Shown here piece by piece: positions 1-64,000 of a stretch of DNA of 64,000 nucleotides. Made by a program: the position numbers and the translations under genes. The DNA comes from an uncultured archaeon (GTDB lineage Archaea; Iainarchaeota; Iainarchaeia; Iainarchaeales; 1-14-0-10-31-34). Within the stretch, counting starts at the first letter, position 1; every line of letters starts with the position of its first letter. Below the pieces are notes generated by a model. It did no database searches. It had not been told where the DNA came from and saw nothing but the letters and a program-made list of their open reading frames with translations. The stretch covers positions 128,001-192,000 of the forward strand of contig CAZSOZ010000001.1 of NCBI GenBank assembly GCA_964608675.1. The letters are read 5' to 3'.

Positions 1-414
1 ATGCCCTGTGTTTTTTAACTGCTGAATTCTGTTTTTAATCTGCTTAACTGCATCAAAATCATTTGCAATAGCCCGCATAGTGCTTGGTTCCCTGCCAGTA
101 TAACTTTTAGGAGTCTCAGAATCCACCAAAGAACCAGGGCAATAAATGCATTTTCCAGGACACGGAAAAGGCTTAGGCATAATTGCAACAGAAACAATTC
201 CAGAAATTGAACGAGAAGGCTTAATTGAAAGCAATTCAATTAAATTTTTATTTTTCTTTTCAGCAAAAAACAAAATATCAGGATCAGAAGGAAAATGACT
301 TAATTTGTATTTTTTTGCAAGCTTTAATTTAAATGAATGCAGTTCCTCCTTTGAAGAAATCCTGCCAGACAAAATTAAACCAATAATTTCTTTTGAAAAC
401 TCTTTAACAGACAT
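1..414 (-). CDS. elp3: Elp3 radical SAM/acetyltransferase (tRNA U34 modification), N-terminal part; runs off window start
   Basis: Manual translation of - strand: MSVKEF...KPSRSISGIVSVAIMPKPFPCPGKCIYCPG...PKSYTGREPS; Elp3 radical-SAM signature. Confidence 0.93.
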   Translation of the reverse strand, partial: MSVKEFSKEIIGLILSGRISSKEELHSFKLKLAKKYKLSHFPSDPDILFFAEKKNKNLIELLSIKPSRSISGIVSVAIMPKPFPCPGKCIYCPGSLVDSETPKSYTGREPSTMRAIANDFDAVKQIKNRIQQLKNTGH

Positions 415-423
415 AAACTTTCT

Positions 424-1194
424 TTATAATTCATTCAAAAAGAATCCAATAAAAGACTCAATTAAATAAAAAGGAAACAAACTTGGAGTAAAAAAAGGGA
501 ATCCATACAAAGAAGCCGAATACTTGCTGGACAAAGAAGATTCAACAGAAAGAACAGAAAGAAATTCTTTTTTTTCGTCAGAAAAAAGAGATTCAAAAGA
601 AAACGTGAACTGCCTTTTGCCGTAATGCTTTGGATAAACAAAAACAGATTCCTTTAAAACAGATTTAGGTTCAACAATAAAAGTTTTTGATTCAAACCAA
701 TAAGAAGGAAGATTAGAAAAAACAAGAATTTTTTGCTGTCCAATTGATTCATTTGAAAAAACCAAAAAATATTCAGCGGGAAAATTAACCTGCGTTTGGT
801 TCTGTAAATTAGAAATATTAACAGACCACAAATCATTCTGCACGTTAACCAAAACATCAAAAGACTCTGCTTCCATTGAAACAGAATTAAAAGCAGAAAA
901 AGAAATCTTTTTTGTTCCAAAAGAAGCATTTTCAGGAACCGTTAAAACAACAGAAATGTTTTTTCCCTGAAAAACAGATTCTTCAGCCCAAGAACTGAAT
1001 TGTCCTTCAACAGAAACCGAATCAAATCTTTCATCAAAAACAATTAATTCAAAAGACTGCCCAGGAGAAATTCTGCCTAATTCAATTGAATTTCCAAGAT
1101 ATTCTGCTTCAACAGGAAAAACAACCTTTAAAGCAGAACCAAAAGAAAGAAACAAAACAAAAACAAAAAAAACCAAAAAAAACTTATTAAACAT
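424..1194 (-). CDS. Hypothetical exported/surface protein
   Basis: 256 aa with N-terminal signal peptide, beta-rich body and hydrophobic C-terminus. Confidence 0.7.
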   Translation of the reverse strand: MFNKFFLVFFVFVLFLSFGSALKVVFPVEAEYLGNSIELGRISPGQSFELIVFDERFDSVSVEGQFSSWAEESVFQGKNISVVLTVPENASFGTKKISFSAFNSVSMEAESFDVLVNVQNDLWSVNISNLQNQTQVNFPAEYFLVFSNESIGQQKILVFSNLPSYWFESKTFIVEPKSVLKESVFVYPKHYGKRQFTFSFESLFSDEKKEFLSVLSVESSLSSKYSASLYGFPFFTPSLFPFYLIESFIGFFLNEL

Positions 1195-1241
1195 AATTCC
1201 CCAATTAATACTTATTCTGAAAGAAATAAAAAGGTATATTT

Positions 1242-1883
1242 ATGAAAATACTTGCTTTAAGCGATATTCACGGAAACATAAACAACTTAAAAGAAATCTT
1301 AAAAAAAGCAGAAAAACAAGAAATTGAATTAATTTTAATTACAGGAGACCTAACTAATTTTGGAGGAGCAAAAGAAACAAAAAAAGCATTAAAAGAAATA
1401 CAAAAATTAAACAAAAAAATTTTTGCTTTGCCCGGCAACCTTGACAAAAAAGAAGTAAACGAATTCCTAAAAAAAGAAAGTGTTTCTTTGCACGCAAAAA
1501 AAGAAAGATTCAAAAAATTTGTTTTTATTGGATTCGGAGGCGCAGTGAATTCAATTGGAGAAACAGTTTTCACAGAAAAAAAAATAAAAGAAAAATTAAC
1601 TGAATTAATTAAAAACGAAAAAAAAGTTTTCTTGTTAACACATTCTCCTCCAAAAAATTCTTTGTTAGATAAAACAGACACAGGAAAAAACATTGGTTCA
1701 GAAGCAGTAAAAGAAATAATAAAAGAATTCAATCCGTTATTCAGTGTTTCAGGACACTGCCACGAAAGCTTTGGAAAAGAAACAATAAAAGAAACTTTTT
1801 GTGTTAACGCAGGAGCAGTAAAAGACGGAAGAACAACAATAATTGACACAGAAAAAAAAGAAACAAAAGTGCTGGAAATATGA
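1242..1883 (+). CDS. Calcineurin-like metallophosphoesterase (Icc-like)
   Basis: SDIHG, GDL, PGNLD, THSPP, GHCHE motifs. Confidence 0.9.
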   Translation: MKILALSDIHGNINNLKEILKKAEKQEIELILITGDLTNFGGAKETKKALKEIQKLNKKIFALPGNLDKKEVNEFLKKESVSLHAKKERFKKFVFIGFGGAVNSIGETVFTEKKIKEKLTELIKNEKKVFLLTHSPPKNSLLDKTDTGKNIGSEAVKEIIKEFNPLFSVSGHCHESFGKETIKETFCVNAGAVKDGRTTIIDTEKKETKVLEI

Positions 1884-2473
1884 ACAAAGCAGAAACAAGA
1901 TTTAAAATGGTAAAAGAAAGACACAAAAAAAGCTTTCTTAAAGCAGTCAAAGAAAAAAAAGCCGACAAACAAATGATTCCTTTATGCATGAACATTTCAA
2001 AAACAAAAAAATATTTTACTTCAAGCAGTTGTGCAGGAAGAATACTTTTGCTTGAAGTAAACAAACAAGGAAGCAAAAAAAAAGCAGCGTTTCATGCAAA
2101 ATGGCACAAAAAAATAAAACTAAAAGAATTAATAAAAGAAATAAAAAAAACACAAAAAGAAGAAGAATTATGGTTTAAACTGGATCCATTCATTCTTCAT
2201 ATAGGAACAAACTCTTTAGAAAACGCAAAAAAAATCCTTCAAATATGCAGAAAAACAGGTATAAGAAGAGCAGGAATAATGACAGCAGAAGAAGGAAAAT
2301 TCATAATAGAATTAATTGGAACACAATCAATGAGTTTTCCGGCAAAAATAAAAAACAAAATCCTGCTTGAAAAAGAATACTTTAAAATTACATTAAACAA
2401 AGCAAACAAAAAACTTGAAAAAAATTATGAACAACTCAAAAAACTGGAAAAAAACTTAAAAAAATTAAAGTGA
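1880..2473 (+). CDS. taw3: tRNA wyosine-pathway methyltransferase Tyw3/Taw3
   Basis: FTSSSCAGRI, KWH and PFILHI motifs. Confidence 0.9.
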   Translation: MNKAETRFKMVKERHKKSFLKAVKEKKADKQMIPLCMNISKTKKYFTSSSCAGRILLLEVNKQGSKKKAAFHAKWHKKIKLKELIKEIKKTQKEEELWFKLDPFILHIGTNSLENAKKILQICRKTGIRRAGIMTAEEGKFIIELIGTQSMSFPAKIKNKILLEKEYFKITLNKANKKLEKNYEQLKKLEKNLKKLK

Positions 2474-2477
2474 TTAA

Positions 2478-3002
2478 ATGAACAAAAGAATCTTTTTTTC
2501 ATTAAATTTTACTCCAGAAATAAAAAAAGAAATAACAAAAAAATACAAAAAAAAACTAAAAGAAACAAAAATAAAAGAAACAAAAGAAAAAAACATTCAT
2601 ATCACCCTCTTGTTTTTAGGTTATTTTGACAAAGAAAAAATAAAAGAAATAATTGAATTAATCAAAGAAATAAAAGCAAAAAAAATGAAAATCAGAATAA
2701 AAGGAATAGACAGCTTTAATTCAAGAATTATTTTTCTTAAAACAACCGAAGAAAAAAAAATAACAGAACTCCATAAAAAAATCTCAGAAAAACTGGGGAT
2801 AAAAGAAAAAAAATTCAAAGTGCATGCAACAATTGCAAGAAACAAAAAAATGAACAAACAAGAATTTGAAAAAACAATAAAAGAACTAAAAAAAATTGAA
2901 TTCAAAAAAGAAACAGAAATAAAAAGCTTTGAATTAATGGAATCAATTTTAACAGAAAACGGGCCTGAATACAAAAAAATTTTTTCTTTCAAATTATTAT
3001 AA
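2478..3002 (+). CDS. thpR: 2H phosphoesterase (RNA 2',3'-cyclic phosphodiesterase / 2'-5' ligase)
   Basis: Two HxT motifs (HITL, HATI); C-terminal S-x-L-x-x-x-GPEY. Confidence 0.9.
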   Translation: MNKRIFFSLNFTPEIKKEITKKYKKKLKETKIKETKEKNIHITLLFLGYFDKEKIKEIIELIKEIKAKKMKIRIKGIDSFNSRIIFLKTTEEKKITELHKKISEKLGIKEKKFKVHATIARNKKMNKQEFEKTIKELKKIEFKKETEIKSFELMESILTENGPEYKKIFSFKLL

Positions 3003-4616
3003 TTCCTCTGAAACCTGTTCTAATACTTCAGTAGGATTATAATAATATTTTTGAACTATTTCCTCAACAGTTTTATTTGAATGAATTCCACTTAAAGTCA
3101 TCCATTCAATAATTCTTTCCCTTATTTTAATTTCTTTCATTACATTCTTTTTTGTTTTAGCTGTAGCATCAGCAAGCTTTTCAATTATGTGTGAAGGAGT
3201 AGACGTTCTCTGAATTAAATCATCTTCCTTTTTCCAGATAAACAAATCTCCAAGCAAAGTCTGGTCATCCATTCTGCTTACTTCACTTAATTGAACAACC
3301 CTTCGAATTATTCCTTTTCCAGGAGCGTGCATTCTGTACTGAACCAAAATTAAGTCAAGCAAAGGAAGCATTATGTCAGGAACATTCATAGGAGAACTCT
3401 TTAATCTTGTAAGCAATTCTTTTCCGCTGTTAGAATGAACTGTTCCCATGCAACCTGAATGACCAGTGTCCATTGCAGTAAACAAAGTTTGAGCTTCAGG
3501 ACCCCTGACTTCCCCCAAAATAAGCCTGTCAGGACGCATTCTCAAAGCATTCTTTAAAAGGTCATCCATAGAAAGTTCGGGCACGCCGGAAATAGGAGGC
3601 CTGGCTTCCATTTGAATCCAGTTTTTTCTGCCTCCTAAATGAATTTCAGGAGTATCCTCAATAGTAATAATTCTGTCTTCTTTTCTGACAAAAACAGACA
3701 AAGCACTCAAAGTAGAAGTTTTTCCTGTCCCGCTTCCCCCTGTAACAATTAAATTCATGGGTTCAATTCCAAAGCCTTCCACCATAGTCCACAAAAAAGC
3801 AGCTAAATCAGAAGTCATTGTACCATTATTAATTAAATTAATTATACTCAAAGGAGTTCTTGAAAATTTTCTTACAGTAAGGCTTGGACCAAAAGGAGTA
3901 GCATAAGGAGAAGTAGCATTAGCCCTGGAGCCGTCAGGAAGCCTTGCATCCAATAAAGGAAGAGAGTCATTCAATTCCCTGTTAACAGTCCTTGCAATCC
4001 TGTATAAAAGTTTTGGAAGAAAACCATCTTTTTTAATCATAATATTTGTTTCACACATTGCATATTTTCTGTGAAAAACAAAAACAGGGCGTTCATAGCC
4101 GTTAACCATAATTTCTTCAAGCCAGTCATCCTTAATCAAAGGAGAAATAAAACCATAACCAATAGTTTTATTCAAAACATAATGAGTTAATTCTTCAGGA
4201 TGAACAATAAACTCCAAATGCTTTTTAGTTAAAGCCAAAAAAGATTTTTGAATTAATTCAAAATCCTTTGAATCAGGAAGAGAATGAAGCAAATTAAGTT
4301 TTTCAATTTCATGAATTACCTCAGAATTCAATTCATTCAAAAAAGCTTTAGGCAAACCAAGCTTAGAAGAAAGCTCCGGCATTGAAGCCTTCCTTAAAAT
4401 AACGTTCTGAAGAACACTTCCAAACAACTTTTCTTTATCAGACAAAACCGGCTTTTTAATAAAATAATAATAATTAGGGTAATCCTCAAAAATTTCAACT
4501 GAATTATATTCTTCAACAAGATTCAAATCCTTTTTCCTGACTGTAAGATGCTCTTCTTCCTCTTTCTTTAATTCTTTTTTTGATTCAGTTAAATCTAATT
4601 CCTCAATTTTGCCCAT
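2997..4616 (-). CDS. Type II/IV secretion (pilus assembly) ATPase, TadA/FlaI-like
   Basis: LEEIMVNG, DARLPDGSR, GGSGTGKT, LRMRPDRLILGEVRG, GH...TVH. Confidence 0.93.
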   Translation of the reverse strand: MGKIEELDLTESKKELKKEEEEHLTVRKKDLNLVEEYNSVEIFEDYPNYYYFIKKPVLSDKEKLFGSVLQNVILRKASMPELSSKLGLPKAFLNELNSEVIHEIEKLNLLHSLPDSKDFELIQKSFLALTKKHLEFIVHPEELTHYVLNKTIGYGFISPLIKDDWLEEIMVNGYERPVFVFHRKYAMCETNIMIKKDGFLPKLLYRIARTVNRELNDSLPLLDARLPDGSRANATSPYATPFGPSLTVRKFSRTPLSIINLINNGTMTSDLAAFLWTMVEGFGIEPMNLIVTGGSGTGKTSTLSALSVFVRKEDRIITIEDTPEIHLGGRKNWIQMEARPPISGVPELSMDDLLKNALRMRPDRLILGEVRGPEAQTLFTAMDTGHSGCMGTVHSNSGKELLTRLKSSPMNVPDIMLPLLDLILVQYRMHAPGKGIIRRVVQLSEVSRMDDQTLLGDLFIWKKEDDLIQRTSTPSHIIEKLADATAKTKKNVMKEIKIRERIIEWMTLSGIHSNKTVEEIVQKYYYNPTEVLEQVSEEL

Positions 4617-4675
4617 AAAAACCCCAAATAATAGCAACTATATTAAATAAATAAACATAATATTTAATGGTTTGC

Positions 4676-6043
4676 ATGGAAAAGAAAAACAAAAAAATAC
4701 AGAAAATAAAAAAAAAAGTTTTGAAAGAAATTACTCCTGAAAAAGAAGAAATAGAAAAAGAAAAAAAAACCGCAAAAAAAATAATACAAAAAATAAACAA
4801 ATACAAAGGAAAACACATACAGGCAATTTTAGCTGGCTCGCTTTCAAGAAATACTCACTTAAAAGGAGACAAAGACATAGATATATTTATTTTATTCGAC
4901 AAAAAAATAGACAGAAAAGAATTTATCAAAGAAGGGCTAAAAATTGCAAAAAAGATTTCAGGAAAAAACTGGGAAATAGATTATGGAGAACACCCCTATG
5001 TTAAAACAGAAATAGAAGGAAACAAAATAGAATTAATTCCTTCATACAAAATTGAATCAACAAAAGAAATGCTTTCATCAGTTGACAGAACTCCCTTTCA
5101 CACAAACTTTGTGCAAGAAAAAATAAAAGAAAAACAAAGAAATGAAGTGCGTTTATTAAAAAAATTTCTGAAAGGAATTAACTGTTACGGAGCAGAACTA
5201 AAAACACAAGGGTTTTCAGGATATTTAACAGAATTATTGATTTTAAAATACCAGACATTTGAAAACACATTAAAAAAAGCAAGCAATTGGAGAGAGAAAA
5301 AAGTTTTAAGTTTAACACAAAAATTCACAAAAAAAGAAGAAGAAAAACTTAAAAAAAAATTCAACGAACCATTAATTTTTTTGGATCCAACAGATGACAG
5401 AAGGAATACTGCAGCAGCAGTATCAAAAGAAACATTTGAAAAATTCAAAAAAAAAGCAAAACAATTTGAAAAAAAACCTTCAATTCGATTCTTTTTTCCA
5501 AAACCAATTAAAATTATTTCAAAAACAGAATTCAAAAAAAAAATTAGAAAAAGAAATATTATTCTAATAGAAACACCTTATGAAAAAATCCACGAAGATG
5601 TTACTTTTGGGCAGTTGAGGAATTTTTTGAAAAAATTGAAAAAAGAACTGAAAAAAAATGATTTCACTTTTTTGAAAGGAAAATTTTGGTCAGATGAAAA
5701 AAAAAGAATGATTATGCTAATTGAAGTAAAAGAAAAAAAACTTGAAAAAGAAAAACTGGTTAAAGGGCCTCCTGCAAAAATGAAAGAGCACGTAAAAAAA
5801 TTCAAGGAAAAACATGGAAGGAAAGCAAAAAAGATTGGAAGGCATTATCATGCAAAAATTAAACGGCCTCACAGAAAAGCAGAAACCGTTGTAAAAGAAT
5901 TCATTAAAAAACAGATTAAAGTTAACTCAAATAAGTTTTTAGTTAAGCAAATGAAAAAAAAACATTCAGTTTATCAGGGAAAAAACTTAGAAAAACTGTA
6001 CAAAGGAAACGTAAAAGAATTTTTATCAAAATATTTGAACTGA
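4676..6043 (+). CDS. cca: Class I CCA-adding enzyme
   Basis: GSLSRNTHLKGDKDIDIF, EHPY, VDRTPFH, GFSGYLTEL, DPTD. Confidence 0.95.
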   Translation: MEKKNKKIQKIKKKVLKEITPEKEEIEKEKKTAKKIIQKINKYKGKHIQAILAGSLSRNTHLKGDKDIDIFILFDKKIDRKEFIKEGLKIAKKISGKNWEIDYGEHPYVKTEIEGNKIELIPSYKIESTKEMLSSVDRTPFHTNFVQEKIKEKQRNEVRLLKKFLKGINCYGAELKTQGFSGYLTELLILKYQTFENTLKKASNWREKKVLSLTQKFTKKEEEKLKKKFNEPLIFLDPTDDRRNTAAAVSKETFEKFKKKAKQFEKKPSIRFFFPKPIKIISKTEFKKKIRKRNIILIETPYEKIHEDVTFGQLRNFLKKLKKELKKNDFTFLKGKFWSDEKKRMIMLIEVKEKKLEKEKLVKGPPAKMKEHVKKFKEKHGRKAKKIGRHYHAKIKRPHRKAETVVKEFIKKQIKVNSNKFLVKQMKKKHSVYQGKNLEKLYKGNVKEFLSKYLN

Positions 6044-6051
6044 AACCTGCA

Positions 6052-6126
6052 ACGAGCTCGGAGGGATTCGAACCCCCAACCTGTCCGTCCGAAGCGGACT
6101 GCGCTATCCGGTTGCGCCACGAGCCC
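6052..6126 (-). tRNA. tRNA-Arg(TCG)
   Basis: Reverse complement folds as cloverleaf: GGGCTCG acceptor, GTCCG-CTTCGGA-CGGAC anticodon arm, GTTCGAATC T-loop. Confidence 0.95.
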
Positions 6127-6214
6127 AAGGTTTTAAAAGAATACTACATAAATAATATAATAGCTGATTATATAAATTTAAAGTAAAAAAAAAAGAATTA
6201 TAGAGGTATTAAAG

Positions 6215-6370
6215 ATGAAAGTATGCAGTTCATGCAACAAAGAAGTAAACTTTGATTTCACTGAATTTCCATGCCCAAAATGCGGAAAAACAAAAATAAT
6301 TAGATGCGATCACTGCAAAACAACAACAAAAGAATACAAATGCAGTGAATGCAGTTTTATCGGACCATAG
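6215..6370 (+). CDS. Small zinc-ribbon protein (DUF1610/HVO_2753-like), not in ORF track
   Basis: MKVCSSC...FPCPKCG...IRCDHC...YKCSECSFIGP; typical position upstream of EF-1beta. Confidence 0.88.
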   Translation: MKVCSSCNKEVNFDFTEFPCPKCGKTKIIRCDHCKTTTKEYKCSECSFIGP

Positions 6371-6380
6371 GTGAAAAAAA

Positions 6381-6650
6381 ATGGGAAAAATGATTTTAAT
6401 TTATAAAATATCTCCTGAAGGACCTGAAGAAACAGACAGCGTAGAAAAAGAAATAGAAGAAAAAATAAAAGGATTAGGAGAATTAAAAGATAAAAAAAGA
6501 AAGCCGATAGCATTCGGATTAGAAGCAATAGAAATAGCAATAGTAACAGAAGCAAAAGGCACAGAAGGCATAACAGAAGAAATAGAAAACAAATTAAAAG
6601 AAATCAAAGGCGTAAGTTCAGTTGAAAACATTGGAATGAACCTTCTCTAA
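6381..6650 (+). CDS. ef1b: Translation elongation factor EF-1beta
   Basis: KISPEG, PIAFGL motifs; 89 aa. Confidence 0.92.
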   Translation: MGKMILIYKISPEGPEETDSVEKEIEEKIKGLGELKDKKRKPIAFGLEAIEIAIVTEAKGTEGITEEIENKLKEIKGVSSVENIGMNLL

Positions 6651-6748
6651 TTTTCAATATAAAAAAATAAAACAATATCTTATACATAATTATTTTTGGG
6701 CTGATTCTTTTTTTAAAAAGCTCTGGGCATAATTTGATTTGAACAAAA

Positions 6749-9136
6749 ATGATTAAAAAAATCAGGCTAAAAAACTGGAAAAGCCACAAAAACACAGAAT
6801 TTGAATTCAGAAAAGGAACAAATGTTTTAACTGGAATAATAGGCGCAGGAAAAAGCTCAGTAGTAGAAGCATTATGCTATTCGTTATTTGGAACATATCC
6901 TGCCTTAAATTCCAAATCAGTCAGCTTAAACGAAATAATAATGAACAAGCCAAACCAAATGGACTACGCAAAAACCGAATTAGAATTTGATTACAAAGGA
7001 AAAAACTATTTAATTGAAAGAACTGTTTTTCTGGGAAAAAACTCGAATCAAGCAAAATTATTCAGAGAAGGAACACTTATTGCAGGACCAAAACCAAAAG
7101 ACGTAAACGAAAAAATACAGGAAACCATAGAAATGAATTATGATTTATTTTCAAGAGCCGTTTATTCAGAGCAAAACCAAATTGATTTCTTTCTTAAATT
7201 AAGTCCATCAGAAAGAAAAAAAAAGTTTGATGAAATACTGGATTTAGAAAAATACGAAAAAGCAAGAAAAACAAATATTTCAGTAATGAATACCATAAAA
7301 AGAGCAGTCCAAGAAAAAAAAGAAACAATAAAAAGGAATTCTGAATCAATAAACGAAACAGAATTAAAACAATTAAAAAATAAAAAAGAAAAAAAAGAAA
7401 AAGAGAACCAAGAATTAAAAGAAAAAAAAGAAACAACGAAAAAAGAACTGGAAGAAAACATTGAAGAACTTGAAAAACTTTCAGAAAAAGAAAAAAAATT
7501 CACGAAATTAAACGAACAAAAAATTAAAACAGAATCAAAAATCTTTGAAGCAGAAAAAAAACTAAAAGAAGAAAAAATTGAATTAAAAGAAGGAGAAAAA
7601 GAAAAAAAAGAATTCGAATTAACCGAATTAAAAAAAGAAAAAAAGGAAATGGAAGAAAAAAGAAAAAAAGTTTCTGAAATACAGGTCAAATTAAACACAA
7701 AAAAAGAAAGAAAAAAACTTTTAGAAAAAGAAGCAGAAAAACAAAAAAAAATGTTTCCGGAAGGAATTGAAACAAAAGAAAAAATAAAAACAGAAAAAGA
7801 AAAAAAAGAATTCGAATTAAAAGAAACCACAGAAAAAATAAAAGAAACAGAAAATTTAATTGAAAAAACAGAAAAAAATTTTATGGAAATCAAAGAAGGG
7901 CTTCTGTTTAACAAAAAAAGAATCAAAGAACTTGAAGAAAACATAAAAAAATTAAGCAGAATTGAATCAGGATGCCCTGTCTGCTCAACAAAATTAAGCA
8001 AAGAAAAAAAAATAGAAATAATTAATTCCTGCGAAAAAGAAACAGAAAAACTTGAAATAATCAACAAAGGACTGGAACAAGAAACAAAAAAAAGCAATGA
8101 AGACAAAAACGAATTAAAAAAAGAAAAAAAAGAATTCGAATTAAAAGAAAAAAAAATTGAAGAAAAAATCAAAGAAATTGAAAGCCTGTCAGAAATTCTG
8201 AACGAATTAAACAAAAACCTTGAAAAAATAAATGAATTAAAAGAAGAAACAGAAAAACTTGAAAAAACAGCAGAAGAAAAAGAAACAGAGATAAGCCCTG
8301 AAAAAACAGAAAAAATTGAAACAAAAATAAAAAAAACAGAAAAAATAATTGAACTATTGAAAAACGCAGAAGAATTAAATGAATGGAAAAAAGAACTAAA
8401 AAAAATAATTCAAGAAAAAAACGAACTTAACTATAAAGAAAATTCTTTCAGCGAAAAAAAAGAAGAAACAACAAAACAAAAATCCTTAATTGAATCAATA
8501 CAGAAACAGACAGAAATGAATTCAGAGTTAATTGAAAGCATTAAAGAAAACATTCAAAAAATAGAAAAAGAAAAAAAAAGAATAAAAGAAGCAGAAAAAG
8601 AAGTTGAAAAAAACGAAGAAATGCTTACAAAACTTGCTTTGTTCAGCAATGCATTAAATGAAACCCAGTCAGAATTAAGAAAAGAAATGATTAACACTAT
8701 AAATGATGCAATGGCAGATGTCTGGAGCAGAATTTATCCTTACGGAGACTTTACTTCAGCCAAAATGATAATAGAAAAAGGAAATTATGAAATAAAAGTA
8801 AAAGAAAAAAACGGGAAATGGACAAGAGTTGAAGGAATTCTCTCAGGAGGAGAAAGAAGCGCGGCAGCAATCTGCATAAGAGTTGCATTTTCTCTTGTGT
8901 TAACTCAAAATTTAAGCTGGCTAATCTTAGATGAACCAACACACAATTTGGACAAAAACGCAGTAAAAGAATTAAGTGCAATGATGAAAAATCATTTGCC
9001 GAATTTAGTTGAACAAATTTTTGTTATAACTCACGACCCTGAAATGGAAAAAGCAGCCTCAGGAGAATGCTATGAAATAGAAAGAAACAAAGAAAACGAA
9101 GGAAGCTCTATTCCAAAGACAACAGAAACAAACTAA
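6749..9136 (+). CDS. rad50: Rad50 (SMC-family ATPase)
   Basis: Walker A GAGKSS, Q-loop, coiled coil with CPVC zinc hook, LSGGE, LDEPT, ITH. Confidence 0.92.
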   Translation: MIKKIRLKNWKSHKNTEFEFRKGTNVLTGIIGAGKSSVVEALCYSLFGTYPALNSKSVSLNEIIMNKPNQMDYAKTELEFDYKGKNYLIERTVFLGKNSNQAKLFREGTLIAGPKPKDVNEKIQETIEMNYDLFSRAVYSEQNQIDFFLKLSPSERKKKFDEILDLEKYEKARKTNISVMNTIKRAVQEKKETIKRNSESINETELKQLKNKKEKKEKENQELKEKKETTKKELEENIEELEKLSEKEKKFTKLNEQKIKTESKIFEAEKKLKEEKIELKEGEKEKKEFELTELKKEKKEMEEKRKKVSEIQVKLNTKKERKKLLEKEAEKQKKMFPEGIETKEKIKTEKEKKEFELKETTEKIKETENLIEKTEKNFMEIKEGLLFNKKRIKELEENIKKLSRIESGCPVCSTKLSKEKKIEIINSCEKETEKLEIINKGLEQETKKSNEDKNELKKEKKEFELKEKKIEEKIKEIESLSEILNELNKNLEKINELKEETEKLEKTAEEKETEISPEKTEKIETKIKKTEKIIELLKNAEELNEWKKELKKIIQEKNELNYKENSFSEKKEETTKQKSLIESIQKQTEMNSELIESIKENIQKIEKEKKRIKEAEKEVEKNEEMLTKLALFSNALNETQSELRKEMINTINDAMADVWSRIYPYGDFTSAKMIIEKGNYEIKVKEKNGKWTRVEGILSGGERSAAAICIRVAFSLVLTQNLSWLILDEPTHNLDKNAVKELSAMMKNHLPNLVEQIFVITHDPEMEKAASGECYEIERNKENEGSSIPKTTETN

Positions 9137-9139
9137 ATC

Positions 9140-9325
9140 TTATTCCTTTGAAGACATTCTTCTGGCAATATAGCCTGCAACAAGATTTCTTATTTTTTTT
9201 GATAAACCAAGATTCATTGAATTAATGATTTCCTTGTTTTTATCAAAATCCTTTGAAAAAGGCTTGTCTTCTTTTATTAAAATTTCTGCTTTTGATTTAA
9301 CGCCTTTCGGCACAGATTTACCCAT
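9140..9325 (-). CDS. rps17e: Ribosomal protein S17e
   Basis: FSKDFDKNK...SKKIRNLVAGYI. Confidence 0.93.
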   Translation of the reverse strand: MGKSVPKGVKSKAEILIKEDKPFSKDFDKNKEIINSMNLGLSKKIRNLVAGYIARRMSSKE

Positions 9326-9340
9326 TAAATCACCTAAACA

Positions 9341-9547
9341 TTAAGGATTAACCCTTGTTATTTCTCCTGAAGGAGATTTTCTTAAAACAGCCAGCGGAAT
9401 CTTTTTTTCAACAAGCTCTTTTTTTGCTACATCAAGCATAGACTGCCCTTTCTCTGTTTTAACCAAAGGAGGCGCCCCCAAAGATAGCTGAAAAGATCTT
9501 GCGCTAACCAATCTTGTTATTTCAAATCTAGTTAAAATGTTGTCCAT
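9341..9547 (-). CDS. rpoK: RNA polymerase subunit K (Rpo6)
   Basis: LTRFEITRLVSARSFQLSLGAP. Confidence 0.93.
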   Translation of the reverse strand: MDNILTRFEITRLVSARSFQLSLGAPPLVKTEKGQSMLDVAKKELVEKKIPLAVLRKSPSGEITRVNP

Positions 9548-9648
9548 AAAAATCACCACTCAAAAAAAAAATAAATTAAATCATAAAATAAGCGGATTAA
9601 TACATAATAACGTGCGTGAAAAGACTTAAAAAAGCAACCGTTAAGCAT

Positions 9649-11124
9649 TCAAGAAATAATTAATTCAGGAAGCGGAAGATTTTCTTTTCTGGAAAACTCA
9701 GAAAGAATCTCCAAAGGATTGCGTGAATCCAATAAAACAGCATTCTTTCTAATATAAGATTTAGATGAATTTAAAATAGAAAAACTTGAAAATCTGCTTA
9801 AAACAGAAGAAAAAACACAGGAAACTGCTTCAGAAAAAATTGAATCAAAAAAAGCAGAAGAAAAAGAAGTTAAATGAAAAGGAACAGAAGAAAAAATTAA
9901 TTTAAGAACTGAAGCAAATTCAGAAAAAAACAGGAAATCAAGATTGTTTTCCAAAAAAAGCTTGAATGCAATTTTGTTTTCTTTAATTGATTTTTTTTCC
10001 ATTTCTTCAAGTAAATTATTAAAAAATAAAAGCCTGTTGTTTAATTCATTTAATTCTCTGGAAAAAAAGTTTTCTTTTTTTGTGCAAAACCAGTTCAAAG
10101 AATGATCAGACAAAAAAACAGCTTTTTCTTCTGAAAAAAGAGTTAACGCATCATCAAAAGGAACCCTTAAAACATCGTTTCTGAAAAAAGGCCCTAAAGG
10201 AATTGATTTAAGCTTCCATTCCTTCATTCTTTTAATTCTCTTTTCTTCTCCTGAAGCACAGGAATGAAAAAAAGAAGAAAATTTTTTGCTGGAAGACTCA
10301 AAATAAACAGCATCCTGAACAAACTTTATTTCAATCAAAGAAGAAGGAAGAATATTCCTTTGATTCAAATCAGAAGGAACACAACAATTACAGTTAACTG
10401 AATCAAAACCTAAATTATAAAAAGGAAAAGAAAACAAAACAGGCCAAACAGAAGAAAAATTGATTTCCTTTAATTCACTAAAATAATTTTTTTCAGAAAA
10501 ACCTGAATCAAATTTCTGCTTTTTTTTCAGAAAAGCAAAATTGTTTCTGAATAAAACTGCTTCAATAAAAGAATCCAAAATAAAAGGAGTCGATTTAGGA
10601 AGAACAGTTAAATTAACACACAAAATATTTGAAAGAATAATTTTATTCATAAATTCTTTTGTGTTCTGCTTTGAAAAAGAAAGCATTTCAGAAACATTTT
10701 CCTTCAAAGAACCGCAGGCAAAATTAAAACTTACATCAGGGACTCCATCAAGGTTTTTCTTTTTAATTTTATCATCAATTTTAAATTCATCAAAAAAACT
10801 CCAGTTTTTTGAAAGCAAAAACTGTCTTTCAGGAGAAAGCAGAATACACTTTTTACTGCACAACAAATTTATTTCCTCTAAAAGAGACAAATCAGAAGAA
10901 AAAACTTTTAATCCATTAACTACTTTTTCTGATTTCAGTTTATTTTGTTTAAAAAAATTCTGCAAAGAACCAGAAATAAGAGAATTATGAATTAAAATAA
11001 ACGGAATAAAAGAAAAAGAAAAACTCTTTCTTCCAACAGAAGAAGAAAATTCAACGCTAACCCTTTTTTTGTTTTGAATGTACTCTGCATTGGATAAATA
11101 AAAGGTATTGGAAGTTAAAGGCAT
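9649..11124 (-). CDS. Highly diverged, inactivated family-B DNA polymerase derivative
   Basis: Degenerate motif A INFSSVWP...NLGFDSVNCNCC, WFCTKK, motif B-like LKLIFSS; YGDTDS lost. Confidence 0.72.
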   Translation of the reverse strand: MPLTSNTFYLSNAEYIQNKKRVSVEFSSSVGRKSFSFSFIPFILIHNSLISGSLQNFFKQNKLKSEKVVNGLKVFSSDLSLLEEINLLCSKKCILLSPERQFLLSKNWSFFDEFKIDDKIKKKNLDGVPDVSFNFACGSLKENVSEMLSFSKQNTKEFMNKIILSNILCVNLTVLPKSTPFILDSFIEAVLFRNNFAFLKKKQKFDSGFSEKNYFSELKEINFSSVWPVLFSFPFYNLGFDSVNCNCCVPSDLNQRNILPSSLIEIKFVQDAVYFESSSKKFSSFFHSCASGEEKRIKRMKEWKLKSIPLGPFFRNDVLRVPFDDALTLFSEEKAVFLSDHSLNWFCTKKENFFSRELNELNNRLLFFNNLLEEMEKKSIKENKIAFKLFLENNLDFLFFSEFASVLKLIFSSVPFHLTSFSSAFFDSIFSEAVSCVFSSVLSRFSSFSILNSSKSYIRKNAVLLDSRNPLEILSEFSRKENLPLPELIIS

Positions 11125-11191
11125 AAATGAAAAAAACTTTCAGGTATTTAAAAAGAAAAACCAAACCCCTTTCTGCCGATGAAAAAAGAAA

Positions 11192-11235
11192 AAATATATA
11201 CTAAATATATACAAATTATAATTCAGTATATATTT
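11192..11235. promoter_or_regulatory. Probable operator of the RHH regulator
   Basis: AAATATATAC at 11192 and 11203, plus its inverse GTATATATTT at 11226, just upstream of the RHH gene. Confidence 0.5.
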
Positions 11236-11261
11236 ATTAATGTGTGTGGAGTTGTATTAGT

Positions 11262-11513
11262 ATGGCTTCAAAAATAGGAGTATTAATTAATTTTTCAAAA
11301 AAAGACATTCAGGAAATAGACAAACTCGTTAAAAACGGTTTTTATTCTTCAAGAACTGAAGCAGTAAGAGATTCCGTAAGACAAAGAATTCAGGAATTAA
11401 GCGGTAAAACTAAAAAAGGCTTGAGTTATGACAAAGACGACAAACTCGAAAAAGCATTAGAAGAATACATTAACGATGACCCGTCAACGAGGCTGAAAAA
11501 ACTGGGGTTTTGA
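11262..11513 (+). CDS. Ribbon-helix-helix (CopG/Arc/MetJ) regulator or antitoxin
   Basis: IDKLVKNGFYSSRTEAVRDSVR. Confidence 0.85.
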   Translation: MASKIGVLINFSKKDIQEIDKLVKNGFYSSRTEAVRDSVRQRIQELSGKTKKGLSYDKDDKLEKALEEYINDDPSTRLKKLGF

Positions 11514-11677
11514 TTAGTTAGGCTTTTTATAGTCAGTAAAACATATTTTTTAGACGGCAAAACTTTTTATTACGGAAAAAGAATTTCTACGAGAAATCAA
11601 AAAAAATTCCCGGAACAGGATGCGAAAAAATTAACTAAAGAAGTTTTTGGAAGATTTTGGGAAAAAAGAAAAAAAGT

Positions 11678-13216
11678 TTAAAGAAATTGCTTTGCCTCGT
11701 TTTGCCTTTCATCTGAATTTGACTCAAATTCTTCTGCAGAATCTTCAAGAGATTTTTCGTGAATTGACTCCTGTGAAAGCCTTTTTCTAACTTTAAAAAA
11801 CAAAGGAAAGCCTGTTGCTTCTCCTAAAATTAATGCTTCCCCAACTCTTAACACTGTAATCATTTCCAATGAACGGGAATCCATTCCTTCAGAACTTTCT
11901 CCAATATGCTTTAAGTCATAAGGATTAGTAATCCGCAAAATAATATGAGTATTACACTGGCTTAAAACTGTAGTGCTTAATTGAATCGGCCTCTGAGAAA
12001 TCAAACACAAAGAAGACCCAAATTTTCTTCCTTCCCTTGCAATTGTTTCAAGAATACTTCTTGCTATTGCACTCTCTTTTGAAACTTTTTCAGGAATAAA
12101 CTGGTGGGCTTCCTCTAAAACTAAAAGAAAAGGAGGAATGCTTTTCTGTCTTCTCAGAAAAAAAAGCTTGTTTGCAAAATAATTCACAATAATCTGCTTT
12201 TTTTTAAGGTTAATTATATCTGATAAATCCACTACAGTCATTTTTCCGGATTCAACTAAATCCTCTAAAGAAGGAGAATCAGTTTCAGAAAACAAATTCA
12301 AAGAATCAAGTTCAACAAACCATGAATTCAAAGCTTTTTCAGTTGAATCCTTTACTTCTTCATCTTTTGCTAATTCAATTCTCAAATCATTCAAAGAATA
12401 AGGTCCCAAACCTTCTCTCATTTTCTGTTGAAGTTTTCCTATAACCCTGTTTAAATCCCTTTTTTGAGGCGCACTTAAACCAGGCAAAATAGAAGAAAAC
12501 ATTCCTGAAGAAAGTCTTGAAACCCCTATTTTAATGTTTCTTGCTTTCACTAATTTTGTTTTAAAACTATAATCTTTGTGTTCTTTTTTTATTGCTGGTT
12601 CAGAAAAAGAAGTGTATTCTCCGTGTACATCCAAAACAATGACTGCAAGTCTTCCCTGCTCTTTTTTTCGGTTTAATAATTCTTCAAGTAAAACAGAAAC
12701 AAAATAACTTTTTCCTGCCCCTGACATTGCAAGAACCGCTAAATGCTTTTGAAGCATTCTAGTTAAATTAATTTTTACTTCAGTGTCATGATATTCAACT
12801 TTTCCAAGACTTAAACCATTTTGTTCATCAAAGTTAAAAAATTTTTTCAAATTTGATTCAGAAGCAGTTCTTACTTTTGTTCCTGGAGAAGGAGGAAAAG
12901 TAGAACGCTTTGCAAGAGTTTCAGTGAAAACCCCCAAAGGCTTGGTTTCCCCTACAAGAAATTCCCATTCACTTGAAGGAAACTGGTCATTAAGGCTTAC
13001 TCCATTAGATTCAAATTCCTTAACTGAATCCGCTCTCTCAAAATAACGATTTGTTTTCACTACATTGTTAACCAAAGCAATAAGGGTTCCTTCAGAGTAA
13101 TCCATTTCCACAAACTGCCCTCTATGAATCGGCAAATCAGAATTAACAACAAAATCCACTTTTGAAGGATTAGGCGAATCAGGCCTTGAAATAACTGTTC
13201 CTAGTTCTTTTTCCAT
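11678..13216 (-). CDS. herA: HerA helicase/translocase
   Basis: HAS-barrel N-terminus, HLAVLAMSGAGKS, DVHGEY, EEAH, EGRKFG, SQRP. Confidence 0.93.
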   Translation of the reverse strand: MEKELGTVISRPDSPNPSKVDFVVNSDLPIHRGQFVEMDYSEGTLIALVNNVVKTNRYFERADSVKEFESNGVSLNDQFPSSEWEFLVGETKPLGVFTETLAKRSTFPPSPGTKVRTASESNLKKFFNFDEQNGLSLGKVEYHDTEVKINLTRMLQKHLAVLAMSGAGKSYFVSVLLEELLNRKKEQGRLAVIVLDVHGEYTSFSEPAIKKEHKDYSFKTKLVKARNIKIGVSRLSSGMFSSILPGLSAPQKRDLNRVIGKLQQKMREGLGPYSLNDLRIELAKDEEVKDSTEKALNSWFVELDSLNLFSETDSPSLEDLVESGKMTVVDLSDIINLKKKQIIVNYFANKLFFLRRQKSIPPFLLVLEEAHQFIPEKVSKESAIARSILETIAREGRKFGSSLCLISQRPIQLSTTVLSQCNTHIILRITNPYDLKHIGESSEGMDSRSLEMITVLRVGEALILGEATGFPLFFKVRKRLSQESIHEKSLEDSAEEFESNSDERQNEAKQFL

Positions 13217-13270
13217 AAATTAAAAAGGTTTAAAAGATATTTAAAAGTTTTCAGTGCAAAATGCCGGTGA

Positions 13271-14002
13271 TTATTTTTTTGCAATAACTTTATTTAATTC
13301 CTTCAAAGAAGAAATAACTGCATCCACAGGAATTTTTTTTTCTTTAAATTTTCTTTTTCTGTCAATTAAAATTGTTTTAAGTCCCGCCCGCTTTGCGCCT
13401 TTCATGTCAGTTCTATAGCTGTCTCCAACCATTACTGCTTCCTCAGGCTTTAATTTAAGTTTCTTCAACGGAACAAAAAAAATTTTTGGATTAGGCTTTA
13501 ATAAACCAACAGAACAAGAAAGCATTACTTCGTCAAAATATTTTTCTAATTTGAATTCCCCTGAATTAACAAGAGACTGAATTCCAAAGTTCTCGCAATT
13601 GGAAATTAAAACAGTCTTAAATTTTTTTCTGGTTTCAGACAAAACAGTTTTTGTTTCAGGATAAAGCTTGTTGTTTTTTAAGGCAAGATTCCATAAAAAA
13701 TCAAGGTCTCCTAAAATAATTTCTCCAGACATAATAGAAAAATAATTCAAAAGCCTTGAATTAAGGTTTGCAAGACTACTGAAGTTTTCAAGCATAATTG
13801 CTTTCTCACATTCCTGCAAAAACTGAGAATGTGTTAATTCATTCAAACCCAAACGAATTTGCATTTCCCTAAAAACATCCTTTTTGATATCAGTAAAAGC
13901 AAGAGTATTCCAAAAATCAAAAAAAACTGCTTTCACTTTCAGCTTCTTTTTTCTGCTTTTCACATCTTTTTTTTCTTTTATGGTTGATTTCTTTTTTTTC
14001 AT
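13271..14002 (-). CDS. HAD-superfamily hydrolase
   Basis: FFDFWNTL, ISN, KPNP, VGDSYRTD. Confidence 0.9.
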   Translation of the reverse strand: MKKKKSTIKEKKDVKSRKKKLKVKAVFFDFWNTLAFTDIKKDVFREMQIRLGLNELTHSQFLQECEKAIMLENFSSLANLNSRLLNYFSIMSGEIILGDLDFLWNLALKNNKLYPETKTVLSETRKKFKTVLISNCENFGIQSLVNSGEFKLEKYFDEVMLSCSVGLLKPNPKIFFVPLKKLKLKPEEAVMVGDSYRTDMKGAKRAGLKTILIDRKRKFKEKKIPVDAVISSLKELNKVIAKK

Positions 14003-14073
14003 AGAAAAAAAGAAAAGAAGAAAAAAGATTTAATTAGAACGGACAAGAATTTCTTCTTAAAATAAAAAATTAG

Positions 14074-14388
14074 TCAAGCTTTTAGTTTTGAAATTCTCTT
14101 ATCCAATTCACTGTATAACACAGTTTTCTTTTCTTTGCTTAACTTAAACAATTTTTTGGTTACGGCTTTTTCAGTGATTGTAAAAATATAATTTGTTTTA
14201 ATGACACTGTCTTTTATCGCCCCTTCTTTTTCAGTTAAAGAAATTCCTTTAATATCTAAATTACTTGTAATTCCTGCAACAACAAAATTAGTAAACTCTT
14301 CAAACAAGATTACTGCAGGTCTTTTTTTTGTTTCAAAAGAATCCAAAAACTGGACTTGAGCTAAAACAACATCTCCTGATTTAAGCAT
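14074..14388 (-). CDS. MazF/PemK-family toxin
   Basis: GDVVL..F.D....KKRPAVI...ITS; probable start MLKSG overlaps the antitoxin stop. Confidence 0.85.
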   Translation of the reverse strand: MLKSGDVVLAQVQFLDSFETKKRPAVILFEEFTNFVVAGITSNLDIKGISLTEKEGAIKDSVIKTNYIFTITEKAVTKKLFKLSKEKKTVLYSELDKRISKLKA

Positions 14389-14602
14389 TCTCCCAATCCT
14401 CATCTTCCTCGTTATCCCATAATTCAGCCATCTTTTCCTGTTGAATTCTATGCAAATATTCATCATACTGTTTTCTATGAAGATTATAGGCTTTAAGCAG
14501 ATTGCCAATCAGCTCAGAATAAGTTTGTCTTGAATATTTTTTGGATTTTTTCAGTTTTTTTACAATATCTTTTTCTAATTGAATCGTAGTAACTTCAGAC
14601 AT
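14381..14602 (-). CDS. Antitoxin (RHH-like, acidic tail)
   Basis: TTIQL...ETYSE-like N-terminus, ELWDNEEDEDW tail; coupled to the toxin. Confidence 0.8.
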   Translation of the reverse strand: MSEVTTIQLEKDIVKKLKKSKKYSRQTYSELIGNLLKAYNLHRKQYDEYLHRIQQEKMAELWDNEEDEDWENA

Positions 14603-14659
14603 ATAATTCACTATAGTTAACATACAGCAAACTATATAAAATAATTTGGTTTTTAAGAA

Positions 14660-15757
14660 TTAAAAAGGTCTTGAATTTCTTCTTAAAGCAAGAAAAGCAT
14701 TATCTCTTCCAAGTTTGTCCTGAATTTTGTTGAACAAAATTTCAATTTCATTCGGTTTTAATCTGGCTCTTAAATCAGCTTCAATCAAAACGCTTGGATA
14801 AGCATACTCTTTATGCAGAGAAGACAAAGAAAGCAGAACAGACGCAATTTCGTTTGCGTCTTTGGATAAATTTTTTCCGTTATGCAAAAATTCAATACGT
14901 AAAGGCCTGTCAAGCAAAGAAGGCTTTAAATAAAAAGCCTTGATTTTTGAAGCCCATTCTACTTTAAAATCATTTAAAATAGGGTGCTCTTTAATTGAAG
15001 AAGAATAATTAAAACAAAAACTTCTCTGATTTTTTGCAAGCAAATAATCCAACAGACTTGAATCAAAAAAGAAATCCAAAACACTTGGTTCAATTAACTT
15101 ATTTTTATTCACAACTTCTTTTTGAAGAATGCTTCTGAATCTTGAACCCCTTGAATCCTCTACTGTTGCAATCAAATTACAGGAATTTTGTTCTGCTGAC
15201 TCATACAAAGACTGAAACAATTCAATTAATTTTGAATAAGCAGAATACAGCTGGGAATCTTTTTTTGTTTCAGCATACTGAGGGATAATGCTTCCATCAA
15301 TCAAACAATAATCAGGATTAAATTCTTCAATAACTTTTTTTGAATTAGAAATTTCTTCTTCCAGCCTTAAAAAAGATTTATTGCATTCAAATTCATCATT
15401 TTCCAATACATTTGATGAAATAAAAGGCTTTGGAAAAGCAGTGGGAGAAGGAAAATAATCTGCTTTTTCCAGTTTGTTTTTTTTATAAGAAAAAATTGCT
15501 GAAACAGTTTTAACTAAAATAATGTCGATTGAATGCATGCGTTTTCCAACAAACCCTGAATCAGTTCCTGCAATTTTACAGTTTAATTCTGCTGGAAAAA
15601 CATTAAAACAAAATTTTTCTTCAAGCAGTTCACTTGAATTAAATTCCATTAAATTTTGTTTTTTTAACTGAAGAAGTTTTTCTGCAACAACCTTTTTTTT
15701 TACTTCGCTTCCCTTTATTTTTCCCACTGCATCATTGATTAAAGAATTTATGTTCAT
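14660..15757 (-). CDS. nurA: NurA nuclease
   Basis: GTDSG, IDGS, YPSVLIEAD motifs; near herA. Confidence 0.9.
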   Translation of the reverse strand: MNINSLINDAVGKIKGSEVKKKVVAEKLLQLKKQNLMEFNSSELLEEKFCFNVFPAELNCKIAGTDSGFVGKRMHSIDIILVKTVSAIFSYKKNKLEKADYFPSPTAFPKPFISSNVLENDEFECNKSFLRLEEEISNSKKVIEEFNPDYCLIDGSIIPQYAETKKDSQLYSAYSKLIELFQSLYESAEQNSCNLIATVEDSRGSRFRSILQKEVVNKNKLIEPSVLDFFFDSSLLDYLLAKNQRSFCFNYSSSIKEHPILNDFKVEWASKIKAFYLKPSLLDRPLRIEFLHNGKNLSKDANEIASVLLSLSSLHKEYAYPSVLIEADLRARLKPNEIEILFNKIQDKLGRDNAFLALRRNSRPF

Positions 15758-15912
15758 ACAAAAAAATAGTTTTTGAACCTTTAAAAAGGTTCTTAAAGAA
15801 AACTGCAGGTGAAAAAAAATAAAAACTGTTTAAACCAAAAAAAAAGTTATGAAGAAAAAAACAGTAGGATTAATAAAGTTGTATGGCTTTCTTTTTTTTG
15901 AGGAGATGCAAA

Positions 15913-16230
15913 ATGAAAGCAGTAATTGAAATCAAAGAATTAAAACAAGACTGGAATCCTCCATTCCAAAAAAAAACAGAAACAAGAGAAATGGAATTAG
16001 AAGAAGGACAAAAATTTGAATCAAACGGAAACGGAGGAAACGCTTTCAGGCTGATTCAAATAGGAAAAGAAAGAATTCTGGTTGAATACGATATAGGATA
16101 CACAAACAAAGGACACGTTCATCCAACCAACAGACAACTATGGATAGAAAAAGGCGAAAGCCAGAGTTTCAGCGAATTATGGGGAAGTAATGGAACAACA
16201 AAAACAATAACCCTAAAAAATTTAATTTGA
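15913..16230 (+). CDS. Hypothetical protein
   Basis: ORF with AGGAG SD-like site. Confidence 0.7.
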   Translation: MKAVIEIKELKQDWNPPFQKKTETREMELEEGQKFESNGNGGNAFRLIQIGKERILVEYDIGYTNKGHVHPTNRQLWIEKGESQSFSELWGSNGTTKTITLKNLI

Positions 16231-16240
16231 GGTGAAAAAA

Positions 16241-16432
16241 ATGGGATGCGGATGCTGTGAAGAAACAGAAGAAACAGAACACAAACATGAACACTGCGGA
16301 AAAGAAATGGAATGCAAAGACAACAAATACTTTTGTGTTGAATGCGGTTTTGAAGAAGAATGCGACTGCGGAGACAACAAAACAAGCAAAGAAACAGAAG
16401 AAACAAAAGATGATTCAGATTCTGAAGAATAA
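16241..16432 (+). CDS. Small Cys/His/acid-rich metal-binding protein
   Basis: MGCGCC...HKHEHCG...FCVECG...CDCG; GAGGTG SD. Confidence 0.7.
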   Translation: MGCGCCEETEETEHKHEHCGKEMECKDNKYFCVECGFEEECDCGDNKTSKETEETKDDSDSEE

Positions 16433-16448
16433 AAAAAACTGGTTGAAA

Positions 16449-16799
16449 ATGGAATTCAAACAAGCAATAGTAATCAGAACTGATTTAAAAATGGGAAAAG
16501 GCAAAACCGCAGTTCAATCAAGCCATGCTTCAATTGAAGCAATGGAAAAAACAAAAATAAAGCGCCCTGACTGGGTTAAAGAATGGAAACAAACAGGAAT
16601 GCAAAAAATTGTATTAAAAGTTAATTCAGAAAAAGAATTACTTGAATTATTTGAATTAACCAAAAAAGAAATTCCATCAGCTTTAATCAGGGATGCAGGA
16701 AGAACACAAATTCCTTCAGGAACCAAAACCTGTATCGGGGTAGGCCCTGCACCAGAAGAACTAATAAACAAATATACAAAAAAACTGAAACTACTTTAA
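16449..16799 (+). CDS. pth2: Peptidyl-tRNA hydrolase Pth2
   Basis: KQAIVIRTDLKMGKGK, DAGRTQI, GPAP. Confidence 0.95.
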   Translation: MEFKQAIVIRTDLKMGKGKTAVQSSHASIEAMEKTKIKRPDWVKEWKQTGMQKIVLKVNSEKELLELFELTKKEIPSALIRDAGRTQIPSGTKTCIGVGPAPEELINKYTKKLKLL

Positions 16800-16804
16800 A
16801 TTAT

Positions 16805-17686
16805 TCATTTTTTAGTTTTAAAAAAATTAATAATAGTCCTTAATCTGGATAAAAAACTCTTTTGAATTGGAAGTTTTTTTTTCTGCAAAAAACTTATTAT
16901 TTCTTCATTAGAGATTTTTGCTTCAATAAAATTAGCTGCAATAAGAGAATAAACAAACGATTTTCTTCTTTTTCCATACAATTCATTTAATTTATTAAAC
17001 AATTCAACAGAAAAAACACATTCAGCTTTCAAACTACTTTCATCAACTTTTTTTTCAGAAAAATAAAAATCCGCTAAAACTTTATTTGATTCCATAAAAA
17101 AATCTTGTTTTTTTTCCGTTTTTTTATTTCTTTTGTTTTTTTTATTTTTTGTTTTGCCTGCTTTTTGAATTCCATTTAATTTCCCTGATTTTTTTTTGCT
17201 TTTTTGCGCTCTCAGTTTTGTATTTAATTGCAGGATTTGAAGTTTTGCCTGCTCTTCTGCTTTGCGGGATTTGAGTTTTTTTGATTTAAGTTTCATTCGC
17301 TTTTTTTTTGGGCCGTAAATTTGATTCAAAGCATTTTCCACGGTTTCAGGACGAGAAAATTTATCTGATTGAACTCTATGAGAAAAATGAAAAGTTGGTT
17401 TTTTTTTAAAATCTAAATCAGCAGACTGTGTAGCCTGCTGGATTTTTTTATTACTGCCTTTTTTTGAAAAATTTTTTCCTTCAATTGAATTCCGCAAAAG
17501 CATTTCTTTTACCAGTTCGCGGGAAAAATTTGTCTGACTGCATATTTCATCTACAGACAATCCTTTTCTTTTTAAATTTACTACTTTTCTTTTTATGCTT
17601 TTTAAAATCTTTGAAGGCACAGCTCCTGCAGTCAAAGAAGAAGGAAATTTTTTCGGTCTTCCTGCTCTTTTTTTCTTTGCCGGCAT
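16805..17686 (-). CDS. Basic orphan protein with AT-hook-like N-terminus and possible HTH
   Basis: MPAKKKRAGRPKK; GLSVDEICSQTNFSRELV. Confidence 0.65.
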   Translation of the reverse strand: MPAKKKRAGRPKKFPSSLTAGAVPSKILKSIKRKVVNLKRKGLSVDEICSQTNFSRELVKEMLLRNSIEGKNFSKKGSNKKIQQATQSADLDFKKKPTFHFSHRVQSDKFSRPETVENALNQIYGPKKKRMKLKSKKLKSRKAEEQAKLQILQLNTKLRAQKSKKKSGKLNGIQKAGKTKNKKNKRNKKTEKKQDFFMESNKVLADFYFSEKKVDESSLKAECVFSVELFNKLNELYGKRRKSFVYSLIAANFIEAKISNEEIISFLQKKKLPIQKSFLSRLRTIINFFKTKK

Positions 17687-17759
17687 AAAAAAAAATCAAC
17701 TCTTTGCTTTTAAATAAGTAAATAGAATTATTTAAAGATTGCGTCACTTTTTTATTTGA

Positions 17760-18515
17760 ATGAAAATGAAAAAAGGTTTTTTTGACAGAGTTTATTCAAT
17801 AATAGAAAATTCAGATGTATTAATTGAAGTAGTTGACAGCAGGTTTCCAGAAAAAACAAGAAACAAAAAAATTGAAAACTTTATTAAAAGAAAAGGAAAA
17901 GAACTGATTTTAATTTTAAATAAATCAGACTTGATTTCAAAAAGAAATGCAGATAAAACAAAAAAAGAAATACAAAAAGAGTTTCCCTGCGTGTTTGTTT
18001 CCTCAACTGAAAAAAAAGGAACTTCAAGACTAAGAGAACTAATTTCAATTAAAATCAAAGGAAAAGGAAACACAATAGGATTAATTGGCTATCCAAACAC
18101 AGGGAAAAGTTCAATAATAAATGTTTTAAGCGGAAAAAAAATAAAGACTTCAATTACTGCAGGATTCACAAGAGGACAACAAATAATTAATGCAGGAAAA
18201 TTCAAGTTAATTGATTCTCCTGGAGTAATTCCATACGAAGAAAGAAACGAAAACGAACTAGTTTTAATTGGAGCAAAAAACCCGTCAAAATTAAAGTACC
18301 CGGAAGACGCAGCACTAAAATTAATTGAAATGCTTAAAGAAAAAAACCCAAAAGAACTGGAAAAACTTGGAGCACAAGAAAAAAAGGATTCAGAAAAAAT
18401 ACTTGAAGAAATTGCATTAAAAAGAAAAAGATTAATGAAAAAAGGCCTGCCTGACATTAATTCAGTTTCAAGGCAATTACTGCTAGAATTCCAAAAAGGA
18501 AAAATCAAAATATGA
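17760..18515 (+). CDS. Circularly permuted ribosome biogenesis GTPase (YlqF/RbgA family)
   Basis: NKSD precedes GYPNTGKSS and DSPG. Confidence 0.92.
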   Translation: MKMKKGFFDRVYSIIENSDVLIEVVDSRFPEKTRNKKIENFIKRKGKELILILNKSDLISKRNADKTKKEIQKEFPCVFVSSTEKKGTSRLRELISIKIKGKGNTIGLIGYPNTGKSSIINVLSGKKIKTSITAGFTRGQQIINAGKFKLIDSPGVIPYEERNENELVLIGAKNPSKLKYPEDAALKLIEMLKEKNPKELEKLGAQEKKDSEKILEEIALKRKRLMKKGLPDINSVSRQLLLEFQKGKIKI

Positions 18516-18581
18516 AAATTGAAATCTTTTTAAATAAGTTTGAACTTAATTTAAACAACAACCTTTGGAGGGAAAAAATAA

Positions 18582-19289
18582 ATGAACAAAAAAATGCTTT
18601 TTGGCTTAATTATTTTGGTTTTGGCTTTATCTCTTGCAGGATGCAGTGAACCTGTTCCTGACAACAACACAAATAAAAACCAGAACCAAAACCAAGATCA
18701 GGCTTCAAATGAATCAATTCAAGCAATCCTTGCAAAAGCTTCCGGTGTAAAAAACATTGAATACGAAATTGAAATGATTTTAAATGGAACTCCTTTGCCT
18801 GCACAACTAAAAATCTATGAAAAAGGAGAAAAATACAGAATGGAAACAAGTTTTATGGAACAAAGCCAGACAGGAATTTACGACGGACAACACGCATACA
18901 CTTATGATTCAGCAACAGACACATATTATTTAATGGAAGACGACGAACAAACAGGAAGCAAACCCATTGATTTTTCTGATATGTCAATCCAGGCATCAAA
19001 TGATGCTTCAATGAAAGAACTCGGAAAAGAAGAAGTCAGCGGACTAAAAACAAGAATAATAGAATTCAGTTATACTGCGCCAGAAGAAGAACCAACAAAA
19101 ACAAAAGCATGGATTTCAGAAAAATACGGAATACCAGTAAAATTTGAAGCAACAACAGGAACAGGCGAAAACGAAATGAAATCAGTAATGATTTTAAAAA
19201 ACATTAAAATTGGAACAGTAAAAGATTCTTTATTTGAAGTTCCGCAAGACAAAGTAAAATCATACGATGAAATGTGGAACACAGAATAA
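18582..19289 (+). CDS. Lipoprotein, LolA/DUF4412-like fold
   Basis: LAGC lipobox; GKEEVSG...KAWIS...GIPVK...DSLFEVP. Confidence 0.75.
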   Translation: MNKKMLFGLIILVLALSLAGCSEPVPDNNTNKNQNQNQDQASNESIQAILAKASGVKNIEYEIEMILNGTPLPAQLKIYEKGEKYRMETSFMEQSQTGIYDGQHAYTYDSATDTYYLMEDDEQTGSKPIDFSDMSIQASNDASMKELGKEEVSGLKTRIIEFSYTAPEEEPTKTKAWISEKYGIPVKFEATTGTGENEMKSVMILKNIKIGTVKDSLFEVPQDKVKSYDEMWNTE

Positions 19290-19315
19290 AATCTTCTCTT
19301 TTTTTTCTTTTTTTT

Positions 19316-19876
19316 TTACATTGTAAGTTTTTCTGTTTTTCTTTTATCTTTAATTAACTTAAAAATTAATTCCTGTGTTTCTTCAGGAAAAGGAACTCCA
19401 GGCATTGAACCCTCAGAACCCATTCTGTTTCCATAAGTGATTTGGCCTGCAAAACTCTGAATAAACAGTCCGCCGATTCCAAAAATACTTTCCCAAAAAG
19501 TTCTGGTAATAATTACATCAGAGATTCTTTCAAAAGGAATTGAATTAATTTTATAGCCAATTAAACCTGTTTTAATTATTACTCTGCTGTTTGTAAACCA
19601 GTAATCCTGTTTGCTGTACTTCAATAAAGCAAAAACAACAGAAATTCCCAAAATAATTAAAGCAATAAAAAAAACAATCAAAAAAACTTCAGGAAACCCC
19701 CCGCCAGATAAAACAGCAAAAGAAAAAGGAACCAAAAAAAACAAGGCAACAAACAAAAAGCCGGTTAAACCTGAAGCAATCCACATGTTTCTTAATCCAA
19801 GCAAAGGTTTCATATATTTAATTATTCTTTCTTTTTCGCCTAAACGAAAAAAACTCTTATAGTTTCCTTCATCCAT
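19316..19876 (-). CDS. Membrane protein with bPH_2 domain
   Basis: Two TM segments then Y.FTNSRVIIKTGLI...IPFERI. Confidence 0.85.
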   Translation of the reverse strand: MDEGNYKSFFRLGEKERIIKYMKPLLGLRNMWIASGLTGFLFVALFFLVPFSFAVLSGGGFPEVFLIVFFIALIILGISVVFALLKYSKQDYWFTNSRVIIKTGLIGYKINSIPFERISDVIITRTFWESIFGIGGLFIQSFAGQITYGNRMGSEGSMPGVPFPEETQELIFKLIKDKRKTEKLTM

Positions 19877-19971
19877 AGAATAATATTGTTTTTTAAGATT
19901 ATTAAATTTTTGTTTTTTTTTGTTTTTTTTAGTTCAAAATATTTATTAATGTAAAGAACGTTTTATTATTC

Positions 19972-20469
19972 ATGGCAAAAACAAAGTTGAAAGGAACCGA
20001 AACAAGCATAATTGAAATAATAGAAAAAATGGTAAGAGAAGGAAGACCCCAAAAAGAAATACTTAAAGAACTGAAAAGCCTTGGAATAAAAGAAGAACAA
20101 GCCAAAAAACTGCTTCTTTTAGGAGAAGCAGACACTTTTGCTTTGCTTAAAAAAGAAATACAAAAAATAGTAAAAGAAGACATGAAAAAAGAAGAAGAAT
20201 TATTTAGAAAACTAATTGTAGAAATAGTCAAAGAAGAAGAACAAAAAGTTGAAGACCACTTAACCCAAAAAATAGATGAATTAAAACAAGCGCTGAACGA
20301 AAAAGTAAAAGAATCAGAAAAAGAAGGAAAAAAACAGGAAAAAATGAAAGAATTAATGAAATTATTAAGTCATCCTCAAACTACTCACGGCATAAAATTT
20401 GATTTTGAATCAGAAAAATTAAAAAAAGAAAAAAAGAAAGAAAAAGGAATAAAAGAAGTAAAATTGTGA
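19972..20469 (+). CDS. Hypothetical coiled-coil protein (paralog of next gene)
   Basis: Shares SIIE.I.KMVREG...KKLLLL.EADTF.LLK.EI.KIV domain with 20476. Confidence 0.8.
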   Translation: MAKTKLKGTETSIIEIIEKMVREGRPQKEILKELKSLGIKEEQAKKLLLLGEADTFALLKKEIQKIVKEDMKKEEELFRKLIVEIVKEEEQKVEDHLTQKIDELKQALNEKVKESEKEGKKQEKMKELMKLLSHPQTTHGIKFDFESEKLKKEKKKEKGIKEVKL

Positions 20470-20475
20470 TAAAAA

Positions 20476-21165
20476 ATGAAAGCAAAAGAAGCAAGCATAA
20501 TTGAAACAATTTCAAAAATGGTAAGAGAAGGAAAAAACGAAAAAAAAATCATTCAAGAACTAAAAGTATTAGGCATAAACGAAGAACAATCAAAAAAATT
20601 ACTGCTTTTAGCAGAAGCAGACACCTTTGATTTGCTTAAATCAGAAATAAAAAAAATTGTAAGACAAGATTTAGCAGCAGAAGAACCATGGATAAAAAAA
20701 TTCATAAAAACAGAAGTAGAATTAGAAGAAAAAAGAGTTTCACAGGATTTAATGAGAGAAATGAGTTCAGATTTAGATTCATACAAACAAAGAACAAACA
20801 AATCAATGGAAGACTTCAAAGACATGATTTTAAGCAAAATGAATGTATTTCAAACAAAAATTAATTCAAACATAATGGCATTAACAGGGGTAATAAGCAA
20901 ACTAAAAGATTCAACAGTAAAAATAGACGAAAAAGTGGACATGGCTCAACTTGATTTAACTGAATTAAGATTAAAAGGAACAGCAAAAAAATTACAGTTA
21001 TTAAGATTTACATTAATTGGCGCAGGAATAATCTTTGGTTTCCTTGCATTCTACTATGCTTTTATGAACACTCAATTCGGAATAGCAGACACAAACACAA
21101 TAGGAATCTTTTTTGGAATGATAATAACAGCATTAGCTTTGCTTTTTATGGCATCCAAAACCTAA
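20476..21165 (+). CDS. Hypothetical coiled-coil protein with two C-terminal TM helices
   Basis: Same N-terminal domain as the upstream gene; hydrophobic C-terminus. Confidence 0.8.
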   Translation: MKAKEASIIETISKMVREGKNEKKIIQELKVLGINEEQSKKLLLLAEADTFDLLKSEIKKIVRQDLAAEEPWIKKFIKTEVELEEKRVSQDLMREMSSDLDSYKQRTNKSMEDFKDMILSKMNVFQTKINSNIMALTGVISKLKDSTVKIDEKVDMAQLDLTELRLKGTAKKLQLLRFTLIGAGIIFGFLAFYYAFMNTQFGIADTNTIGIFFGMIITALALLFMASKT

Positions 21166-21181
21166 AAACAAAAAAAAAGAT

Positions 21182-21325
21182 TTACTCAAAAACTTGGTTT
21201 TTTATTTTATGGTATTCTTCAAGATTATTTTTAGCGTTCTCTAACAAAATTTTGTTTCTAATTCCTTTTTCTTTGCTTGCAAGAAAATCAATCTGAATTA
21301 AAATTTCTTCCATTACAACTCTCAT
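21182..21325 (-). CDS. Small hypothetical protein
   Basis: MRVVMEE..., preceded by a GTGGT SD-like site. Confidence 0.45.
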   Translation of the reverse strand: MRVVMEEILIQIDFLASKEKGIRNKILLENAKNNLEEYHKIKNQVFE

Positions 21326-21384
21326 CAAAAACCACTCTTTATTCAGTAAAGTTAAGTAAAAAAAAGGTTTTAAATGCATCTATT

Positions 21385-21792
21385 TTATTCTTTTAAAACA
21401 GCCTGCTTTCCTAAAATAACACTTAAATTCTGGCTTTTCTTAAAAGCATTTTTTAAGCTTATAGCATAAGATTTGCCTTTCTTTTCAAAATGCTCCGGCC
21501 TCAAAAAAAGCCATCCTTTTTTAGGGATTTTCCAGGCAACAAACACATCTGTTCCAGAAATTTCCCCCCATTTAATTAATTCACTCATTTGAAGCAAAGA
21601 AATATTCAAGTAATTGGCTTTCCATGCCTTGCATTCAAATGAAATCCTTTTCTCAGGGCTTAAAGCAACAATATCAGGAGAAGGCAGAATAGTTGCACCA
21701 GAACCAGCAATACGAACACAGCCAAAACCACTTTCATACACTAATTTAAGCAATTCTCTTTCGGCATTAGCCCCCTTATTATACCTAGCCAT
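21385..21792 (-). CDS. hjc: Holliday junction resolvase Hjc
   Basis: KG..AEREL, RIAGSG, PDIVA, FECK. Confidence 0.93.
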   Translation of the reverse strand: MARYNKGANAERELLKLVYESGFGCVRIAGSGATILPSPDIVALSPEKRISFECKAWKANYLNISLLQMSELIKWGEISGTDVFVAWKIPKKGWLFLRPEHFEKKGKSYAISLKNAFKKSQNLSVILGKQAVLKE

Positions 21793-21904
21793 GACTGAAA
21801 ACCTCTTTTACATAATATTTATATGCATTTGTTTTATTAAATATTTAACAGAATTAGAGTTTTTAAATAAATTAAATTTATCACAAAAAAAAATTATGTT
21901 TTGA

Positions 21905-22177
21905 ATGAAAGAAACAATCAAAGTCCATATAAAACCTGACTCAAAAAAATTTGAGGTCTTAGGATTTAATAAATGGACTGACTGTCTTGAAATAAAAATA
22001 AAAGAAAAGGCAGAAAAAAACAAAGCCAACCAAGAGTTGGAAAAAAATTTGCAAAAAATATTCAAAACAAAAATAAAAATAATTAAAGGAAAAAAATCCA
22101 AAAATAAAAAAATTTTAATTGAAAACAAAACAAAAAAAGAAATCAAAAAAATAATTTACAAAAAAAAAAAACTCTGA
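21905..22177 (+). CDS. DUF167/YggU family protein
   Basis: VHIKPDSK...KANQEL...IIKGKKSKNK. Confidence 0.8.
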   Translation: MKETIKVHIKPDSKKFEVLGFNKWTDCLEIKIKEKAEKNKANQELEKNLQKIFKTKIKIIKGKKSKNKKILIENKTKKEIKKIIYKKKKL

Positions 22178-22259
22178 TTCTGGCTTTTCTTAAAAAAAAA
22201 AAGAAAAAGCACAATTGCCAAAAAAAAAGGCATCAAAAAAAAAACAGAAGGTGTACTTA

Positions 22260-23567
22260 ATGGGAAAAACATACATAAACGTAGTTAAATACAACATTAA
22301 AGCAATCTTTGAAATACAAGGATTAGTAGACAAACACGACATAATAGGAGCAATCTTTGGACAAAGCGAAGGATTAATCGGAGAAGACCTTGACTTAAGA
22401 GAACTCCAAAAAAACGGAAAAATAGGAAGAATAGACATTTTTCCAGAACCAAAAGAAGGAAAAACAATCGGAACCGTTTTAGTTCCCTCTTCTTTGGACA
22501 TGGTTCAAACTTCAATTCTGGCAGCAGCAATTGAATCAATAGAAAAAGTAGGTCCATATGAATCAAAATTCAATGTAAAACAAATAGAAGACACAAGAAC
22601 AAACAAAAGAAACGAAATAAAAAACAGAGCAAAAGAATTACTGGGAAAATTCCTAAAAGACAGCACTGCTTCAAACGAAATAGCCGACGAAATAAGAGAA
22701 GCAACAAGAATTTCAGGAATAAAAAACTGGGGTCCAGAAGCACTTCCAGCAGGACCAGAAATAGAAAAAGAAGAAGAAATTATAATAGTAGAAGGAAGAG
22801 CAGACGTACTAAATTTGCTGAGAAACAACATAAAAAACGTAATTGGAATGAATGGTTCAAAAATACCTCACTCAATTATAGGATTATGCAACAGAAAAAA
22901 TACTACTTTGTTCACTGACGGAGACAGAGGAGGAGAATTAATTCAAAGACAATTAATGCAGACTGCAAAAATAGATTACGTTGCAAGAGCTCCGGACGGA
23001 AAAGAAGTAGAAGAACTTTCAAAAAAAGAAATAACAATGGCTTTAAGAAAAAAAATTTCTGCAGGAGACATTCAAAAAAAATACAGTCAAACATCTTTCA
23101 GGCCGAGAACAGAATTCACTCCAAGAGAAAGATTCCAAAGAATTTCACAAAGAAGCCCGCGACCAAACCAAAGAACTTATTCAAAACCATACAGACAAAC
23201 AGGAACTTATTCAAGACAAAGACCATTCCAGCAAAGAGAAAGCTACTTTAAAGAAAATCCTTCTCCAATTCTAACAGTTCCCCCAACACAAGAAGAAAAA
23301 ACAAGATTTGAAAAACACATGAAAACAGTAAAAGGAAAAATGGAAGCAGTAATTCTTGACTCACAAGGAAAAGAAATAAAAAAAACCAAAATAAGAGAAT
23401 TAATTCCAGCACTAAAAAAACAAAAAGAAATTGAATCAATAGTATTAGACGGAATAATCACAAAAAGGCTTTTAGACGAAGCAAAAAAACATTCAGCGAA
23501 ATACATAATAGGAATAAAAAAAGGAAAAATAGAAGAAACCCCAGAAATTAAAACACTGGTAATGTAA
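22260..23567 (+). CDS. dnaG: Archaeal DnaG (TOPRIM, exosome-associated)
   Basis: DIIGAIFGQSEGL, IVEGRADV, DGDRGG. Confidence 0.95.
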   Translation: MGKTYINVVKYNIKAIFEIQGLVDKHDIIGAIFGQSEGLIGEDLDLRELQKNGKIGRIDIFPEPKEGKTIGTVLVPSSLDMVQTSILAAAIESIEKVGPYESKFNVKQIEDTRTNKRNEIKNRAKELLGKFLKDSTASNEIADEIREATRISGIKNWGPEALPAGPEIEKEEEIIIVEGRADVLNLLRNNIKNVIGMNGSKIPHSIIGLCNRKNTTLFTDGDRGGELIQRQLMQTAKIDYVARAPDGKEVEELSKKEITMALRKKISAGDIQKKYSQTSFRPRTEFTPRERFQRISQRSPRPNQRTYSKPYRQTGTYSRQRPFQQRESYFKENPSPILTVPPTQEEKTRFEKHMKTVKGKMEAVILDSQGKEIKKTKIRELIPALKKQKEIESIVLDGIITKRLLDEAKKHSAKYIIGIKKGKIEETPEIKTLVM

Positions 23568-23655
23568 CTGCACAGTTCCGGCTGTGCAGTACGAGCAAGA
23601 CATAAAGCCGTACTAGCGCCACTTTATATGGCGCACGCATGCCAGCTGGGCGTGA
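23568..23655 (+). repeat. Dispersed GC-rich hairpin element, copy 1 (directly after dnaG stop)
   Basis: 54/63 nt identical to 44983-45045; TGCACAG-TTCCGG-CTGTGCA hairpin. Confidence 0.9.
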
Positions 23656-23660
23656 CAGCT

Positions 23661-23732
23661 GGGCCTGTGGTCTATTGGTATGACGCCACGCTTACAACGT
23701 GGAGACAGGCGGTCCGATTCCGCCCAGGCCCA
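23661..23732 (+). tRNA. tRNA-Val(TAC)
   Basis: GGGCCTG/CAGGCCC acceptor; CCACG-CTTACAA-CGTGG anticodon arm. Confidence 0.93.
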
Positions 23733-23801
23733 AAGCTTTTGCGAAACAATTAAATACAACTGATTCTTTTTTATTAACAGAAACATCAGGAGGTAATTAT
23801 T

Positions 23802-24065
23802 TTGGAAAACAAAAACAGAGCAATGCTTTTCTTTGGAGTAATGTTTTTTGTATTAATTTTAGTGACTTTTTATGGAGTAAACCAAGCAAACGGAGCAGCA
23901 ACAAAAGCACTTGAATTACAGCAAAAACAAATGAATACATCAAAACAATGTTCAAACAACTGTGATGCATTAGCAGAAGCAGGACAATTAAACTGTGAAT
24001 GGATTGAATGCCACGAAAGATGCCAAGTTGGAAAACCAGAACCATACTGCAAAGAATTAATATAG
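23802..24065 (+). CDS. Small membrane-anchored Cys-rich protein
   Basis: N-terminal TM and six Cys; AGGAGGT SD before TTG. Confidence 0.7.
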   Translation: MENKNRAMLFFGVMFFVLILVTFYGVNQANGAATKALELQQKQMNTSKQCSNNCDALAEAGQLNCEWIECHERCQVGKPEPYCKELI

Positions 24066-24074
24066 GAACAAATT

Positions 24075-24242
24075 ATGAAATGCCTTAAATGCGGAACCCC
24101 TATGCTTCACCAGAGGGACGAAAAAAAAGGAAAAGAATTAATTGAAGTATGGCAGTGTCCCTCCTGTTCAAAAATTTCCCTTGAACCAAGCCAAAGCAAA
24201 TGGGTTAAATTCAATGAAGAAACAAACGTTTTTGAAGAATAA
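24075..24242 (+). CDS. Small zinc-ribbon protein, not in ORF track
   Basis: MKCLKCGTPM...WQCPSCS. Confidence 0.75.
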   Translation: MKCLKCGTPMLHQRDEKKGKELIEVWQCPSCSKISLEPSQSKWVKFNEETNVFEE

Positions 24243-24277
24243 TTAAAAAGTGTTTCCCTCTACTTTTTTTTAGTTAA

Positions 24278-24433
24278 GCGACCGTGGTTTAGTGGTAGAA
24301 TAGGAGCTTGCCAAAAACCTTTTTTAGAAAAAAAGCTTTACCAAAAAAGGTTTTCACTTCGTGAAAACTTATTTTTTAATTAGTAAAGGTTTGTTATTAG
24401 CTTCGGACTCGGGTTCAATTCCCGGCGGTCGCA
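24278..24433 (+). tRNA. tRNA-Gly(GCC) with 85-nt intron at 37/38 (24314-24398)
   Basis: GCGACCG/CGGTCGC acceptor; GGAGC-TTGCCA|intron|A-GCTTC; BHB-like junction. Confidence 0.92.
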
Positions 24434-24653
24434 TTACGCGGTTTCAGCCGCGTGAAACAATGCAGGGCTTTCAGCACAGCTTATCGCGCTTCCATGTAAC
24501 GAAAAACAATCAATCCCCTGCTCTGCAACAAGCTATAAGTTTGTAAAAAGATTTAATAATTTTTTACTGCAAGAATATTTTAGTTAAACTGTTTATGGCA
24601 GCAGGATTGAACAAAGTGAAGTCGTGCACGTGTGTAAACTGCACGAATAGTTT

Positions 24654-24724
24654 GCGTCCATAGTCTAGTGGTATGACGCGAGCCTTCCAAGCTCGATGTC
24701 CGGGTTCGATTCCCGGTGGGCGCA
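24654..24724 (+). tRNA. tRNA-Gly(TCC)
   Basis: CGAGC-CTTCCAA-GCTCG anticodon arm; GTTCGATTC T-loop. Confidence 0.95.
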
Positions 24725-24758
24725 CTTTTTATTTTCTTTTTAATCTAATTTTAATGAA

Positions 24759-25637
24759 ATGAAAAAGAAAAACAAAAACCTAATTAAAGAAATTGCTTTA
24801 GAGAGAATGTACAGATTAATGGATTTAGCAATTGAAGAATGGAAAAAACACTCTGAAAGAAGCTTGGATTACTTAAAGTTAATGAAAAAAATAGGTTCAA
24901 GGAACAAAGTAAGAATTCCAATTGAGTTAAAGGAATTATACTGCAAGAAATGCATGAGTTTGTTGCTGGAAGGAAAAGACAAGGAAATCAGAGTCAAAAA
25001 CAAGAAAATTTTGATTAAATGCAAAAAATGCGGAAAAATCAAAGAAATTAAAGGAAAACAAAAAAAAGAAAAAATTGTTTTAGGAATTACAGGAAGAATT
25101 GGAACAGGAAAAACAACTGTATTAAATGAATTAAAAAAAAAAGGCTTCAAAACACTTAATGCAGACAAAATAGCAAAAAAAGAATTAGAAAAAAAAAGAG
25201 AAAAAATAAAAGAAAAATTTGGACAAGAAGTTGTTGAAAAAAAAGGAGTCCAACACAAAAAACTGGCTAAACTGGTTTTCAACAACAAAAAAAAATTAAA
25301 AGAATTAAACGAATTAATTCATCCGCTTGTAAGAAAAAAAATTGAAGAAGAACTAAAAGGAAGAAAATTTGTTGCAGTGGAAATTCCTTTGCTGTTTGAA
25401 ACAAGAATGCAAAACTTATGCGACAAGGTTTTGGTTGTGACAGCAAAAAAAGAAAAAATAATTCAAAGAAACAAAAAAATGAACAAAAAAGAAATAGAAA
25501 AAAGAATGAAAAATCAAATGAATTCAAAAGAAAAAAAAAGGAAAGCAGATTTTGTGCTGGAAAACAACGGAAATTTAAAGGAATTGCAGGAAAAAATAAA
25601 TGAATTAATAAAAAAAATTGAAAATGAATTAAAATAA
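24759..25637 (+). CDS. Fusion: RNase P protein Rpp21 + bacterial-type dephospho-CoA kinase CoaE
   Basis: N-terminal IALERM...CKKC...CKKCG; C-terminal GITGRIGTGKT, ADKIA, IHPLV, EIPLLFE, ADFVLENNG. Confidence 0.88.
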   Translation: MKKKNKNLIKEIALERMYRLMDLAIEEWKKHSERSLDYLKLMKKIGSRNKVRIPIELKELYCKKCMSLLLEGKDKEIRVKNKKILIKCKKCGKIKEIKGKQKKEKIVLGITGRIGTGKTTVLNELKKKGFKTLNADKIAKKELEKKREKIKEKFGQEVVEKKGVQHKKLAKLVFNNKKKLKELNELIHPLVRKKIEEELKGRKFVAVEIPLLFETRMQNLCDKVLVVTAKKEKIIQRNKKMNKKEIEKRMKNQMNSKEKKRKADFVLENNGNLKELQEKINELIKKIENELK

Positions 25638-25684
25638 AAAACTTAAAGGAGTTCAAACAAAAAATAAATGAAAAAGGTTATTTT

Positions 25685-26161
25685 ATGAAAACAGGAGTTT
25701 ATGCAGGAAGCTTTGACCCAATCACTTTTGGACATATAGACATAATTGAACGGGCTGAAAAATTATTTGATGAAATCATTCTGCTGGTAGCAGAAAACAA
25801 AAAAAAACAAGCATTGTTTTCTCTTTCAGAAAGAAAAGAAATGCTTGAAGAACTATTTAAAGAAAAAAAACACATTAAAGTAGAAGTTTTAAGCGGACTG
25901 CTTGCAGAATACATGAAAGAAAAAAAACTGCATTTCATTATAAGAGGATTAAGAGCAATAAGCGATTTTGATTATGAATTCCAGCATTCAACAATAAACA
26001 AAGAACTAAACAAAGAAATCGAAACAGTTTTTTTGATGACCGACAGAAAATACTTTTATTTAAGTTCAGGCATGGTCAAAGAAATAATCAAACTAAAAGG
26101 AAACACAAAACAATTCATGCCAAAAATAATTGAAAGAAAATTAAAAGAAAAACTTAAATAA
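25685..26161 (+). CDS. coaD: Bacterial-type phosphopantetheine adenylyltransferase
   Basis: GSFDPITFGHIDII, IRGLRAISDFDYE, SSGMVKEI. Confidence 0.95.
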   Translation: MKTGVYAGSFDPITFGHIDIIERAEKLFDEIILLVAENKKKQALFSLSERKEMLEELFKEKKHIKVEVLSGLLAEYMKEKKLHFIIRGLRAISDFDYEFQHSTINKELNKEIETVFLMTDRKYFYLSSGMVKEIIKLKGNTKQFMPKIIERKLKEKLK

Positions 26162-26248
26162 AACCTGATTTTAAAAAAAAAACGAAAAATATATATACCT
26201 CTAAAAAGATTATTAGATTATTCTTTAATAAAAGAGGTGAAAAAAAAA

Positions 26249-26533
26249 ATGAAAAAAACAATAATAACAATCCTCATAATAAGCATAATAACCCTAACAG
26301 GCTGCACAGAAACAGGAAAAGCAATAAACACCGAAGACACAACAACCCTAGAACCCGACCAACCAACAAACGCATCAGCAACAGCAAAATGCCTCAACGG
26401 CACAACAGTAACCTGCACAGGAACTGCCTGCTATGCAAAAGATGCGTCCCAGAACGATGATGGAACATTTACAGACGGGCTCTGCGGGTGTGGTCTCGAG
26501 CAAACTAAATGCCCGACTCCAGTAGCAAAATAA
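26249..26533 (+). CDS. Small Cys-rich lipoprotein
   Basis: LTGC lipobox; six further Cys. Confidence 0.7.
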   Translation: MKKTIITILIISIITLTGCTETGKAINTEDTTTLEPDQPTNASATAKCLNGTTVTCTGTACYAKDASQNDDGTFTDGLCGCGLEQTKCPTPVAK

Positions 26534-26634
26534 AAAAAGAAAAAATATCCAACAAAAAAGAGGAAAAAAACTTTAACCCTCTTTTCCTTTTTCTTTTCAA
26601 TAACATTAAATTACTTTTTTCTTATAATTGTTGA

Positions 26635-27081
26635 ATGCCTGCAATAAAAAATAAAACCAAAAAAAGAAAAAACATTTCATTTGGAAAAAAAGTTCTTTCA
26701 AACAGAATGGCCAAAACAAACAGACAAAAAAATATTCCAACAATTGTTTTTTGCTGCGAGGCAGGAGGCTCAAGCGGAGTAATAGCAAGGTCTCTTCAAA
26801 GGGAACTGGAAAAAAAAGGAATCAAAAAGTTTAGAATAAAAAATGCAGGGCTTTACAATGAATCAGCAGACAGAATTTTAAGCCAAGCTGATTTGGTTGT
26901 TTCGCCTGTTTCACTTAAGGCGCTAATGAAAAATAAAAGCATACCTGAAAAAATAAAAAAAATTTTAAGAAAAAAAAAGTTAATAGAAGAAAATATTTCT
27001 GTGCTGACTGACACAGGAAAAATAAACCGGCAGTTCCTTGAAAAAGCAGAGAAAAAGCTGAAGGAAAAAAACCTGAATTGA
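26635..27081 (+). CDS. Basic orphan with PTS EIIB/LMW-phosphatase-like Cys P-loop
   Basis: IVFCCEAGGSSG...ADLVVSP. Confidence 0.55.
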   Translation: MPAIKNKTKKRKNISFGKKVLSNRMAKTNRQKNIPTIVFCCEAGGSSGVIARSLQRELEKKGIKKFRIKNAGLYNESADRILSQADLVVSPVSLKALMKNKSIPEKIKKILRKKKLIEENISVLTDTGKINRQFLEKAEKKLKEKNLN

Positions 27082-27202
27082 TGACCGGAAGATAAGTATA
27101 AAAAGGTTGTTTTTGATAAAATAATAAGAGAAAAAAACCTCAAATTCTCTAATACTTAATATTACGCTTTTTTGTGTTATTTAAGACATGGAGGCAGTTT
27201 TA

Positions 27203-27763
27203 ATGGTTTCAGTGTACGATGTGCCGGGAACAGAATTAATTAAAGAAATAGCAAAAGAATTAAAAGAAAACAAAAACATAATTCAGCCTGAATACGTGGA
27301 TTACGTTAAAACAGGAGCCCACAAAGAAAGAGCTCCACAAGAAGACGGCTGGTATTATACAAGAATGGCTTCAATTCTAAGAAGAATTTTTTTAGACGGA
27401 CCGATTGGAACAGAATCCCTAAGAACATATTATGGAGGCAAAAAAAACAGAGGAGTAAGACCAAACAAAAAAATTAAAGCAGGAGGAAAAATAATAAGAG
27501 ACTGCCTGCAGGCGTTAGAAAAAGAAGGCTTAATAAAAAAAGAAAAAAAAGGAAGAATTACAACAAGCAAAGGAACTGCTTTCTTAAAACAAGCTTCAAA
27601 AAAAACAGAAGAAAACCTTAAAACAAACCCAAAAACAAGAAAAAAAAGAAATTTAACTCTAGCAAAAGAAAAAGGTTCACAAGAACCAAAAGAAAAAAAG
27701 AAAAAAGAAAAGAAAGGGAAAGAAAATGAACCCAGAGGAGATAAAGCAAAAAAAAATAAATGA
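27203..27763 (+). CDS. rps19e: Ribosomal protein S19e with basic C-terminal tail
   Basis: VKTGAHKERAP, WYYTRMASILR, YGG. Confidence 0.95.
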   Translation: MVSVYDVPGTELIKEIAKELKENKNIIQPEYVDYVKTGAHKERAPQEDGWYYTRMASILRRIFLDGPIGTESLRTYYGGKKNRGVRPNKKIKAGGKIIRDCLQALEKEGLIKKEKKGRITTSKGTAFLKQASKKTEENLKTNPKTRKKRNLTLAKEKGSQEPKEKKKKEKKGKENEPRGDKAKKNK

Positions 27764-28043
27764 ATTAAAAGAAAAATATTCGCATCAAATGGAAGAACAA
27801 AACAGGAGGACCGACTTAGAAAACCAGATTGAATCTGCATTAAAGCTTGTTTTAACAGAAAACGCAAAAACAAGGCTTTATAATGTAAAACTGGTTAACC
27901 GGGAACTATATTTAAAAACAGCACAAAATCTTATTTATTTATATAAATCAGGTCAAATAAACGAAAAAATCGGAGACATCCAGCTGAAAAACCTGCTTGA
28001 AAAACTTTCTGCAAAAAGAGAAATAAATATTAAGAGAAAATAA
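27726..28043 (+). CDS. PDCD5-like DNA-binding protein
   Basis: LTENAKTRLYNVKLV; conserved position after rps19e. Confidence 0.9.
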   Translation: MNPEEIKQKKINELKEKYSHQMEEQNRRTDLENQIESALKLVLTENAKTRLYNVKLVNRELYLKTAQNLIYLYKSGQINEKIGDIQLKNLLEKLSAKREINIKRK

Positions 28044-28055
28044 AGGTGAAGAAAA

Positions 28056-28244
28056 ATGGCAAGACACAAAAAAAAAGAAAAAAAAGATTTTCTGATTTCT
28101 GAAAGAAAAAAAATAGGAGCAGGAATCAGCAACGCCCCAGTATGGATTGTCCAAAAAAAAGGAGAAAGAATCTGGAACACCAAACAAAAAAGGCACTGGA
28201 AAAACGTTGATTTAGGAAAATTATACAAAAAAAAGAAAGAATAA
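28056..28244 (+). CDS. rpl39e: Ribosomal protein L39e
   Basis: APVWIVQK...KRHWK; synteny. Confidence 0.85.
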   Translation: MARHKKKEKKDFLISERKKIGAGISNAPVWIVQKKGERIWNTKQKRHWKNVDLGKLYKKKKE

Positions 28245-28257
28245 AAGGTGAAATTAA

Positions 28258-28746
28258 ATGGCAACAGATGTTTATACAATTCCTTTGAAAAAAACAATAA
28301 ACAATAAACCAAGAAGAGGGAGAGCAAAAAAAGCCATAAGAGCTGTAAAAAACTTTTTAAAAAAACACAGAAGATTAAATGAAGAAAATATTGCTGTTTC
28401 AAAAGAAGTAAATGAAAAAATATGGGAAAACGGAATGCAGGGAATACCCCGAAAAATTGAAGTTCAATTAAAAGAAATAGAAGGAAAAACTTTTGTTTTT
28501 CTTAAAGAAGGAAAAGAATTAAAGGAAAAAGAAAAAGAAATAAAAGAAAAAAAGAAAGAAGAAAAAAAAGCAAAAGAAGAAAAAGAAAAGCAAACTGAAG
28601 AAGAAAAAAAAGCAAAAGAAGAAAAAGAAAAGCAAACTGAAGAAGAAAAAAAAGCAGAAGAAGAAAAAAAAAGAAAATTAGAAGAAAAAAGGCAGAAAGA
28701 AAAAGACGCACAAAAAATTGAAATAAAAAGAAAAACAAAAGAGTAA
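28258..28746 (+). CDS. rpl31e: Ribosomal protein L31e with long K/E tail
   Basis: YTIPL...RAKKAI...VNEKIW..G...PRKI. Confidence 0.92.
   Translation: MATDVYTIPLKKTINNKPRRGRAKKAIRAVKNFLKKHRRLNEENIAVSKEVNEKIWENGMQGIPRKIEVQLKEIEGKTFVFLKEGKELKEKEKEIKEKKKEEKKAKEEKEKQTEEEKKAKEEKEKQTEEEKKAEEEKKRKLEEKRQKEKDAQKIEIKRKTKE
28561..28656 (+). repeat. 42-bp tandem repeat (about 2.3 copies) in the L31e tail
   Basis: GAAAAAAAAGCAAAAGAAGAAAAAGAAAAGCAAACTGAAGAA x2 plus a partial copy. Confidence 0.85.
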
Positions 28747-28752
28747 AATAAA

Positions 28753-29415
28753 ATGAGAATAGAAAAAAGCCAGCTTAAAGGAAGCCCTTTTATAGGAGTA
28801 TTTTGCTCTATTACAGAAGAACACGCTTTGCTTCCAATTTACATGGAAAAAAAAGAAGTAAAAAAAATAGAAGAATTCTTTGAAGTAAAAACCATTCAAA
28901 CAAGCATTGCAGGAAGCTCATTAATTGGAAGCATGGTAAAAGGAAACAGTACCGGCTTTATTGTTCCTGAAAACGCAAAAGAAAAAGAAATAAAATTACT
29001 GGAACAAAACGGAATAAAAACCAAAAAAATTAAAGGATTGACTGCTTTAGGAAACCTCATTGCATTAAATGACTTTGGAGGAATAGCAAGCCCTTTAATT
29101 TCAAAAAAAAATTTTGAAGAAATAAAAAAATTTTTTGGAATTCCCTTAAAACAAAAGACTATAGCAACCAGCGAAGTAGCAGGCTCCTGCATGGTTGCAA
29201 CCAACAAAGGATTCATACTGCACCCTGAAACAAATGAAAAAGAATTAAAAGAAATTGAATCAATACTTAAAGTGCAGGGAACACCAACAACAGCAAATTA
29301 TGGAGACCCTTTTGTTGCAAACGATGTTCTTGCAAACTCAAAAGGAGCTTTAATAGGAGAATACACTTCAAATGCAGAAATGTTAATGATAGATGAAGGA
29401 TTAAAAGGAGATTAA
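28753..29415 (+). CDS. eif6: Translation initiation factor aIF6
   Basis: [23 protein letters not shown]. Confidence 0.93.
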
Positions 29416-29417
29416 AA

Positions 29418-29603
29418 ATGGAAAAAAACTTTGAAGTACAGGGAAAAATAAAAAACAAGACAACAAACAAAAAATTCACAAAAAAAATTAGTTCATTAAA
29501 TGAAAATACAGCAATAGAAAAAGTAATGAGTTTATTCGGCTCAAAAAACAAAATTAAAAGAAGAAACATAGAAATAAATGAAGTTAAAGAGGTGAAAGAA
29601 TAA
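29418..29603 (+). CDS. rplX: Ribosomal protein LX (L18a/L20a)
   Basis: FTK...AIEKV.S.FGSK..IKR..I.I. Confidence 0.9.
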
Positions 29604-30046
29604 TGGCAGAAAAAACCGTGAACTTAAACGGAAAACAAATTGTTGATGCAATCACACAAGAAAAAAAAAGGCTGGAACACGTTCAAAGAAGCATTAATTC
29701 AGTTGAAAACCTTTTACAGGAAATCTTTTTTGCAAAAGAAAGCGTTAAAGCAATACAAAAAGCAAAAAAAGGAGAAAAAGCAATAATTACTTTAGGAGCA
29801 GGCATTTTTCTTGACATGAAAGTAGACGAAAACACAAAAGTGAAAAGAAGCGTTGCAGGAAACATTTTAATTGAAAACAAAACAGAAAAAGCTTTAGAAG
29901 AATTAGAAAAACAAGAAAAAGAAGTAAGAGAAAAACTTGAAACATTAAACAAACAACAGCAGTCAATTTATGCAAACATGAATACATTAAGCAGAATAAT
30001 AACAGAAGCACAAAAAGCAAGACAAGGAGAACAAAAACCACAATAA
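29603..30046 (+). CDS. pfdA: Prefoldin alpha
   Basis: Coiled coils flanking LGAGIF and VAGNILIE hairpins; synteny. Confidence 0.88.
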   Translation: MAEKTVNLNGKQIVDAITQEKKRLEHVQRSINSVENLLQEIFFAKESVKAIQKAKKGEKAIITLGAGIFLDMKVDENTKVKRSVAGNILIENKTEKALEELEKQEKEVREKLETLNKQQQSIYANMNTLSRIITEAQKARQGEQKPQ

Positions 30047-30055
30047 TTGATTGAA

Positions 30056-31456
30056 ATGTTCGGATTTTTAAAAAAGAAAATTGATTCATTTACAGAAAAA
30101 GTAAAAGGAAAAATAGAAAAAAAAGAAGAAGAAAAAGTAATAGAAGAACAAAAACCAGTAGATGAACCAAAAAAACAAGTTCTTGAAAGAATTGAAGAAC
30201 AGGAACAAGAAAAAAGAAAAGAAGAACATCTGATTGCTCCTGAAGAAAAAAAAATAGAAGAAGATTTAAGCGAAGAAGAAAAAGAAGTTTTACAGGAAAT
30301 AAAAGAAGAAGAAAAAGAAAAAGAACTGGAAAAAAAAACAAAAAAACCAAAACAAAAAGAAGAAGCAGTAAAAGAATTCAAAAAAGAAGCAGAAGAAAAA
30401 ATCAAACAAGAAACCAAAAAAAAAGTCTTTGAAGAAAGAAAAGAAAAACAATTCGAAGAACAATTAGAAAAAAAACTTGAAAAAGAAACACGCACACCTG
30501 AACCAAAAAAAATTCTGCAAGAAAAACCTGAATTCAAAGACAAATCTGATTTAATTAAAGAAAGAGAACTGAAAGCAAAAGTTTCTCTTACTACAGGACT
30601 AAAAAAATTTTTTACAGGAAAAATAAAAATAGAAGAAAAAGACGTAAAAAATTTTTTGGAAGAATTTGAATTAGCTTTAATGGAAGCCGACGTAGAACAA
30701 AACACTGCAGGAAAAATAATTGAAGAAATAAAAAAAACGCTTATTGGAAAAGAAATTGACGGAAAAAATTTAACTGAATCACTAAAAAAAGAAATTGCAT
30801 TAATTATTGAAAAATTAATTAAAATTCCAGAAATAGACTTAGAAAAAAAAATGCATGAAAAAAAACCATTAGTTATTTTGTTTTTGGGTCCGAACGGAGC
30901 AGGAAAAACCACTTCAATTGCAAAAATTGCTTTCAGGTTCAAGAAAAAAGGAAAAACTGTTGTTTTGGCTGCAGCAGACACTTTTCGTGCAGCATCAATT
31001 GAACAAATAGAAAAACATTCACAAAAATTAGGCGTAAAACTTGTAAAGCATAAATATGGAAGCGATCCTGCAGCAGTTGCATTTGATGCAAGAAAATCAG
31101 CAGAAGCCAAAGGAATAGACTTGGTTTTAATTGATTCAGCTGGAAGACAGGAAACAAACACTAATTTAATGAATGAATTAAAAAAAATTGACAGAGTTGT
31201 TCAGCCTGACTTAAAATTGTTTGTAGGAGAAGCAATGGCAGGCAACAGTTTGTTTGAACAAGCAAAAGAATTCAAAGAAAAAATCGGTTTTGACGGGTTT
31301 ATTTTAACTAAAATTGACACTGACGCAAAAGGCGGGACAGCAATCTCTCTTATTTCAGGTTTACAGAAGCCGGTTGTTTTTGTCGGAACCGGACAAAGCT
31401 ATGAACAATTAGTTGAATTTACTCCAAAATTCATTACAGAAAGAATAATTAAATAA
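30056..31456 (+). CDS. ftsY: SRP receptor FtsY
   Basis: Acidic N-terminus; GPNGAGKTT, DTFRAA, DSAGR, TKID. Confidence 0.95.
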   Translation: MFGFLKKKIDSFTEKVKGKIEKKEEEKVIEEQKPVDEPKKQVLERIEEQEQEKRKEEHLIAPEEKKIEEDLSEEEKEVLQEIKEEEKEKELEKKTKKPKQKEEAVKEFKKEAEEKIKQETKKKVFEERKEKQFEEQLEKKLEKETRTPEPKKILQEKPEFKDKSDLIKERELKAKVSLTTGLKKFFTGKIKIEEKDVKNFLEEFELALMEADVEQNTAGKIIEEIKKTLIGKEIDGKNLTESLKKEIALIIEKLIKIPEIDLEKKMHEKKPLVILFLGPNGAGKTTSIAKIAFRFKKKGKTVVLAAADTFRAASIEQIEKHSQKLGVKLVKHKYGSDPAAVAFDARKSAEAKGIDLVLIDSAGRQETNTNLMNELKKIDRVVQPDLKLFVGEAMAGNSLFEQAKEFKEKIGFDGFILTKIDTDAKGGTAISLISGLQKPVVFVGTGQSYEQLVEFTPKFITERIIK

Positions 31457-31518
31457 CTGCTGATTCCAAATACTATTAATTGTTTTCTTTACAAAAATCT
31501 TATTTTAAGAGTGATAAA

Positions 31519-32862
31519 ATGAGTTTAGGAGAAAAGCTTAGAGATGCAATGGAAAAAATCAGGAATTCCAGTAGACTGGATAAAGACACAGTTAAAGAAG
31601 TAACAAAAGAAATTCAAAGAGCTTTAATTTCATCTGACGTTCAAATTGAAATGGTTTTAAAATTAACTAAAAGAATTGAAGAAACAGCATTCAAAGACCT
31701 TCCAAAAGGAATAAACAGAAGGGAATTCATAACCAAAAACACTTATGATATTCTGGCAGAAGCTTTAGGAGGAGGAAAAAAACTGGAAAAAACTCCTGAA
31801 AAAATTTTAATGGTAGGATTGTTTGGGGCAGGAAAAACAACCACCACAGGAAAACTCGCAAAATATTATTCAAAGAGAGGAAAAAAAGTAGGAGTAATTT
31901 GTGCTGATACATTTAGGCCTGCAGCATTCGATCAATTAAAACAAGTGGCAGAAAAAATTGAAGTTCCTTTTTTTGGAATTGAAGGAGAAAAAAATGCTGC
32001 AAAAATCGTTCAAAAAGGATTGACTCAATTTAAGGAATTTGATTTAATTATAGTTGATTCAGCAGGAAGAAGTGCATTAGACAAAGAATTAGTTGAAGAA
32101 ATAAAAGAAGTCAACCAAGAATTAAACCCTGATTTTACTTTCCTTGTATTAGGAGCAGACATAGGACAAATAGCAGGAAAACAAGCAAAAGCATTCCATG
32201 AAAACGTTGGAGTAAACGGAGTAATACTAACAAAAATGGATGGAAGCGCAAAAGGAGGAGGAGCATTAATTGCCTGTTCAATTACAAAAGCACCTGTTTA
32301 CTTTATTGGAACAGGAGAAAAAATGCAGGACTTAGAAGAATTTGATGCAACAAGATATTTAAGCAGAATAATGGGCTACGGCGATTTACAGGGACTGCTG
32401 GAAAAAGTAAAAGAAGCAGGAATGGAAGAAGAAATTGATTTAGAAGAATTAATGAAAAAAGAATTCAATCTGGATATTTTTTACAAGCAGTTAAAAGCAG
32501 CAAGAAAAATGGGGCCCTTAAATAAAGTAATGGATTTGATGGGATTAGGGCAACAGATTCCAAAAGAACAAATGGAATTAGGAGAAGAAAAACTAAATGC
32601 ATTCAAAGTAATAATGGATTCAATGACAAAAAAAGAAAAATTAGAGCCTGAATTATTAAATCATTCAAGAATTAAAAGAATAGCAAAAGGTTCAGGAAAA
32701 AAAGAAGAAGACGTAAGAGAATTAATAAAACACTACAAAAGAATGAAAAAAATGGTTAAACAAATGAAAAAATTTTCTGATCCGGAACAACTGCAAAAAA
32801 AAGGAGCCATGGACAAATTAATGAAAAAATTCGGCAAACAAAAAAAAATAAAATTCAGGTAA
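31519..32862 (+). CDS. srp54: SRP54
   Basis: GAGKTTT, DTFRPAA, DSAGR, Met-rich M domain with SRIKRIAKGSG. Confidence 0.96.
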   Translation: MSLGEKLRDAMEKIRNSSRLDKDTVKEVTKEIQRALISSDVQIEMVLKLTKRIEETAFKDLPKGINRREFITKNTYDILAEALGGGKKLEKTPEKILMVGLFGAGKTTTTGKLAKYYSKRGKKVGVICADTFRPAAFDQLKQVAEKIEVPFFGIEGEKNAAKIVQKGLTQFKEFDLIIVDSAGRSALDKELVEEIKEVNQELNPDFTFLVLGADIGQIAGKQAKAFHENVGVNGVILTKMDGSAKGGGALIACSITKAPVYFIGTGEKMQDLEEFDATRYLSRIMGYGDLQGLLEKVKEAGMEEEIDLEELMKKEFNLDIFYKQLKAARKMGPLNKVMDLMGLGQQIPKEQMELGEEKLNAFKVIMDSMTKKEKLEPELLNHSRIKRIAKGSGKKEEDVRELIKHYKRMKKMVKQMKKFSDPEQLQKKGAMDKLMKKFGKQKKIKFR

Positions 32863-32868
32863 AAAAAA

Positions 32869-33393
32869 ATGAAAATAAATGTTGGTTCAGAAAATCCTGT
32901 TAAAGTTCAGGCAGTAAAAAACGCTTTTAAAAAATATTTTAAAGAAGTGAAAATTAAAGGAAAAAAAACTGAATCAGAAGTAAGAGAACAGCCTTTAAAT
33001 TTAAATGAAATAATTAAAGGAGCCAAAAACAGGGCAAAAAAAAGTTTTTTTGACTGCAGTTATTCAGTGGGAATTGAATCCGGGTTAATGAAGTTTCCAT
33101 CAGAATCAGGTTACATGGAAATAACTATTGCAGTAATTTTTAACGGAAAAAAATTTTTTTTGGGAGCCAGTCCTTTATTTGAGTACCCAAAAAAAGCTGT
33201 CAGACTTTTAATTAAAGGAACTCATGATGTGAATACTGCTTTTGCTGAATTGTTTGGAAAACAAAAAGATTTAGGAAGAAAAAAAGGCGCCATAGGAGAA
33301 CTAACAAAAGGAAAACTAAACAGAACACAATTCACAGAATTAGCTGTATTAATGGCTTTAACAAAAATAGCAAGCAAAAAATTATTTGAATAA
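32869..33393 (+). CDS. yjjX: Inosine/xanthosine triphosphatase (YjjX family)
   Basis: VGSENPVK, GAKNRA, GIESG, GAIG.LT. Confidence 0.9.
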   Translation: MKINVGSENPVKVQAVKNAFKKYFKEVKIKGKKTESEVREQPLNLNEIIKGAKNRAKKSFFDCSYSVGIESGLMKFPSESGYMEITIAVIFNGKKFFLGASPLFEYPKKAVRLLIKGTHDVNTAFAELFGKQKDLGRKKGAIGELTKGKLNRTQFTELAVLMALTKIASKKLFE

Positions 33394-33399
33394 AAAATT

Positions 33400-34470
33400 T
33401 CATGATTTTTTAAATTTAACTTTTTTCCTGGTTTTTTGCATTTCTCTTGCAAGAGCATAAACATTAGCCAAAGAATAACCTGTTTTTTCAGCAATTTCTT
33501 TTGCAGTAAATTTTCCTTTATTTTGAGAAAGCATTCGGCCCAATTTTGCTTGTTTTGAATCCAAAAGAGAATGCCTCCAAACACCTATTTTATGAGAAAC
33601 ATTTTTTACTGTAGAAACATCCACTTTTTTTCTTTCAGCAATTTCTTTACGAGAAACTCCTTTTTTAACCAAGTCTTCAATTTCAGCCAAAGTTTTTTTT
33701 CTTTTCTTTTCACTTTTGTTATCAAGCCCTGCCTGACGGCTAATTTTGTTTATTGTAAAAAAAGACCTGCCTGTTCTTTCGGCTATTTGATTAAAAGAAA
33801 GACCGGATTGCTTAACCAAAAATTCAATTGTTTTTCTTTCTTTATTAGAAACTTTTGATCTGGCTTCACGGGAATTAAATAATCCTTCAGTTATGCCAAT
33901 TTGATAAACTGGATTAATGGAAACTCCATGCTTTTCTGCTATTTCTTTAACAGTCAAAGAAGAAAAACGCAAATCACTCAAAATAGCATTTCTTTTCTGA
34001 TCAGGCACCTTGCTTCTTCTTCCTCCATGCTTTCCCTTCCGCATGGTTTCCTCAAAAGAACGCAAATCCAAAAACCGATTAATTTCAGAAACAAATTTAA
34101 GAGACACCCTTATATTGCCCTCAAATTTTTTTGAGAGAAGTTCAGAAACCTCCAAAGCAATCTCTGTAAAAGACTTATTTCTTTCAACAAAAATTTTATT
34201 TGCCACAAACAAAGCAATTAAAGGATTATAAGCAAACGAACTCCCTGGCTTAATTTTTTTCTTCAAAGGATAATACCTGCCCCACAAAAAAATTGTTTTG
34301 TTTTCAGGCAAAACAGAAAAAGAAAAAAACTTTTTCCAGTTAACTAATTTGCTGTTCTTTTTCACAGAATCAATTAAATCCAGCATCTGCTTAGAAACAA
34401 GCTTCTTTTTTTTAGATTTTGGTTTTCGGCCGGCTGGCTTTCCTGCCGGTTTCTTTGGATTTTTAGGCAT
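33400..34470 (-). CDS. Basic orphan with 4-5 tandem helix-turn-helix repeats
   Basis: EIAEKHGVS, QIAERTGRS, EIAERKKVD, EIAEKTGYS. Confidence 0.75.
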   Translation of the reverse strand: MPKNPKKPAGKPAGRKPKSKKKKLVSKQMLDLIDSVKKNSKLVNWKKFFSFSVLPENKTIFLWGRYYPLKKKIKPGSSFAYNPLIALFVANKIFVERNKSFTEIALEVSELLSKKFEGNIRVSLKFVSEINRFLDLRSFEETMRKGKHGGRRSKVPDQKRNAILSDLRFSSLTVKEIAEKHGVSINPVYQIGITEGLFNSREARSKVSNKERKTIEFLVKQSGLSFNQIAERTGRSFFTINKISRQAGLDNKSEKKRKKTLAEIEDLVKKGVSRKEIAERKKVDVSTVKNVSHKIGVWRHSLLDSKQAKLGRMLSQNKGKFTAKEIAEKTGYSLANVYALAREMQKTRKKVKFKKS

Positions 34471-34524
34471 AAATAAAAAACAGAGTTAAAAATATTTAAT
34501 TGTTTTTGTATTCTTTTATATTGA

Positions 34525-35364
34525 ATGATTTTATTGATAAGGGAAATAGTTGTTTTAATTGGAAGTTTTCTGGCAGCATACACTGACTTTAAAACAGGAT
34601 ACATTTACGACAAAATCACTTACCCAATGATTGCAACAGGAATTTTTTTAAATTTGTTTGAATTAGGAAAACAAATTTCAATTGAACGGTTTCTGGAATT
34701 ATTTGGAGTAGGAATTGCATTCTTTGTTTTAGGGTACGGAATGTACTGGCTTGGAAAAGTAGGAGGAGGAGACGTAAAACTGTTTACAGGAATTGGATTG
34801 CTTCTGCCTTTTTTTGGAAAATTTTTTCCTTTGAATATTTTTGCTTTAAATTCATTAATTTGGGCAGGAATAAGTTCACTGGCTTTTTACGGAACATACT
34901 ATATTATAAAATATGCAAAAAAAGGAATTGATTTGAATGAAAACAAAAAAGGAATAAAAAAAGCAGGAGGTCTCACAATATTAATTGGCTTTTATTTTTT
35001 TTTGGTTTATTCAGCAGGACTAGAAAAACTTATTTTTATTTTAATGATTCCCTTAAGCATTTCATTGATTTTTATTGCATTAGAAAAAGGAATAAAAAAA
35101 GAATTTTTTCTTAAAAAAATTCCTGTAAAAGAAATAGAAGAAGACGAAGTTATTGCAGTTGAATTTGAAGACAAAAAAGTATTAAAAGAACTGGCGCTTG
35201 GATTAAAAGGATTAATAGGAGAAAAAGAAAAAATAGAACTGAAAAAAAAAGGAATAACAGAAGTTCTTGTTTACAGGAATCTCCCAAAATTCGGGCCCTT
35301 TATTTTTATAGGAGTATTAATTAACCTTGTTTTTCCTGATTTGCTGATTAACTTATTTTTGTAG
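34525..35364 (+). CDS. A24 prepilin/preflagellin peptidase
   Basis: AYTDFKTG, GGGDVKL, PKFGPFI. Confidence 0.9.
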   Translation: MILLIREIVVLIGSFLAAYTDFKTGYIYDKITYPMIATGIFLNLFELGKQISIERFLELFGVGIAFFVLGYGMYWLGKVGGGDVKLFTGIGLLLPFFGKFFPLNIFALNSLIWAGISSLAFYGTYYIIKYAKKGIDLNENKKGIKKAGGLTILIGFYFFLVYSAGLEKLIFILMIPLSISLIFIALEKGIKKEFFLKKIPVKEIEEDEVIAVEFEDKKVLKELALGLKGLIGEKEKIELKKKGITEVLVYRNLPKFGPFIFIGVLINLVFPDLLINLFL

Positions 35365-35517
35365 TTTGGGAAGAACCAAAAAAGCAAAAACTCCGGATAA
35401 AATTAATGCAATCCAAAGAGTTTCAGCAGAAAGCATTCCAAAAACAAAAAGCAAAAAGAAAAAAAGAAGCAAAGCAATTAAAAGAAGTATAAGAATTTGT
35501 TTTTTATTGTAATTCAT
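35353..35517 (-). CDS. Small two-TM membrane protein, not in ORF track
   Basis: MNYNKKQILILLLIALLLFF...; directly downstream of rtcA. Confidence 0.55.
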   Translation of the reverse strand: MNYNKKQILILLLIALLLFFFLLFVFGMLSAETLWIALILSGVFAFLVLPKLQK

Positions 35518-35522
35518 TTTTT

Positions 35523-36590
35523 TCACTTTACTCCTGATTTAAAAGCAGTTCCTTCAACTGAAATTTCTGCAGGTTCATTTATTTTTCCTTTTACTTCAAA
35601 TTTTACATCCAAAAATTTTTCAACAACAGAAATGCTGTTTAAAGTATGATAAGTTAAAACAGAAGTTTCAAAAGTCGAATGCCCTTTAGCTAAAGCCATA
35701 AAAGGAATTAATTGATCAGATAAATGAGAATCAATTGGTTTGCCTGAATTAACTTCAAAAAAAAGGTTTTCAACAGCTTTTTCTGCAGTTTTTTTTGAAG
35801 AAAAATTTTTTTCCTGCAATGCTCCTGCACCTATTCTTGTTTTGTCTTTAAAATATGCAATTAAAGTTATTCCTGCGCCTTTTTCTTCTATTGCTTCATT
35901 AAATTCAATAACTGAATCCAAATCAGTTTCAGGAAATTTTTCCTGCAAAAACTTTTTTGCATAAATAAGAATGTTTTTTGATGCATCTTCAGGATAACCT
36001 GTTGAATGAACAAAAATTCTGATAAATTTTAATTCCCCCTGTTCAACTTTATAAAAAGGCTTTAAAGGCAGTTTAGAAAAAATTTTAGAAAAAGAAATTA
36101 AACCTTTTCCTTCAGGATAATAACCTCTTCTCTTTAATTCCAAAGAAAATTTTGCTCCCTTTCCAGAGATAAAAGGAAAAAAAACTTCTTTTGAATAATT
36201 AAAAGGAGGCGAAAAAGGAACGTCTGTTCCTCCAAAAAGCCTGAAAGAAATTTTTTTATCAGAAAAAGTTAAAGGAAGAGTTAAAGCCTGCAAAAGCAAA
36301 GTAATTGAACCAGCAGTCCCAATATTAACTGCATAATTTCCTTCTTTAATGCTTTCAGGATAAACAACAATTTTTTTTGAACCCAAAAAATTTCCTTTTA
36401 TTTTTGCTTCAGAGATTTTAGCTAAAGTGTTTACTCCGATTAAATGCTGTCTGGCAAGTCCTTTATTCGGGCGGTTGGCACGAATGTTAAAAATTAAAGC
36501 AGGTTTTTTTGTAATAAAAGACAAAGACAAGGCATTCCTCAAACACTGCCCTCCTGCACGCGCATCCACTTCAATTAAATTGTTTTCCAT
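35523..36590 (-). CDS. rtcA: RNA 3'-terminal phosphate cyclase
   Basis: GGQCLR, GLARQH, GGTDV, HLSDQL. Confidence 0.93.
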   Translation of the reverse strand: MENNLIEVDARAGGQCLRNALSLSFITKKPALIFNIRANRPNKGLARQHLIGVNTLAKISEAKIKGNFLGSKKIVVYPESIKEGNYAVNIGTAGSITLLLQALTLPLTFSDKKISFRLFGGTDVPFSPPFNYSKEVFFPFISGKGAKFSLELKRRGYYPEGKGLISFSKIFSKLPLKPFYKVEQGELKFIRIFVHSTGYPEDASKNILIYAKKFLQEKFPETDLDSVIEFNEAIEEKGAGITLIAYFKDKTRIGAGALQEKNFSSKKTAEKAVENLFFEVNSGKPIDSHLSDQLIPFMALAKGHSTFETSVLTYHTLNSISVVEKFLDVKFEVKGKINEPAEISVEGTAFKSGVK

Positions 36591-36649
36591 TCAAAAATAA
36601 TGCAATAAAATTAATAATAAGCTTTTTATTTAATTTATTAAGTGAAAAA

Positions 36650-37540
36650 ATGAAGATTTTAATTACAGGTTCAAGCGGGTTCATAGGAAAAGAACTCGTA
36701 AAAGAACTAAGAAAACAAAAAAACGAAGTAATAGAATTTGATTTAATTAAAGGACAGAATTTATTAAACGAAAAAGATTTAATTTTATTAAAAGAAGCTG
36801 ATGCAGTAGTTCATCTTGCAGCAGAATTAGATGAAAAAAAACCATTAGAAGAATTAATTCAAGTGAATGTAAAAGGAACAGAAAAATTACTGGAAAAATG
36901 CGTTGAATTCAAAGTAAAAAAATTCATTTATTTAAGTACTGTTGGAATAATGGGAGACACAATAAAACAAGCAGACGAAAACACTAAACTTAATCCAAAA
37001 ACAAAATACGAAAAATCAAAAGCAAAAGCAGAACAAAAAGTAAACGAATTCCAGGAATTAATTCCAATAACAATAATCAGAAGCGCGTTGGTTTTAGGGC
37101 CAAACAAATACTGGAAAGAAATCATTCAATTAATCAAAAAAAATTTTCCTTTGATTGGAAGCGGAGAAAACAAGTTTCAGATAATTTACTATAAGGATTT
37201 AATTTCAGCAATAATTTTCTGCTTAAAAAAATTTGAAACAGAAAACGAAACATTCATTATAGCAGAAGAAAAAGGAAAAAAACTAATTACCGTGTATTCT
37301 TTAATACAAAAAGAACTCGGAATAAACAAAAAAATCAAAATAATTCCTGTTTTTCTTGCAAAAATTTTATTTTACTTCAAAAAAAATAAATTATTCAATC
37401 AAGCTTACATGAAAAGGCTTTTAAGAAACAGAGATTATTCAATTCAAAAAATAATTAAAGCAGGATGGAAACCTGAATACACTACAGAACAGGCAATAAA
37501 AGAAACAGTAATGCAAATAGAAAAAGAAAACAAAAACTAA
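36650..37540 (+). CDS. NAD-dependent epimerase/dehydratase (extended SDR)
   Basis: TGSSGFIG, HLAA, YEKSK. Confidence 0.9.
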   Translation: MKILITGSSGFIGKELVKELRKQKNEVIEFDLIKGQNLLNEKDLILLKEADAVVHLAAELDEKKPLEELIQVNVKGTEKLLEKCVEFKVKKFIYLSTVGIMGDTIKQADENTKLNPKTKYEKSKAKAEQKVNEFQELIPITIIRSALVLGPNKYWKEIIQLIKKNFPLIGSGENKFQIIYYKDLISAIIFCLKKFETENETFIIAEEKGKKLITVYSLIQKELGINKKIKIIPVFLAKILFYFKKNKLFNQAYMKRLLRNRDYSIQKIIKAGWKPEYTTEQAIKETVMQIEKENKN

Positions 37541-38322
37541 TGTTTTTTTCCGCCTTTCTCTGCAGCCAAAACAAATTCTTTCATTAACTTTAAGGCTTTA
37601 GATTTGTTTTTTTGAACGTTATCCACTGCAGTTCCAACATGAACAATTGACGCTCCAGCAGAAATCACTTGTTCAGCCATTTCAGGAGTTTTAACGCCTC
37701 CTGCAACAATTAAAGGAACATCAATCATAGAAGAAATAACTTTAATGTTTTCAGGAGGAACACAGCTTTCTGCACCTGAACCAGACTCCAAAATAATTAA
37801 ATGAGCTCCCATAAACTGTCCTGCCAAAGCAGCTGCTGCACCAACATAAGGAACTTCTCTTGGAATCAAATTAGCCTGTCCAATCCAACCAACAGCTCTT
37901 CCGGGTTCAAAAACAAGATAAGAAGTAGGAATTGTTTCCAAATTCATTTTTTTTACTGGAATAGAAGAAGCAATTTGAGCTCCTGAAATAAAATAAGGAT
38001 CCCTTGAATTAAGCATTGACATAAAATAAGCTGCATCAGCTTTAGGACTCAAAGTAGCAATATTGCCTGGAAACAAAATTACAGGCAGACAAGAATTTGC
38101 TTTAATTGCTTTAATAGTTTTATCAAGCATTGAACCTTGTGCTCCAATAGAACCTCCAACCGCAAAAGCGCTTATGCCTGCTTTTTCAGCCAAACCTGCA
38201 ATAATTCCTGCTTCTTCAGGAGACTGGTCAGGAGGATCAATAACCAAAAAAACCAAACCTTTTCTTTCTTTTATCTGCTTTAAAATATATTTATAGGTTT
38301 TCCCAAAAACTGGTTCAAACAT
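37537..38322 (-). CDS. Geranylgeranylglyceryl phosphate synthase
   Basis: IDP, VGGS, LFPG, LNSRD, LESGSGA, GGG. Confidence 0.92.
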   Translation of the reverse strand: MFEPVFGKTYKYILKQIKERKGLVFLVIDPPDQSPEEAGIIAGLAEKAGISAFAVGGSIGAQGSMLDKTIKAIKANSCLPVILFPGNIATLSPKADAAYFMSMLNSRDPYFISGAQIASSIPVKKMNLETIPTSYLVFEPGRAVGWIGQANLIPREVPYVGAAAALAGQFMGAHLIILESGSGAESCVPPENIKVISSMIDVPLIVAGGVKTPEMAEQVISAGASIVHVGTAVDNVQKNKSKALKLMKEFVLAAEKGGKKH

Positions 38323-38416
38323 TAAAAATCACTTTAAAAATTGAGAGAAAAAAGTATTTAAAACAGCCGTCAATCAAAAAGCTTTAATAAACATTCAAAA
38401 AAAAAGAAAAAAAACT

Positions 38417-38776
38417 TTATTTTTTCTTCTTTGACTTTCTTTTTCGCTTAACTGTTATCTCGCGATGATACAAGAGTTTTTGGTCGGTTGCGAAATCACC
38501 TGAATTAGCTTTCTTATTAGGCTGAAGTTTTGTTTTAAAAACTGAAGTGATTTTTCCTTTACTGACAAAATCAGGGTTTTTTTGTTTAAATGTTTTTCTT
38601 TCAATACTAATTTCTGTTTGAGGAGTATTCTTTTTTCCTTTACGCCAAGCAATGCTTAAATTCCTTTCTTTGCTTTCCGGAGAATCAAACTTTCTTCTTG
38701 ATACCGTAATCCTTGGTTTTTTTTTAGGAAAACTAAAAGTTTTATTTGAAATTCTTTTTTTTGGTTTAACAGGCAT
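38417..38776 (-). CDS. Basic orphan protein
   Basis: MPVKPKKR...; GGTGA SD. Confidence 0.6.
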   Translation of the reverse strand: MPVKPKKRISNKTFSFPKKKPRITVSRRKFDSPESKERNLSIAWRKGKKNTPQTEISIERKTFKQKNPDFVSKGKITSVFKTKLQPNKKANSGDFATDQKLLYHREITVKRKRKSKKKK

Positions 38777-38808
38777 TAAATCACCAAAATAAGTAATATT
38801 TTTAGCTA

Positions 38809-39462
38809 TTAAAAAACGTTTGCTTTTATGAATTTGAAGTTTTCTTTGTTTTCTTTTGTTCCTGAAACAATTTGTCCGTGACCAGGAAACAAGAATTCAA
38901 TTTCCAATTCAGAAAGCTTTTCAATTGACTGTTTGATGTCAAAAAAAGAACCAGACTCCAAGTCTGTTCTGCCTATAGTGTGATAAAACAAGGTATCCCC
39001 TGAAAAAAGCCATTTCTTTGAAGGCTCATAAAAACACAATGAACCTTTGGTGTGCCCTGGAGTAAAAATAACTCTTAAAGAATAAGGCGGAATGCTTATT
39101 AGCTGATTTTCATTTAAATAAGAATTGATTTTTGGAACAAAAGAATCTTCTTTTATTCTAGTGAATTCAGGGTTTTCCTGCTTCAAATGTTTTGCATCAA
39201 ATTTACTTAAAAAAATTTGTGCTTTTTCATAAATTTTATCTGCCTGAAAATGATCATAATGGCCATGAGTATGCAAAATTAAATCAATTTTGTCTGCAGT
39301 CAAATTTAATTCATTTAAAAAATTTAAATGAGCCTGCATTGCTGTATTTGTTCCTGAATCAATTAAAACGTTTTTGTTTTTACCTTTAATCAAATAAGCG
39401 TTGCAGGATAAATCACTTGTTTTAAACAAAAAAACTTTTGCAGCAGGATTAATTAAAGGCAT
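38809..39462 (-). CDS. Metallo-beta-lactamase-fold hydrolase
   Basis: THGHYDH, PGHT, SGD, PGHG. Confidence 0.92.
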   Translation of the reverse strand: MPLINPAAKVFLFKTSDLSCNAYLIKGKNKNVLIDSGTNTAMQAHLNFLNELNLTADKIDLILHTHGHYDHFQADKIYEKAQIFLSKFDAKHLKQENPEFTRIKEDSFVPKINSYLNENQLISIPPYSLRVIFTPGHTKGSLCFYEPSKKWLFSGDTLFYHTIGRTDLESGSFFDIKQSIEKLSELEIEFLFPGHGQIVSGTKENKENFKFIKANVF

Positions 39463-39515
39463 AACAAAAAAAAAGAATGAAAGGAAATTAAAAGATTTCC
39501 CAAACTTAATCTGGT

Positions 39516-40760
39516 ATGCATGAATTAAAAGAAAAAATACTTGCTTCAGGAAAATTAAGCGAAAAAAAATTAGAGGAAAAAATAAAGGAAAAAACAGAAA
39601 AGTTTTCAGGAATGCTTAATCAGGAAGCCGCCTTGTTTTTGATTGCAAGAGAACTGGGAACAGGCATAGAAAAAAAATTAATAAAAATTTCAGAAATAGA
39701 AAAAGGAAAAACTGCAAGCATAAAAGCAGAAATTCTTGCAGTTTACCCTGAAAGAGAATTTGAATCAAAAGGAAAAAAAGGAAAAGTAAAAAACGTTTTA
39801 ATAAAAGATGAAACCGGAACCGCTTACCTTGTTTTATGGAATTCAGAAACAGAAAAAATAAAAGAAGAAGACAAAGGAAAAGAAATAGAATTAAATGAAT
39901 TCATTTCAGATGAATTCAATGGAAGAATTCAATTAAAAAAAGGTTTCAGAGGAGAAATGCAATTAAAAGAAAAAACAAGAAAAATAAAAGAAAAACCAAA
40001 AAAAATTTCTGAAATAAAAGAAGGAGAAAAAGGAATTGTTTTTGAAGGAATTGTGTTAAGGAAGTTTCCATTAAAGGAATTTGAGTCAAAAGAAAGAAAA
40101 GGAATGCTTAAAAGAATTGAATTAATTGATGAAACCGGAATAATAAATCTTATTTTATGGAACGAAAAAGCACAAGAAAAAATCAAAGAAGGAAAAACAA
40201 TTCAATTAAATGAACTGAATGCAAGGAAAAGACTTAAAGGAATTGAACTGCATTCAACTGAAAACACTGAAATACAGGAAAAAGAAGGAAAAGAAAAAGA
40301 ATTGAAAGAATTATGCATTAAAGTATTAGGAAAAAAAGAATTAAACAAAGTAGTTGAAGGACAAAGGTTTATTGCAGAAGGAAAAATAAAAGAATTAAAT
40401 AAAACAAAATTATTGTTTAATGTTTGTCCTGAATGCAGTAAAAGCCTTAAAGAAGAAAAAAATTCTTTTTTCTGCAATAACTGCGGACAGGTCCTTAAAC
40501 CAGAAAAAAAACTTGTTGTTTCATTTGTTTTAGAGGATGAAACCGGAGAAATAAATTCAATTGTTTACGGAAAAAAAGCAGAAAAAATAATTGAACAATC
40601 AACAGAACAAACAATACAAGAAAACGAAGAAAAATTAGTGGAAGACATTCTTCAGGAAATACACCAAAAAATAAAAGGAAAAAAAATCAATTTTCTGGCA
40701 AAAGCAAAAAAGAATTCGTTTACAGGAGAAACCGAACTGGTTTTAGAAAAACTAATTTAA
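39516..40760 (+). CDS. rpa: Replication protein A (multi-OB fold with zinc finger)
   Basis: Three DETG OB repeats; CPEC...CNNC. Confidence 0.9.
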   Translation: MHELKEKILASGKLSEKKLEEKIKEKTEKFSGMLNQEAALFLIARELGTGIEKKLIKISEIEKGKTASIKAEILAVYPEREFESKGKKGKVKNVLIKDETGTAYLVLWNSETEKIKEEDKGKEIELNEFISDEFNGRIQLKKGFRGEMQLKEKTRKIKEKPKKISEIKEGEKGIVFEGIVLRKFPLKEFESKERKGMLKRIELIDETGIINLILWNEKAQEKIKEGKTIQLNELNARKRLKGIELHSTENTEIQEKEGKEKELKELCIKVLGKKELNKVVEGQRFIAEGKIKELNKTKLLFNVCPECSKSLKEEKNSFFCNNCGQVLKPEKKLVVSFVLEDETGEINSIVYGKKAEKIIEQSTEQTIQENEEKLVEDILQEIHQKIKGKKINFLAKAKKNSFTGETELVLEKLI

Positions 40761-41873
40761 TTCAATTAATTTTCCTTCAATTAATTCAAAGTTTCTGAAA
40801 ACAAAATTTCCGTCTTCTTCCTGAGTTCCCGCTGAATCCCATGCATACAAAAATTCATTGTATAATTCTGCTTCCTGTGAAACAATTATTGTAGGAATTT
40901 TTGTAATAGAATATTTTTCAATTAATTTTTGGCCTTCAAAAGAAGAAACATTCAATGTTTTGTCTTCAATTACTTTCAAACGCATTTGGCTGATTAATAG
41001 TTCAACCAAAACATTTGAATCAATGCAGTCAAAACAATTTTCGTCAACCAATCTTGTAATTTTCACTAAACCTTTTATTTCTCCTGAATCCAAATCAACA
41101 AAAGGAACGGCTTCCTCATAAATTAAAGCGTTTTCTTCATCATAGCCTCCGCCCTGAATCCAAATATAATAAAAGTACTCATATTCTAAAACATCCCCTG
41201 TTAAAATTACTGCAGGAATACTGGAAATAAAATAATAATCAATTAATTTCTGTGCTTCAGGAGAAGTATATTCAAGCGTTTTGTTTTGGTCAATAAAAAC
41301 ATTCAGGTCTTTAATGTAATCAATAAAAAGACTTAAGTCCTCGCATTCATTGCATGAAGAATCCTCAATTAAAAGAAAATTAATTAAACCTACAACCCTG
41401 TTTTCTTCAAGAGAAAAATAAGGAGGCTCAATATAAGTTAAAATAAGGACTCCGTTTTTTTCTTTTCCTATGTTTGGCCACAATTGTTGTAATTCTGTTC
41501 CCTGAAATTCTCCATTAACTATAAGAGAAGGCAGTTTTTTTATTTCATGCATTTTAATTAAATTTTGTCCTTCCTCTGAATTAGAATCAACTTCTTTTAC
41601 TTCCAAGACATTCAAATCAAATTCTGTTTTAATGGCTTCAACCAAAAAATCCAAAGAACTGCATTCCCTGCAGTCCGGCTTAATTAATTTAATTATTTTA
41701 ATAAAAGGATGCCTGTCTGTTTGATTTAAAATCTGATTTTGGTTTTCTGAGTCATTTAAATTATTGTTTGTGTTCTGCATAATCCAAAAAACAGAAACAG
41801 CAATCAAAAAAACAAGAACAACAACAGCAAAAAGCATCTGCTTTTTCGGAATCATCATATTCTGAGAAAACAT
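40752..41873 (-). CDS. Membrane-anchored protein with three thioredoxin-like CxxC repeats
   Basis: CREC, CNEC, CFDC, each followed by 'I...P' cis-Pro-like motif. Confidence 0.75.
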   Translation of the reverse strand: MFSQNMMIPKKQMLFAVVVLVFLIAVSVFWIMQNTNNNLNDSENQNQILNQTDRHPFIKIIKLIKPDCRECSSLDFLVEAIKTEFDLNVLEVKEVDSNSEEGQNLIKMHEIKKLPSLIVNGEFQGTELQQLWPNIGKEKNGVLILTYIEPPYFSLEENRVVGLINFLLIEDSSCNECEDLSLFIDYIKDLNVFIDQNKTLEYTSPEAQKLIDYYFISSIPAVILTGDVLEYEYFYYIWIQGGGYDEENALIYEEAVPFVDLDSGEIKGLVKITRLVDENCFDCIDSNVLVELLISQMRLKVIEDKTLNVSSFEGQKLIEKYSITKIPTIIVSQEAELYNEFLYAWDSAGTQEEDGNFVFRNFELIEGKLIELN

Positions 41874-42004
41874 AAACTAAATTAAATAAAAAAAGAAATA
41901 AAAAGAGAACCAAAAAACAACAAAAAAAAGTATGAATTTAAAGAGTTAGGTAAACAAAATATATTTAAAAATCTACATACTGCTTTTTTTTGTTTGGTGA
42001 TGAA

Positions 42005-42661
42005 TTGAGCAAATTAAAAGAAAAAACAAAAACTCAAATAAAAGAAAATTCAGGTTACGGAAAAATTATTGCAGGATTAATAGTTATAGGAGTTTTAGGC
42101 TTGCTGGTTTTTGGCGGGCCAATAACCGGCTTTTATTTGTTTGGATTAGATAACGCGCCAACAGGCAACGACGGCAGACCATACAAAGGAAATCCAAACG
42201 CAAAAATTGTTGTAATTGAATACTCTGATTTTCAGTGCCCTGCATGCAAATCAGGATACGAACATTCAAAAAACATAATAAATGAATTTCAAAATGAAAT
42301 AAGATTTGAATACAGGCATTTTCCTTTGACTTCAATTCATCCTTTTACATTTAAAGCAGCAGTAGCAGCAGAAGCTGCTGCAGACCAAGGAAAATTCTGG
42401 GAATACCATGATTTATTGTTTGAAAACCAAGACAAGCTGACAAGAAATGATTTAATTAAATACGCAGAACAACTTGATTTAGATATAGAAAAATTTACTG
42501 CAGTTTTAGACGGAAACGAAAAAGATACAATAATTCAATCAGATTTAGCTGAAGGAACAAAAACAGGAGTAAATGGAACTCCAACTTTTTTTGTTAACGG
42601 AAAAAAAATAGATAACTGGGGAAATTTAAGACAAGCAATATTGAATGAATTAAACAAATAA
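42005..42661 (+). CDS. DsbA/BdbD-family disulfide oxidoreductase
   Basis: EYSDFQCPAC, RHFPL, GTPTFFVNG. Confidence 0.92.
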   Translation: MSKLKEKTKTQIKENSGYGKIIAGLIVIGVLGLLVFGGPITGFYLFGLDNAPTGNDGRPYKGNPNAKIVVIEYSDFQCPACKSGYEHSKNIINEFQNEIRFEYRHFPLTSIHPFTFKAAVAAEAAADQGKFWEYHDLLFENQDKLTRNDLIKYAEQLDLDIEKFTAVLDGNEKDTIIQSDLAEGTKTGVNGTPTFFVNGKKIDNWGNLRQAILNELNK

Positions 42662-43801
42662 TTATTCAATAAATTCTTTAATTCTTTTCAGACCTTTTTT
42701 TATTTCATCCAAAGAGCAAGCATAACTCATTCTTACATAACCTGGCATTCCAAATGCTTTGCCCGGAACCAAAGCAACATGCTTTTCTGCCAGTAAATCA
42801 GCACAAAATTTAACGTCATCTTCTTGAATTTCTTTTATATTAAAAAAGAAATAAAATGCTCCCTGAGGCAAAATAAATTTGATTTTTGAATCCTTTAATT
42901 CTTTTGCAATAAAATCTCTTCTTTGCTTGAATTCCTGCACTTGTTTTTTTAATTCAGTTTCATCTGAATTTAATGCACCTAAAGCAGCTTTCTGTGAAAT
43001 AGAACAAGGGTTGCCGGTTGAATGGCTTTGAATTTTCTTTATTGCATCAGCAATTTTTTTAGTGGATGCAGAATAACCTATTCTGTAGCCTGTCATTGCA
43101 TGAGATTTTGATACTCCGTTAATTGTTATAGTTAAATTCTTTATTTCGTCATTCAAAGAAGCAATTGAAGAATGAGTTCCTTCAAACAAAATTTTTTCAT
43201 AAATTTCATCAGACAAAACAAAAACATTTTTTTTAACTGCAATTTCAGCCAACAATTCTAATTCTTTTCTAGAATAAGTTAAACCTGTTGGGTTGCTTGG
43301 ATAACTCAAAAAAACAGCTTTAGTTTTTGAAGTAATAGAATTTTCAAATTCTTCAGGCGAAAGCTTTAAAGAAGGATTTGAAGTAAAAACCGGTTTTGCT
43401 TCAGCCAATAAAACCATTGCTTTATAGCTTACCCAAAAAGGACAAGGGATAATTACTTCGTTTCCTTTATTGCACAAAACCTGAATAGAATTATACAATG
43501 CTTGTTTGGCGCCGGTTGAAACAATTATTTGGTCAAGAGAATAATCAAGTGAATTGTCTTTTTTTAGTTTTTCTTGAATTTTCTGCTTTAATTCAGTTAT
43601 TCCAGGAACAGCCGTATAATGAGAAAAATTTTCTTTTACTGCAGACACTGCAGCAGTTTTTGCTTGTTCAGGAGCATTAAAATCCGGTTCTCCTGCAGAA
43701 AAATTCAATACATCTATGCCTTTCTGCTTTAATTCAATTGCTTTTGCGTTAATTGCAAGAGTCTCTGAAGGCTTTAATTCTAAAAACTTGTCTGAAATCA
43801 T
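42662..43801 (-). CDS. Aspartate aminotransferase (class I/II PLP enzyme)
   Basis: GEPDF, PSNPTG, DEIY, SKSHAMTGYRIG. Confidence 0.93.
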   Translation of the reverse strand: MISDKFLELKPSETLAINAKAIELKQKGIDVLNFSAGEPDFNAPEQAKTAAVSAVKENFSHYTAVPGITELKQKIQEKLKKDNSLDYSLDQIIVSTGAKQALYNSIQVLCNKGNEVIIPCPFWVSYKAMVLLAEAKPVFTSNPSLKLSPEEFENSITSKTKAVFLSYPSNPTGLTYSRKELELLAEIAVKKNVFVLSDEIYEKILFEGTHSSIASLNDEIKNLTITINGVSKSHAMTGYRIGYSASTKKIADAIKKIQSHSTGNPCSISQKAALGALNSDETELKKQVQEFKQRRDFIAKELKDSKIKFILPQGAFYFFFNIKEIQEDDVKFCADLLAEKHVALVPGKAFGMPGYVRMSYACSLDEIKKGLKRIKEFIE

Positions 43802-43870
43802 TTTTTTTGCCTCTAAAAAGAAAAAAAATATTGTAGAAAAAGTGTTTTAAAATCAACGGCAGAATGCCAT

Positions 43871-43963
43871 AGAAAGTATTTAAAATGCACGGAGTTTATT
43901 TGTATTAGCACAAACCAAAGGGTGAGTTCAGCCAAAAACAATAACCCGAAAAGGTTTTAGTGC
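43871..43963 (+). promoter_or_regulatory. radA BRE/TATA and structured 5' leader
   Basis: AGAAAG-TATTTAAA at 43871-43884; nested stem GCAC-AAACC...GGTTT-(TA)-GTGC ending at the AGGAGA SD. Confidence 0.55.
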
Positions 43964-43976
43964 AGGAGATGAAAAA

Positions 43977-44981
43977 ATGGCGGAAAAAAAAAACAAAACT
44001 ACAATTACAGCTGATTCTGAAAGCGAAATAAGCAAACCAGAAAAAAAAATTAAAAATATTTCTGACTTGCCTGGAGTAGGAACAACTTCTGCTGAAAAAT
44101 TAATTGCTGCAGGATATAAAAGCATGGAAAGCATTGCTGTTGCTTCTCCAGCAGAATTAATGGAAGCCGCAGGCTTAGGAGAAATTACTGCAACAAAAGC
44201 AATTAATGCTGCCCGAGAGTCTTTAGAAATGGGTTATGAATCAGCAGACAAAATTCAAGAAAGAAGAAAAAGCATTGGAAGAATTACAACAGGTTCAAAA
44301 GAAGTTGACGAATTAATTGGAGGCGGAATCGAAACCCAAAGCATTACAGAAGTATACGGACAATATGCTGCAGGAAAAACTCAATGGTGCTTTCAGCTTG
44401 CTGTAACAACTCAACTGCCTGAAGAACAAGGCGGATTAGAAGGAAATGTTTTGTATATTGATTCAGAAAATTCTTTCAGACCTGAAAGAATTATAGGAAT
44501 AGCAAAAAAATTTGGATTAAATGAAGAAGAAGTACTAAAAAACATTTTTGTTGCAAGAGCATTTAATTCAGACCACCAAATGGTTTTATCAGAAAAAGCT
44601 GAAAGCATGATAAAAGAAAAAAACATAAAATTAGTAATAGTGGATTCCTTAACCTCGCAATTTCGAGCAGAATTTATTGGAAGAGGAACATTAGCAGGAA
44701 GACAACAGAAATTAAACAAACACATGCATACTTTAATGAAATTAGCTGAAATGAACAATATTGCCTTATTAGTAACAAACCAAGTTATGTCCCGCCCAGA
44801 CATATTGTTTGGAGACCCAACTGCTCCAATCGGAGGACACGTAGTAGGACATGCAAGCAAAACAAGAATTTATTTAAGAAAAGCAAAAGGAGAAAAAAGA
44901 GTTGCAAAACTAGTTGACAGCCCTTCACTGCCGGACGGAGAAGCAGTTTACAGGGTAACAGAAAACGGATTAGAAGACTGA
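43977..44981 (+). CDS. radA: DNA recombinase RadA
   Basis: HhH N-domain, [32 protein letters not shown]. Confidence 0.97.
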
Positions 44982-45070
44982 ATGCACAGTTCCGGCTGTG
45001 CAGCACATGCCACACATGAAGCCGTTTTAGCGCCACTTTATGTGGTACTCAAGCGCCAACCGACTGAATG
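44982..45070 (+). repeat. Dispersed GC-rich hairpin element, copy 2 (directly after radA stop)
   Basis: Homologous to 23568-23631; GACTGAATG direct repeat at 44976 and 45062. Confidence 0.9.
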
Positions 45071-45104
45071 TTTGTTTACTGTGAATTAAAAAAAATTTAA
45101 CTAG

Positions 45105-45673
45105 TTAATGTCTTTTTATTAACTTCTGAAAAACTCTTTTTAATTTGAGCCTGCTTGTTTTTTTGGCTTTGGATTTGCTTCTGTTCTGCATTATTTTTCT
45201 TCTAGTTTTTTGAATCATTTCATCTAAAGAATATCTTGCTGAATTAATTTTTCTTTTTTTAAGCTGTTTTCTTCTTTCAGAAGAAATGCTAATAAAAGAA
45301 GACAAATGAAACATTTCTTTTGCAGAAGGAAACCTTGTTTTTAATTCTTTTAATACAATTAATTCAAGCCATGAAGCAATCCCTTTTTTTGCAAAAATTT
45401 TTTGGTTTCCTTTTTTTCCTATAGGGGAATAATCCCCCATCCAATTGAATTCTGAAATACTTCAAAAGAAATGTATCCTATTTTTCGACCTAAATTTGTG
45501 CCGTTTGTTTCCCTGAATTTTTTTATTGCATCCCTTATTTCGCGGGAAGAAATAAAATTTTTTGATGGAATCCCTTTATCAATATAAAATGATGCAATAA
45601 ATAATCCTGTTTTTTGCTTGGAAGAAAAATTTGGAGAATAATTTATTTTTATTCCAAAAACTTTTTTTGCCAT
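45105..45673 (-). pseudogene. Probable single GNAT-like basic orphan split by a frameshift (ORFs 45419-45673 and 45105-45440)
   Basis: ORFs overlap at a G5 run; one extra G joins them; FAKKGIASWL resembles GNAT motif A. Confidence 0.45.
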
Positions 45674-45706
45674 AAAAAAAATAGGTTTTTGAATTAATTT
45701 AAATAT

Positions 45707-46360
45707 TTAGTTTGAGTGTTTTTCTTTTTCTTCGGCTTTCTTTTTGCTTTTGCCTTTAATTTTTTTTAATCTGGATAAATCATCTCTTTCCATTTCTTCA
45801 AGCCTTAAGCGGATAAAAGAAGCATTTTTTTTCATTTCAGGAATTACTTTAAATTCCAAAGCATTAACTCTTCTTTTAGTTTTGTCTATTTCTGTTAATA
45901 ATTTTCTTAAAGTGTTTTCTATTTCTGCTGCAACAATAATGTTTTTCAATAAAATTTCATATGATTCAGCTGCATCATCAATATAAGAAGAAGTTCCAAT
46001 TAAACCATAACCTCTTTCTTCAAAGGATTTAGTATTGTATTCTGATTTAACTGCAGGAACAACAACTCCCATGACATTTCGAGTTTTAACGTCAATTTCT
46101 GCTTTGTCTTTTAATGCAAGAGAAGCAGATTTAACTGAAACAGTTCCTTCAACTGCTCTAGCTAAATTTATTGCAACAGTAGCTTTCTTATAGTTATCAA
46201 CCATTTCTGATTTTGATTTCTTTGCTTCCTCTAACACTAAAAAAAACTCTTGAATTAAACCATCTCTTTTTCTTTTCAATAATGCGTGCCCTGAAGTAGC
46301 TAATTTAATTGCCTTATTTAATTTTATTAACTCGGATCTGGTTGGTTTAATGTCAGCCAT
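45707..46360 (-). CDS. atpD: A-type ATP synthase subunit D
   Basis: PTRSELI, LLKRKRD, KRRVNALE. Confidence 0.95.
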   Translation of the reverse strand: MADIKPTRSELIKLNKAIKLATSGHALLKRKRDGLIQEFFLVLEEAKKSKSEMVDNYKKATVAINLARAVEGTVSVKSASLALKDKAEIDVKTRNVMGVVVPAVKSEYNTKSFEERGYGLIGTSSYIDDAAESYEILLKNIIVAAEIENTLRKLLTEIDKTKRRVNALEFKVIPEMKKNASFIRLRLEEMERDDLSRLKKIKGKSKKKAEEKEKHSN

Positions 46361-46372
46361 AACACACACTAT

Positions 46373-47917
46373 TTATTTTTTCTTTTTCTTTTTTGAATTC
46401 TTTTTTGTTTTTTTGTTTGAGTTTTTCTTTTTTTGTTTGGTTTTTGGTTTTGATGAAGAAATTAATTTTGTTTCTTTTGGAGAAGAAAGTTCATTTGATG
46501 CATTAATTTTTGTTTTTTCTTCAGTTGAAAGTTTTTCTGGAACCTTGTCTTCTGGACGCTTGTTTTTATCCAAGTATTTTTCTATTAGTTCGTCGTCAAT
46601 TCTTGTTAATTCTGATTTAGATAATGAAGTTAGTAAATCCCACCCTAAATTTAAGGTATCAAAAATTGTTCTGTCTTCATATTTATCTTGTGTTATGAAT
46701 TTGTCTTCAAATCCATCTGCAAACTTTAAGTAGCTTCTGTCTCTTTCGCTTAAAGCTTCTTCTCCTACAATTGCCACAAGGCCTCTTAATGAACGGCCTT
46801 CAGCATAACCTGCATACAGTTGATTGGAAACAGCTTTATGATCTTCTCTAGTGTTTTTTTTGCCTATTCCTGCATTCATTAATCTTGATAAACAGGGGAG
46901 AACATCAATTGGAGGATAAATTCCTTTCATATGCAATTCTCTTCCTAAAACAATTTGTCCTTCAGTAATATATCCTGTTAAATCAGGAATTGGATGAGTT
47001 ATGTCGTCTCCAGGCATAGTTAAAATTGGAATCTGGGTTACTGAACCTTTTTTTCCTTTAATTAATCCTGCTCTTTCATAAATTGATGCAAGGTCAGTGT
47101 ACATGTATCCTGGATAACCTCTTCTTCCTGGAACTTCTTCTCTTGCTGCTCCAATTTCCCTTAAAGCTTCACAATAATTTGTCATATCAGTTAAAATTAC
47201 AAGAACGTGCATGTCATGTTCATACGCTAAATATTCAGCTGCAGTTAAAGCCATTTTTGGAGTAATTAATCTTTCAATTGCTGGATCGTTTGCTAGATTT
47301 AAAAACATGATTGTTCTTTCTAATGCTCCTGTTTGTTCAAAATCTCTTTGAAATTTTTGTGCTTCTTCATTTGTGATTCCCATTGCAGCAAACACAACAG
47401 CAAAATTTCCTTCAACTTTTGCCTGTCTTGCAATCTGCAAAGCAATATCATTATGAGGCAAACCTGAACCAGAAAAAATAGGCAGTTTTTGGCCTTTAAC
47501 TAAAGTATTCATTCCGTCTATTGTTGAAATTCCTGTTTGAACAAAATCTGTTGGAGAAGATCTAGCGTAAGGATTTATTGCTGCTCCAAGAATATCCATT
47601 TCTTTGTCTGGAATTATTTCAGGACCTGAATCAATTGGTTTTCCTAATCCTGACAAAACTCTTCCCAATAAATCTTTGGAAACCTTTAATTTGATTGTTT
47701 CGCCGGTAAATTTTACTGTTGAATCCCTGTCAATAGAAGAAGTTCCTTCAAAAACCTGAACAACAACAATGTCTTCAGATGAATCTAATACTTGTCCGTT
47801 TTTAATTGAATTATCCCCTAATTTTATTTTCACTAATTCTCCGTATCCAATAGGATCAGTTTTTTTTACGAAAACCAAAGGGCCTGCAATTCTTTCAATT
47901 GTTTTATATTCTTTCAT
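46373..47917 (-). CDS. atpB: A-type ATP synthase subunit B
   Basis: [28 protein letters not shown]. Confidence 0.97.
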
Positions 47918-47953
47918 TCATTACACCTCTTAATTCCCCAAAAATAATTCAAA

Positions 47954-49696
47954 TTATTTTGCAATTGATTTGAATTCCTGTTTCATTTCCTCCATTATTT
48001 TATTTAATTCTTTTTCAAAATTTTCTTCTTTAACAAAAGCAATTTTTGTTAACTTTGATTTAGATTCCATTTTAACAATGCTTTCAACTGGAACACCTAC
48101 TTCAACTGCAGTGTTTGCCTGCTCTGAAAAAGAAACAATTCCTTTCAGAATTCCATACTGTTTTTTTAAACTGCAGTAAGAGTCAACTTCATGGAAAGCG
48201 TTCTGTTGAAGAAATCCTTCTCTTATTAGTCTTGCGGTTTCCATAGTTAATCTTTCTTTTTCCGGCAAAGCATCAGAACCAATTAATTGAACGATTTCCT
48301 GCAAAGAAGATTCTTTCTGAAGAACTTTCATTACCTGCCTTCGGATTTTCACCCAGTCTTCTGCAACATTTTCCAAATACCATTTTTCTAAAGTATCTGA
48401 ATACAAACTGTAAGAATCAAGCCAGTTAATTGAAGGGAAATGCCTTCTTTGAGCAAGTTTTGCATCCAAAGCCCAAAACACTTTGGTTATCTTTAAAGTG
48501 TTTTGTGTTACAGGTTCAGAAAAATCTCCTCCTGGAGGAGAAACTGCTCCGATTGCTGTAACCGAACCAGTTTGTTTTCTGTTTCCCAAAACATTAATTC
48601 TTCCTGCTCTTTCATAAAATTCAGATAAACGGGCTGCAAGATAAGCAGGATAACCTTCTTCTCCAGGCATTTCTTCTAATCTAGAAGAAATTTCTCTCAT
48701 TGCTTCAGCCCAACGCGAAGTTGAATCAGCCATTAAACTTACATCAAATCCCTGATCTCTAAAATATTCAGCTATAGTCATTCCAGTATAAACTGAAGCT
48801 TCTCTTGCTGCAACCGGCATGTTTGAAGTGTTTGCAATTAAAACAGTTCTTTCCATTAAAGGCCTTCCTGTTTTTACATCCATTAATTCTGGAAATTCAG
48901 TTAAAACTTCAGTCATTTCGTTTCCTCTTTCACCACAACCAATATACACTACAATTTCTGCATCACTCCATTTAGCTAATTGTTGTTGGGTAACAGTTTT
49001 TCCGCTTCCAAAAGGACCAGGAATACTTCCTGCCCCTCCTTTTGCAATAGGAAACAAGCTGTCTAAAATTCTTTGGCCTGTAATCAAAGGAATTTCAGGC
49101 ATTAATTTTTCTTTGTAAGGCCTTGGCAGTTTAACAGGCCATTTATGCATTAAAGAAAGTTTTTTTCCGTTATCCAAAACAGCAACAGTCTGATCAACAG
49201 TAAAGTTTCCTGATTTAATTTCTTTTATTTTTCCTGAAATAAAAGGAGGAACCAAAATTTTGTGTTCAATGTTTTTTGTTTCCTGAACTGTTCCGATTAC
49301 GTCTCCTCCTTCAACTTTGTCTCCTTTTTTTACGGTTGGCTTAAAACCCCATTTTTTTGTTCTGTCTAATCCCGGAATACTGATTCCTCTTTTAATAAAA
49401 TCTCCCATTTTGTCAACTAATCCAGGCAAAGGCCTTTGGATTCCATCATAAATAGTTGAAAGCATTCCAGGACCCAATTCAACCGACAAAGGAGCATTAG
49501 TGTTTGAAACAGGTTCCCTTGGTTTTACGCCTGAAGTGTCTTCATACACTTGAATGATTGTTTTATCTCCGTCAATCTGAATTACTTCACCCATTAATTC
49601 TTCTTTTCCAACTTTCACTAAATCAAACATTTTTGCTTTCAGCCCTTTTGCTGTTACAACCGGGCCGGAAATTCTGTATATTTTTGCTATTTCCAT
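47954..49696 (-). CDS. atpA: A-type ATP synthase subunit A
   Basis: [26 protein letters not shown]. Confidence 0.97.
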
Positions 49697-49983
49697 AAAT
49701 CCACACCAACCGTCCTTTTAATTAATTCTCTTAAATCCGTTTCCTTTCCCTTAGAGGACAAGGTAATCAAAACCGGAGTAATAAGTTTTTCTAAAATTCT
49801 TTTTGTTTTCATATTCATTTTATTCATTTCTTCCTGTTCAATTACAATTACTCCAAAATTTTTGTTTTCCAAAACTTTTTCCATTGTATCATCAAAACTG
49901 TTTTCAACTGCAAAAGTGTTTTTTACTCCTGCAAGCCTAAAACCAGTTACAAAATTATCTGTTCCCACTACTGCGATTTCCAT
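49687..49983 (-). CDS. atpF: A-type ATP synthase subunit F
   Basis: IAVVG...GFRLAGV...VGVDL. Confidence 0.93.
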
Positions 49984-49984
49984 T

Positions 49985-50887
49985 TCAAAACACCAATTGT
50001 TGTTCAATTAACTCCTGAGGCAAACCAGAATGCTTGCCTCTTGAAATAATCCTCAAATTATCTGCTTCGTTTTCTTTGGCAAAAAAAAAGCCGATTACCG
50101 GAGCAGTGCTTCTTTCAAATTTATTAACCATGCTTCTTCCTTTTTCAGAAAGCTTTTGCCTTAATTCAATTCTTGCTGTTTTAATGTCCTTTAATTCTTT
50201 ATTTTTTTGTTTTTTTTCTGATTCAATGATTTTTTTTAATTCAATTTTTGTTTCCTTTGACCTCGCTTCATTTAATTCATCCAAACCTTTTGCTTTCAGA
50301 ATATAAAGATCTTTTACTTTTCCTTCAGAAGAATTAATTCTTTTTCTGAAATAATCCAAATCAAGTTCGTCTTCTAATTCAGTTAAATTGTTTTTATGTT
50401 TTTTCATTGTCTCATAATATTCTGTTTTTTTAAAGAATTCAACTGCATCTTCAACTGAATTTGATTCTTTTGCAGTTTTTTTCAGGAATTCCTCTGAAAA
50501 TTCTCCTGCAGGAACAAGGTTTTGAATTATTTCTTCAGCGGATTCATTTGACTGCTTTCCTCTCAAAATTGTTTTAATGTTCCATATATCATATTTTCTT
50601 AAAAACAATTTTATTGATTCCCTTGAATCCTTTAAAGAAAAATCAAGGACTTTCTTGAATGAGTTTGCAAGATTTTTGTTTAATGCATATTCAATTAAAT
50701 CTGCTCCTTCATATTGTGTTCCAAGTTCGTCAATTTCTTTTTTGTATGTTGTTTCCTGAAGATATCTTGCAATTTGATCCAAAGACATCTTTAAAAGTTT
50801 TGAGTATTCTTCAGAAGGAATGAGTTTTGATTTCATTACCCTGACTCTGGTGTTAGTGTAAGCATACCCAAAACCTTTTGCAGTCAT
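49985..50887 (-). CDS. atpC: A-type ATP synthase subunit C
   Basis: YAYTNTRVRVMKSKL, DIWNIKTILRGK. Confidence 0.92.
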   Translation of the reverse strand: MTAKGFGYAYTNTRVRVMKSKLIPSEEYSKLLKMSLDQIARYLQETTYKKEIDELGTQYEGADLIEYALNKNLANSFKKVLDFSLKDSRESIKLFLRKYDIWNIKTILRGKQSNESAEEIIQNLVPAGEFSEEFLKKTAKESNSVEDAVEFFKKTEYYETMKKHKNNLTELEDELDLDYFRKRINSSEGKVKDLYILKAKGLDELNEARSKETKIELKKIIESEKKQKNKELKDIKTARIELRQKLSEKGRSMVNKFERSTAPVIGFFFAKENEADNLRIISRGKHSGLPQELIEQQLVF

Positions 50888-51444
50888 TCTCCAAACACCC
50901 TCAAAGAAATTTCACTAATGTTTTTTTCTTTTACTTTTTCCAAAATTACATCAAAGGTTTGATCTGAACGGATTGTTCCTTCAGAGTTCTCCAAAACAAA
51001 ACCTCCAATACAATCAATGCTGTCCTTGAATTTTAATCCTGAAAGCCCGGAAACAAGCTTTTTGTCTTTGGTCCTGCAATAAAAATATTCTGCATCCACT
51101 TCCTTTTTTCCTTTTAAAAGAAGTTTCTTCAGAATTTTTTCGTATTCTTTCTGCGAAATCCTGTTTAATGACTGTTTTGCTTCATTAAAAACTTCATCGA
51201 CAACTTCCTTTTTTGCATTCAACGACTGTTTTTTCATTGAAAGCTTCAAAGAAGCCAGCTCAGTTTTTTCCATAGAAGAAAGTATTTCGTTTGTTTTTTT
51301 GACTGTTTTTTCTCTGGATTTACTGATTTTTTCTTTTGTTTTATCAAGCATTTCTTTTGCTTGATTTTTTCCTTCTTGGATTATTTGACTGGATTTCCTT
51401 TCAGTTTCTATATTTATTTCATTTATTACATCTTCTAATGACAT
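50884..51444 (-). CDS. atpE: A-type ATP synthase subunit E
   Basis: Coiled coil plus IGGFVL...DQTF; operon position. Confidence 0.9.
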   Translation of the reverse strand: MSLEDVINEINIETERKSSQIIQEGKNQAKEMLDKTKEKISKSREKTVKKTNEILSSMEKTELASLKLSMKKQSLNAKKEVVDEVFNEAKQSLNRISQKEYEKILKKLLLKGKKEVDAEYFYCRTKDKKLVSGLSGLKFKDSIDCIGGFVLENSEGTIRSDQTFDVILEKVKEKNISEISLRVFGE

Positions 51445-51460
51445 AAAAAAACCTTTTATT

Positions 51461-51697
51461 TTATGCTGGAGCCGGAGCCAATCCTAAAATCATGATTGCT
51501 ACAACTAAACCAAAAATAACAATTGTTTCAGGAATAACTGTCAGGATTAATGCTTTTCCAAATAATTCTTCTTTTTCAGCCATTGCACCAACAGCAGCAG
51601 TTCCAATTTCTTTTTCTGCTATTGCTGCTGCAAAAGCACTTCCTGCAATTGCAATTCCTGCTCCGATTGCAATCAAACCTAATTCTAATTCAACCAT
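51461..51697 (-). CDS. atpK: A-type ATP synthase proteolipid c/K
   Basis: AIAEKEIG...IPETIVIFGL. Confidence 0.95.
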   Translation of the reverse strand: MVELELGLIAIGAGIAIAGSAFAAAIAEKEIGTAAVGAMAEKEELFGKALILTVIPETIVIFGLVVAIMILGLAPAPA

Positions 51698-51732
51698 AGT
51701 TTTTTCCTCCTTTTAAGTTGAAAAACGTAAAC

Positions 51733-53529
51733 TTAATTTTCTGCTCCAAAAGGCAGAAACCTTTTTCCTCCTCCTTTATAAAATTTACCAAAAAATTCAA
51801 CATAATGAAGCCTTAAAGAATGCAAAAAAGGACCTATTAAACCTAATAAAATGTTTACTGTGTGCCCTAACAGCAAAACCAAAATTGCTGCACCAATCAT
51901 TAAGCCTCCCTGATGAAAGAATTCTGTAGCAAACTCATTAATTATTAAAGCCAACTGGACTGAAGCAAGACCTACTGCAAACAGCCTTGCATAAGACAAA
52001 GTATTGCTTAAAATTGAAGGCAGTTCAACCAAACCCTGAACTCCTTCTCCTTTAAACAAAAAAATTATTCCTGCCAGCAAAAAAAATCCTCCTAAAATAT
52101 TTCCAAAAGAAGTTAAACCTAAAATCATTTCAGAAATAACCAAAAGACCTCCTGTTTCAATAACCAACCAGCTTCCTTTTTCCAAAAAAGCTTCCTTTAA
52201 GCCGTGCTGAATAAAAACATTATAAAAACCTACAAGAAAACCCAAAGTAATATGAATTAAACCAACAATAATTGAAATCAAAAGCATTGTATTTAAATCA
52301 TGTGCTCTGTTAAGCAAAGGATGCTCTACAAATTCAAAGCCAAACGCTTCCCCAAAAACAAACCCAAAAAAAATTGTTGCCAGAGAAGCAACAATCAAAG
52401 AATTAACTAAAAGTTTTCCTTCTCCTTTTAATTTGCTTCTCAAAAAAAGGAATGCAATCAAAGTTGTTATGCCGTACCCTACATCTCCAAGCATGAAACC
52501 AAAAAACAACGGAAAAGTCAAAAAAACAAGAAATGTAGGGTCAATTTCAGAATATTTCGGCAGAGAATAAAGATTCATAAAAAACTCAAACGGCTTGACA
52601 AGAGAAGGATTCTCCAAAGAAGTTGGAGCGCCCTTCCTTTCATTAAAAGTTTCAATAAAAATTTTGTCTTTAGTTAAATGCCTTAACCTGTATTCAATTT
52701 CTTTGGCTTTTATTTCAGGAATCCAGCCGTCAATAAAAAAAGCGTTTTCAGTTACCCCAAACTTTAAAGGAACTTCAAGTTTTTCGTTTTCTTTTTCTAA
52801 ATTAAATTCATAGTCAACCAAAAACTGTCCTTCTTTTTCTTTTAAAGAATTTAATTTATTTTTCATTAAATCAAGCCGGTTTTCAACTGAATTCAATTCA
52901 GACTTAAGTGAATCCAAACCGGCTGAATTTTCAAAATGAAGTTCACTAAAACCTTTTTCAGACAACAAAGACTGAATTTTTTCTTTGAACTTGTTTGAAA
53001 CAAACAAAGCAACAACTTTTTTTCCTTGAAAATCAGAAGAAAACAATTCAAAGTCTTTTGTAATTTTTTGGATTTCCTGTTCAATTAAAGGCTTTTTTAT
53101 TGTTCCCTTAAAAACTGCAACAGAATCATAACCAGAAAAATCAGAAAAAGAAAGATTCAAAGAAGACAAAGGTTCAATTGAAGACTTAATTGAATTCAAA
53201 TAACTTTTTCTTTCATTCAAAGAAGAAATACTTGAACTGATTTCAGAATACTCTGAATTAACTCTGCCGAACCTTGCATCACAAACAGATAAATCCTTTA
53301 TTGTTCTTGGATTTAAATCCAAATTTAACTGGCTTATCATAGACCTTAATTTAATTAATTTCTCTGAAACAGTTTCTGCTTCAGCAAAAGAATTGCCTGT
53401 TTCAAATTCTTTTCCACGATAATCAATTAAATGCATTAATTTCATTGCATGGAGTTCATTAATTAAATTCCTTAATTTATTTTTAGGGCCGGTTATTCTT
53501 ATTTTAGACATTTTTTGTGTTCTAATCAT
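51733..53529 (-). CDS. atpI: A-type ATP synthase subunit I/a
   Basis: FFGFMLGDVGYG, SYARL, HSLRLHYVEFF. Confidence 0.95.
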   Translation of the reverse strand: MIRTQKMSKIRITGPKNKLRNLINELHAMKLMHLIDYRGKEFETGNSFAEAETVSEKLIKLRSMISQLNLDLNPRTIKDLSVCDARFGRVNSEYSEISSSISSLNERKSYLNSIKSSIEPLSSLNLSFSDFSGYDSVAVFKGTIKKPLIEQEIQKITKDFELFSSDFQGKKVVALFVSNKFKEKIQSLLSEKGFSELHFENSAGLDSLKSELNSVENRLDLMKNKLNSLKEKEGQFLVDYEFNLEKENEKLEVPLKFGVTENAFFIDGWIPEIKAKEIEYRLRHLTKDKIFIETFNERKGAPTSLENPSLVKPFEFFMNLYSLPKYSEIDPTFLVFLTFPLFFGFMLGDVGYGITTLIAFLFLRSKLKGEGKLLVNSLIVASLATIFFGFVFGEAFGFEFVEHPLLNRAHDLNTMLLISIIVGLIHITLGFLVGFYNVFIQHGLKEAFLEKGSWLVIETGGLLVISEMILGLTSFGNILGGFFLLAGIIFLFKGEGVQGLVELPSILSNTLSYARLFAVGLASVQLALIINEFATEFFHQGGLMIGAAILVLLLGHTVNILLGLIGPFLHSLRLHYVEFFGKFYKGGGKRFLPFGAEN

Positions 53530-53546
53530 AAAAACACTTTTTTTAT

Positions 53547-53882
53547 TCAGGAAAAAACTTCTTCTGAAAACTTTTTTACAATAAATTTTGCTTCAGGCTT
53601 GACTTTCTTTAAAGCAGAATTTTTTATTGAATCAATTGAAGAAAGATTCTTTTGAATTAATTTTTCTTTTTCTGCGTGAATTTTTTGTTTTGCTTTGCTT
53701 ATTTCTTTTTCTCGAAATTCATTGTCTTCAGTGTCTGCTTTAGAAATTAATTCAATTGACTTGTTTCTTGCATCATCAATTATCTGATGTTTCTTTTTTT
53801 CTGCTTCTTCAAGTTTTTTCTTTGAAGCTTCTTCTATTTCTTTAATTCTAGAGAGTGTTTCCTGCGACAAAAGGCTCACCAA
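53547..53882 (-). CDS. atpH: A-type ATP synthase subunit H/G
   Basis: Charged helical protein; first gene of the atp operon. Confidence 0.8.
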   Translation of the reverse strand: MVSLLSQETLSRIKEIEEASKKKLEEAEKKKHQIIDDARNKSIELISKADTEDNEFREKEISKAKQKIHAEKEKLIQKNLSSIDSIKNSALKKVKPEAKFIVKKFSEEVFS

Positions 53883-54025
53883 ACTTTACGCTATGCGTAA
53901 ATCCTTGTAAAAAAAATAGAATATCAAAAGATTTAAAGGCTTTATTATGATTTTAAGCCAGTTAACTATAAAAAAAAGAAGCACCACTATTTTTAAGAAG
54001 AAATTAATTTTTTTGAGGTGTAGTA

Positions 54026-54217
54026 ATGGCTGTAAAAATAGTTCATGAAATAGAAAAATGCATTGGATGCGGAGCCTGTGCGGCTGTCTGTCCAGACAAC
54101 TGGGAAATGGCAGGAGACAAAAGCAAACCAAAAAAAACCGAATTAGAAGAAATCGGATGCAACAAAGAAGCAGAAGAAGGCTGTCCAGTAAACTGCATTC
54201 ACGTAAAAGAAGAATAA
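54026..54217 (+). CDS. Ferredoxin
   Basis: CIGCGACAAVCP...CPVNCI. Confidence 0.92.
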   Translation: MAVKIVHEIEKCIGCGACAAVCPDNWEMAGDKSKPKKTELEEIGCNKEAEEGCPVNCIHVKEE

Positions 54218-54235
54218 AATTCTTCTTTTCTATTT

Positions 54236-54856
54236 CTATTTTTTATTAAAAAATTCAACTAAAAAGAAAGCAAGCAAAACAAAAACCAAAGAAGAAAGTA
54301 AAGTAAAATAAAACATGAAATTAAGTGAATAACAGGGAAGAACCGGATGAGTCCCAAAAAAATAATCAGAAAAATCGTTTGCCAGAAAAAAAATTAAAAC
54401 AGGAACCAAATAAAAAAAATTAAACCTGATTTTTTTTATTAGCAAAAAGGATTCAAAAAAAAGAAAAATATGAGCAAGCAGTAAAACAGAATACATAAAC
54501 CAAGTCTCAGAAGTAAAATAATAATTGTTATAAAACAATAAAATAAAAACCGTCCAAAAACCATATTTTAAGGATCCAACCAAAGAAAAAAAGAAAAGCA
54601 AAGAAACCTCTTTTTTTATGATAATCAAAAAAAACGAGAAAGCCATTAACAAAGAAAATAAAGGGCAGTCAGGAACAAACAGCCATAAATTAAATGGAGT
54701 CTGCAGAAATTGTTTTCCGTAATAAAAAATAAAGCCGTATAATGCTCCAAAAAAATTTGCAAGAATTAAAAAAATCAAAACTTTATTTGAAGAAAAAATT
54801 TTTCTTAAAAAAACTGAAAGAAAATTTTTTTGCATAAAAAAAAATGAAACAACCAT
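54236..54856 (-). CDS. DUF1405 membrane protein
   Basis: FVPDCP, KYGFWT, NDFSDY..GTHP. Confidence 0.8.
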   Translation of the reverse strand: MVVSFFFMQKNFLSVFLRKIFSSNKVLIFLILANFFGALYGFIFYYGKQFLQTPFNLWLFVPDCPLFSLLMAFSFFLIIIKKEVSLLFFFSLVGSLKYGFWTVFILLFYNNYYFTSETWFMYSVLLLAHIFLFFESFLLIKKIRFNFFYLVPVLIFFLANDFSDYFFGTHPVLPCYSLNFMFYFTLLSSLVFVLLAFFLVEFFNKK

Positions 54857-54943
54857 TATTAATGATTTTTCAAGCGCCCTTTTTTTTCCTGTTTTATTCA
54901 GGTTTTTTTTAATGTTTTTAAAAGTTTGCGTTTATAATTTGTA

Positions 54944-55217
54944 TGCGGGCTAGGCTGGAGAGACAGCAGTTCTTTGTAACCTGAAATCTGCTTCAGCAGG
55001 AGCCGAAGCTCTGGGGAAGGATTTAATTTAAGAACAAGAATCTTTAACTGATTCAATGAACTTCTGCCCCCTAAGATTGAGCTTTAAAGTCAACCCGTCA
55101 GATTCGGAAGAAAGCAGCGGAAATTTTAGTGTTCAATGCTTTTGGGATCACGGAAGCAAGAACAATTAAAGGCTAATTCTTTTTCTTGAATTGATTCGAC
55201 TCCAGAGTGCGCCCGCA
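54944..55217 (+). ncRNA. ffs: Archaeal SRP (7S) RNA
   Basis: TGCGGGC/GCCCGCA terminal helix; Alu TGTAAC motif; helix 8 CCGTCAG-ATTC-GGAA-GAA-AGCAGCGG. Confidence 0.9.
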
Positions 55218-55391
55218 CTTTTGATTTTAATTCTAAAAAAATTCGGAAAACAACTTGTTTTTTGTTTTGGTTATTTTTGTCTTTTTTTTAGAAAAATGAT
55301 TGAAAAACTGAAGGGAAAGGAATTTAAAGGAGAAATGAGAAATCCATACAATTAATGATTATTTTAAACTTAAAAAGGAGGGAAAAAATAA

Positions 55392-55754
55392 ATGAATTTA
55401 GAACAAATAGGAGAACTTGCATTCATTTTAGGTGTAATTATTGCAGTAATAGCAGGAGTTGCAATAGACTACCTAGGAGATGCTGCAGGGTGGATTCCTT
55501 TAATATTAGTAATTTTAGGAATAATCGTTGGATTACTAAACATTAAAGACAAAGAAACCACTCCGTTTTTAATTGCATCAATTGCATTGCTTGCAACAGG
55601 AGCAATAAGCACTTTTAAAGCAATAGATTCCGTGGCAAGCCCATTAGGGTCAATTCTAGCAAACATTTTCGGAAACGTTGCAGTATTTGTTGCACCAGCA
55701 GCAGTAATAGTAGCAATAGTTGCAATCTATAATCTTTCAGTAAAAAACGTTTAA
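55392..55754 (+). CDS. Small multi-TM membrane protein
   Basis: Hydrophobic 120 aa; LGIIVGLLNIKDKE. Confidence 0.8.
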   Translation: MNLEQIGELAFILGVIIAVIAGVAIDYLGDAAGWIPLILVILGIIVGLLNIKDKETTPFLIASIALLATGAISTFKAIDSVASPLGSILANIFGNVAVFVAPAAVIVAIVAIYNLSVKNV

Positions 55755-55792
55755 AAAAGCCGAAAGGCTTTTTTTTCTATTTCTTTTTTTTT
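55754..55792 (+). terminator. Hairpin plus poly-T terminator
   Basis: AAAAAAGCC-GAAA-GGCTTTTTT followed by T runs. Confidence 0.7.
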
Positions 55793-55851
55793 TCAACAAA
55801 CAAGTATTTAAATGAGAAACTGCTTTTTAATTAAAGAAGAAAGTGATTTAA

Positions 55852-56673
55852 ATGACAGAAAACGTTGAAATTAAAGAAGACTTAGGAATCAAAAAAAAAG
55901 AAGAAATCAAAGAAAAAAAAACACCCGAAATAAAACAAGAAAAAAAAAGAAAAACAGAAAAAGAAAGTTTTTTGGGATTTAAAAGAATTCCTTCAGGAAT
56001 TTTTGGTTTTGACGAATTAATTGAAGGAGGACTAGAAAAAAATTCAACTATTCTTGTAACCGGAAGCGCAGGAACAGGAAAAACTACTTTTGGATTACAG
56101 TTCTTGTATTACGGAGCAAAAGAATTCAATGAACCAGGAATTTTAATTAGCTTTGAAGAAAGCAAAGAAAGTTATTACAAGCATACAAAAGAATACGGAT
56201 GGAATTTTGAAGAACTAGAAAAACAAGGAAAATTCAAAGTATTAGAATACAAGCCTCATCAAGTTGGAAGATTATTGGAACAAGGCGGAGGGCCAATAAA
56301 AGACGCAATACACCAAATGAACGCCAAACGGCTGGTTATTGATTCAATTACTGCTTATGCTTTATTGTTTAAAGACGAATATCAGCAAAGAGAAAATATT
56401 TTGAGGTTTTTTGAATTAATAAAAAAATGGGACTGCACTTCAATTATAATAAGCGAAATGTCTCCAAAAGAAACAGAAACAGCAAAAGGCTCTGTTGGGT
56501 TTCTGGTTGATGCAGTGATTTCATTGTACTACGAAAAAAAAGAAGACAAAGATGTAAGAGTGCATTCACTTGAAATACTGAAAATGAGGGGAACCAAACA
56601 CACAAACAAAGTTTGCGCATTAAATTTTGAAAAGGAAGGAATAAAAATTTATGCAGACATAGAAATATTTTGA
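55852..56673 (+). CDS. KaiC/RAD55-like RecA-family ATPase
   Basis: GSAGTGKT, SFEE, VIDSI, KMRGTKH. Confidence 0.9.
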   Translation: MTENVEIKEDLGIKKKEEIKEKKTPEIKQEKKRKTEKESFLGFKRIPSGIFGFDELIEGGLEKNSTILVTGSAGTGKTTFGLQFLYYGAKEFNEPGILISFEESKESYYKHTKEYGWNFEELEKQGKFKVLEYKPHQVGRLLEQGGGPIKDAIHQMNAKRLVIDSITAYALLFKDEYQQRENILRFFELIKKWDCTSIIISEMSPKETETAKGSVGFLVDAVISLYYEKKEDKDVRVHSLEILKMRGTKHTNKVCALNFEKEGIKIYADIEIF

Positions 56674-56685
56674 GTTGAAAAAAAA

Positions 56686-56907
56686 ATGGAAATCGTAATT
56701 GAGCAGGCATTAAAAGCTGCTTTTTATCTGGCAAGCGGAGCAATACTAATGACTTTTTTTGTTTTAACTTTTGTTGAAGGAATCTTATCTCAAACAACAG
56801 GATATCCTTTGGTTTCAATAGTGTTTTATTTTATTGCAATGACTTCTTTAGGGGCAGCGTTCTGGACTTACATGCAGGCAAAAAAAGTTTTAAGAACCCT
56901 TAATTGA
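56686..56907 (+). CDS. Small two-TM membrane protein
   Basis: 73 aa hydrophobic ORF downstream of the KaiC-like gene. Confidence 0.7.
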   Translation: MEIVIEQALKAAFYLASGAILMTFFVLTFVEGILSQTTGYPLVSIVFYFIAMTSLGAAFWTYMQAKKVLRTLN

Positions 56908-56962
56908 TTTAATTGAAAATAAAAAAACAAACTTTTAAATAGAAGTGTTTTGTAATTAAGTT

Positions 56963-57243
56963 ATGCCTGCAAAAAGACCAAGGAAAACTTCTAAAAAAGA
57001 CAAAGAAAATTTTCTTTTGACCCAAAAAAACACTATAAATTTGATTTAAAAAAACACCTTGAAAGAAGAAGACGCCCGCCTGAATCATTTCTTAATAGAG
57101 CAGGACTTCTGATTGACAAAACAAAATCAATCCCTGAAGTGCATCCAATAGTGGCTCAAAAAGAATTTGGGCTTAATGTAAAGCGTGCCAAGAAAAGAGT
57201 CCCTGCTCTTATAAAAGAAGAAACAGACAAAGGCTTTTTGTGA
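56963..57243 (+). pseudogene. Frameshifted MP-tail basic orphan
   Basis: MPAKRPRKTSKK; one extra A in the A6 run (about 56993) opens about 80 more codons to TGA at 57241. Confidence 0.5.
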
Positions 57244-57442
57244 CAGGAAAGATTAAAGAGAGCAGAAAACAAATAACTTTTTTAGACACTAGAAAAGCAA
57301 TTCATAAATAGGGGTCAAAAAAAAGAGTTACAACCAAAAGAAAACTTTCAAAAAAACATCAAAACTAAATGCTAGAATAAGAAAAGCTTTTGAATAACTC
57401 AAAAAGTATAATAATTCGTTTTGTGTAATAATAAAGGTTTAA

Positions 57443-59632
57443 ATGAACAAAGCACAGGCGTCAGTAGAACTGCTGGTAATACTTGCAATATCAATGATTG
57501 CAATAGGATTAATTCTGGCTTTATCCAATAACGAAATAACCAGCGTGAATTCAATTAAAGCAAATTCTCAAGCACAAAATACTGTAAACAAAATTGCTGG
57601 AACCGCAGAAGAAGTTTATATTTCAGGAACAGGAACAACAAAACAAATTTTTATTTCAATTCCTTCAGGAGTAAACGAAAACAAGACTTTAATTGAAAAC
57701 AAAACAATAAGATTGAATGTAAATGGAACAGATTTAATTGCAGAAACTGGCGTGGAAATAACAGGAAGCATTCCTACAAAAGAAGGAAGCTACTGGATTT
57801 GGATTACAGCAAAAGAAGGATATGTAGTTATTGGAGACATTCAGATTGAAACAGATAAAGGAAGCATTTATTCAGCCTTAGCGCAAAACACTAATTTAAT
57901 AGAAACCATCACTGTAATAAACAACACTAAAGGAAACGCACAAGTTAATGTGAATGTAAACTGGAATGAAACAGAAGTAAATCTTAATACAGAAGAAACT
58001 TTTTTTAGTGTGCCTGCTGACTCAAATTATTCTATTGACTTAAATTTTACTTCCAACAAAAATGCAGTTGGAAATTATACAGGAGAAATAATTTTTAATG
58101 CAGATACAATTGACGGAACAAAACAAATAATTGTTCCAACAACAATTGAAGTAATTACAGGAAATTCAAATCAGCCTTTAATGATTTTTCCTGCAGAGTG
58201 GAATCTGTTAATTGATGCAGGAAGCACTGATTCAAATACATTTCAAGTATGCAATACTTCTTCACAAAAATTAACAAACATTAGCTTTAATGCATCTTCA
58301 GGAGACGCAGGAAACTGGATTCAAAGCATTCCGGAAATAAACAGCCTGTCTGCAAACACCTGCCAAGAAATTATAGTTGAAATAAGTGTTCCTTTGGGAG
58401 CAGAAGACAACACAGGAACAATTACTGCAAGCGACGGAATTAACTCAGATTTTATTGAATTAAATGTAAACGTAAAAGGAATGAAAGACAACTTTAATTT
58501 TTCATGGGATACAGCCTTCTTTTCAGATGACAGCAGGCTGGACAACTGGACAATAGAAAACACAAGTACAACAACAGAAATAATTATTTCAAGAATGAAA
58601 GTAATGGATTGGAGCATAACAGACAACGATAATGTTTTACTGAGAAGAATAAGATTTAATGGTTCAACTTACTGGAATAGATTAACATTAGACGGAGAAT
58701 GGGCAGACATAACAGACTTTACAATTAATTCTTCAACTTCATATTCTTCAAGAAACAGGCTTGTGTTTAACGGAAACGCAAGAAATGACGGAGAATACTA
58801 CAGAATTGAATTCGAGTTTTTGGATGGAACAACATACACTACAGACACTTTTTATTCACAGGACTTGTTTCCGCCGGCAGTTGTATTAGAAGCTCCTGCT
58901 CCAAAATTTGAATCAAATAATTTTACTGTAAGATTTGATTTCAAAACAGAAGACACAGATTCAGGGATTGCATACTGTGAATTAATAATTGACGGGACAA
59001 TTGACCAGACAAACAATTCAATAACAGAAGGAACAACACAAAGTTTTACTAAAACATTTACTGAAAACAAAGAATACGGATGGGATGTAAACTGCGTTGA
59101 CGACTCTGATTCAGCAAACAAAGGAGGAAGCGATGAAAACAGAAGCATTATAATTAATTCAACTCAACCTTCCCCTCCACAAATAATTGCATTCCATGAT
59201 TTTCCTGATTTAAGCTGGAGTTCTGGAACAGGCTGGCTTTATGAATGGTATCACACAGGAGACAGCAGAATAGTTTTCGGCAACTCTTACACAGGAAATT
59301 ATAGTTTAAGATTAAGAAGAGAAACAGGATACATTGACAGAGCAGTAGACTTAAGTGCTTATATTAATCCAAGACTTCAGTTTTGGGCAAAAACAAATGG
59401 ATTTGAACCAGGAGACGAAGCATATGCAATGGTTTCATCAAACGATACAGATTGGACGATACTCAAAACATTCACTTTCAATGAGCCCAACAACACTTAT
59501 GTGTTTTATGATTTTGATTTAAGTTCACTTAATTTAAGCAGTGAATTCTGGATTGCATTCAGTGCAGGAATGAACAACAGAAACGATTACTTTTATGTTG
59601 ATGACATAAACATAATTCAAAGAACTCCGTGA
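57443..59632 (+). CDS. Large pilin-like adhesin with class III signal peptide
   Basis: MNKAQASVELLVIL; Ig-like and jelly-roll-like beta-rich domains. Confidence 0.85.
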   Translation: MNKAQASVELLVILAISMIAIGLILALSNNEITSVNSIKANSQAQNTVNKIAGTAEEVYISGTGTTKQIFISIPSGVNENKTLIENKTIRLNVNGTDLIAETGVEITGSIPTKEGSYWIWITAKEGYVVIGDIQIETDKGSIYSALAQNTNLIETITVINNTKGNAQVNVNVNWNETEVNLNTEETFFSVPADSNYSIDLNFTSNKNAVGNYTGEIIFNADTIDGTKQIIVPTTIEVITGNSNQPLMIFPAEWNLLIDAGSTDSNTFQVCNTSSQKLTNISFNASSGDAGNWIQSIPEINSLSANTCQEIIVEISVPLGAEDNTGTITASDGINSDFIELNVNVKGMKDNFNFSWDTAFFSDDSRLDNWTIENTSTTTEIIISRMKVMDWSITDNDNVLLRRIRFNGSTYWNRLTLDGEWADITDFTINSSTSYSSRNRLVFNGNARNDGEYYRIEFEFLDGTTYTTDTFYSQDLFPPAVVLEAPAPKFESNNFTVRFDFKTEDTDSGIAYCELIIDGTIDQTNNSITEGTTQSFTKTFTENKEYGWDVNCVDDSDSANKGGSDENRSIIINSTQPSPPQIIAFHDFPDLSWSSGTGWLYEWYHTGDSRIVFGNSYTGNYSLRLRRETGYIDRAVDLSAYINPRLQFWAKTNGFEPGDEAYAMVSSNDTDWTILKTFTFNEPNNTYVFYDFDLSSLNLSSEFWIAFSAGMNNRNDYFYVDDINIIQRTP

Positions 59633-59636
59633 TTAA

Positions 59637-60101
59637 ATGAAAAAAAAAACAAAAAATAATAAAGGCAGTGCTATTGAACGAAACGAAAATAGCACGCTCT
59701 ACACGCGCGAGCAGACGCGCGGGCAGATCACAGCAGAATTTGTAATAACATTAATTATTTTGTTTTCTTTGTTTTCGGTTGTAGTTTTTATTTCAATTGA
59801 ACAAAAAGAAAACTTTAATTTAACTGAAAAAAAAATTAAAGCAAAAACTTTAATGGAAAAAACTGCAAGGGCTGTAAACGGAATTCATCTTGCAGGAAAC
59901 GGAAGCATTACAAAAATAAAAAAAGAATTTGATTTTGAATTAAAATTTGAAGAAAACACTTTAATGGCGTATTTTGGCAAAGGACAATTTGTTTCAACAT
60001 CTTTGACAACAAAAAATATAAGACATAGTTTGAAGACAGCAAACCCAAACACAATTGAAATCAAAAACAATAACGGAGTGATTGAAATTGAAGAACAATA
60101 A
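59637..60101 (+). CDS. Minor pilin (class III signal peptide) with in-frame palindromic insert
   Basis: RGQITAEFVITLIIL. Confidence 0.82.
   Translation: MKKKTKNNKGSAIERNENSTLYTREQTRGQITAEFVITLIILFSLFSVVVFISIEQKENFNLTEKKIKAKTLMEKTARAVNGIHLAGNGSITKIKKEFDFELKFEENTLMAYFGKGQFVSTSLTTKNIRHSLKTANPNTIEIKNNNGVIEIEEQ
59664..59720. repeat. 57-nt GC-rich palindromic insert in the pilin signal peptide
   Basis: GTGCTATT...AATAGCAC and GCGCG-AGCAGA-CGCGC stems. Confidence 0.6.
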
Positions 60102-60579
60102 AGGCCAAATTTTTACTACAGACTTAATTACTGCTTTAACAGTGTTTCTTTTTATTTTAATGATTTCAACTGCTTCAACAGGCTTAACTGAAAATTCTTT
60201 GAATCAAGAAGAAAAATATTTTGAAATGCAGGAAAAAGCATTAAATGCATCCTCTGTTCTGATTTTAACCAAAGGAGAACCAGAAAACTGGACTTCACTG
60301 GAAACAAGCCAAATTAATTCAATCGGTCTGGCAGAAGAAAGAAACACAATAAATAAAAATAAAATAAATGATTTAATTGAAAACAGAAACTATAATGAAA
60401 TAAAAGAAATTTTAGGACTGCAAAAATATGATTTTTATTTTAAGATAACAGAATTAAACGGGCAGACAATAAAAGAATTTGGAACAGCTCCTGAAAACGA
60501 AAAAAAAACCATAGTAATTGAAAGATATATTTTGTTTGAAAAAACAGAAAGAAAATTTTTGCTGGAAGTATTTGAATGA
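60082..60579 (+). CDS. Minor pilin-like protein
   Basis: NKGQIFTTDLI; G.PENW motif. Confidence 0.85.
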   Translation: MKLKNNKGQIFTTDLITALTVFLFILMISTASTGLTENSLNQEEKYFEMQEKALNASSVLILTKGEPENWTSLETSQINSIGLAEERNTINKNKINDLIENRNYNEIKEILGLQKYDFYFKITELNGQTIKEFGTAPENEKKTIVIERYILFEKTERKFLLEVFE

Positions 60580-60992
60580 AAGGATTTGTTATTTCAATGG
60601 ATGCAGTAATTGGATTAATTATTTCATTCAGCCTGCTGATTGCAGTAAACGGTTTTTTTGCTGAAAGCACATTTAATTCATTTAATGGAGCAAAATTAAA
60701 CGCAGTATCAGAAGACATTTTAAGTGTATTAGAAAAAAGCGGGAAACTGGAAAACGCAGTAAAAGAAAACAAAAACAACGAAATAGCAAAATACCTAAAT
60801 AAAACTTCAAAAAATTTGTGCTTTGAAATAAATATATACAAATATGAGTCAATGGAATTAATTAGTTCAGCAACAAAAAAAGCATGCAAAAAAAAAGAAG
60901 CAGAATTAATTATTTCAACAAAAAGAAGTTTTATAGAAAAACAAGAAATTTACTGGGCAGAAATGAAAAGCTGGCACGCGGTGAAAAAATGA
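60576..60992 (+). CDS. Minor pilin-like protein
   Basis: MKGFVISMDAVI. Confidence 0.85.
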   Translation: MKGFVISMDAVIGLIISFSLLIAVNGFFAESTFNSFNGAKLNAVSEDILSVLEKSGKLENAVKENKNNEIAKYLNKTSKNLCFEINIYKYESMELISSATKKACKKKEAELIISTKRSFIEKQEIYWAEMKSWHAVKK

Positions 60993-61858
60993 AAACAAAA
61001 GGATACATAATAAGTTTAAGCGCAATAATACTGCTTTCATCCCTGCTGTTATTTGCAATGTTTTACTCAGAAAACTCAAAACAAAGAAATATTGAAGTGA
61101 ACGAAATCATAAAATACTCAAAACTGGACTTCATTAAAGATGATTTAAGTTTTGATTTAAACAGGCTGCTGCAAACAGAAATTCAAATTAACAGAAAAGA
61201 AAACCTTGAACTTGTTTTCAGAGAAAAAATCCCTTCAGAATACAGCAAAAAAACTGCAATTCAAAACCTGAAAAACTTTATTGAAACAAAATACTCAGAA
61301 TTAAATAACGCAGAAATAAAATTAAATAATTCAAGAATAAACAACAGTGTTTTGATAAAATTCAGCAACAAATTAATTTATGAATATAATTTCAACGAAA
61401 ACTCAATTGAATTTTATGCAGAAAACACAGATACAAATCTTGTTTCAGCAGACTTAAATTTAACTGTTCACGGAACTTCAACTGAAGTGATTCTTCCTAT
61501 TCAAAGCACTGAACATAATTTAATTATAAATTTCAATTACGTGGATGAAAACACATTAAATGAAACCCACAAAAACCTAAAACTGGATTCAAGAATTAAC
61601 AACATAATCAGAATACGGTTTTCAAATGAATTAAATGATGAAATTGAAATTAATTTAGGAAGAATTCAAGGAAAAATTAATGCAGTTAAAGTCTGGAACA
61701 AAACTTTAATGGAATACCCTGTATTGCTTGAATTAAAAACTGAAACAACCGGACTGAATGTGGAAAATAAATTAAATATTTTTGCAGACCTTGATTTAAA
61801 TTACAGTCAGACAGACTTTAATTCAAATTCATTAATTGAACTGAATCAATTTAGTTAG
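60989..61858 (+). CDS. Pilin-like protein
   Basis: Probable start MKTKGYIISLSAIILL. Confidence 0.8.
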   Translation: MKTKGYIISLSAIILLSSLLLFAMFYSENSKQRNIEVNEIIKYSKLDFIKDDLSFDLNRLLQTEIQINRKENLELVFREKIPSEYSKKTAIQNLKNFIETKYSELNNAEIKLNNSRINNSVLIKFSNKLIYEYNFNENSIEFYAENTDTNLVSADLNLTVHGTSTEVILPIQSTEHNLIINFNYVDENTLNETHKNLKLDSRINNIIRIRFSNELNDEIEINLGRIQGKINAVKVWNKTLMEYPVLLELKTETTGLNVENKLNIFADLDLNYSQTDFNSNSLIELNQFS

Positions 61859-61897
61859 GTTTATTAATAAAAAAACAGTATTATTGGTGAAAACTAA

Positions 61898-63631
61898 ATG
61901 ATTTTAAAAACAAAAATTTTTGAGTTAATAAAACTGCTTAAAACAAGAAAAAAAGCCTCAATTGAAGAAATATCAAAAGAATTAAACTGGGAAAAAAACA
62001 AGCTTGAATTAACTGCAAAAATAATGGAAAAAACAGGAATCATTAACGTAATTTATCCTGCAAACGTTTTATCTAAACCCTACATTAAATTAGAAAAAGA
62101 ACCAAAAGAAACAAAAGAAGAAATGATTCCAACAGGAAAAACTTTGCTGGAATATGAAATACAAGCAGATTCCAGAAAAGGAAAAGCAAAAATACTCCAA
62201 AAAAAAGAAAATAACCGGCCTCAATACTTTCTTGAATTCAACAAAACCGATAAAGCAACAAAAGCATTCATGGAAGAAATAAAAGAAGAAATCGCCCAAA
62301 AAATTTCCATTGACACCGAAGAAACCAAAAAAGAAAAAGAACTAAAAGAAAAATTCATAAAAAACGTGAACGAAACTTTATTGAAATACTTCCCTGAAGA
62401 CAAAAACAACACAACAAAAAAACTTGCAGGAATTTTACTGCACGAAATGTATGGATTAGGAAAAATGGAATTATTAATGAAAGACGATTTACTTGAAGAA
62501 ATTGCAATAAATTCATCAAAAACAAAAATAGCCGTATACCACAGAGAATTCGGATGGCTGAAAACAAACATTGGTCTTGACTCAGAAAACTTAATTGAAA
62601 ATTATGCTTCACAAATTGCAAGAAAAGTAGGAAGAGAAATAACCAACCTTGCTCCTATTCTTGACGCACACTTAATTACAGGAGACAGAGTTAACGCAAC
62701 CCTGTTTCCAGTATCTTCTTCAGGAAACACAATAACAATAAGAAAGTTTTCAAGAAAACCATGGACAATAACAGATTTTATAGGAAAAGAAAAACACACA
62801 ATGAATTCAGAAATGGCAGCATTCTTATGGCTTGCAATACACTATGAAATGAATTTAATGGTGGCAGGCTCAACAGCATCAGGAAAAACTTCAGCCCTAA
62901 ACACTCTGTGCGCAATGATTCCAAGCTATCATAGAATCATTACAATAGAAGACGTAAGAGAATTAACTCTTCCAGATTACCTTAAATGGAACTGGGTGCC
63001 GTTAACAACAAGAAACCCCAATCCAGAAGGATTAGGAGAAATAAGCATGTTTGATTTAATGATGAGCTCATTAAGAATGCGTCCTGACAGAATAATTTTA
63101 GGGGAAATGAGAAAAAGAAAAGAAGCAGAAGTATTATTTGAAGCAATGCACACAGGGCATTCAGTTTACTCAACAATTCACGCTGATTCAGGAAGACAAT
63201 TAGTAAGAAGATTAACTGAACCACCAATTGAAATTCCTTCACTGGAAATAGAAGCACTGCATTTAGCTTTAGTACAATACAGAGACAGAAAAACAAACAA
63301 AAGAAGAACACTTGAAATAAGCGAAATAGACACAGGACTGCATGAAGGAGACGTTGCAATAAACACTATTTATAGATGGAGCCCAAGAACAGATTCATGG
63401 GACAAAGTAGAAGAACCAAACAAATTCTACGGAGAATTAAACCTGCATACAGGATTAACTGAACAAGAAATAGAAAAAGATTTGGAAAGCAGAAAAAAAA
63501 TACTTGAATGGATGGCAGAAAAAAAATACAATACAGTCAACCAAGTAGGAGAAATAATGAAAAACTATTATGCAAAACCAGAAATCGTTTTAAATGCAGC
63601 AGAAAAAAAACTTGACTTAAATAAAATGTAG
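61898..63631 (+). CDS. Type IV pilus assembly ATPase with N-terminal wHTH-like domain
   Basis: GSTASGKT, LRMRPDRIILGE, GHSVYSTIHA. Confidence 0.93.
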   Translation: MILKTKIFELIKLLKTRKKASIEEISKELNWEKNKLELTAKIMEKTGIINVIYPANVLSKPYIKLEKEPKETKEEMIPTGKTLLEYEIQADSRKGKAKILQKKENNRPQYFLEFNKTDKATKAFMEEIKEEIAQKISIDTEETKKEKELKEKFIKNVNETLLKYFPEDKNNTTKKLAGILLHEMYGLGKMELLMKDDLLEEIAINSSKTKIAVYHREFGWLKTNIGLDSENLIENYASQIARKVGREITNLAPILDAHLITGDRVNATLFPVSSSGNTITIRKFSRKPWTITDFIGKEKHTMNSEMAAFLWLAIHYEMNLMVAGSTASGKTSALNTLCAMIPSYHRIITIEDVRELTLPDYLKWNWVPLTTRNPNPEGLGEISMFDLMMSSLRMRPDRIILGEMRKRKEAEVLFEAMHTGHSVYSTIHADSGRQLVRRLTEPPIEIPSLEIEALHLALVQYRDRKTNKRRTLEISEIDTGLHEGDVAINTIYRWSPRTDSWDKVEEPNKFYGELNLHTGLTEQEIEKDLESRKKILEWMAEKKYNTVNQVGEIMKNYYAKPEIVLNAAEKKLDLNKM

Positions 63632-63640
63632 GGAAAAAAA

Positions 63641-64000
63641 ATGAAAATAAAATTCATGTTTCTTTCAATTGAACAGACAGAAAACTTAAACAAAAGGCTC
63701 TTGGTTATAGGAAACTTCCTGAAAAAAATATTTATAGGAACAAAATATGATTTAAAAAAAGCAGAAATCAAAACAGAAACAGAAAACTACCTTACAGCAG
63801 CATTTATTTCAGCAGTAATTTACGGAATAATTTTTTTTACATTAATTACTGTCATGATATTCTTAAAAGAAGGATTAATTCAAACAGCATTCCCCTTAAA
63901 TTTGATTATAGGAACAATTTTTTTTGTTTTATTTTTCTTTCTTCATTTAATTTACCCTGGAATAATTTCAAACCAGCTTGCCTTCGGAATCAACCAAGAC
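63641..64000 (+). CDS. TadC/FlaJ-like pilus platform membrane protein (partial)
   Basis: MKIKFMF...LKKAEI...YL plus TM helices; follows the ATPase; runs off window end. Confidence 0.78.
   Translation, partial: MKIKFMFLSIEQTENLNKRLLVIGNFLKKIFIGTKYDLKKAEIKTETENYLTAAFISAVIYGIIFFTLITVMIFLKEGLIQTAFPLNLIIGTIFFVLFFFLHLIYPGIISNQLAFGINQD

What the first reader, a model, noticed from the sequence alone, without database searches (positions are those of the whole stretch)
23568..23660. Stop-codon-anchored hairpin element shared by dnaG and radA, open in the host frame (possible readthrough tag or new repeat family)
Seen: the same GC-rich element begins 1 nt after the stop of dnaG (TAA-C-TGCACAG) and of radA (TGA-A-TGCACAG, 44982), with 54/63 nt identity. 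It has a perfect 7-bp hairpin (TGCACAG/CTGTGCA). A second region has two mutually exclusive pairings: AT(A/G)AAG with CTTTAT, or GCGCCA(C) with (G)TGG. Read in the upstream gene's frame, both copies are stop-free: LHSSGCAVRARHKAVLAPLYM and MHSSGCAAHATHEAVLAPLYV. Three of the nine differences are synonymous (GCA/GCC, GTA/GTT, CTA/TTA). Inference: this could be a readthrough/recoding signal adding a common C-terminal tag, a 3'-UTR switch, or a Rickettsia-RPE/REP-like mobile palindrome that targets stop codons. I do not recognise it as a known family.
Basis: partly seen in the sequence, partly recalled or inferred. Interest (0 to 1): 0.85.

Follow-up and report, generated by a model that had tools for sequence, protein, structure and literature searches.

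The report
GC-rich four-hairpin repeat, not a tag
The sequence after dnaG and radA is a non-coding, four-hairpin repeat that small AT-rich archaea carry beside and inside their tRNA genes and just after stop codons; it is not a readthrough tag, but it may show how tRNA introns are built.

Summary
Two copies, 54/63 nt identical, each start 1 nt after a stop codon.

The readthrough-tag idea fails. In dnaG orthologues the in-frame extension stops after 2-30 codons. In G000 the "open frame" runs into tRNA-Val. The 12 differences in 66 nt fall 4/4/4 over codon positions.

The element is one copy of a ~93-nt family of four hairpins. Covariation supports them: 21 of 26 pairs change on both sides, and 0 of 500 shuffles match. 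Both strands give the same pattern.

The family occurs in 6 of 6 genomes of the genus and 24 of 101 of the order. Of 71 copies examined, 35 lie in or within 60 nt of tRNA genes and 8 abut a stop codon.

- **dnaG copy:** it fills the dnaG/tRNA-Val spacer and is kept in 4 of 6 congeners.
- **radA copy:** it is a lineage-specific, degraded duplicate.

Related modules insert behind genes and duplicate 27-43 nt that include the stop codon. No Rfam family matched and no partner transposase was found. How the element moves and whether it acts as RNA are unknown.

The parts
22215..23567 (+). dnaG-like ORF (450 aa) whose TAA stop (23565-23567) precedes the element by 1-2 nt
   Evidence: ORF list. Orthologues were found in 9 of 9 family genomes.
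23570..23587 (+). hp1: 6-7-bp stem GCACAG/CUGUGC with loop UUCCGG
   Evidence: MFE fold. All 6 pairs show changes on both sides and 100 % of cells are paired across 17 copies.
23588..23614 (+). hp2: stem GUACG../..CGUAC with the AUAAA loop region
   Evidence: MFE fold. 5 of 7 pairs show changes on both sides.
23616..23634 (+). hp3: stem GCGCCA/UGGCGC with loop CUUUAUA. It follows the invariant UAGC junction.
   Evidence: MFE fold. 5 of 7 pairs show changes on both sides. UAGC is invariant in 17 of 17 copies.
23642..23662 (+). hp4: stem CCAGCUG/CAGCUGG with loop GGCGUGA. Its 3' arm ends on the first base(s) of tRNA-Val. The 23635-23662 part is shared with the short leader elements.
   Evidence: MFE fold. 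5 of 6 pairs show changes on both sides. blastn of positions 69-93 hits four other sites.
23660..23733 (+). tRNA-Val(UAC), directly abutting the element
   Evidence: ARAGORN. Rfam tRNA model, 64.7 bits, at 23661-23732.
43977..44981 (+). radA ORF (334 aa), TGA stop at 44979-44981
   Evidence: ORF list. Orthologues were found in 8 of 9 family genomes.
44983..45048 (+). radA copy, partial and degraded. hp1 (44983-45002) and hp3 (45032-45046) are kept; hp2 is disrupted and hp4 is missing.
   Evidence: Fold z -1.3. R1 scores 61.5 bits on + and 22 bits on -. Its nearest relative is the dnaG copy, 83 % over columns 1-66. None of the 5 other readable family radA tails has it.
44976..44984 (+). Left copy of the 9-nt direct repeat GACTGAATG; it spans the radA stop. 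A possible target duplication.
   Evidence: Read from the sequence. Not significant on its own: 27 % of random sites have a flanking repeat of 9 nt or more.
45062..45070 (+). Right copy of the 9-nt direct repeat GACTGAATG
   Evidence: Read from the sequence. Same caveat.
24598..24653 (+). Short sister element (K-loop-like hairpin + linker + hp4-type hairpin) abutting tRNA-Gly(UCC), which lies at 24654-24725
   Evidence: nhmmer 42.7 bits. Alignment A2; 10 of 12 pairs show changes on both sides.

Best explanation
The element is a non-coding, GC-rich repeat of about 93 nt in a 32 %-GC genome. Relatives that carry the core motif are titled Iainarchaeum, Diapherotrites or Micrarchaeota MAGs, so the organism is a DPANN-type archaeon.

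**Anatomy.** It consists of four hairpins: hp1, hp2, the junction UAGC, hp3, a linker and hp4. Loops and linkers are conserved, while the stems vary but stay complementary. The pattern of loops and linkers is nearly the same on the opposite strand, so either orientation gives four hairpins.

**Where copies sit.** Copies persist in sequence that is discarded or harmless: pre-tRNA leaders, trailers and introns, and the few bases after stop codons in a tightly packed genome.

**The dnaG copy.** It is the whole spacer between the dnaG stop and tRNA-Val(UAC). Most likely it is transcribed as the 5' leader of pre-tRNA-Val and removed by RNase P. This step is inferred; RNase P RNA is present.

**The radA copy.** It is a recent, partial, decaying duplicate of that type of copy.

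**Stop-codon anchoring.** I read this as a by-product, by inference. Intergenic spacers are very short. In addition, at least some modules of this system insert with a duplication of the target that rebuilds the end of the gene, so the insert ends up right behind an intact stop codon.

**Unknown.** The machinery that copies the element is not known.
For: **Multi-copy family.**
- Model R1 finds 28 strand-matches at E<=1 in the own genome, including 6 distinct loci at E<=1e-4.
- It finds 12-42 strand-matches in each of the 6 genus genomes, and matches in 24 of 101 genomes of the order.

**Structure.**
- On 17 copies, 91.2 % of cells pair.
- 21 of 26 pairs change on both sides.
- 0 of 500 shuffles reach the score, and slid controls pair in only 20-40 % of cells.

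**Strand symmetry.**
- The C5 copies score 92.1/83.3 and 91.7/88.6 bits on the two strands.
- Both strands of the dnaG copy fold into four hairpins, at -40.9 and -40.6 kcal/mol.

**Not coding.**
- In-frame stops follow after 2-30 codons in the 5 congeners.
- Differences fall 4/4/4 by codon position.

**Position of 71 copies.**
- 8 lie in tRNA introns.
- 10 abut a tRNA 5' end and 10 abut a tRNA 3' end.
- 7 lie within 60 nt of a tRNA.
- 8 abut a stop codon (-2..+5 nt) and 11 lie 6-60 nt from a gene 3' end.
- 17 are in other positions.

**Orthology.**
- dnaG is followed by tRNA-Val in 6 of 6 genus genomes.
- hp1 lies 1-2 nt after the stop in 4 of them.

**radA.**
- The element is present in 1 of 6 readable family tails.
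- hp2 and hp4 are lost.
- The nearest copy is the dnaG one, at 83 %.

**Insertion with target duplication.**
- 43-bp and 27-bp perfect duplications that include the stop codon flank related modules at two G000 genes. Orthologues lack the insert in 2 of 6 and 5 of 6 genomes respectively.
- A 27-nt duplicate of the radA end lies behind two modules in two metagenome contigs.

**Other.** RNase P RNA is present at 101.3 bits.
Against: - No RNA data exist for this organism, so transcription and processing of the dnaG copy as a leader are inferred.
- The four-hairpin copies themselves show no flanking duplications beyond chance; the longest common flanking words are 5-13 nt. The 9-nt repeat at radA is not significant. 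The insertion mode is therefore shown only for sister modules: the short K+hp4 element and a two-hairpin type.
- The dnaG copy has been kept at the same site in species whose DnaG is only 70-74 % identical. Twenty copies abut tRNA ends exactly. Both facts fit a selected function at least as well as passive survival.
- No transposase partner was found.
- ARAGORN intron and anticodon calls are imperfect, and 17 of 71 copies have no assigned context.
Confidence: 0.7

Rival explanations
1. The elements are functional RNA modules of pre-tRNAs and mRNA 3' ends. They would be compact, self-contained hairpin blocks that protect ends from exonucleases, or position RNase P, tRNase Z or the splicing endonuclease. 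The short sister element might bind L7Ae through a K-loop-like UGA...GAA motif. They would be repeated because they are useful. This is not exclusive of the best explanation.
For: - The dnaG/tRNA-Val copy is kept in 4 of 6 congeners despite 70-74 % DnaG identity, with complementary stem changes (GCACAG/CUGUGC against CAACUG/CAGUUG).
- 20 of 71 copies end within -3..+5 nt of a mature tRNA end.
- In G000, hairpins of 6 bp or more end within 6 nt of 19 of 45 tRNA 5' ends and 15 of 45 3' ends, against 16.5 % at 3000 random sites.
- In the short element 10 of 12 pairs covary, and the A residues of the UGA...GAA motif are invariant.
Against: - 26 of 45 tRNAs lack such a 5' hairpin, so it is not required.
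- Copies occur in both orientations inside introns.
- Orthologous sites are filled with different modules or none.
- G.U pairs are rare, about 7 of 441 cells (counted). That fits pairing on both strands better than an RNA read from one strand.
- No expression data exist.
Confidence: 0.3
2. The elements are bidirectional transcription terminators or mRNA 3'-end stabilisers. They would sit behind stop codons and between convergent genes, and their strand symmetry would serve both directions.
For: - Among 35 copies not next to tRNAs, the flanking gene ends are 37 3' ends against 20 5' ends.
- Flanking gene pairs are convergent 8 times and divergent 2 times.
- All 8 copies that abut a gene abut a stop codon, and none abuts a start.
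- The pattern is strand-symmetric.
Against: - Half of the copies are at tRNAs or inside introns.
- The hairpins are not followed by the T-runs that archaeal termination is known to use (my own knowledge; sequence).
- Most genes have no such element: about 6 strong loci in G000.
Confidence: 0.15
3. The elements act as DNA. They would be cruciform or two-fold symmetric sites bound by a dimeric protein, for example for recombination, replication or chromosome organisation.
For: - Loops and linkers show pseudo-dyad symmetry around an invariant CTAG centre.
- G.U pairs are rare.
Against: - Stems vary freely in sequence while keeping complementarity. That is the signature of intrastrand pairing, not of sequence-specific binding to duplex DNA.
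- No candidate protein was identified.
Confidence: 0.1
4. One reading: a stop-codon readthrough or recoding signal that adds a shared C-terminal tag to DnaG and RadA.
For: Both G000 copies are open in the upstream frame and start 1 nt after the stop.
Against: - Orthologous dnaG extensions stop after 2, 6, 12, 16 and 30 codons.
- The G000 dnaG frame reads into tRNA-Val.
- The 12 differences fall 4/4/4 by codon position.
- The radA copy is absent from the 5 other readable family genomes.
- The same element lies in tRNA introns and trailers.
- The hairpin starts 1-2 nt after the stop. Known readthrough structures lie about 8 nt downstream (my own knowledge).
Confidence: 0.01

Closest known systems
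Bacterial REP/BIME elements and their RAYT transposases
   Same: Short, GC-rich, imperfectly palindromic, extragenic and multi-copy. Often found behind genes and between convergent genes. Stems are kept by complementary changes.
   Different: The unit has four hairpins with pseudo-dyad symmetry, not a single palindrome. Half of the copies are at or inside tRNA genes. No Y1 (RAYT-type) transposase was found in 5 of the 6 element-bearing genus genomes, whereas two family genomes without R1 matches have one. The host is an archaeon.
MITEs, Correia elements and similar miniature insertion elements
   Same: About 100 bp, non-autonomous and structured. They insert near genes with a target duplication.
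   Different: There are no sequence-level terminal inverted repeats. The four-hairpin copies show no fixed-length duplication. Sister modules show duplications of variable length (27 and 43 bp, possibly 9). No parent insertion sequence was found.
Rickettsia palindromic elements (RPE)
   Different: RPEs are known for in-frame insertion inside ORFs (my own knowledge). Here only 2 of 71 copies were overlapped by any long ORF. One of those two abuts a tRNA 5' end and the other lies 26 nt from a tRNA 3' end, so both ORFs look spurious.
Mobile or 'transposed' archaeal tRNA introns. Sources: Fujishima et al. 2010, seen only in the reference list of PMC4390854; Sugahara et al. 2012, PMC3293823, abstract read
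   Same: The content of tRNA introns is related to sequence elsewhere in the genome, and introns are gained and lost between close relatives.
   Different: Here the shared unit is a defined hairpin repeat that also lies outside tRNAs, behind protein genes and in leaders and trailers, and in either orientation. No recombinase-bearing element is involved, unlike the 1.8-kb element in the Caldiarchaeum case.
Programmed stop-codon readthrough signals
   Same: A stable structure just 3' of a stop codon.
   Different: There is no conserved extension, the spacing is wrong, and there is no coding signature.

Membership tests
Programmed readthrough / C-terminal extension | The extension ORF is conserved in orthologues | tested here: not met
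   In-frame stops follow after 6, 12, 16, 2 and 30 codons in G004, G005, G002, G001 and G003.
Programmed readthrough / C-terminal extension | Substitutions are biased to synonymous (third) positions | tested here: not met
   12 differences in 66 nt fall 4/4/4 by codon position.
REP/BIME with RAYT | Multi-copy extragenic imperfect palindromes | tested here: met
   However, the unit is four hairpins.
REP/BIME with RAYT | A cognate Y1 (RAYT) transposase gene in the genome | tested here: not met
   PF01797 was not found in G000, G001, G002, G003 or G005 (81-96 % complete). It was found in G004, G006 and G008.
MITE | Terminal inverted repeats and a target duplication of fixed length | tested here: not met
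   The ends are not reverse complements of each other (sequence). Flank repeats of the 71 copies match the chance distribution, 5-13 nt. Sister modules have 27- and 43-bp duplications.
Rickettsia-type RPE | In-frame insertion inside protein-coding genes | tested here: not met
   2 of 71 copies are overlapped by an ORF of 120 aa or more. One abuts a tRNA 5' end and the other lies 26 nt from a tRNA 3' end, so both ORFs are probably spurious.
Archaeal BHB (splicing-endonuclease) intron | Lies within an RNA gene and is bounded by a bulge-helix-bulge motif | tested here: inconclusive
   8 of 71 copies lie inside ARAGORN-predicted tRNA introns of 76-180 nt. The dnaG and radA copies do not. BHB geometry was not examined.
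Any Rfam 15 family | A match to a curated covariance model | tested here: not met
   No hit at gathering scores in the window apart from tRNAs and SRP RNA. Permissive scans of both copies give only noise, E 0.9 or higher.
C/D-box or K-turn sRNA (for the short sister element) | C (RUGAUGA) and D (CUGA) boxes, or a K-turn/K-loop bound by L7Ae | tested here: inconclusive
   A conserved UGA...GAA flanks a 2-bp mini-hairpin inside a covarying 4-bp stem. No canonical C box was seen. The K-loop reading is my own inspection, and binding cannot be tested here.

The most novel reading that the evidence does not exclude
These hairpin modules are a previously undescribed kind of archaeal mobile DNA with three properties. 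(a) They create and remodel tRNA introns: the same units make up whole introns, leaders, trailers and inserts behind genes. (b) They insert by a transposase-independent route that duplicates 9-43 bp of target, so that a gene's last codons and stop are rebuilt. (c) They are designed to fold identically from either strand, so they are harmless in any orientation. If so, they give a concrete route for the arrival of archaeal tRNA introns. A 2026 preprint (10.64898/2026.10.13.758758, abstract read) calls that question open.
Probability: 0.25. Interest if true: 0.8.

Novelty: new variant of a known kind. Interest (0 to 1): 0.55.

Why it matters
Three reasons.

1. It removes a tempting false lead: a shared readthrough tag on two DNA-metabolism proteins.

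2. It defines, with covariation support and a working covariance model, a structured repeat family in DPANN archaea. Annotation pipelines will otherwise miss it or miscall it as ORF extensions or small RNAs.

3. The same units make up entire tRNA introns in some genomes, while the orthologous tRNA is intronless in others. tRNA-Asn(GUU) is intronless in 2 genus genomes and interrupted by different modules in 3. The units also lie behind protein genes with duplications of the target. That links intron gain to an insertional repeat, which bears directly on how archaeal tRNA introns arrive.

My searches for a description found nothing. No paper held all of DPANN + repetitive + hairpin + intergenic + tRNA. 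The 12 listed of 20 'Iainarchaeum' papers and the 12 Diapherotrites + tRNA + intron papers dealt with other subjects, judged from the listings only. Subscription journals are not covered by these searches.

Tried and rejected
- **Expression.** No RNA holder was listed for window 22900-23900; the 4 runs are DNA runs of one study. No conclusion on expression follows.
- **Population variants.** Contigs of those 4 runs laid on window 44400-45600 showed no joint that skips the radA element. One contig simply ends inside it. This gives no evidence either way on an empty site.
- **Target duplication at radA.** The 9-nt repeat GACTGAATG flanks the copy. However, 27 % of 1000 random sites have a flanking repeat of 9 nt or more under the same test. 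I keep it only as a possibility.
- **A false positive.** A third long 'duplication' in G000 (C3:109450/109570, 25 bp) is a repeat inside a Cys-rich coding gene, not an insertion.
- **Mobilising enzymes.**
  - Y1 transposase and the TnpB zinc-ribbon domain were not found in G000.
  - Reverse transcriptase matched only on two small contigs of 49 % and 58 % GC, which look foreign to this 32 %-GC genome.
- **Genome-collection pattern scan**. The 16-specified-base core was too loose: more than 118 stretches, mostly chance hits in bacteria. It was useful only for the titles of the archaeal hits.
- **GC-island clustering**. tRNA cross-matches dominated it, so I did not use it for counts.
- **Ideas considered from the sequence and dropped.** Split-tRNA leader, H/ACA or C/D sRNA, archaeal SECIS (radA stops with TGA here but TAA in G005), and an amber-suppressor tRNA (see Noticed in passing).
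- **Rows dropped before the census.** nhmmer gave 164 strand-hits, which I merged to 92 places and then to 88 distinct sequences. Of these, 17 covered fewer than 56 model positions and were left out, leaving 71.
- **Bias of the census.** The loci came from BLAST and R1 hits that I chose from the top of the lists (about 78 of all hits). The 90 matches that one search did not list, and most hits outside the genus, were not examined.
- **Supplementary files of papers** were not opened.

Full report
**1. Observation**

The window is part of a 1.2-Mb, 53-contig, 32 %-GC archaeal assembly. It carries an archaeal SRP RNA and tRNAs with long introns.

After the TAA of a dnaG-like ORF (22215-23567) comes C-TGCACAG... 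After the TGA of radA (43977-44981) comes A-TGCACAG.... blastn aligns the two copies over 63 nt with 9 mismatches (85.7 %, E 7e-15).

The first copy is a 51-58 % GC island in AT-rich sequence. It ends exactly at tRNA-Val(UAC), which lies at 23660-23733. The radA copy has no tRNA after it.

**2. The element belongs to a family**

The 3' third of the dnaG copy matches sequences immediately upstream of other tRNA genes. Listing the 100 nt upstream of all 48 ARAGORN tRNAs showed about ten with a related leader of 55-60 nt. An nhmmer profile of these found further copies in tRNA introns and trailers.

Two more long copies lie on contig C5. One is a tRNA-Glu leader and one is inside a tRNA-Tyr intron.

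Copy 1 has blastn matches in 5 of 5 other genomes of the genus, several per genome. Record titles of archaeal genomes that hold the core motif name Iainarchaeum, Diapherotrites and Micrarchaeota MAGs. The host is therefore a DPANN archaeon of that kind.

**3. Anatomy and structural support**

I aligned seventeen long copies from six genomes over 95 columns (A1). They form four hairpins:
- hp1, with loop UUYCGN;
- hp2, with loop AUAAA;
- the invariant junction UAGC;
- hp3, with loop UUUAY;
- a linker;
- hp4, with loop NCGRAA or GCGUGA.

For this structure 91.2 % of 441 cells pair. 21 of 26 pairs have changes on both sides. No shuffle of 500 reaches the covariation score, and sliding the partners by 1-3 columns drops pairing to 20-40 %.

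In three copies hp2 has a UUUCA or UGAAA loop that is no longer complementary to the loop of hp3.

The MFE fold of the dnaG copy gives exactly the four hairpins on both strands: -40.9 kcal/mol (z -3.2) and -40.6 kcal/mol (z -2.5). In the radA copy only hp1 and hp3 remain (z -1.3).

Loops and linkers read almost the same on the opposite strand. Accordingly, model R1 scores both strands: 92.1/83.3 and 91.7/88.6 bits for the C5 copies, 78.1/45.2 for dnaG and 61.5/22 for radA.

G.U pairs are rare, about 7 of 441 cells (counted).

The short leader element has a K-loop-like hairpin, a linker and an hp4-type hairpin. It is also supported: 10 of 12 pairs change on both sides (A2). Its linker and last hairpin are what it shares with the dnaG copy.

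**4. Not a tag, not a switch**

I translated past the dnaG stop in the six genus genomes. The next in-frame stop comes after 6 codons (G004), 12 (G005), 16 (G002), 2 (G001) and 30 (G003). In G000 the frame stays open only because it reads through tRNA-Val.

The 12 differences between the two window copies over 66 nt fall 4/4/4 on codon positions.

hp1 starts 1-2 nt after the stop. From my own knowledge, that is inside the ribosome's footprint and not at the spacing of known readthrough structures.

Rfam has no matching family.

**5. Distribution and position**

R1 finds 28 strand-matches at E<=1 in G000, including six distinct loci at E<=1e-4. It finds 12-42 strand-matches in each of the 6 genus genomes and matches in 24 of 101 genomes sampled from the order. 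Of those 101, 15 of the 46 of good quality have a match.

I fetched about 1.3 kb around each of the better hits and classified 71 copies by their context:

| Context | Copies |
|---|---|
| Inside a predicted tRNA intron | 8 |
| Abutting a tRNA 5' end | 10 |
| Abutting a tRNA 3' end | 10 |
| Within 60 nt of a tRNA | 7 |
| Abutting a stop codon (-2..+5 nt) | 8 |
| 6-60 nt from a gene 3' end | 11 |
| Other | 17 |

Several introns are hardly longer than one element (83-103 nt against 93).

Among the copies away from tRNAs, the flanking gene ends are 3' ends 37 times and 5' ends 20 times. None abuts a start codon.

By my estimate tRNA genes with 60-nt margins cover under 1 % of the genome, so the tie to tRNAs is strong.

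Hairpins next to tRNA ends are enriched in general in G000 but are not universal. They occur at 19 of 45 5' ends and 15 of 45 3' ends, against 16.5 % at random sites.

**6. History of the two copies**

dnaG is followed by tRNA-Val(UAC) in all six genus genomes. Four of them (G000, G003, G004, G005) have hp1 1-2 nt after the stop, and G004 has a different, complementary stem. G001 and G002 have other hairpins in the spacer.

DnaG identity among these genomes is 70-78 %. The copy is therefore old, and either selected or homogenised.

The radA tail could be read in six family genomes. It carries the element only in G000. The nearest relative of the radA copy among 16 aligned copies is the G000 dnaG copy, at 83 %. 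It is thus a recent local duplicate that has already lost hp2 and hp4.

Metagenome contigs with near-identical radA ends show other arrangements:
- no insert (1 contig);
- AT-rich hairpins (1 contig);
- an AT-rich hairpin plus a solo hp2-type unit (2 contigs);
- two GC-rich modules followed by a 27-nt duplicate of the radA end, including its stop (2 contigs).

**7. How the inserts arise (partly shown)**

Two G000 genes carry related modules right after their stop. Each module is followed by a perfect duplicate of the gene's last 27 or 43 nt, including the stop (sequences).

- For the 27-nt case, all five orthologues lack any insert.
- For the 43-nt case, two orthologues lack inserts. Three carry other modules followed by a shorter, diverged duplicate of the gene end.

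Insertion with target duplication of variable length therefore operates in this system. In a genome with very short spacers it would place inserts directly behind intact stop codons.

For the four-hairpin type itself no such duplications are seen. The 9-nt repeat at radA is within chance.

No Y1 transposase, TnpB or credible reverse transcriptase accompanies the elements. The mechanism is unknown.

**8. Link to introns**

tRNA-Asn(GUU) differs among the genus genomes:
- it is intronless in G001 and G002;
- it carries AT-rich hairpin units in G003 and in one G005 copy;
- it carries a 114-nt mixed intron in G000;
- it carries a 94-nt intron that holds three hairpins of this family (hp4-type, hp2, hp3) and a 26-nt tail in the second G005 gene.

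So introns at one position are gained and rebuilt from the same stock of modules that lies outside tRNAs.

Earlier work has linked intron gain to mobile DNA in Thermoproteales and Caldiarchaeum (PMC4390854, passages read; PMC3293823, abstract read). A 2026 preprint states that the route of arrival remains open (10.64898/2026.10.13.758758, abstract read).

**9. Verdict**

The finding is a real, structured, multi-copy, non-coding element. The readthrough and switch readings are rejected. The 'new repeat family' reading holds, with the correction that its main home is the tRNA gene and its surroundings.

It remains undecided whether the family is only tolerated there or serves pre-tRNA or mRNA metabolism. 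RNA data are needed to settle this.

Noticed in passing
G000 C1:94656-94806 (locus L169) and C4:30659-30775 (loci L168, L170); outside the window: Hairpin modules sit directly behind two protein genes. Perfect 43-bp and 27-bp duplicates of the gene's last codons plus stop flank them. Some congeners have empty sites, and others have different modules with a diverged duplicate.
   Followed up: partly
window 24278-24433, and many tRNAs genome-wide: tRNA-Gly(GCC) has an 85-nt intron. ARAGORN calls introns of 28-180 nt in 20 genuine-looking tRNA genes of the genome; I exclude two dubious calls, one AT-rich at C1:118525 and one on the high-GC contig C39. Many introns start with an AT-rich hairpin unit of the form AACTTTT...AAAAGTT followed by (G/T)TATCAAAAA. 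This is a second repeat family, also found upstream of tRNAs.
   Followed up: partly
loci L257-L263 (tRNA-Asn(GUU) in six genus genomes): The same tRNA is intronless in two genomes. In three others it is interrupted at the same position by introns of about 46-114 nt with different module content.
   Followed up: partly
G000 C2:13940-14146: ARAGORN calls this a tRNA-Pyl(CUA) with a 129-nt intron. ARAGORN includes an extra 5' base; counting from the G that follows it, the anticodon reads UCU. It is probably the otherwise missing tRNA-Arg(UCU), not an amber suppressor.
   Followed up: no
radA orthologues in G002, G003 and G006 (loci L028, L031-L034): The RadA matches are split and lie in open frames of 866-1372 aa. 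This suggests intein insertions in RadA of some relatives, while the window's radA (334 aa) is uninterrupted.
   Followed up: no
G000 contigs C10, C16 and C18-C52 (31 small contigs with 43-68 % GC): These contigs differ strongly in composition from the 32 %-GC bulk. They carry the only reverse-transcriptase matches and look like contamination of the bin.
   Followed up: no
G000 tRNA trailers, e.g. C2:5525-5640, C2:7779-7880, C6:13002-13100, C14:971-1050: Many tRNAs are followed by GC-rich hairpins and then a K-loop-type hairpin that reads correctly only on the strand opposite to the tRNA. Leader and trailer modules thus face the tRNA as inverted repeats.
   Followed up: partly
window 54943-55218: Archaeal SRP RNA (129 bits); ordinary.
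   Followed up: no

Follow-up and report, generated by a model that had tools for sequence, protein, structure and literature searches.

An in-frame fusion of the RNase P subunit Rpp21 with a bacterial-type dephospho-CoA kinase, conserved in a family of DPANN archaea

Introduction

The solved structures of archaeal Rpp21 (6K0A chain G, 1X0T and 2ZAE from P. horikoshii, 2K3R and 2KI7 from P. furiosus) have an N-terminal pair of helices and a zinc ribbon in common, and they end in a tail of about 20-27 C-terminal residues. Bacterial dephospho-CoA kinase (DPCK), or CoaE, is also represented by structures, e.g. 2IF2, 1UF9 and 1JJV. The archaeal DPCK (arCOG04076, DUF359) prefers GTP. When it was identified a gap was noted, as the available parts of PMC6650551 state that some DPANN archaea have no archaeal DPCK.

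DPCKs also occur in proteins of two domains. In the eukaryotic CoA synthase (PPAT-DPCK, 2F6R), in an archaeal phosphopantetheine adenylyltransferase (PPAT) fused to an arCOG04076 DPCK (from the accessible portion of PMC6650551) and in a CoaD::CoaE fusion that we found in genome G036, the DPCK is C-terminal and two consecutive pathway steps are joined. Elsewhere the DPCK is C-terminal behind an unrelated or loosely related partner. Examples are the HAD-DPCK fusion of mycoplasmas, taken from the available excerpts of PMC8721197, and two fusions from our own searches, Fpg::CoaE in Acholeplasma (P0034) and NUDIX::CoaE in genome G046. According to the same excerpts and our searches, the hosts of these proteins are host-dependent, have small genomes and encode just the last one or two steps of CoA synthesis. 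CoaE tolerates various N-terminal partners.

Here we describe rpp21::coaE, a gene in which a bacterial-type CoaE follows Rpp21. As in the proteins above, the DPCK is at the C-terminal end, and as in the first group the PPAT step is encoded with or beside it. Unlike in the bifunctional CoA enzymes, however, CoaD is a separate gene, and the fusion partner has no known link to CoA. This partner is a subunit of an essential ribonucleoprotein, whereas HAD, Fpg and NUDIX proteins are soluble enzymes. Where archaeal Rpp21 has its C-terminal tail, the fusion has a linker of about nine residues and a kinase of 186 residues. The kinase resembles bacterial CoaE in its full-length domain, P-loop, catalytic Asp and lid Arg, but it is encoded in an archaeon, lacks its own start codon and sits behind an RNA-processing subunit.

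A literature search found no paper with both 'Rpp21' and 'dephospho-CoA kinase'. RNase P, Rpp21, CoaE and dephospho do not appear in the available sections of the main text of a survey of archaeal fusions (PMC11237513), and neither coaD nor coaE is treated in any passage of PMC8407392. For DPANN archaea paired with dephospho-CoA kinase or phosphopantetheine adenylyltransferase, the search found PMC6650551 alone.

Results

The sequence analysed is a stretch of 64,000 nt (the window, whose coordinates are used throughout) from genome GCA_964608675.1, contig CAZSOZ010000001.1. The source is a DPANN archaeon of the phylum Iainarchaeota/Diapherotrites, home of 'Ca. Iainarchaeum'. The fusion gene is an uninterrupted ORF of 292 aa plus stop on the plus strand (24759..25637). 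Residues 1-97 (24759..25049, +) make up an Rpp21 domain (RNase P component 4, Rpr2 family) with a pair of helices at the N-terminus and a zinc ribbon of four Cys (C62, C65, C88 and C91). Residues 98-106 (25050..25076, +) form a Lys-rich linker of about 9 aa, which includes a run of eight A at 25060-25067, and residues 107-292 (25077..25634, +) a bacterial-type dephospho-CoA kinase domain with a P-loop (G109-T119), D136 and R237. The next gene, 47 nt 3' of the fusion, is coaD (25685..26161, +), which encodes a bacterial-type phosphopantetheine adenylyltransferase of 158 aa. A sequence-only reading of this DNA had proposed a single Rpp21-CoaE ORF with a Met-free junction, followed by a bacterial-style coaD, and all of this holds: complete Rpr2 and CoaE domains lie in one frame, no in-frame ATG, GTG or TTG occurs in the window between C91 and the P-loop, and TIGR01510 matches at 25685-26161. 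Profile searches of the 1.21-Mb, 94%-complete genome give this ORF as the sole Rpr2 match and the sole CoaE match.

The Rpp21 half is recognized by the Pfam model Rpr2 (PF04032) at residues 16-92, with 46.9 bits against a cut-off of 29.3 and with profile positions 1-90 of 90 covered. In the fusions of three other genera of the same family this model scores 41.9-54.7 bits. The domain aligns along its whole length with residues 1-101 (of 128) of the M. jannaschii Rpp21 chain 6k0a_G, its four Cys align with the Cys pairs of solved archaeal Rpp21 chains, and these Cys are kept in every fused row of our alignment A1 that covers the region. It stays under the cut-off of the stricter NCBIfam equivalog model for RNase P component 4, NF003045 (49.7 bits, cut-off 162). 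An RNase P RNA, which the sequence-only reading had suggested as a check, was found elsewhere in the genome, at G000:C2:25148-25472 (RF00373, 101.3 bits; gathering score 84). Rpp29 (61.4 bits), Pop5 and Rpp30 are also encoded, and a PF04032 search of the genome found no second Rpr2/Rpp21 gene.

We modelled the complex of the full fusion with Rpp29. The ipSAE score was 0.84 in 3 of 3 runs (best control 0.01). Of 157 solved complexes 116 attain the mark, as do 2 of 215 mismatched pairs. Rpp21-Rpp29 is a textbook pair, so the high score may stem from resemblance to structures already solved for it. The partner has a pLDDT of at least 84 and the runs have at least 96% of contacts in common. The predicted contact with Rpp29 is made by the N-terminal helices, and the modelled interface is confined to fusion residues 5-49, away from the CoaE domain. 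Residues 1-97 would be the cell's only Rpp21 and would pair with Rpp29 through the two N-terminal helices. The enzyme would otherwise be an ordinary archaeal RNase P, made up of the RNA, Rpp29, Pop5, Rpp30 and the Rpp21 half of the fusion.

The sequence-only reading had also called CoaE and CoaD bacterial in type, and family models and control genomes bear this out. The Pfam model CoaE (PF01121) matches residues 107-275 with 139.7 bits (cut-off 27) and the NCBIfam dephospho-CoA kinase equivalog TIGR00152 scores 157.7 bits (cut-off 65.55). A profile of the fusion matches the solved DPCK 2if2_A with an E-value of 1.4e-47. The family models match in the bacterial control genomes, and PF01121 matches none of four archaeal ones. 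Both halves are conserved in alignment A1, with the four Cys kept in the Rpp21 domain and the P-loop, D136, H188-P189 and R237 in the kinase. T111, G112, G117, K118, D136 and R237 are identical in all 22 of its rows. D136 would correspond to the catalytic Asp and R237 to the lid Arg of solved DPCKs. The CoaD protein scores 190.9 bits with the bacterial coaD model TIGR01510 (cut-off 103.3) and 19 bits with the archaeal PPAT model NF001985 (cut-off 104). Near its N-terminus the translation has TFGH, the T/HxGH motif of nucleotidyltransferases.

Residues 107-292 (186 aa) would be an ATP-dependent, bacterial-type dephospho-CoA kinase. The available part of PMC6650551 reports that two homologues of bacterial DPCK in T. 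kodakarensis are without DPCK activity, so membership of the family does not by itself prove the DPCK reaction in an archaeon. The conserved adjacency of coaE and coaD (see below) argues for a true dephospho-CoA kinase function. The inactive T. kodakarensis proteins, together with the NF003045 score below cut-off, could also be taken to mean that one half of the fusion is a passenger, either because RNase P has come to function without the Rpp21 domain or because the CoaE domain is catalytically dead and remains as mere bulk. To this reading we give little credence. Catalytic and zinc-binding residues are all conserved over overall identities of 45-72%, TIGR00152 is well above its cut-off and each function is present as a sole copy in the genome. 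RNase P RNA and Rpp29 are present, the Rpp29 interface is predicted with high confidence, and CoaD lies beside the fusion in 6 of 7 other loci of the family. Both activities have probably been retained.

The fusion is not limited to the source genome. The sequence-only reading had proposed looking for it in related genomes, and 7 of the 8 others of the same family (f1, nine genomes counting the source) have it, across 4 genera and at 45-72% identity; Pfam confirms both domains in the three other genera. Both Pfam domains are also annotated in 17 of 95 other database matches. A search of 1.84 billion clusters at 50% identity gave, among its best 150 representatives, 4 that extend over both domains, and the others cover CoaE only. 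In all other families searched, stand-alone rpp21 and coaE are the rule. Public records name the fusion proteins only 'dephospho-CoA kinase', so automated inventories would score these genomes as lacking Rpp21.

Could the fusion be an artefact of assembly, with two genes whose stop and start are hidden by a homopolymer error in the A-rich junction? The sequence-only reading had raised this possibility. The junction does contain the A8 run and an A6 run, and the loss of a single A would bring a stop into frame within a few codons. Read evidence comes from Logan contigs of two runs of one study, X1 (possibly the source) and X2 (a second sample). The X1 contigs have no cover at 25045-25075. One X2 contig of 234 nt (record 8) spans 24862-25095, reaching 28 nt beyond the A-run, with no difference and no gap; it agrees across the A8, although this is weak support. 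The other Logan contig matches to the stretch are mostly short and of low complexity, and no RNA run containing it is listed.

The comparative evidence decides against such an error. The open fusion occurs in seven other genomes and in 17 proteins from NCBI, JGI, ENA and Logan assemblies, and the fusions elsewhere in the family have different junction codons and run lengths with the frame still open. That the same open fusion is seen in independent assemblies with differing junction codons indicates that the A8 run is real. From zinc ribbon to P-loop there are no alignment gaps in any fused row, down to 45% identity. We examined eight junction loci of the family, five parsed by pattern and three read by eye. 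None has an in-frame ATG that could serve as an internal CoaE start, and a GTG just 5' of the P-loop is found in 2 of the 5 parsed junctions and is not conserved. A separate CoaE from an internal start was rejected on these grounds, as ATG is missing and GTG sporadic. The artefact is close to refuted, and we leave it hardly any probability. On the sequence evidence we regard rpp21::coaE as a genuine and conserved fusion.

The gene order around the fusion suggests how it may have arisen. Downstream, at 27188..28746 (+), are rps19e, a gene for a PDCD5-like DNA-binding protein, rpl39e and rpl31e (Pfam S19e, dsDNA_bind). In unfused loci of related families rpp21 is followed by rps19e-PDCD5-L39e-L31e in 11 of 16, with rpp21 and rps19e within about 2 kb, i.e. 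stand-alone rpp21 lies upstream of the rps19e cluster just as the fusion gene does. All 7 other loci of f1 have the order rpp21::coaE-(coaD)-rps19e. Between coaD and rps19e in the window are two ORFs (26237..27081, +) of 98 aa (possibly secreted) and 148 aa (PTS_IIB-like), for which tblastn gave no match in the 26 related loci searched.

Upstream, the sequence-only reading had seen a pair of tRNA genes. ARAGORN gives tRNA-Val(UAC) at 23660-23733 (+) and tRNA-Gly(UCC) at 24654-24725 (+), and a third tRNA, an intron-containing tRNA-Gly(GCC), lies at 24278-24433 (+). The neighbours are thus there, but they are conserved in the genus only: tRNA adjacency is found in 3 of 4 other loci of genus g1 and in none of 3 loci of other genera. 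We therefore rejected it as part of the fusion's origin.

The coaE-coaD pair itself is much more widespread. Of the 215 genomes of the phylum, 95 have a TIGR00152 match above cut-off, in most cases a coaE that stands alone and adjoins coaD, and coaD lies immediately 3' of coaE in 26 of 29 related loci. The CoaE tree puts f1 together with families f13 and f3 (support 91). The AU test does not reject one clade holding all 37 CoaE rows of Iainarchaeota (p-AU 0.971), and constraining the tree to that clade improves on the free quick tree by 64 lnL units. Archaeal and bacterial rows are mixed in two weak clusters and the deep branches lack resolution, so no donor can be named. The CoaD tree, an unrooted quick search with uneven sampling (every fourth unnamed match plus 13 named ones), places 27 of 28 Iainarchaeota rows together (support 87) with f1 (support 94) nested among them, and an Omnitrophota/Ratteibacteria clade as nearest sampled neighbour (support 92).

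These results bear on the proposal, made in the sequence-only reading, that a bacterial module was transferred onto rpp21. In its strict form, recent horizontal transfer would have brought a bacterial coaE-coaD cassette straight to rpp21 in the source lineage. Both enzymes do belong to bacterial-type families, and their nearest named non-archaeal relatives are from Omnitrophota and Ratteibacteria (CoaE 38-42%, CoaD 54-57% identity). Among other DPANN archaea, Woesearchaeota and Aenigmatarchaeota also have members of these families. However, most families of the order have the pair as neighbouring stand-alone genes, while none of 73 loci outside Iainarchaeota has this adjacency. CoaD and CoaE of f1 nest among other Iainarchaeales and a single phylum clade is not rejected, so that the present data lean against a recent arrival, which we consider very unlikely. 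Since the pair is found as stand-alone genes throughout the order, the module was evidently not transferred onto rpp21. With the CoaE clade not rejected and the CoaD rows grouped, the picture is essentially that of a vertically inherited archaeal clade since the order diversified, which the sequence-only reading had named as counting against its proposal. By these comparisons the coaE-coaD pair is no recent arrival in the order, and a much older bacterial origin is likely.

Specific to f1 is probably a move of the pair, within the genome, into the rpp21-rps19e cluster, after which the fusion arose in frame. The pair, which is old in the order and apparently does the work of an absent archaeal PPAT and DPCK, would have moved between rpp21 and rps19e in the f1 ancestor. 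The rpp21 stop and the coaE start would then have been lost, joining the frames through the linker of about nine residues. That relocation came before fusion is suggested by present gene orders only.

The rest of the CoA pathway fits a salvage role. Profile searches of the source genome gave no match for CoaB, CoaC (CoaBC), CoaX, PPS or Flavoprotein, and DFP is found in 0 of 9 f1 genomes against 55 of 215 genomes of the phylum. The archaeal DPCK model (DUF359, PF04019) matches 4 of 4 archaeal control genomes; it finds nothing in the source genome and matches 1 of 215 genomes of the phylum. The sequence-only reading had mentioned salvage as a possible role for the last two steps, and with CoaB, CoaC, CoaX and PPS absent this is the natural reading. 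The fusion's kinase and the adjacent CoaD would turn scavenged 4'-phosphopantetheine into CoA. One f1 genome, G018 (99% complete), keeps the fused CoaE domain while CoaD was not found; genome G011 is a second candidate for such a CoaE-only state.

Discussion

The comparisons make it probable that rpp21::coaE encodes a bifunctional protein that arose by fusion of neighbouring genes, in a lineage that salvages 4'-phosphopantetheine. The fusion most likely came about through an accident of gene order. It would need no functional link between tRNA processing and CoA.

Such a link can nevertheless be imagined. The kinase domain might be a working part of the RNase P particle, with the halves kept together by selection. 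For example, tRNA 5' maturation might be coupled to the state of CoA, dephospho-CoA or ATP, or the particle might have an RNA-linked substrate, for instance dephospho-CoA-capped RNA. The fusion persists in four genera with both halves conserved, and the predicted Rpp29 interface leaves the CoaE domain free. The constant linker length and the CoaE domain of G018, kept without a detectable CoaD, would also fit a role of CoaE inside the RNase P particle. We still think a functional tether unlikely. The order of the genes gives a simple way for the fusion to have arisen by accident, all other families searched normally have rpp21 and coaE as stand-alone genes, and just 4 clusters with the fusion appear among the best 150 representatives from 1.84 billion. 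Elsewhere CoaE is joined to several unrelated partners, the literature search gave no paper combining the two proteins, and the available excerpts of PMC8721197 show that DPCK-only genomes are known in parasitic bacteria without any RNase P link.

A bolder form of the same idea is that in f1 the RNase P holoenzyme has permanently acquired the kinase as a working module, and senses or uses nucleotides of the CoA pathway. The fixed linker and G018 leave room for this, and we rate it as distinctly unlikely. If it were true, the supply of CoA or ATP might, for example, gate tRNA maturation in a host-dependent cell, or the RNase P particle might instead act on dephospho-CoA-capped RNAs.

The fusion is also of wider interest. 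An essential RNase P subunit bearing a whole metabolic enzyme would mean that the C-terminus of Rpp21 tolerates a cargo of about 22 kDa. The fusion is also a ready-made natural test of whether tRNA processing and cofactor supply can be coupled. Across the phylum the CoA pathway appears to have been trimmed stepwise, from CoaBC, CoaD and CoaE to CoaD and CoaE and then to CoaE alone, which parallels the mycoplasmas.

The result for the phylum as a whole may be the more useful one. A bacterial-type coaE-coaD pair appears to replace the archaeal PPAT and DPCK in Iainarchaeota (TIGR00152 in 95 of 215 genomes, DUF359 in 1 of 215). This would fill part of the DPANN gap in DPCK that is described in the available parts of PMC6650551.

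An Rpp21-CoaE fusion followed by coaD

The source genome (1.21 Mb, 94% complete, with the window on contig 1) belongs to an order whose genomes carry the NCBI label 'Candidatus Iainarchaeum', and members of its family (f1) are labelled 'archaeon', 'Candidatus Micrarchaeota archaeon' or 'Candidatus Diapherotrites archaeon'. The sequence-only reading described one ORF joining Rpp21 to CoaE with no Met at the junction, followed by a bacterial-style coaD. This is correct, as evident from the ORF, the domain scores, the structure and profile alignments, the coaD match and a junction that lacks a start codon. The rpp21::coaE ORF (window 24759-25637, + strand) encodes 292 aa. Pfam places Rpr2/Rpp21 at residues 16-92 (46.9 bits, cut-off 29.3) and CoaE at residues 107-275 (139.7 bits, cut-off 27), and TIGR00152, the NCBIfam dephospho-CoA kinase (DPCK) equivalog, scores 157.7 bits (cut-off 65.55). 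Solved archaeal Rpp21 chains align end to end with the N-terminal 100 residues, e.g. positions 1-101 of 128 in M. jannaschii chain 6k0a_G, and the fusion-family profile hits solved bacterial DPCKs (E 1.4e-47). The stretch from the last zinc-ribbon Cys to the P-loop contains neither Met nor any ATG, GTG or TTG in frame. All four zinc-ribbon Cys are kept in each fused homologue that covers the region. The coaD gene (25685-26161, +; 158 aa) begins 47 bases 3′ of the fusion; its product scores 190.9 bits with the bacterial coaD equivalog TIGR01510 (cut-off 103.3) and only 19 bits with the archaeal phosphopantetheine adenylyltransferase (PPAT) model.

The fusion is genuine

Eight consecutive A (25060-25067) lie in the A-rich junction, and from the sequence one A less would create a stop within a few codons. 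A homopolymer artefact is ruled out by the open frame in independent genomes with differing junction codons: A-run lengths and codons vary, and the frame stays open throughout. It had been suggested that the fusion be sought in related genomes. Six-frame searching across the phylum Iainarchaeota (all 215 species genomes) recovered it, full-length and stop-free, in 7 of the 8 other f1 genomes; the remaining one (G011, 81% complete) is missing the whole region. The fusion-bearing genomes span four genera, and Pfam confirms both domains in the three other than the window's own. A word-indexed search returned 95 other proteins, 17 of them, from NCBI, JGI, ENA and Logan assemblies, with both Pfam domains (270-297 aa, 45-75% identical), and a further match is a fragment with its N-terminus cut off. 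Of 1.84 billion cluster representatives scanned exhaustively with HMMER, only four cover both domains, the rest of the best 150 matches being to the CoaE part alone.

Mapping reads across the junction had also been proposed. A second sample supplied a 234-nt contig that is identical over window 24862-25095, the possible source run has no contig cover at the junction, and the reads contribute little. It is the comparative sequence evidence that settles that the fusion is real. One bin, G015, holds two fusion copies on two contigs (L007, G015:C36:1-819; L037, L038), with 66% and 68% identity to the window's protein, which may reflect strain or species mixing in the MAG. No paper treating Rpp21 and DPCK together was found in the text available, and the supplements of an archaeal fusion survey (PMC11237513) could list the fusion.

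CoA genes in the genome and phylum

Archaeal DPCK prefers GTP, whereas the residues that matter in solved CoaE-type DPCKs are a P-loop, a catalytic Asp and a lid Arg. DUF359, the archaeal DPCK family, was found in all 4 archaeal control genomes, in 1 of the 215 phylum genomes and not in the source genome. Bacterial-type CoaE exceeds the cut-off in 95/215; nearly all members of many families have it, and it is missing from other families (0/38 in f14, 3/22 in f8). Outside f1, coaE is an ordinary gene (187-225 aa) whose ORF starts at the P-loop. Among related loci coaD lies directly 3′ of coaE in 26 of 29; the adjacency was seen in none of 73 loci outside the phylum (72 bacterial or unlabelled and one Aenigmatarchaeota; up to 3 kb of flank).

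The sequence-only reading also raised a check for coaBC and possible salvage of precursors. CoaBC (DFP domain) occurs in 55/215 phylum genomes and 0/9 in f1, and the source genome also lacks the Flavoprotein domain, CoaX and the archaeal phosphopantothenate synthetase, so f1 retains the last two CoA steps only. This points to uptake of 4′-phosphopantetheine, in keeping with the salvage idea. PMC8721197 proposes the same uptake for mycoplasmas with PPAT and DPCK only, which likewise keep the last two steps. G018 (f1, 99% complete), where the fusion lies immediately 5′ of rps19e (L010, L139), gives no hit to TIGR01510 and carries a single PF01467 gene; it thus seems to have DPCK alone, a pattern that PMC8721197 also describes.

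The source genome has two other nucleotidyltransferase genes, neither an archaeal PPAT: a small generic cytidylyltransferase-like protein and a bacterial-type NadD. The latter (contig C9, L036:1411-2845, - strand; TIGR00482 158.6 bits, cut-off 112.45; archaeal NMNAT model only 18.9 bits) adjoins NadC (TIGR00078 239.1 bits). By these scores NadD-NadC makes another cofactor pathway whose enzymes are of the bacterial type.

Origin of the pair and of the fusion

In a quick-search CoaE tree of 110 rows, with deep branches poorly separated, the f1 rows join those of f13 and f3 at support 91, and a single Acidobacteria row falls in the same polytomy. When the 37 Iainarchaeota rows were constrained to be monophyletic, the tree gained 64 lnL units over the unconstrained quick search (p-AU 0.971), so a single CoaE origin within the phylum is not rejected. 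The quick-search CoaD tree has 65 rows (13 named hits and every fourth unnamed one; one 53-residue fragment dropped). Here 27/28 Iainarchaeota rows group with two unnamed metagenome proteins (support 87), f1 is nested within (support 94), and the closest neighbour sampled is a clade of Omnitrophota/Ratteibacteria (support 92). Proteins labelled Woesearchaeota include bacterial-type CoaD as well. An old bacterial origin of coaE and coaD is plausible from these trees. To that extent, and in the bacterial type of both families, the transferred module first suggested holds up; its landing directly on rpp21 does not, as the pair stands alone elsewhere in the phylum.

Sixteen loci of ten other families were compared, and in 11 of them rps19e, a PDCD5-like gene, rpl39e and rpl31e come within ~2 kb after a stand-alone rpp21; the rpp21-rps19e cluster is conserved more widely in archaea. 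All 7/7 other f1 loci read rpp21::coaE, coaD (missing in G018), rps19e and PDCD5-like onward. Unfused relatives keep coaE-coaD elsewhere; in G106, for instance, the two sites share a contig but are 60 kb apart. On the simplest history, the ancestor of f1 had the pair relocated to the gap after rpp21, and the two reading frames would then have merged. The neighbouring tRNA pair, once thought part of this origin, drops out: only within the genus do these tRNA-Val and tRNA-Gly genes lie upstream. Between tRNA-Val and tRNA-Gly(UCC) sits a third tRNA gene (24278-24433, +; Rfam tRNA 45.1 bits), missed by ARAGORN, with an intron of ~87 nt and an anticodon loop reading Gly(GCC). Two ORFs between coaD and rps19e (26237-27081, +), one of 98 aa, Thr/Cys-rich with a hydrophobic N-terminus, the other of 148 aa and PTS_IIB-like (30.4 bits), had no counterpart in 26 related loci searched; in G013 the gap is ~100 nt.

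Function of the fusion protein

An RNase P RNA of the archaeal type, which had been proposed as a check, scores 101.3 bits in the source genome (gathering score 84). Rpp29, Pop5 and Rpp30 are encoded too, and the genome's one Rpr2 match is the fusion. When the full fusion was modelled in complex with its own Rpp29, the score was 0.84 in three runs (best control 0.01), with partner pLDDT no lower than 84 and 96% or more of contacts common to runs; the mark is attained by 116/157 solved complexes and 2/215 mismatched pairs. The modelled interface involves fusion residues 5-49 and none in the CoaE domain. Since Rpp21-Rpp29 is a solved textbook pair, the model shows likeness to that pair rather than binding.

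Might the kinase function inside the RNase P particle? We consider this improbable. The linker length is constant among fused homologues and G018 keeps its fused kinase though it lacks CoaD, both as such a tether would have it, but CoaE is joined to varied N-terminal partners elsewhere. NUDIX::CoaE in G046 of family f9 (L026:1477-2619, -; 380 aa; NUDIX 39.1 bits, CoaE 137.4 bits) has an N-terminal Cys-pair region and an end overlapped by coaD; its sister genome G045 has plain coaE-coaD. CoaD::CoaE in G036 of f8 (L136:1407-2546, -; 379 aa; TIGR01510 155 bits, TIGR00152 106.8 bits) has the domain order of eukaryotic CoA synthase. Also in f8, where most genomes are without CoaE, a CoaE match in G037 (G037:C2:13885-14427) lies within a 381-aa open frame. 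Beyond the phylum, Fpg/MutM::CoaE proteins (P0034, P0042, P0086; 453-467 aa; one labelled Acholeplasma hippikon) are, by their domains, another coaE neighbour-gene fusion in small genomes, and a HAD-DPCK fusion is described in mycoplasmas (PMC8721197). This range of partners favours an accidental neighbour-gene fusion, tolerated in a streamlined genome.

Identity within f1 versus that to unfused relatives is 50-64% against 40-56% for Rpp21 and 39-47% against 33-44% for CoaE; by this measure the conservation rates of both halves resemble those of unfused orthologues. In T. kodakarensis, homologues of bacterial DPCK have no DPCK activity (PMC6650551), so the kinase reaction here is a predicted one. 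The fusion product is most likely bifunctional: the Rpp21 half would join Rpp29 on RNase P RNA, and the kinase half, together with CoaD, would complete CoA from scavenged 4′-phosphopantetheine.
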